Positions 1 through 64,000 of a DNA stretch of 64,000 bases are shown here, one piece after another; position 1 is the stretch's first letter; each line of letters opens with the position of its first letter. The translations under genes and the position numbers were made by a program. The DNA is from Diadema antillarum. Its lineage: Eukaryota. The notes under the pieces were generated by a model. That model was given only the letters and a program-made list of their open reading frames with translations, made no database searches and was not told where the DNA came from. The stretch spans positions 806,001-870,000 of the forward strand of contig NW_027271684.1 of NCBI RefSeq assembly GCF_040938485.1, read 5' to 3'.

Positions 1-412
1 ACATGTACTTCATTTCATTTCCAACAAAGTATCAACAAAGTATAAATACAGAGTGACATTTGTTTATAGGCCTACATAGCTTTACAAAACCAGTGAGGTT
101 CGTTTATGATGATAAAGGAAATGTAGTTTGCCCGAATATAATTCTATAATGTGATTATTTATAGTATTAACGAAAATTCGTTGGAAATGGAATGTTGGAA
201 ATGGAATGTCATTGACAGTTTTTGAAATATTCAATAAATTTACCTCTTCATGTACCAGATCTAAACATGCATCTAAGAGGAGTGTGTCTGACATTGATAC
301 CTTTAACAGCCAAAATAATGAATGAAATCAAAAACAGGGGAAGATGCAGAAGAAGATGAAGTGAAAAGTAGCTCAAGAATAGAAAAAGCAAACGCGTGAT
401 AGAACAAAATAC

Positions 413-1738
413 CTTGTCTTGTCTGCGTTCGTCTGCCCATACAGATCAGCTTTTCTCGCCACATAGCGGACGATGCTATCACTACCAACCAGTGTCAGCC
501 CGTCTATCTCGAACAGGGGGAGCTGCTTGAACAGCAGCTTGCCCTCTTGCATGGCATGAGAAAAGTAATCAGAGAGATTTTAAGATTAATGCGTCCACAG
601 GAAGAACGTCACTACCTGCATTACTTGAAATGCATATAAAGTGTTTTCATGTTGTAGGCCTTATTCTAATAATGTGGAAAATCTAGATGGCTAATCTTGC
701 CTCTGAGGTATAGATATACAGTCTTCTACGGCTAATTTTTCGTTTCATCTTTATCAGGTTTGCCGTTCGATTAAAAAGACCCCTTTAACTTTTTTTGTTC
801 AGAGTGTCAGTCCGCAGGTTATTCAGAGTTCAGATTGATACCTACGTCTACATCAAAATAATGTTTTGCACGAGAACATAACTCTTGTCTATTTTGCATT
901 TTCAAGGTTATAAAATCAGGGAGGTGGGTTTTCCACTTCCCTAATAAAATGCTTAAAGTTTGCACAAACACACGCACACACATAAACAAACACACAAAGA
1001 AACATAATGTGTTCAGGCAAATTGAACGGTAAGCATAGATTTGGGTGACATTACCTTCAATCAGCTTCAAATAATCTTCTCTTGTTGTCACACTGATTTC
1101 GTCAAACTGCGAACGGATCGAATTGAGAAAAATACTGATAATATACGCATTCATCTCAAACTCATAAGTTGTAGTTTTTAGCGTAAGAATGTTTTCCAGT
1201 TCTTACAACAACAACAAAAATGACTTCAAGTAATAGTTTCGGAATTAGATCTGTAATGTGAATGTTCTACAACTATCGAGCTATATCATTGTCACTATAT
1301 ACATGTTTATATTTAATAGTATTCTTTTCCGATTTACACATGATTTACTGTATACCGATAAAGTCGATTCCATTTTTATGAAGAAGATCATTCCGTGTTC
1401 CTTTAACTCCCTCCTCCGTCATTTCCAAATGAAGTATGTGTATAGTTGTGTGTGTGTGTGTGTCTCTCTCTCTCTCTCTCTCTCTTTCAAGTCCGTAGGA
1501 TATTGGCTTTTACGACACACTGCATATTTGTTGTTCTTTCCAAGGGTCAATGTCCATCAACAAGATCAAAGGGCTCACAGTGCACTGAAAGGGTTGTTTT
1601 TGAAGCAGTAAATTGAAGAGCGTGGTATGTAATGGTTTTGTGAACTAGAGTGCCTTTACACTTGAGAAAGTTGACACTGGCATGAAATCGAAGCGTAGTT
1701 CCATATGCATGCCAATGGATAATAATAATAATAATAAT

Positions 1739-1792
<54 letters not shown>

Positions 1793-2444
1793 TTATGAAG
1801 GTTCATGTTTTTTCAAATAAAGATACATCTGAATAACAATTACCATACAAGAGAATATTGTAAGTAATAAACACAATGTAAAATTTTCAGTGACGCAGTG
1901 GTGTCCGAGTACCAACGAAATATAAAGAACTACGATCTGTACATGACCTGGGCCCTGTTTCAAGCTGTTCGTATAAAGTTACGAACGACTTACGAGCGAC
2001 TGGTGATCAGTTCTTCTGGTAAGTATAGGACATCACAACTGATGTCTAAGAAATATGAAGTTTATACACGTGGATCACACCTTTTCATGTCATGGCTTTT
2101 CAAGAGTACTATTAGCATTATATTATTATAGGTTATCATGGTCTTTATTCTTGCTGTTGGTGGTGGTGATGTCGATGACAACGCATCAAACGCGTGCAGA
2201 CTTGGCATGTTTTTTTTTTTTATATTCCTTCAGATATTTTGTGGACAACAAAATAAAGTTTTTTTTCTCCCGAAAAATGGACGCCAAATCCTTTCGGGAC
2301 CAGTATTTCTTAATAACTTCTATAGAGTTTCGCTCCCGTGTGAGGACTCACCTCAACTCCCGCGGCTGCACAGGTGAGCCGTATCATCTCCCCTTTGCCT
2401 CGTCCTTGGAAGTAGTAAAACTTTGGTTTGTCAGAAGCCGCCAT
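413..2444 (-). CDS. GST: Glutathione S-transferase, alpha-class-like, N-terminal three coding exons (gene continues beyond the left edge)
   Basis: Exons 2352-2444 (MAASDKPKFYYFQGRGKGEMIRLTCAAAGVE, donor GTGAGT), 1055-1106 (52 nt, FDEISVTTREDYLKLIE) and 413-545 (133 nt, GKLLFKQLPLFEIDGLTLVGSDSIVRYVARKADLYGQTNADKT). All have GT-AG boundaries with compatible phases. The peptide aligns by eye with the GSTA N-domain, and the 52 and 133 nt exon sizes match vertebrate GSTA genes as I recall them. Confidence 0.9.
1719..1788. repeat. Compound microsatellite (AAT)n(AT)n
   Basis: Directly visible. Confidence 0.95.
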
Positions 2445-3363
2445 TCTTGAACAAGTCTACCACTTGCTGCACCCTTAAAACGCACCCCGAGATGTCCCAA
2501 ATTCCGCGTATAACGTCGAACTCGATATCCAGTAATACAGTACCATTTATGTACAGTATACATGCGAGACTGCGAAGTCGGAGATAGAGTGTGTGGTTGG
2601 CAAAGGTTCGAGCTTTTGATAGATTGTGAAATATGTGATGTACCGTATTTACTATATGGTAGGATAAGTTTATAATGGCAGGAGGCCGGATGTATATTTG
2701 TACAGGCATCTCAGCTGAAGTAGCGAACGGGTTCAGAGTTCACCTGTTACTATTTATGTAAACTTAAAGATGCAAGTAATCCCTTTGCTACTTCGCTTGA
2801 AAAAAAAAAAGTTAAAACAAGTCCAACTATCTGCACTATTAGTGGATCACACTAATGGATTACGCCTGTCATAAGGATACAACCGACTTTTTCACTAAAG
2901 TATTTCGCTCAGCCGGACCAAACGTGACTACGTGTATTTTTTTCATTTTTACACGCATATATTTCTTTTTTACACTGAAAGGGAATCATCTGCACATAAT
3001 ATATACGATTTACTTGGCACCAGTGTTTCGATACACTGAAATGTAAGGGGATGGAGCTATTCTCAGACAACCAGAGAATAATCTGTTTAAAAAAAAAGTA
3101 AAGAAGAAGTAGAAAATGTAAATAAACAGGGGTAGCTGTACATTTTAATAGTTTATGTGTTGTTTTTTTCTGTGTGTTGGAGGGGGGGGGGGGGGGTAAA
3201 TGGTAGTGCCCGGTTTTAAATGAAACTTTACCCCCTCACCGCTCCTTCCTGCAATCATTTGAGGACGGAGCTCTCGGAAAGTCATGGTTTTTAGTTGAGA
3301 CTATTTTCTTTTCTTTTTTTGCACCTGATTTCCCCCCGATATCATTAGACGAGCAAAACGTGC

Positions 3364-3412
<49 letters not shown>

Positions 3413-3425
3413 GGGGGGGGGGGGG
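3364..3425. repeat. (GT)n microsatellite followed by a poly-G run
   Basis: Directly visible; it produces the spurious CVCV ORF at 3368. Confidence 0.95.
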
Positions 3426-4480
3426 AGGGCAGGGAGACCGGCTGCGCTCTCCCTTATTCCTTATCAAAGGGTAGAATATTGTTCAGCGAAACTATCATGC
3501 TGGGGTGGAGTTTGATATTTGAATCATCGTGTCTCTTATTATGTCTGGTCAGTAAAAGTGATGGAAAACTTCTGGTAATGAAAGTCGAAGGGCTGGGATA
3601 GAAATCATTATGATAAAAGGTCTACATATTTTCAAAGCACTCAGAGAAACTCGGGAAACACCAGCGCAAACAAAATGCGTCGGTATTTCTAAGTGTTCTG
3701 TGACAAACAACGAATTTCAGAAGAATTTTGAATAATATTGTTTGTTTATTGGTATCATGTACCATGAAGAAAAAAAAATAACAATAGCCAACTTAAATAG
3801 CACACAAATTGAAAAGAACATTAAGAATCTATGCATAAATCAATAAACAGATAATGGCATTAATATAGTGAAGCATCGAATGTACTGGGTATAACCACCA
3901 CAGAAGCTGCAAGTTTAACAGTGCAGTGTATACACTGACGTAGCCCAGGGAGGTGGAAAGATTCCACCTCCCTGCGTAGCCTGACCATTTGAACATTTGC
4001 CCTCCTGAGCAAATGTATGTAACCGTAAGAAGAAATCATCAGATGATTGACTTGATGAAGAAACACAGTTGTAAAAAAAAATACGTTTACACTTTTCTTT
4101 TTTGTCAAAGTTTGCGCGAAGATGTTATATTACTTTGACAAATAACAACGATAATGTGAAATAATTACAACTTTCTTACATTACGTATATACTTTTCTAT
4201 ATTAGGTATTATACCCCAATGCAGTCCTGTCTCACAAGTACCCGTCTTCCTCTCGCTCACTTTTCCCTATGTGCGTTTCCTGCTCCACACTTTTATTCAT
4301 ACTTTCCACATTCTTTGCCCCTTTCCTCTCCCACCATGTCAGAATAACTCGTAAATGGGTGAGGATCTCATGATTTTGTTTTTGTTTTTCCAAGAAGTCC
4401 ATGATCGGAGTCATCCGACAAGACCGACATCCACAATTTATACGGGCAACAATTAGTTCGACATTGAACAAAAAAAGTTC

Positions 4481-4715
4481 CATGAGTCCTACAGCTCGAC
4501 ACTAGCCAAAAAAGGCCCACGAGCCTGACACCGCAATGTGACGTAATGACTGCCGAGCTCGTGGGCCTTTCTCGCCTATTATTGGATTCATGGGCAGTAT
4601 TTCATGCCTAGTGTCAAACCTATAGGCTGTATGACTCGTGGGCTTCATGACTCGTGAGCTGCACGTCTCATGGGCTGCAAATTAATGTCTCGTGGGCTGT
4701 GTGACTCGTGGGTGT
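4481..4715. repeat. Nested inverted-repeat element with short GACTCGTGGG subrepeats (probable MITE relic)
   Basis: Arms CATGAGTCCTACAGC/GCTGTATGACTCGTG, GACACTAG/CTAGTGTC and AAAGGCCCACGAGC/GCTCGTGGGCCTTT, followed by several degenerate GACTCGTGGG copies. Confidence 0.55.
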
Positions 4716-7474
4716 CAATTTCTTGACTTGCGCCCCCAGCCTTAGATTAAAACTATACATAACCTGATACTAGTACATGGCTTCAAGGTGCACAACTGTA
4801 CCAACTTTTTCCCATGCCAGCTTGATATCAACATGGAACTATCCTCAAGCAGCAAGACCTCGGCACCTGTCAGTGTGTTTAACCCTCTGCGAGCTGCGAG
4901 TCATATTCATTACCTGTCTAAAGGCATATGTGTGAGAGATTTGTGCACATTTGACTCATTGGTACATAAAGGGTTAAATCTACTGTTTACCCTGTGTACC
5001 ACAAATAAAGTAAACCAAATGTTTTTCGTTACGCAATCACGATGATGACCTCGTGAGAGATATTTACAAAATACGACTTGTAGTAAGCCTAGTAAACTGA
5101 AAAAAGTAAATAAAACTTTGAATAGGCCTTGATTAATTACTCGTTTATCAAAAATCATAACAAAAACACAAATAAATGTTACACTTTTACAATTCTGATC
5201 CATAACGTGAACTGTGAAGTCTGATAACTTCTTAAGTCGTAAGCGTCGATAGTATTGTATGGGCGCAAGATCATATATATATATTTTTTGGTAGGAAATT
5301 CAAACAAAGACATCACATGCTGGACCAGTTATCATTTTACACTTAATGTCACTGTGAATTCATTATTTGTGTTATCTTCTTCTTCAGTGGTTAGGACATC
5401 CTAACATCCTAAGAAAATAGAGATCTCTGAAACATTTCTAAAACAGAATGACGACATGAAATACCTCAATATTATATACAATGCTGAAAACAGCTTCAGT
5501 TTATCTGATCCAAGCTATTTTCTGAACAGAAAAAATGATACAAAAACGAAGGCTACCTGACGATTACGAATCGTAAAATACATTTAAACTACTCCATTTC
5601 CAGGGACCAATGACTGTCAATCCAGTGGCGACAAGATAAATGTTGTGCATTATACACTATAGTTTATGTAACATGTTAATCTTACACGAGATAATGACGT
5701 CAGACACCGACACTCCTACATTTTTTCCACCATTGTGCCACAATGGCATGCAGTTAGATCGGCGTTTGTTGTTCTGAAAACATTATGATTATACAAAACA
5801 AATCATATCAAACAATGGTCATGTACCACATAACACTATTTGTCTACAGGAAGTACTATTGTTGCTGGGGTTTGGTTTTTTTTTTGTGGGGGGGGGTCTG
5901 CTTTGTCCCCTTGTTAAATACATCGTACATAGTGACACATGTCTTTTTATTTTTAAGTTGCAGGATTGCAATTGAATATGCCAAAATCTATATGAATACA
6001 TGTAAAGCGTTAATAGGCTAAGCCTTAGTAGTGTTGGCACTTGGAGGGCCTACTTTTATCAAGTGTCATATGATGCGATAAGATAACGGCTTCAAGATAG
6101 TTACAGTTTCCTAACTATAAAATCATCGAAACTTTCTCAAAGATTTCATGAAGTTAAAAGTATATTTTACCGATCACTCTTCAAGAATTTTCGCTTCCGG
6201 ACTAACTTCCTCTGTCGCATAACTTGTGAATATTGAAAAAAAAACACCTCCACTTTGACTATTATGTAGTGTCCCTGTCCAAACCATCTCTCATGAGCGA
6301 CGGATTACACACCTATGCGCTGTACGGAGGGGGCTGTTCGTCGCCGTACGGTTTTGGGGCTTCTAAAATAAAATGACAATAAACATACCAATGACGTTAA
6401 ATTCAGCCGAAGGGCCAACAATTTTGAACACGTATAGGTACAGAAAAAAGGAAAAAGAAAAAAACAACAACAACATCATCATCATCACTCGGGTTGAAAT
6501 CAGGTCAATTGGCTCTTGCAGGCGATAAAAAAAAATAGTATGATTATGAGCATAATTCATTCAAGTTTTTCTTGCTGCCGTGACGTACTCAGTATTCAAA
6601 AGCCTAACCCCCCTTTTTTTTACAAAGAAGACAATTCATCGTTCATGGCAATCTCGGTTTTCTTGAGGACTCGCTTATTAGCACTGCAAAGTGATAGTAG
6701 GCCTAAATAAATGTAGTAAACTGAAAACGACTCAGGATTCAAAAGGGCGTTGTTGCATGCACCCACGCTTACGCATCTTCCATGTTTCGAATGTTGTATA
6801 AAACCAATCCATATAGGGTAGGCTTACGTATGAAGAAAATGGTCTAACGAATGTCAGTTTCAGTTTATTTGGTCCTGGCCATATAGTTCCGTTCACTGCA
6901 TATGGATCCTTCAAATACAAAGTTTGCATGGACGTAAATAATGCCTGACTTGCTTTAATTGACACTTTGACAGCTTTACAGCGTCACTCATAATTGTATT
7001 GAAGATGACGGCAATCATTACACTAAACAATAGCGCCCTCCTCAATCCTGGGTCCGTCCACCTTTAATATAACTTCAATCTATTTCAGCTTCACATAAGA
7101 TCTACAAGCATGAAAACAAATTACATATTATCATTTGATCATATACACGACAAAGTGTATAAAAACAACAAGTCCAATATGACGACGTGACAAACGAAAC
7201 AAAAATTGGATTGAAGGGGTTCATGAGAGCTTGCGAATTCTTTAGATAATCTTAAAATACATGTATACATAACATTGTTCAGCTATTATCTTCTCTAGTT
7301 GTAATCTGATGGGGCTTCAGCTGGTCTAAAATTACAAGGTAAGTCAGCGAGGTACGTTAATTCCGACTGTGACTGAGTATCAGGACCGAACTGCAAAATG
7401 GCATCATGGTCGCCGTTGAAGTGACGGCAGAGATATATTTTTCTCCAATAACTCTGACGGTAAACACACAATGA

Positions 7475-7638
7475 AGGGCGGATCCAGGAATACCGTAAAG
7501 GGGAGGCGCCTTTGCAAAATTAAATGAGGGGAGCACGCACGCCCCCCCCCCCCCATTCTTTTACTTTTCATTAAATTTTCTTTTGTTTTAACCAAAAATA
7601 AAGAGGGGGCGCGCGCCCGGTGCGCCCCCTCTGGATCA
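7475..7638. mobile_element. Short GC-rich non-autonomous element relic (GGCGGATCCAG...CTGGATC ends)
   Basis: Inverted termini GATCCAG/CTGGATC around a GGGGGCGCGCGCCCGGTGCGCCCCC core. No TSD is resolvable. Confidence 0.35.
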
Positions 7639-8186
7639 CAGCACAATGGCATCACGCATTCACATCAATAGGTCTAGTGACTGTCTCAGTCATTTCTTAC
7701 ATCATGTCTGGTTAAAACGTTAAAAAAAGAGAGATAACGTGAAGAAAACAGCAAACAAAAGAGTCAAATGAAATGTTCTTTCTTCCCAATGAGCTCACAT
7801 TGCTCAGCTCCTCCTTTGCTTGTTGTGTTCCCCGTTGTTGGGAAACTACCGGGGACTGAAAGCTTTCCTTATCTACCGTACTTGAATGATAGACATGACT
7901 CAAATCCATAGATAGTCTCTAAATCTATCTACCATCTATATAATATAGTCTTTATTGTATTATCTCTCTCTCTCTCTCTTTCCATCTTTTCTTTACTTTT
8001 AAGCAATGACTGTTTCCTTGTTTTTTGTGTTTCTTGCGTCCTGGTTGAGGAGTTTAAAGCATCCACCCGCACCTCCCAATCGTCCCCCGCTGCTAAGATC
8101 CCCCACCATCATTCCTGGCCTCTCCCAATTTTGTAAACGTTCCTGATTATTCAACTTTATAATGATTGCGTAACGATTCCACTCAC

Positions 8187-11100
8187 CTGTATCGGGTACG
8201 TGATAGGTAGAAAAGGATGGAAGCGGTGAACTAGCCTCCATCATGTTTGGGCCAGCTTGAACCACAATTCTCGTCTGTTTAGAAATCAGAACATACTATA
8301 TGGTAGGACTGGGAATAAACTGTTCGAGGCTACATTCATTATATCGACAAGTATTGATCTATGTTTCTGCCCCTTAATCACACTGATGATGTACAAGTGA
8401 TATTAAGCTATTCAAGGGGTTTAGGGTTGAGTGTTTGGTTTGGTTTGTTTGTTTGTTTGCGATTTTTATGTGGTTATCGTGTGATATAATCAAAATTATA
8501 TTATGACGGCTATTCAAGGTCCCAGAAGAGTTTTCGGCATACTACTAGTAAGTTACGAAATATTGGGAGATTGCAACATAATCACAATGTATCTCCAATC
8601 TGTCCAATCATGTATTATTAAAGCGGTTGACATGAAAGTGATATCGCTGGCAGTGAAACATCACTGTCTCTAATCGCCATCTTGTTATAAAAGACATCAA
8701 GTCTTTCATAGTCTTCATAGTAACGGCATGTTAAGGATGAATACCATCATTTTATCACCGAGATACCGTCTCTTATACTCAAAGGAAACAAAAGAAAGCC
8801 ACTGCTCCAATAGAGGCAAAGAGAAAATATCAAAATAGAGGAAGGTAGAGTTTCTGTAGGTTTTGCAAAACGGAAACTTCCTGATATTCATCGTTGTCTC
8901 ACCTCTGTAACTGGCGGCACAGAACAACTGACGCAGGATGCGGCCAAACTTGCCAACAGAGCGACAATCCCCACGAGTGAAATGCAGACGTTAATCCCTA
9001 TTCGAGCTTCCTGTGCGCAAAATCACAAGTACTTACATATTAAAACGACATATTTTGAGCTTTATACCGGATACAAAAAACATGAAATGTCAGAAATTAT
9101 ACATCTTTCACTATAATCCATAGGAAACTTAGAGTTAATAGTATACGCTGACTAGTGACTAGAGAGATATGGGGGATGATTGAACGATCAATCATTATGT
9201 TGTTGTTAATAAATAAGTAACGTGTCAACGTATTGATCAAATACATCATCTCGTGCCCACACAGAAAGAGGCTGAAAAGACTACTTTATCCATTGCATAT
9301 TTTACTTGTGTCAGCAGAATTATGATTGTACTGTATATGTTTGGTGCATTGTATGATATGTGTATGTGTGTTTGTGTATGTGTGAGGGTGTGTGTGTGAA
9401 AATAGATCACGCAATGTCAATTCTGCACGGACTGAGCAGCATTAAAGCACATTGTACCTCTATAAAAATTAATAAGGAGTATGTATTTCACGACAAAAGT
9501 ATATGGGTTGCGATTCATCTATTCGCAACATGTGATGTTGAGGGTTCTTATACAGTCCTTTCGTAAACGTAATACAATTCCTTTTAAATATACATAGTTA
9601 TACTATAGCTGGTGATGATTGCTTTCGACGTAAAAAAAAATACATATAAACCAAATACCAAGCAAATACAGTGCATTATCACAAAGTATCCATATCTTTG
9701 TTTACCCTGACGTATGTACAGAGCGTGAAGGAATCAATGGACGGGTAGCAGAGAAATTCCAGTTCTTGTGTGGTGGCGTAAATGGCGAGTCCGACTAGTT
9801 GTGCTGCACACACGGCGGAGAGGGCTGACCACACTGAATACAGGGTTATCTAAAGATCCGACCAATAAATGAGAAGCAAAGCAATCAACCTATTGATTAT
9901 ACACCGAATAATAAAAAAAATAAAGTTATCATTATATGGAGAAGCACAGCAAAACAGAGGACAACAGAGGACAGATGAGCGTTAAAGATTCAAGTCAACA
10001 TTAACAAGTATGTCGTCTCTTTCATACTTTACTTGATTTTAATTAATTGATATCAGTTGATCTGTTTCACGTGACCACTAAGGAATCAATTATAGTTTGT
10101 AACCAAGTAACCACTGCACCTACGGCTTTGAGTTTCCTTTGAAGAAACAGGAAATGAGAGTAAGGTACCTTGCCTATTGCACCACCGCGGTGCACCGCTC
10201 TGCCAGTCATGTGACTTGATATAGTGCGTGGTCTTAGAATTACCGTCGAAATAACGCATTGATAAATTTTAATATAATTTAACTGTCTGAATGCTATTTC
10301 AGGGTCTGAGAAGATTAACATCTTATCCTATTTTGCAGAAAACCCAATTCAATTTAGTTAAGTGGTCACCGAAAAAATGTGGATCATTGTAAAGCATGTC
10401 ATGGGGCTGTTTCTTCCAAGTTTAGCACTTTGGTGCTCTTGGAACTGCATAGATTATTAATCTGTGAACACAATGGAGAGAACTTGGAGGGAAGGGATTC
10501 CTGGCATGCTCTACAAAGATTTTCATTTCTCTTTGACTACTCTGAAGCAAATCTGATGTTACTTATACTTCCATCAGTGCTTGACTGATTTTACTCCGAT
10601 GTTTAAGTGTTATCTCATAAACATAATGTCACTCAGAGCACCGAAAGCTTTTTTCTTCTGAGTATAGACACTCTTTTTTGTCAATATCTTTTGCTCCTCT
10701 TTCGGAATTATCAATAGATGTGTTAGAACTCTATCCCAGTTACTATTTTCGTTGTTGTTTGTCTCACCCCGCAGTGCTTTCCACTTGCAGTCGAAACGGA
10801 TCCGATCAAGCCTGCCACCATGAAGAACTGCAAGGGAGAAGAGAAGAAATTTAATGGTGCTTGGGTAAATGTAAGACTGTTTTGTGCTGTTGTGAGGGAG
10901 TCGCGTTTATGGCTGACCATGTTTAACACTTCTGTTTGAAAGTTGCAACTACAGGTCTGCAGCAAAAGAGAATGCGCAAAGCTCTTACACATATTCCACT
11001 CCACAGTGGGTTCCCGATGCGGGACCAGTAGCATTCAAGGACGATCGCCGTCCCACCCATAGCGCTGAGGATTATTCCCGTGGTGATCTGGATTCCTGCC

Positions 11101-11216
11101 ATGCTCTGGAGGACGCGAATCTTACGAATGCGCTCGACGTTGTCCCGAGAAGAGACCTGATCCACCGTGGTGCCGACTACCGTGTCATGTGTAGGGTAAG
11201 GCGGTGACGACGCCAT
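8187..11216 (-). CDS. MS4A/CD20-like four-transmembrane protein (five confident exons; terminal exon unresolved)
   Basis: Exons 10989-11216 (ATG, TM1, ending GNPLWSGIC), 10768-10827 (FFMVAGLIGSV), 9712-9849 (TM3 plus loop CYPSIDSFTLC; alternative donor 6 nt further), 8903-9010 (TM4, ending SCVSC) and 8187-8274 (cytoplasmic tail). All are GT-AG and in phase. The P-x-W-S-G motif, four hydrophobic segments and loop cysteine pair are typical of the MS4A/CD20 family. Confidence 0.8.
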
Positions 11217-14200
11217 TGTCGATGTCGACTAAAACTGGATATAAAAGATAGTGATCAGGGTTATGTTTGAAAGTCTTCTGGTCTAACAAACATGACACGA
11301 GTCCCAGCTAGGCCTTTTCAGTATCAATCAGTGAGGGAGATGTTTCGTTATAGTTTTATTGTTTTACCTCAACCTCGAAATATCATTTTTGTTTCTTTAG
11401 GTATGCAAATGTGCATGTTCTCCACTGATGACTGATCTTGGTCAGATAACCTACTTGCATGACCTGGGACTTCATAGACCCGACATGGAATTTATTACCA
11501 AATCAAATTCCAAAGTGATATGAATTTCAAACTGATAAGAATCCCGAGAGTGTAAAGGAAATGTTCTTAACTTGATATGCACAACTCCATTATTTTTTTC
11601 TTAAATTGGATATTAAATGATCATAATCATTTTTATAAAATCCACATCTAAACTTTATATTGGCAATCTAGAACACATGGACTTTAGGGACTAAAAACTC
11701 CTGCCCCCACCCCCGCAAATGCACATGCATCTGTACCATTTGCAGAAAGTATTGCGTAATACAGAATAGAACGTAGAGTTCATTCCGGGTTGGTACGCTT
11801 TCACACTTACTCCCTTTTTCCTATCCCCGTATCCTGATTGGCTAAAACGAAGCCAACATTGGCTTTCCTGACCAATCAGAAATCAACACACAACTACCTT
11901 AAGTGACTTAATCAACCATGTCAAAAATGATGATGAAAGTGATGGGATTTGATGATGTTGATGACGACGATGGAGGTGATAATGGTGGAGGTGTTGGTGA
12001 TAGTGATGGTGATGATGTCGTTGGTTGAAAAGGGGCGGTAAACCCTTTGAGAAGCATGCAATTGTCTAATACATTGTACTTGGTTGAGATTGCTGTTATG
12101 TTGAGAAAACCTGCTTTCAGGTGTACGGACAGAGTGACAAATGATATCGATAAAATACTAGCAATATACGACGTACCTCACTAAAGAATAGCTACTGAAG
12201 CTTGCAAGTTGTTGCTATATCAGGCAAGATTTCTAGTAGCCATGGTGAAAAGTTTAAACATATCTACAGACAAAGGAAGGGTAGCATATAAGACAGGAGA
12301 TAGTCATGTTTATGATAACATTTGTTAAATGTTAAAGCTATTACTCTTCAAAACTTTTTTTTTTTTGGGGGGGGAGGGGGCAAAATGGCTTAAATCCATT
12401 TTAAAAAAAGCCGAAGAATTCTTTTAATTGTCTTTTTTTTTACCTACGGCGACTACTTTTTTAACATAATAAAAGAATGCCATGTACGGAAACAGAGAAT
12501 TGTTTGAAATGAAAAAAAAAATGATTCCTATTACCAGAAAATTAGCTACTAAGGATTAGGTACTTTTGAAAAAAAAAACCCTTCATATGTAGGAAATATA
12601 AGATTTGAGGACATTGCTCTCATTTTCGTTTTTGTTATATAGCTTTCGTCCTGCCATGGCCCAGCACCAGGATCTACGAAGAGAATGTGTTTCGAAAATA
12701 CTCCAGATATATGGCATGATGTGCATTAAAATACATGCATTGTCGAACAGAGAAACGTCCGTACGTCTCATATCTACACTTTCTTTCCACACTTATACTT
12801 CACAGTGAGACACCGTGCAGGTTTTGGTCAGGACAAAGGACAGATTCAGGTCCAAAAACTACGATCTATATAGTCTCTTTCGATATTCTTAATTGTTCGG
12901 CTACAACGAAATTTCGATAAATAACGGCAGAAAACCGTCGGTCCAGACGACTTCGTTAAAGGAAATGCACTGTATCAAGAAGAAAAGAAGGAAATGCAAT
13001 ACAATATTCAATTTGCAACGACCCAAAATGAATAGGCCTACCTGCCCATGAAACAGCAGAATTTTCATCTCTGGTCAAAGGCGTAATAATGATATGCTCT
13101 TACCTAAACAGACCTCGAGATGCAGAGTGACGATACGTACCTTCCAACGGAAAAAAGAAAGAAGCAAAGAAAGAAGTTGTTCTTTTGGAGTGGTAAAGAG
13201 GCTATAATCCGAGATACTAAGATCCGTGATTTTTTTCCCTTCTGTCCCTTGGAGAATCAGCAAAAATGCCCAAGAAACCTATTATCCAAAAATCATGTAT
13301 CCAATAGGGTCTACATGTAACGATGAAACAACACTGAGAAGACCATTTCCGTGTATACACGAAATACTGGATTTGTGTTCAGGCAAGATAAGTGCATTTA
13401 TCCCCTGTGAGCAAACAAGTTGATCATTAACCTCAGACAGCAAAAATACCGAACTAATTACCAACACAAAACCGACCTGCAAGCGGAGGGCCCATCAGCA
13501 TACGATGCAGTCATACGTCAAGTTTTGTGATACTGTGGGTGAACCAAGAGTTAACTGAATCAACTAGAACCTTACAGTTTGGACTGAGGCAATTTTATAC
13601 TCGCAAAATTTTGCGAGATAGATAAGTTATTACTCAACATTCTTGACGTATACTGTTACACACATGTGCACCATACAGGACAGAGGCAGTTACACACATA
13701 CACATCACACACAAACAAAGCAACACTTCTATGACACATAATGTCGTCAATTTCAAAGTTCCAGTTTACCTTTGGGGCAGTGATTTTAAAAACATTCAAG
13801 ATATCATATTTTGATGTATATATGTGGGTCTGTTGTAGCACAAAACATCCTGCCATTTATTTTTTTGCAATAAAGCCTAAAATATTTGGAGATATCAGTA
13901 TTTCCTCAATAAACCATAACTGTAGACGGTTTAATCTGGAAGCATTCTTATTATAACCGTTGTTCACATTTTGTGTATTTAACAATACTTAACATCGATA
14001 ATATAGATTTAAATTCTTTACAGTGTTTGTTTTTATCTCTAACTCACATTTAAAAACTATTTTGAAGCACTATTGCTGGATTTTTTGTTCATCTGCAAAT
14101 AAATGGTAAATTATGCCTCTTAAATTACATAATGTGCATAGTATCTTCGATTGCAAAAGGCAAGACATCAACTTTGTAATCGTCGTTCTACGTTGCATCT

Positions 14201-17200
14201 AACGTTGCATTTAAATGAATGCAGAGATGTCAAAAGTCTAAAATTAATCATTTGTAAAAATGACACTGTAGTTATATATTACATATACACGTATATTTAT
14301 TATGATAACAATTATATACACATGGTTTTGTATGTGATATAATAATGTTAAAGGAATATATAATATATGTGTAATGTTAAATAATATAGTACAATAATAC
14401 ATAATGAAGTACATTGTTTTCCAAAACGTGGAAATGAACCATGATTTACAATAAAAACACTTATCAACATACAGGTCGATTCTGTGTTTGTTTGTTTTTG
14501 GGGTCTGCAAAAATAACGAAATAGGATAAAGATTAGGAGAATTCAATATAGAATTAAGCACAAATTTCTCAATAGTGTGTCAGCAAGAAGGAAACATGGT
14601 TAACATGAAAAACAATTATCAAGAAACTAGTATTTTTTTGTCCGCAAAAATAACGAAATAGGATTCATTTCATTTCATTTATTTCATTCCTTCTTTCTTT
14701 TTTTTTCGTCAAACATAACACGAAATGAATCAGAAGATATAACATAGGCATGTATTCGACTTTACATGGTAGATAATGTTTAACAAATATGAAATTATAC
14801 ATGCATATCGGCAAAATACAAAGTTATGTTTGGAGGAAAAAAAAAACGAAATAGGATAAAGATCTGTAGAATCAAACATAGAATTAAGCATAACTTCCTC
14901 AAAATTGTAAATAAGAGATCAGTAGAATCGTACAATATTTGCAGTATAAAAAAAAATCAGACTCTTAAGACATCAAAAATTCCCCGACAGAAAGACATGC
15001 ATGCAGGTTTGTTCTCTTCGTCACCTCTGAGATGATGATCGAACGTGGTGATGGCCAGCTGATGCGAATGGTGGCCAACAGCTATAGGGTGAATCAAATG
15101 GGGTGAGGTATTGCATTGGTCATCATGCTTTTCGCTGCATTGAAAAGATGGTACTGCTAAGTTACTACGCTGACAAATTTAACATGCCTTTGTCTAACTC
15201 GTCAGGTGCTTGATGGGCGCAGGTCATGATGCCATACGCAAACATAACACAAAACAAAGCCGCTCCCTACACATAGGTCCTTATTTGTACGGTGAGCTTT
15301 TGATACGAGAGAGGAAAATTATTGTTGCTGCGCAGAATATACAACGACATGACTAAAAAGGGATATCTTATTGCAGCTCAGCTTCTACAGCAAAAAAAAA
15401 AAACAGTCTGGACGCCGTACTAAGCAGATTAGTGCAGAACGGTTACTTTCCTGCACGTTATGACGTCACATGAATCCTATAAACGTAATACTAGTACATC
15501 AACCGTTGTTTGATTTCTGACCCCCTCCCCCTTTGTCTCATGTGACCTCGTTAAAGAGGATTTTATACGTAAAGCGATTCTATTAATAATTAACTCATTT
15601 GTTGTGCAAGATTGAGTGCGTATGTGCGGTGCTGAAACTTCCTTAAATTCTCCGCGAATCAAAAACAAGGACATGAAAATGGCCGAAATTTCTGTAATAT
15701 GCTTCATACATCAGTCCCAGTAGCAACATACCAATCTTCAGTTGTGTTGCATCCCATGGACGGAAGTATTACTTGATATAAAAAATATCGCTGTCGATGT
15801 TGGGTGTGTATTGTGTGTGTGGGTGTATTTAGCATCTCCAGTAAAGAAGTCTTTAAATGTTTATCTGCCACGAGACCTACTATAGACGATGAGGATAAAG
15901 TGACTTTTGTTTGAAGCCACAACTGCTGCATACTGCCAGCTGACACCAACCAAAAACCACACAGTAGAAAGCCTTAGTCTTATCTAGTAAGCTATGAGTG
16001 TTCTTTCCGATACATTTCCTGTTTGATTGTTGAAAATTCAGTCTGAGGAGGCAATTTGCAAGCTGTATAGCTCTATTTAAGGTGAATTCCCGAACCACAC
16101 ACGCACAAAAACGTTGCCGAGAAATAGAAAGGCCAACCATGGGATCATTGTTAAGAACATAAAAAACGTTGAATTAATGGATCACTTATACCACGTGTTC
16201 CTTTCTGTATGAATCGTTATGTGGCGTCACCCTTGCTCCTCTCAGACACGTGAATCAATCAATTTAGTTTAATTAATTCAATTTCTAACAAATCAATTAA
16301 TTTCAAAATTTCATTGCATTTTTCGGCTAGAACAAATGCATTTCACCTTCTTTGGTTCGCTCTATGGATAAGTGATTTCTCAAAAAATGTAAATGCAGAG
16401 ATTCCCTCCCATCGTTCTACCATTATCAGTATCGCCAATGCGCAGAAAACTTCTGCGCACGCTGGAGAGCCCTGTCAAAGATGCACTGTGAGATTGTATC
16501 TGCTTTTCGTTGTTACTCCTTATTTATTGTCTATGATTAAGCTTTAAAAGAGTTGAAAATGTCTAAATTTTGCTGATTTGCAGTCACTATAGTCATGGTT
16601 ACAAGGCTTCAATGTGCTGGTCAGATGATAGAAAGCGAAGAAATCTTCAACAACAGCAAAAAGATACCCATGGATAAAGACAGAGCGTGACCTGAGAGCA
16701 TAATGCAGCCAAAACCGGGGCAAGTTTTTCCCCTGAGCTACCCCATAATGCATCTAAAACGATGCTATGCACACGATACCTAGCTATCGGCGATACCGAG
16801 AATTGATTGGGGTCTACTTGCCTAGATGATTTTTCTTTCTTTTCTCTTTTTCAAGCACAGATTGATGCATTAAAGAAAAATTAGTTTACGTCGAAAGCCT
16901 TTTCAGCATCCCAGCGAGGGTTTTCTAGTCTTTGTTATGCCTAGTCAATGGCTTCTTTGATTATGGTCTGTGTGAAAGACTACTCTTGGGTGGAGTTTTC
17001 ATGGTATTCATGCTAATTGCGTTATTCTTTTCTTGTCTTTTTTGCCTAGAACGATGCGTGCATACGCATAAAATCGGAAGATTGTCTGCTATGCCTCTCC
17101 GCTAAGTTACGTTACCTTCTTTGATTGTGAAAGCACCGGATCGAAGTCCGAGCTACTGCATTTGGTGAGTTCATTTTAACAGACGTAAATTGAAGTCAGA

Positions 17201-17976
17201 TGATTTATCATTCGAATTTATGTATGTAAAACTAATATATTTATCAAAAACTAAGAATTATCATTGGAGGTGGTTTTCTTTTTGTCTTCAATATTTAGAT
17301 TGATTTTGCTTACATTACGTATATATACGTAATTCATATGATACTTATATAGTATCATCATGTAGGCCCTCTGATATATAAGCAATTCATTCTATGTTTG
17401 TTTTGTGACGTAATAATGACATCACTGTTTAAAGAATTACATCTTTTGTGATATTTCCCCCTTGATTTATAGTTCCAAATACATTTTTCATAAATGTGTT
17501 GGGATTTGGAATTTTTGTCTAGCTAGAGTATTGCTTGAAGCATAGACAAATTTTTACCCGCAATTGAAAAGTGCGCATACGTGTTGTGGTTTTTCTTCTT
17601 TCGCATACTTTTTCTTTCGATGTCTTTTAGGTTCTGTGTTGGTTTACCCCACGTTATCCTTTTCATTGTGTAAATACGTATATTATCAGAGCTCTGACTT
17701 TGATGTTTCCGATATTTTACTAAACGGAATTTTCAATCTTGACCGATTTGTTCTGGCTATTAATCAAGTATATATACTCAATACTAAAGATATAAACATA
17801 CATTATGCATAAATACATCTTTCAATATACTATCATACAATCATATACTCACAATACTGTGAACAGATACGTAATTACCAATTTATCATTTATGATGATT
17901 CATGACTTAAGAAAACGTGGAGTCCGTCCTTTCGTTGACATTTACCAGTTTCCTGATAACCTTAAAATATAAACCC

Positions 17977-17979
<3 letters not shown>

Positions 17980-18038
<59 letters not shown>
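17980..18038. repeat. Compound (AT)n(GT)n microsatellite
   Basis: Directly visible. Confidence 0.95.
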
Positions 18039-19672
18039 ATGTATGTATATCATTAATAGATTAAAAAGAATCATTTCTTAATATTTACAATACCTATTTC
18101 AAAACATAGTATAAATTTTCCCGGTGAATTTCATATTTTTGTCATTCGCATTCATGAATGTGCATTCCAATTCATGCAGCGCGAAAATATTCGAGCATTC
18201 AAATTCAGAATCCGCGCGATCGATTTCATTTATGGGAGTTCTATTTCGTTTTCGTCAAATTAAATTCACGATTGGGCATTCAATTTCCGAATGCGAGCAT
18301 CGCATTTCCTACTCGTGCGTTCAAATTCACGCGATATCCATGTGATAGTCCCGATGAGCTTGTCTGGAGCGTTCAATTTCATTTTCAGGCGATCAAGTTC
18401 CTACTTCGTGCAATCAATTTAACGAGGAAGATGGAGTAGACTTTTTCAAGAAAGGAAAAAGGGCATACACAACGCATGAAGGCTTGCCATAATGTGATAG
18501 TAATTATGATCGTTTAAATATTCTACGTTGTTCTTCGTTCATGTATTATTTTTTGTTTTTCATCTTAAAGAATTCTAAATTGTAAGGTCCAACCAGCAGT
18601 GTATCCAAACAACACAACAACAATCTAATCGTATTCATTGATGATATTGTATGCTGACCTGCTGACAACGCCCAGACACAAACCACACAATGACAATGCA
18701 TCAATTTAGTGAAAAACTGACACACAATGATTTCACATAGTCCCCAAAACTAAACCAATAAGGTAGCAATAAACAACAAAGAAGACGAATGCAATGTTTA
18801 TGTTATCAGTATCAATGTAGTCGATTTTTTTTTTAAGCTCAAGAATAAAATAAAATGATAACTTACTGTATCAAAGATCAATTTGAACAGTATAGTCAAA
18901 ATGGTTGCAAAAATTCTGCATGCTTCCATTAAAAACAGTGCAATATTTGTGTGAAACGAGGCATGTACATGCAAAAAAAAAATCAAAAAATCATGGACAG
19001 GGGGAGGGGGGAAGTGCCGCCCCTCCACTTTTTTTTTCCAGGAAGGCCATTTTTTCAGTAAATATTGGGTTTGAATTTTTCATCTTTTTAATGCTGTTTA
19101 TAAAAAGATATGGAAACCTTTTATTTATTTATTTGTTTATTTATTTATTTATTTATTTACTTACTTTTTATTCTTTGTTTTTCTTTTGGCTTTTTGGGAC
19201 GGAAATGTCTCGTGGGATGACGCACTCGAACCAGGACACTCAGATTTCATGATTCTTAGTTTTGTGTGCTGAGCCAAAATAGTTCTCATCTTTTTGTAAT
19301 AATTTATGTAATAAGAGCTCACAGTAATTACCAATTGCATAACACAGAGCTAATTAATTTCAAGTAGCTTTGTTCAAAGTATGTCTTTACCTCATTACAC
19401 GATCTGATGTAAATATTTGAAATATATTGTGTTTACATACGATGTACTTATGTTGTGTCCTATTTTTGGTGGAAATGGAAATAGATGAAGTGAAGTGAAC
19501 ATGGTGAAACCAACGGGAAAGAAATGAAGAAGCCATGTCAAAAGATCTTCTACAGTTATGACTTTTTACCGCCTTCAAACAACAAGTGAGTGTGCCACAC
19601 CTGCATGTGTATTCCTGTCTAGCAATGAATAGACGGACAACAGTGACTACATACCGAGCCCGAAGAGGATGC

Positions 19673-19678
19673 CTCGAC
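19673..19678. repeat. Left target-site duplication CTCGAC
   Basis: Identical hexamer immediately outside both element ends (19673-19678 and 37483-37488). A 6 bp TSD is the Polinton norm. Confidence 0.95.
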
Positions 19679-20071
19679 AGTAGTATTATGTTGTCTCGGG
19701 TGCCATAACTTAATTCTATTGTTTAGGACAATAGAATATGAAATATGAATATGAATATGATAGATCGATGAGTTATGAAATATGAATATGGGATATATAA
19801 ATATGAAATTATGAGTATGAATAAGATATAAAATCAAATCAAAAAATTAATCAAATAATTAACGTGATAGGAGAACTGGAAAATGAATGACGTCACTCAT
19901 TTAAATATTCATAATGACGTCAGGAGCTTTATTCATTTGCATAAATGACGTCATAGGTTGTTTTGAGAAGAGAAAACAATAAAGAAAAAAAGAAAGGTGT
20001 ATAGTGAATAGAGGGTGAACGAGTTGGGGCATGAAAGTGACGTCATGACATAGAACGCTGCATGAAGGTGT
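19679..20071 (+). repeat. Left terminal inverted repeat (about 393 bp)
   Basis: Reverse complement of 37082-37482, apart from about 4 substitutions, one hexamer-unit indel and a poly-A length difference. Confidence 0.96.
19888..20045. promoter_or_regulatory. CRE/ATF cluster plus octamer inside the TIR (mirrored in the right TIR)
   Basis: TGACGTCA at 19888, 19915, 19946 and 20038; ATTTGCAT at 19935-19942. The motifs are seen directly; function is inferred. Confidence 0.6.
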
Positions 20072-20215
20072 GCAGGAGTACGTGTGATTTATACATACAG
20101 TGCATTCGTATAATATATATATATATATATGGTTATATATACTCCTTCCCTCTGAGAAGGAAACAGACACAATTTTGTCAACCAGACGAAACAGTCCTAC
20201 AAGAACGAGAGAAAA

Positions 20216-20761
20216 ATGAAGCAGAGTTATTACAACTACGTGTATAACACGCCATCAGCCCCATCGCCTGAAGGCTCGCAAGACATGAGCAGTATTCAGG
20301 GGGAAGTCGGGAGTGATTGCACCGTGGACTATTCTCCAGACCGTCTATATATGGAGGAGGGAACATGTTTTCCCCAGTCGTCTAAGCGGAAAAACATGGA
20401 AGAAGGTGAACATCGTGTTGATCTTTCACGTAAAAGAATGAGAGGAGGTGGAAACGTGCAAGGAAAGAAGACCACGGGGAACCCCGAACCTACGAGCCAT
20501 ACTCCGGGAACGAAAGATGAGGATGATTCAAAAATTATTTGCAAAGTGTCCATCAGCGTGAAACCGGACCGCCTGAAGTACATCGTGGCCAAGACGTTCC
20601 GCAGCAAGACTTACATTGACATTCGTGAGTACTTTGAGAAAAACCACGAAGAACTACCTACCAAGAAGGGAATCACGCTCACCATGGAGGAATTCAGAGC
20701 TTTTACATCGGTGATTAAGAACATCAACGACGCCATTCAAGGGCAACATGTGAGAGGGTGA
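20216..20761 (+). CDS. Polinton accessory protein with C-terminal PC4/Sub1-like ssDNA-binding domain, 181 aa
   Basis: The C-terminal KYIVAKTFRSKTYIDIREYFEKNHEELPTKKGITLTMEEF matches the PC4 signature (Y-V-S-V..F.GK..IDIREY.....P..KGI.L...QW). The N-terminal half is low-complexity with basic patches. ATG is in an AAAATG context and AATAAA lies downstream. Confidence 0.85.
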   Translation: MKQSYYNYVYNTPSAPSPEGSQDMSSIQGEVGSDCTVDYSPDRLYMEEGTCFPQSSKRKNMEEGEHRVDLSRKRMRGGGNVQGKKTTGNPEPTSHTPGTKDEDDSKIICKVSISVKPDRLKYIVAKTFRSKTYIDIREYFEKNHEELPTKKGITLTMEEFRAFTSVIKNINDAIQGQHVRG

Positions 20762-21224
20762 AGTGGATCGGCTGAACGATGGGAGAAAAAAAAAGGAAGG
20801 CTATACAAGAAAGATTATTTTAAATCAAGATGAATACAGAAAATAAAGGCCGAGATTCAGGAGACCGATGGAGAAATTATGTGGACTTAACTGATTTGAA
20901 AAAAAAAAACAATTTATGTTATTTTATTCTTTTTTTTAATGTCAATGTCAAAGGAGAATGAGGAATAATAATAAAAAATACATCATATAGAGAACTTGTT
21001 TCATTTTACCGTCCTTATTACGTTGTTCCTTATAGATATTTCGTTGAAAAATAACTATGAGACATTGATTGGATAACTATGAGTGAGCATATGTGTTTGG
21101 ATGGGTATTTGTTTGCCTCTAAGATCAAAATGTACTGAATTGCATGCTAGTGAGAGAAGAGGAGGGGGGAAGTGAGTGAGTATGCATGATGAAGAGATGA
21201 GGTGTTTTTCAGTCCAAGTCCCCA

Positions 21225-22216
21225 GTCCATTAACGCAGTACAAATATCGGTTAATGCGCACTGTAAAGAAAGTTTGCGAGGTGTAATAGTAAAGAACGAT
21301 GACTGTTATTTGAGGACTCAAGAACAAGTTTATTGTCTCTCCATTAAGAGAACTCCGGACTAAAAAACACCTTTGTCGACAGTCCAAGTCGTCAGTCCAT
21401 TAACGTAGTTCAAAAAAAAAATGGTTAATACGCACTGTAAAGAAAGTTTGTTAGGTACAATAGTAAAGAACGATGACTGTTATTCGGGGACTCAAGAACA
21501 AGTTTATTGTCTCTCCATTAAGAGAATTCCGGACTGAAAAACACTTTTGTCCCCTGTCCATTAACGCAGTACAAATATAATACGCACTGTAAAGAAAGTT
21601 TGCTAGGTATAAAAGTAAAGAACGATGACTGTTATTTGAGGACTCAAGAACAAGTTTATTGTCTCTCCATTAAGAGAACTTCGGACTAAAAAACACCTTT
21701 GTCGACAGTCCAAGTCGTCAGTCCATTAACGTAGTTCAAAAAAAAATTGGTTAATACGCACTGTAAAGAAAGTTTGTTAGGTACAATAGTAAAGAACGAT
21801 GACTGTTATTCGGGGACTCAAGAACAAGTTTATTGTCTCTCCATTAAGAGAACTTCGGACTGAAAAACACTTTTGTCGCCTGTCCATTAACGCAGTACAA
21901 ATATAATGCGTACTGTAAAGAAAGTTTGCTAGGTATAATAGTAAAGAACGATGACTGTTATTTGAGGACTCAAGAACAAGTTTATTGTCTCTCCATTAAG
22001 AGAACTCCGGACTAAAAAACACCTTTGTCGACAGTCCAAGTCGTCAGTCCATTAACGTAGTTCAAAAAATTTGTTAATACGTCCTGTAAAGAAAGTTTGT
22101 TAGGTACAATAGTAAAGAACGATGACTGTTATTCGGGGACTCAAGTGCAAGTATATTGTCTCTCCATTAAGAGAACTCCGGACTGAAAAACACCTTTGTC
22201 CACAGTCCATTAACGT
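21225..22216. repeat. Higher-order tandem array: six 158-170 bp units alternating A/B (three dimers of about 326 bp)
   Basis: GTCCATTAAC unit starts at 21225, 21395, 21556, 21721, 21882, 22047 and a partial at 22205. Diagnostic A and B variants strictly alternate. Confidence 0.95.
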
Positions 22217-22646
22217 CGAACGATTCAAAGTTAATCCTTACTCAAAAGAATTCTTCCAAGTAGGTCTACGTAAGAACAATGGATGGAACTTCCTATGCGG
22301 GACCTATGTGCAAGTACAGAATTGTTTGTCCTCCACTTGAGAAAATAATCCCTTATTTATTGATCGGTCCTTCCCGATGACTTACATGTCTCAGCTTGAA
22401 AGTAAAGTGACGGGAAAATGGAGCGAGAGTTAGATAAAAAGGCCTGAGCAAAACCCAGTTCTCCACATTTCTTCCTATTTTATACACGAGCTATATCGTG
22501 TGGTCATTGCTCTGTAACTTTACGTTTATACAGAATCTAGACGCCAAGAGGGGTGACTGAAACCATTATGACTGTATTTAGCGTTTGAATACTTGTCAAG
22601 TTTGCACTTTTTTAGAGTTAACTTGTTACTCACTTTAAGCCGTAAA

Positions 22647-25600
22647 ATGGATGAAAACCATCCTTCACAACGCAGTTCTACTCTTAGAAACAATCTAACC
22701 AACACGATTTCAAACTTGTACGACCTCACGTCTTCTCAAATTCAAAGGATTGTGAACAGAACAGTTGATTTAGTCCGTCGTGCTCCTAGCGTTCATCCGG
22801 CAGATCAAAATGAGGTAAGTGAATGCGATGTTTCTTTTCCTAGTTCAGATAGAGATGTGGGTATTTGTAAAAACGCCTCTACAAGTGAAGTTATTGCCGC
22901 TTCAGCAGTTTCGTCGAAACCAATATTACTTTCAAAAAATGTTCCTGTTAGTTCCGTTTGCAATTGGTCTGATGATGATGACTTTGTTGATCCTAATCCA
23001 CAACAGTCACGAGTTAGAAAGCGGGAAAAACCCCGCTCTAATAGAGGGAAAGGTGGTGGTTTGAAAAAGAAAAAATCCGAATTAATTGCTGAAAGAAGAA
23101 AGTCAAAGGGAAAGGAAGCAAGACGTGTGTCTGATTCATTGAAAGGAAACAAAAAACGATCGGAATGTCCAATTGTAAAAGAAAAAATATTTCTCTCTTC
23201 TCCAAAACAACAAAGAGGAATGAAGCGTAGAATGGACATCGGAAGCGGTTCCCAATTCAAAAGATCGAAACTGAGTCTCCGACAAAGGTCAAGACGGAAA
23301 AAAGGAGAAGACAATAACATTTATGATATTCATGGCCCTTCACATTTTCATGGTACCCCCGGAAATTACGTACCAGAACATGCCCCTCCTCCCCTTACCC
23401 GATATCATGATAACGATGACGAAGATCTCGATGATTTTGACTACTCTGATAACAACTGTCATCATACTCCATGTGGTCATGTACAAAGTGGAGGAAATAG
23501 ACAAAATTCTGATCTTCCCTCTGAGACGAAACAGCACGGAGGCAAGAGAAAGAGAAAAACAAAGCATTTAGACCCACCCCACAATCAGTCTCGCCCCCCA
23601 CTGACTTCTTCGTCAGACATAAATGAATCGGAGAGCGATTGTTCAAGCCAGAGCAATGAGACTACAAAAACAGCCTCACCTCAATGGAAATTCATAGATT
23701 CACGAATTAATAAACGCTTCGGCGTACGAGAAGTCTGGTACGACTTTGTCGGAGATATACCCGATCATTCTTCAATTAGACATGTTCTTGACTATATTAG
23801 ATCATCTCTCGAGGAGCTACGAACGCTCCTTCTTCACGATACGAATGAAAGAGACTATGTGCGACTGGTGCTAGTCTCGGACCAATTGAATATTCCGATC
23901 GCTTTTCCCTGGGCAGTGGTCAGGCACTTTGACATCGCGCTTATATTAGAACGGATAGAACGAGTTCTCAATAGTAACCAGAACTTTTTCCTCAAACCTG
24001 GTTTTACTATCAGATTTCACCATGTGCAAAACCCCACTGGTGGATATACGCGAAAAATGGATGGCTTGCCTGATGACGAGGCATCCATAAGAAAAACTTC
24101 CATCATCACCGTTCCCTCCAGCAAAGAAGAAAAAACCTGTTTTGCAAGCGCAATTGTCATCTCGCGCTATTACGTTAATAATGATCGAAAATATCGAACC
24201 TGGTCTCGAACTAACAGACCACCCACAAAGGGTTTACTTAATGAAGCCGCAAAACTTCACGATCTAGCTGGCGTTCCTAAAGGAGAGGTTGATTCGAGTC
24301 AGTACGACGCCTTTCAACAAGTCTTACTACCTGAATATAGATTGATCATATACAGAGGTCGAAAAAAACATGCCATGATATATGCAGGCCCCCCAGCTGA
24401 GAAGACATTGTACTTGTATTTGACTGAATCCGGTCATTATAATGTCATCAAAAATGTTTCTGCATTCTTGTGTGTCAAGCATTTGTGCGAAGAATGCCAT
24501 GAAGTTTACAACGATCCCAGAACTCACAGTTGTTGTAATACCTGCTACGATTGTTTCAGTACAAATTGCAATCGCACTGACCCCATTAAACGCGATCCTC
24601 GAACGTGCGCCGATTGTAACATGACGTTCCTCACTGAGCAATGCTTTAAAGCTCATTCGGTGACAATTTTCAAGGGATCAACTGCCTGTAAGACCCGTCG
24701 TAAATGCCTAAAATGTGCGCGCGTGTTTGATTCGGAAGTATTTCCAGGCATATTTGATAAACATGACTGTTCCAAGATATTTTGTCAGACATGTAAAGAT
24801 TATGTCGATGGACCCACCCATGAATGCTACATGAAAGTAACAAAAGAAAGCAAATACTACGTCCCCACTGAGGCTGAGAAAGAACTTGCAGCTATGAAAA
24901 AGAAAAAAAAGAAATCAAAACCTACCACGCAAGCTGATTTGCCAGACCCACAGAGATATATTTTCTTTGATTTTGAATGTACCCAGAATACCACTTCTCA
25001 TGTTCCTAATCTAGTACACGCTACCTGGGATTGTAGTAACTGTATGGATGGTGTAACTCCCGATGGGTGGGGCTGTCTTTGGTGCGGTAATGTAGATGAA
25101 GGAAGAGAGATCACTTTTCAGGGGGAGGACACCCTGGAACGATTTTGTACATGGTTGTTGTCAGAAGATAACCACAAGGCAATAGCTATTGCACACAACG
25201 CTAAGGCGTATGACACATATTTCCTTCTTAATCACCTCGTTCGTAAAGGGATAATCCCCGAAGTCATAATGAATGGAGGAAAGATCATGTGTCTGAGCAC
25301 ACAAGACCCCAAAATCGTAATTAAAGATAGCTTAAACTTCTTCCAAATGGGCTTGGCCAAACTTCCAAAAACTTTCGGTATCAAAGAGCTGAAGAAGGGA
25401 TATTTCCCACACCTGTTTAACGTAAAAGATAATCAAAATTACGTTGGTCCCATTCCCGATAAGAAATATTTCGGGACAAACACCATGATGAAAGAAGCGA
25501 AGACAGAATTTGATGCATGGTACAATAGCCTTCCTGACAATTTTGTGTTTGATTTTCAAAAAGAAATTTTGGAGTACTGCAAGAGCGATGTAAAAATACT

Positions 25601-58308: not shown

Positions 58309-59738
58309 AGTTGGACTGGGAGTGGTGTCCCCACGCGGTCGGCATCGGGAGCCAGGCGACGAAATCTGCCCATCTGGAAGCGTGATAGAGAGTCAGCAAT
58401 GTCATTATTAACACCGGGCACATACTTGGCTCGAAACCAAATATTCCATTTCAGACACAGCACAACTAAACGGCGTATAAGAGTCATGATGTGCCTGCAT
58501 GTAGACGATTGCCTGTTAATTACCGCCACAACTGCTTGGTTGTCTGACCAAAATACTACCTTCTTGTCAGTCAATTGGTCACCCCATAGCGAAACACCCA
58601 CAACAATTGGAAACAGCTCCAGAAATGCGATCGAATACTGGCAGGCGAGGACGTCCTCCGGCCATTTAGCTTGAGCCCATTTCCCATCGAAATAGACACC
58701 GAAACCAATGCTTGCTGCCGCATCTGAATAGAAATGAAAGAAGGCGTTCCCGTGCCACACTTGATCTGGAATTTTCACCGTCCCATTGAAATTGCGTAGA
58801 AATTCGATCCAAGCAGAAATGTCGGCCTTAGCCCCGGAAGAAATTCGAATTCGGTGGTGAGGCAGACTTCCCCCGCGCGTGAGATCGATTAGTCGACGGA
58901 GAAAGGCCCTACCGGGCCCAATCGCCTTACATATGAAGTTAAGGCTGCCTATGAGCGATTGCATTTCCCGCAATGTGACCTTGGACTTGACCAGAAACTC
59001 GCGCAGCATGCTGAGAAGGGCCAAAACTTTGACTTCCGGAACCTGTACCTGCAGGGTGGATGCATCAATCTGAAGACCTAGGTATGTGATTTGCTGCACC
59101 GGACCTTCTGTCTTGCCTTCCGCTATGGGCACCCCAAAACGCTCACACATCGCCCTGAAACAATGCATTATGTGTTCGCATTCTGCAGCCGATGCACCTG
59201 CGAAAAAGAAGTCATCGAGATAGTGTAATATGGTTTGCACCCCTGCGATACGCCTGCAACAATCCTGAAGAAATGTACTAAACTTCTCAAAGACTGCGCA
59301 CGACACAGAACAGCCCATGGGCATGCATCGATCGAAGAAAAATTGCCCATCCACGCACATTCCAAGAAGATCGAAATCATTCGGGTCCACCGGCAACAAC
59401 CTAAATGCTGACTTGATATCTGCCTTCCCCATGTAAGCCCCATGTCCCAGTGAAACAACTAGGGCTACTGCATCATCGAAACTGCTGTAAACCACTGTGC
59501 ACTCTTTCCGATCGATGCTATCGTTTACTGAAGACCCCCTCGGAGAAGATAAATGATGAATCAGACGGAATTCCCCTGGAGTGCTCTTAGGGACTACGCC
59601 TATGGGAGAACATCGAAAATTCTGAAAGGGGGGAGAAGGAAAGGGGCCGGCTATCCTACCTAATTGTATTTCCTTATCAATCTTCGCTTTTACTATTTGG
59701 GGATGGTCAAAGGCCGACTTCAAGTTCGTTGCAGTCAT
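58272..59738 (-). CDS. Reverse transcriptase / RNase H, 488 aa as annotated (the reading frame extends upstream to about 59838)
   Basis: GPF...CSPIGVVPK...FRLIHHLS, KADIKSAFR, MPMGC, HYLDD; RNase H FYSDAA, FLELFP, WSDNQAVV and NDIADSLSR. Confidence 0.95.
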   Translation of the reverse strand: MTATNLKSAFDHPQIVKAKIDKEIQLGRIAGPFPSPPFQNFRCSPIGVVPKSTPGEFRLIHHLSSPRGSSVNDSIDRKECTVVYSSFDDAVALVVSLGHGAYMGKADIKSAFRLLPVDPNDFDLLGMCVDGQFFFDRCMPMGCSVSCAVFEKFSTFLQDCCRRIAGVQTILHYLDDFFFAGASAAECEHIMHCFRAMCERFGVPIAEGKTEGPVQQITYLGLQIDASTLQVQVPEVKVLALLSMLREFLVKSKVTLREMQSLIGSLNFICKAIGPGRAFLRRLIDLTRGGSLPHHRIRISSGAKADISAWIEFLRNFNGTVKIPDQVWHGNAFFHFYSDAAASIGFGVYFDGKWAQAKWPEDVLACQYSIAFLELFPIVVGVSLWGDQLTDKKVVFWSDNQAVVAVINRQSSTCRHIMTLIRRLVVLCLKWNIWFRAKYVPGVNNDIADSLSRFQMGRFRRLAPDADRVGTPLPVQLWTNFTGNKPSC

Positions 59739-59971
59739 GGAGACACGCTCGCCATTGAAACCTAGGGGAAAACCATGCGTAAAACCTCGGATTAAGGAAC
59801 GGGCATCGCCTTGGTGATGATATGAGTGCAGAAAGGGTAATTAAGCGGTCCAATAAAACGGGAGTAGGCGCGAGCGTCCGATGTGAATGCGGAGAAATTA
59901 GATTTAGAACCGGCAGAGGAGGTGACAAATTGCTTGGACTAGTGATATCAATGGAGGTGGGAGCAGGTCCG

Positions 59972-60434
59972 TTACTGGCTAGCGGACGACTTTGATTTTG
60001 CACACGCCGCTGCGCCGTGCGAGGGGTCGCTGCAACGCAGGCATCTGTGCGCGTAACGGCACCGTTTCCCCCGCAGGCAGCCCCCTCCATTGAATGCAAA
60101 GCAGACATTGGAACCCCGCGGTCGTGCTCTGTTAGGTTGGAAGAGGGGTGGGCGCTGGTTGCTTCGCTGGGGGTACCCCGCTGCCGACTGCCCGTAGGAA
60201 CGAAAAATCCGCGCTTGCGTTGTGGCAACGAGTAGCCAGAGCTCACTGTCCACTCTTGCCCAAGACATCTGCGGCTGCCTCGCGTGCCTTAGCCGAAATC
60301 AGGGAGTACTGACGAAATTGAACATCATAATCGTGCCAGTTGTACCCACACTCGGCAGCCGTGCGCACAATACTCATGTATTTTAGCAGCTCGCGCACGC
60401 GAGAAGCATGGCGCTCCGAAAATATTTTGGACAA
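59972..60434 (-). pseudogene. Gag-like ORF1 remnant, split by a 19 nt insertion and truncated at its 5' end
   Basis: ELLKYMSIVR...WHDYDVQF joins FRLRHARQPQMSWARVDSELWL after removing 19 nt. C-terminal CFAFNGGGC...CRYAHRCLRC...HGAAAC zinc-finger array. Confidence 0.8.
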
Positions 60435-62555
60435 CCTGCCTTCTCAGTGACCACGAAGATAATGCCATCAATTCCTCAAACAGCTGCCAAGCATAACGCG
60501 ATGGCTGCAGCTAGTCTCTTGCCGACGCATGAAGTTTATTGGTCCTGAGAGACCTCGCCGGCCTCGTCTCGGCGGTCGGCCCAGACATGCTAATCCATGT
60601 AGTAGTCTTGTCCCGGGAATAAATTGTTTTAACTTTCCCCATTTTCAATGTACGTTAAAACCTGATATATATGGGTGAAAACGTTGAACGATGTACAATT
60701 GGCCATTTTCGGGCTTTGCGATATTCAAACCCCTGTAAAATTGTGACCTGGGGGTGTTTTTCATAGTTTTAGGTATCATTTGGTAGGGGAGGGTTGTGCC
60801 TTTCAGAAATTATATACTTTGTACTGTTGTTATAGCATTTCCAGAAAAATATAATGCTTTAAAGCTGAAAAATTTGCCAAAAATGCATATTTTACGAAAA
60901 AATCCAAAAATCACACATCGCAATTTTTGTTCTAATCCAATTCTACAGCTTAGTTTTTCCTTGTGAGTAAGCCCAAACACTTCAACTATTAAATCAAATA
61001 CTTCTGCCATGAACGTGTGTATTATTTATTTAATCAGGAAATGTTGAATTCACTTATGTCTGAAAAAGAACGTCTCTCAATGAATTATCTTTTTATTGAC
61101 GCAAAAAATTCAGCATTAATATGAAAACATGTATGGCCATATTCAGTTGGCGTCTTACCCAAATTACCATTCCATCAAAATTTGTGAGTGAGCTTATGAA
61201 ATAATCGAGTAGTGGCTCATGAAAGAAAATTATACTGAATAACCATCAGAGATGTTCAAGTGATTAATGGTGTCATTAATGAAAGTGGGTTATGCTTGAG
61301 ATAAAAACTGGTGATCAGTATGTCAGCGTGAGCCAGGCGACTATGATGATTGCAACTTCAGTAGCATACTGTCCACAAAAATGAGTTCTGGTTGAAACCT
61401 GAATTGGCGAATGTCTCTGATCAAAACGAATGTCCCTGACTGAAAATCTCTGAAGGGATATTCCCTCATTTGACACTTACGCACTGCATGATACTTCATT
61501 TGAGTGCTTATTTTACGCACTGACGTGCCATCCTGGAATAGAGTCAGCACAGTTCAATGACGGAAATGCCCACAAATCCTGAAAATGTACGTAATAACAA
61601 AAACTTTCCTAGTGTTTGTGCCGATTTATAGCAGCTATTATCCCGTAGATATGCCAATCAGTATCATTTGTGAAATTATGTATTTTAATATTTGGATTAG
61701 AGGTAAGTTAAAAAAGGATAGACACTAAATATGTAAGAATCTGCACAAATATCTAAGACCGAACGTCTCTGAGCAAAATGAAAAACGTCTCTGATAATTA
61801 CTGTTTCATGAAATAAAGACATCCACTATACAAATTATGAGAACATTAGAGTAAGATTATCTCTGGATGGTTATGGTTAGTATAATAGGAACAAGTAGAA
61901 CAAAGTGTTCACAAGCGTGTTATAATATTAAGAATATTGCAGCTTCCTGAAAGATGTTGAAAATGTGAAGAAAAGTTTCGAATTTAAGGTTTTCTGTTGA
62001 TTGAGCAAGTGTAAACACATTGCCATGACAGAAACTATGTTTTATGACTAGTAATATGTCAATTGTCTTAGATTATAATGTAGTAGTCACTTGAGTTTAC
62101 GTATTTTTTGTGAGGGAAACAGAAATGTAAGAAAAACAGGTTTAGGTCAGGGACGTTCTCTGAACAAATAGGATCTGTGCTCAAACCAATATTAATGACC
62201 AATCATGGCGAACTGAAGCCTACGTTTGTAGCACATATAGGTTCCTCAATCCAAATATAATGCCAATATCTTATAAAAATCAAACCCAGTAAATACTGAT
62301 AAGCAAGGATGTTTACATCAGAGACGTTACACGGGACGTTTTACATATTTTCAACTAGTACAATTAGGAGTAGATCTTTCATAATTCCACAGTAGATGGC
62401 CCTCGTGTACATACATTGTTCTAGATAATTTGCGCAATCTAAAAGCAATGTTGATTTTATGATTTTGATCAGAGACGTTCATTTGTGCGAACATTGTTCT
62501 CCCAGCGCATGGTAAGTTAATTTTAACATCATTTTAACTCTATTTTTTTTCTTAC

Positions 62556-62711
62556 GGCAAGATGGGTAGCCCGGATGGATTTTAAACGCTCCGACTATTA
62601 GAATATCTTCCTGTTGAGGATCTTTAGGTTCAGTCATGTTCGTGTAGCCTATAAGTTCCAGACCACGGCCGTGGTACTGGCAAGACTGGACGGACATCTT
62701 CGAGGTGCCAT
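62556..62711 (-). CDS. Unassigned putative internal exon (156 nt, phase 1-1)
   Basis: TTTTGTAAACAG acceptor, open frame GTSKMSVQSCQYHGRGLELIGYTNMTEPKDPQQEDILIVGAFKIHPGYPSC, and GTAAGA donor. Family not recognised. Confidence 0.35.
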
Positions 62712-64000
62712 CTGTTTACAAAATAATGACTATCCCAGCCCTGGTTCCAGGTAGCAAGCGACACAGTCAGCACCATGCACTGATTGGGGACATTGAATAC
62801 CAAGTGGAGGAGAAATTCAGTTCAGTGTTATAATGCGCACTCTGATTTTAATGCAAATCACTATTTTGCTTTTGAGCTTGTAAAATTACAGGTTTACACA
62901 CTAAGAAATAAAGGTTCAAGTTTCCACCCAATTTGAAACAATAGCAGCACACCTGCGGTGCACACTTGTACCCTTGATTGTGATTAATTGCACCTTTAAT
63001 TAACTGCCTATTTGAAGTTTCGCTAATTACTGCAAACAAGTTCTCGCAGTGGATAAGAATATGCAAATGGGGTAGTTAACCATGTCATAACCCCCAATTT
63101 TCCATTGATTATTTACAAAAAAAATAACGACAAATTAATGTTTCTGTCTTTGAAATCTGAAACATGATGCTATACCTGGTTGATTACCTTCAGAATAGTG
63201 ATCAGTTAGATATACCCGGATTTAAGCCTAGGGCCTAATTATGTTTGAATAAAAAAAATGGAAATTTCAAAATGTTTGTGTACAAACGTTATGGCAAGTT
63301 ATGAGGGGGATGACATGCTCACTTTGCCATTTTCACGTTCATAATGACCATCCAAAAACTGTTTCCTGAAAAATTCATAATGTCATAACTTCCTTATTTT
63401 TTGTGGAGCCCGTAAAATTTTATTCTTTCTTATAAGCGACTAACTTATAATTGGGCTGAATTTCCCCTTTAATGAAGCTTTTTCCTTTAGAATTAAGGCG
63501 AGATATTCTAGTGATATTTTCTAGGTTTGTAAGCCAAATACACGAGAAAAGGGAAAAAATATGAACGTCTGTGATGAAACAAAAAAAAAACCACTTCTAT
63601 TATAACAATGTCCCTTACTTAGTTCCTCTACAACACTACTTATGTGTCGCCTTTGGGTAGACGGAAGAAAGCTTAATAATCCCATACCGATGTGAGGGTA
63701 AAATGTGATATCTTAATGTTATCATTGTCAACCTCTTGAAATATGTTTTAAGTAAACTTTTGGTCAACAAATAGTTGCTATACCACAGTTTGGTGTTGTG
63801 GCAACTGCATTTGCATTGTTTACAATTTATATTTGCCATAGTATACATACAAAAAAGCGCATTACTTTTTGATGCTTCTAGGATGAGTAAAGGTTAAGTA
63901 CAGCTTTCTGAGACGACATCATTCGTGGCCCAGGTACGGTCCTTGATCAAAATCAGAATTGGCCTGATATACACATACAATCATAGTTTAGGCATAGTGG

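Follow-up and report, generated by a model that had tools for sequence, protein, structure and literature searches.

The open reading frame at positions 20216 to 20761 of the window, the 64,000-nucleotide stretch of Diadema antillarum DNA analysed here, encodes a protein of the PC4/Sub1 family and is a maintained gene of the Maverick/Polinton element that carries it. The gene belongs to the accessory repertoire of a lineage rather than to a universal core, and we lean modestly towards the view that its product is an accessory ssDNA-binding helper and helix destabiliser for the strand-displacement replication of the element. The interest of Polinton PC4 genes lies in their function, the Polinton core set listing no single-stranded DNA-binding protein (SSB). 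The reading frame runs from ATG to TGA without internal stop or frameshift, and is organised as follows:

20216..20761, + strand: PC4/Sub1-family gene (MOSUB in adintovirus naming), 181 aa; identified by ORF, Pfam, AlphaFold2, Foldseek and dimer prediction
20216..20524, + strand: disordered N-terminal region, aa 1-103; YYN motif at the N-terminus, net acidic, basic patches at aa 57-60 and 72-76
20525..20758, + strand: PC4 domain, aa 104-181; four predicted strands (106-112, 120-128, 131-142, 145-156) and a kinked helix (157-179)

The initial annotation recognised a PC4-type domain from the motifs IDIREY (aa 134-139) and PTKKGITL (aa 148-155), and both the profile search and the structure prediction that it proposed bear this out. 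Pfam PF02229 matches aa 121-164 with an E value of 2.6e-15 and 56.1 bits, against a curated cut-off of 25, and among proteins of known structure MoSub1 and human PC4 come nearest in sequence, at E values of about 2e-6 to 5e-6. The AlphaFold2 model, run on an 11-row alignment of the protein, is a four-stranded antiparallel sheet with a kinked helix, as the PC4/Sub1 family requires, and its block pLDDT is 86-96 for aa 111-170 and 42-50 for aa 1-100. The latter values agree with the disordered N-terminus that had been described, including its basic patches KRKN (aa 57-60) and RKRMR (aa 72-76), whose spacing we take to agree with the bipartite nuclear localisation signal consensus. MoSub1 (4agh), phage T5 PC4 (4bg7) and human PC4 (1pcf) are the top PDB matches of the model in Foldseek (prob 1.00), and phage PC4-like models rank first when the viral structure library is searched by fold.

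The window protein is also predicted to be a homodimer. Modelling of aa 104-181 gave a score of 0.76 (best control 0.00), with runs agreeing on at least 97% of contacts and a pLDDT of at least 85; 21 of 30 homodimers of known structure attain this mark, but none of 23 monomers does (17/29 and 0/30 for eukaryotes), and as solved PC4 dimers exist, the pass may reflect those structures and shows likeness, not binding. According to the accessible text of PMC4350104, PC4 dimers hold ssDNA on their concave beta surfaces, human PC4 contacts it through R70, F77, R86, W89, R100 and K101, and its Kd is 0.6-3.4 uM on the short oligos tested. All six contacts have counterparts in the window protein (K121, F128, R137, F140, K150 and K151, respectively), so that the ssDNA-binding surface expected of such a protein is intact at these positions, and the protein likely binds single-stranded DNA.

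The gene belongs to a Maverick/Polinton of 17,804 bp (19679-37482), which starts with AGTAGT, ends with ACTACT and has CTCGAC flanks on both sides; a 6-bp target duplication is the rule for insertion of these elements. Its remaining features are:

19673..19678, no strand: left target-site duplication CTCGAC
19679..20071, + strand: left terminal inverted repeat (TIR), starting AGTAGT, with four TGACGTCA sites and one octamer
21218..22227, no strand: tandem array between the PC4 gene and the protein-primed polymerase gene (pPolB), about 163-nt units, 326-nt dimer period
22647..27554, + strand: protein-primed DNA polymerase B, 1635 aa; PF03175 at E 1.6e-47, 60% identity over 1299 aa to DAC81418.1 (BK011011 PolB)
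28094..28735, + strand: packaging ATPase; Pox_A32 (Pfam)
28774..29118, + strand: PM-position ORF (GasderminX in adintovirus naming), by position and by-eye likeness to the BK011011 protein
29134..29886, + strand: PZ-position ORF (Adintoc2), by position and by-eye likeness to BK011011
31540..32073, - strand: adenain-type protease; Peptidase_C5 (Pfam)
32118..33452, - strand: major capsid protein, without Pfam match, by by-eye likeness to BK011011 Hexon
33489..33935, - strand: PW-position basic ORF, by position and by-eye likeness to BK011011
33938..34714, - strand: minor capsid protein (penton), without Pfam match, by by-eye likeness to BK011011 Penton
34777..35877, - strand: retroviral-type integrase with chromodomain; rve and Chromo (Pfam)
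36077..36996, - strand: right accessory region, a Bcl-2-like ORF (36077-36964) and a 153-aa ORF (36535-36996), by by-eye likeness to BK011011 Bcloid and its hypothetical neighbour
37082..37482, - strand: right TIR, 4 mismatches and 2 gaps against the left TIR
37483..37488, no strand: right target-site duplication CTCGAC

Polymerase, integrase, ATPase and protease are thus all identified by Pfam. The two convergent modules, with PM, PZ and PW, are ordered as in vertebrate Mavericks, and an accessory region lies at each end; module order and core set are those given in the part of PMC8097293 that describes them (section 7). On the left, the accessory gene is that of PC4, with pPolB on the same strand and the tandem array in between; contigs break inside this array. 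It had been placed first after the left TIR, and indeed its ATG lies 145 bp inward of the left TIR end and no earlier ORF of at least 100 aa is present in the element. The TIRs, of 393 nt (left) and 401 nt (right) with (AGT)2//(ACT)2 ends, each carry four palindromes of the CRE/ATF type, TGACGTCA, together with a single octamer, ATTTGCAT, at 19888-20045 and 37108-37267. Only 0.03 TGACGTCA sites are expected per TIR length, and none of 20,000 base shuffles reaches four. The genes behind both TIRs point inward, and CRE-type sites in TIRs facing inward genes are reminiscent of adenovirus termini. Neither a G-quadruplex motif nor an NFI site is found in the element or its ends.

The Pfam scan of the 12 element ORFs gave no SSB family match in the ORFs other than that of PC4. 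The 153-aa ORF at the right end was considered as an alternative SSB and set aside, its family search giving no usable match; it overlaps the Bcl-2-like ORF by about 430 nt in a different frame, an overlap that appears conserved with BK011011, where the likeness of the pair to Bcloid and the hypothetical protein was seen by eye, and Pfam finds no family for either ORF. In the gap between pPolB and the ATPase gene, a 76-aa ORF (27666-27896, + strand) has a hydrophobic stretch and no PC4 motif; uAdinto21199 carries a hydrophobic ORF in the same place, and in other adintovirus records a PC4 gene with a hydrophobic leader is listed beside the ATPase gene.

The initial annotation implied that such a gene in a Polinton might be new, and called for a survey of other elements; this novelty falls, as many published adintovirus (Polinton) records already label such PC4/MoSub1 genes, one of them a syntenic sea-urchin record. 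The labels MOSUB and SSDBP stand on adintovirus maps in the text layer of Supplementary Fig. S2 of Starrett 2021 (PMC8502044), and supplementary file 2 of Buck 2024 (PMC11071296) contains, in its searched portion, at least 25 MOSUB and at least 35 PC4 labels. The inspected places (24 of the 25 for MOSUB, 24 of the 35 for PC4) belong, respectively, to 16 adintovirus records plus one herpesvirus record and to 20 adintovirus records, some of them near-identical. PC4 is absent from the main texts of these two papers, of Krupovic 2024 (PMC11161782), of Stephens 2024 (PMC11131425) and of Barreat 2021 (PMC8097293), and Sub1 and MOSUB likewise have 0 matches in the main texts of Starrett 2021 and Buck 2024. 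The searchable literature assigns or tests no function for Polinton PC4 genes, although remaining supplements, subscription papers and Repbase may say more.

The syntenic record is that of a Strongylocentrotus adintovirus, BK011011, whose MOSUB is named in Supplementary Fig. S2 of Starrett 2021 and whose protein set is given in supplementary file 2 of Buck 2024. There MOSUB comes first and PolB follows, so that it occupies the same place as the window gene, and the order PolB, PacK, GasderminX, Adintoc2, Adenain, Hexon, Cupiennin, Penton, Integrase, Bcloid and hypothetical protein is the order of the window. By eye, BK011011 MOSUB is 5 of 148 residues off P0174, a protein inside the clade of the window protein; the window protein itself is 30% identical to P0174 over 136 aa and of a different subfamily, while the two polymerases are 60% identical. 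The window gene therefore lies in an adintovirus and matches the annotated MOSUB in clade and position, and it is an orthologue of this published, labelled gene. The annotation is not new, and the window gene is a further member of a labelled adintovirus accessory class.

The same supplements, in the portions searched, show that this class takes several forms. Several adintoviruses have two PC4-labelled genes, one of them behind a hydrophobic N-terminal stretch, and in Adinto16211 a TBP-labelled protein adjoins two Mosub genes. Adintovirus records, and one herpesvirus record, also include WW-PC4 fusions as well as tandem PC4 proteins that have a Cys/His motif at the C-terminus, and P0099, P0179 and P0181 have the layouts of these fusion and tandem proteins. 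Five proteins of about 400 aa (P0003, P0164, P0166, P0169 and P0171, one of them from Tetraselmis) combine PF08766 and PC4 domains, four in P0003, and head the score lists only through their repeats.

The nearest named relatives are sea-urchin proteins; among relatives with a single domain, the closest are proteins without a name and multi-copy gene models from Strongylocentrotus and Lytechinus. The many 'PC4-like' gene models in sea-urchin genomes are thus likely to be transposon-borne rather than host paralogues. The clade was represented by 20 hand-chosen proteins, one per 90% cluster, with P0115 and P0145 left out of the tree because a motif rule skipped them. These 20 group together against 22 other PC4 proteins at 94/87 over 80 columns, just under the star of the tool, and in an earlier tree 29 of 30 rows of the window PC4 clade came together at 97/90. 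In human numbering, D84, R86, P98, K101 and G102 are invariant in all 20; the F77 position is aromatic in 20/20 and that of W89 in 19/20, and R75 and R100 are basic in 20/20 and R70 in 18/20. The closest PC4 relative, P0001, has Ile at the W89 position. Identity within the domain ranges from 31 to 67% across the clade. Identity to the window protein averages 47% in the domain (19 rows) and 16% in the N-terminal region (18 rows), where basic clusters are found in 7 of the 20 representatives, and this difference between the two regions points to selection on the DNA-binding module. Among the 40 of 193 SNP rows shown, 4 synonymous and 2 non-synonymous changes fall in the PC4 ORF, which supports selection weakly (P about 0.02 with transition bias ignored, a value that is not leaned on), and none of the 12 of 45 indel rows shown lies inside it.

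Absence from sister copies and neutral drift had been named as grounds for rejecting the initial interpretation, and the sister copies instead retain it at polymerase-like depth. In all three DNA-type runs analysed the depth of the PC4 ORF is near that of pPolB (206-216 vs 207-233; 34 vs 34-65; 30 vs 24-37), and in run X2 the TIR reaches 392, the PC4 ORF 206-216 and the flank 24, a pattern that fits a multi-copy family carrying the PC4 gene, with the provisos that contig depth is not copy number and that the runs were found via the PC4 gene itself. The conclusion that the gene is maintained follows from this depth together with the contact residues kept in the 20 representatives. P0001, the top relative for PC4, and P0189, the top one for pPolB, come from the same sources, and for both the longest contig measures 17,375 nt, suggesting that they lie in one element; the RefSeq accessions of gene models for PC4 and pPolB include no adjacent pair. 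Viral contigs contained no relatives when the PC4 ORF, the capsid ORF, P0099 or the tandem-PC4 alignment served as query. The clade alignment as query recovered 6 viral and 52 metagenome PC4 loci, and none of these 58 has a gene similar to the other 11 ORFs of the element (tblastn, E 1e-3). Run X18, guessed to be RNA, has short pieces over the PC4 ORF and the TIR and has no bearing on transcription.

The protein can be compared with several known systems. With cellular PC4/Sub1 (human 1pcf/4usg; Magnaporthe MoSub1 4agh/4bhm) it has in common the fold, the predicted homodimer, the ssDNA contacts and the disordered N-terminus, while it differs in being element-borne, multi-copy and intronless, in having Phe at the W89 position and in an N-terminus that is not alignable. 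Phage T5 PC4 (4bg7) is a PC4 fold in a viral genome and, according to the consulted part of PMC7549692, is implicated in DNA replication, like the role proposed here; however, it is only 22% identical to the window protein and is tied to recombination-dependent replication, as the PDB title of 4bg7 states, and not to protein-primed replication. Adenovirus DBP, phi29 p5 and Bam35 B35SSB do the job proposed here beside a protein-primed polymerase (PMC4889955, PMC8276246), and B35SSB enhances phi29 polymerase in a non-specific manner (PMC8276246). Unlike them, the window protein has a PC4 fold, and the Pfam and fold searches, whose top matches are PC4-like, give no homology to these three proteins, a result that bears on membership and not on working like one.

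The replication-helper reading brings together helicase-free strand displacement, the existence of non-OB SSBs, the conserved PC4 contacts and a proposed unwinding activity. Protein-primed polymerases need the help of no helicase in displacing the non-template strand, and viruses that have them often encode SSBs unrelated to OB-fold proteins (PMC4889955); the beta ridge of PC4 dimers has in turn been proposed as an unwinding aid (PMC7549692, in the part available). The model proposes that the gene would be expressed early from the CRE/octamer-rich TIR and that its product would enter the nucleus via the basic patches, where its concave beta surfaces could bind the displaced strand or the opened termini. 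F128 and F140 would stack on the ssDNA, with K121, K126, R137, K150 and K151 on the backbone, and the protein would bind and melt the strand that pPolB, its neighbour, displaces, and would stimulate the polymerase. The statement that the core Polinton gene set has no assigned SSB holds for the vertebrate Maverick set as described in section 7 of PMC8097293, outside which the PC4 gene falls as well, with 0 matches for PC4 in the text and supplement searched; many elements therefore manage without a PC4 gene.

Host PC4/Sub1 proteins, which act in transcription and repair, have kept the ssDNA-binding surface too, and its conservation therefore does not single out replication. Against an SSB stand the Ile of P0001 at the W89 position, the Kd of 0.6-3.4 uM of human PC4 on short oligos and the lack of a source, in the accessible parts of the literature searched, for cooperative coating of long ssDNA by PC4. 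The adintoviruses with two PC4 genes, one with a hydrophobic N-terminus, and the herpesvirus Mosub, as they appear in the portions of the supplements seen, also fit poorly with a nuclear SSB; herpesviruses have an SSB of their own. A rather less probable proposal is that the protein acts mainly as an early transcription regulator, a PC4-like cofactor that would boost or repress TIR promoters or host genes as cellular PC4/Sub1 does. Its place directly behind a TIR with four TGACGTCA palindromes and an octamer would suit such a role, as would the layout of a disordered acidic N-terminus before a PC4 domain, like that of cellular PC4, and the TBP-labelled neighbour of the two Mosub genes in Adinto16211. 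Coactivation by human PC4 requires the N-terminal region, and in the clade this region is the one that is barely conserved, with few basic clusters, which speaks against a regulator. It is unlikely, though conceivable, that the protein binds ssDNA for a purpose other than bulk replication: it might protect element DNA, excised or replicating, from host damage sensing, or serve in end repair, annealing or integration. PC4 orthologues do act in DNA repair and genome stability, according to the sections seen of PMC4350104 and PMC7549692, and the herpesvirus Mosub and the duplicated or membrane-anchored adintovirus forms, so far as the supplements describe them, suggest uses beyond an SSB; the place beside pPolB in the window lineage, however, favours a link to replication.

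Very improbable, in turn, is the view of the gene as passive cargo, in which a retrocopy of host SUB1 would be under neutral drift in the element. Such a copy would be intronless, and the window gene reads through the Gly codon of the KKG motif, whereas a GT in this codon breaks 13 of the 52 metagenome loci for PC4, every one of the 13 inspected. However, the 20 representatives group together and keep their functional residues invariant at 31-67% domain identity, and BK011011, whose polymerase is only 60% identical, keeps the gene in the same position, so that this reading is largely refuted. The 13 loci (L032, L033, L036, L038, L041, L043, L046, L050, L052 and L054-L057) have in common a likely phase-1 intron in the KKG Gly codon. 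The intronless state of the window gene fits capture through RNA or later intron loss. Of the suggestion that the gene was captured from a host, the intronless structure stands and capture from host SUB1 is plausible, while the trees, built without a labelled echinoderm SUB1 and with basal branching not settled, name no donor. A sister position of the WW-PC4 proteins was seen in the earlier tree and was not recovered in the 20-representative tree; tandem-PC4 rows, which were sister there, were included in the earlier tree only, and no origin is claimed from them.

Beyond the replication-helper role in this one element, it could be speculated, with somewhat less than even confidence, that the single-strand-binding factor missing from invertebrate Polintons is a PC4-fold protein, host SUB1 having been recruited once or several times and kept beside the polymerase in many lineages, in single, tandem, WW-fused and duplicated forms. 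If this were true, adenovirus DBP and the phage SSBs would be joined by PC4 as another way of serving protein-primed replication without an OB fold. The PC4 domain is small and soluble, which makes its function directly testable in vitro.

Other observations concern the insertion site and the rest of the window. In run X2, an 820-nt contig (record 9) tracks the left flank (19400-19678) and departs from it exactly at the first base of the element, consistent with an empty-site allele. A 16-nt repeat array at 40243-41349 forms large arms in inverted orientation and in this resembles a foldback or MITE element, and at 57394-60108 (- strand) Pfam identifies tyrosine recombinase and reverse transcriptase ORFs, presumably those of a DIRS/Ngaro-type retrotransposon.
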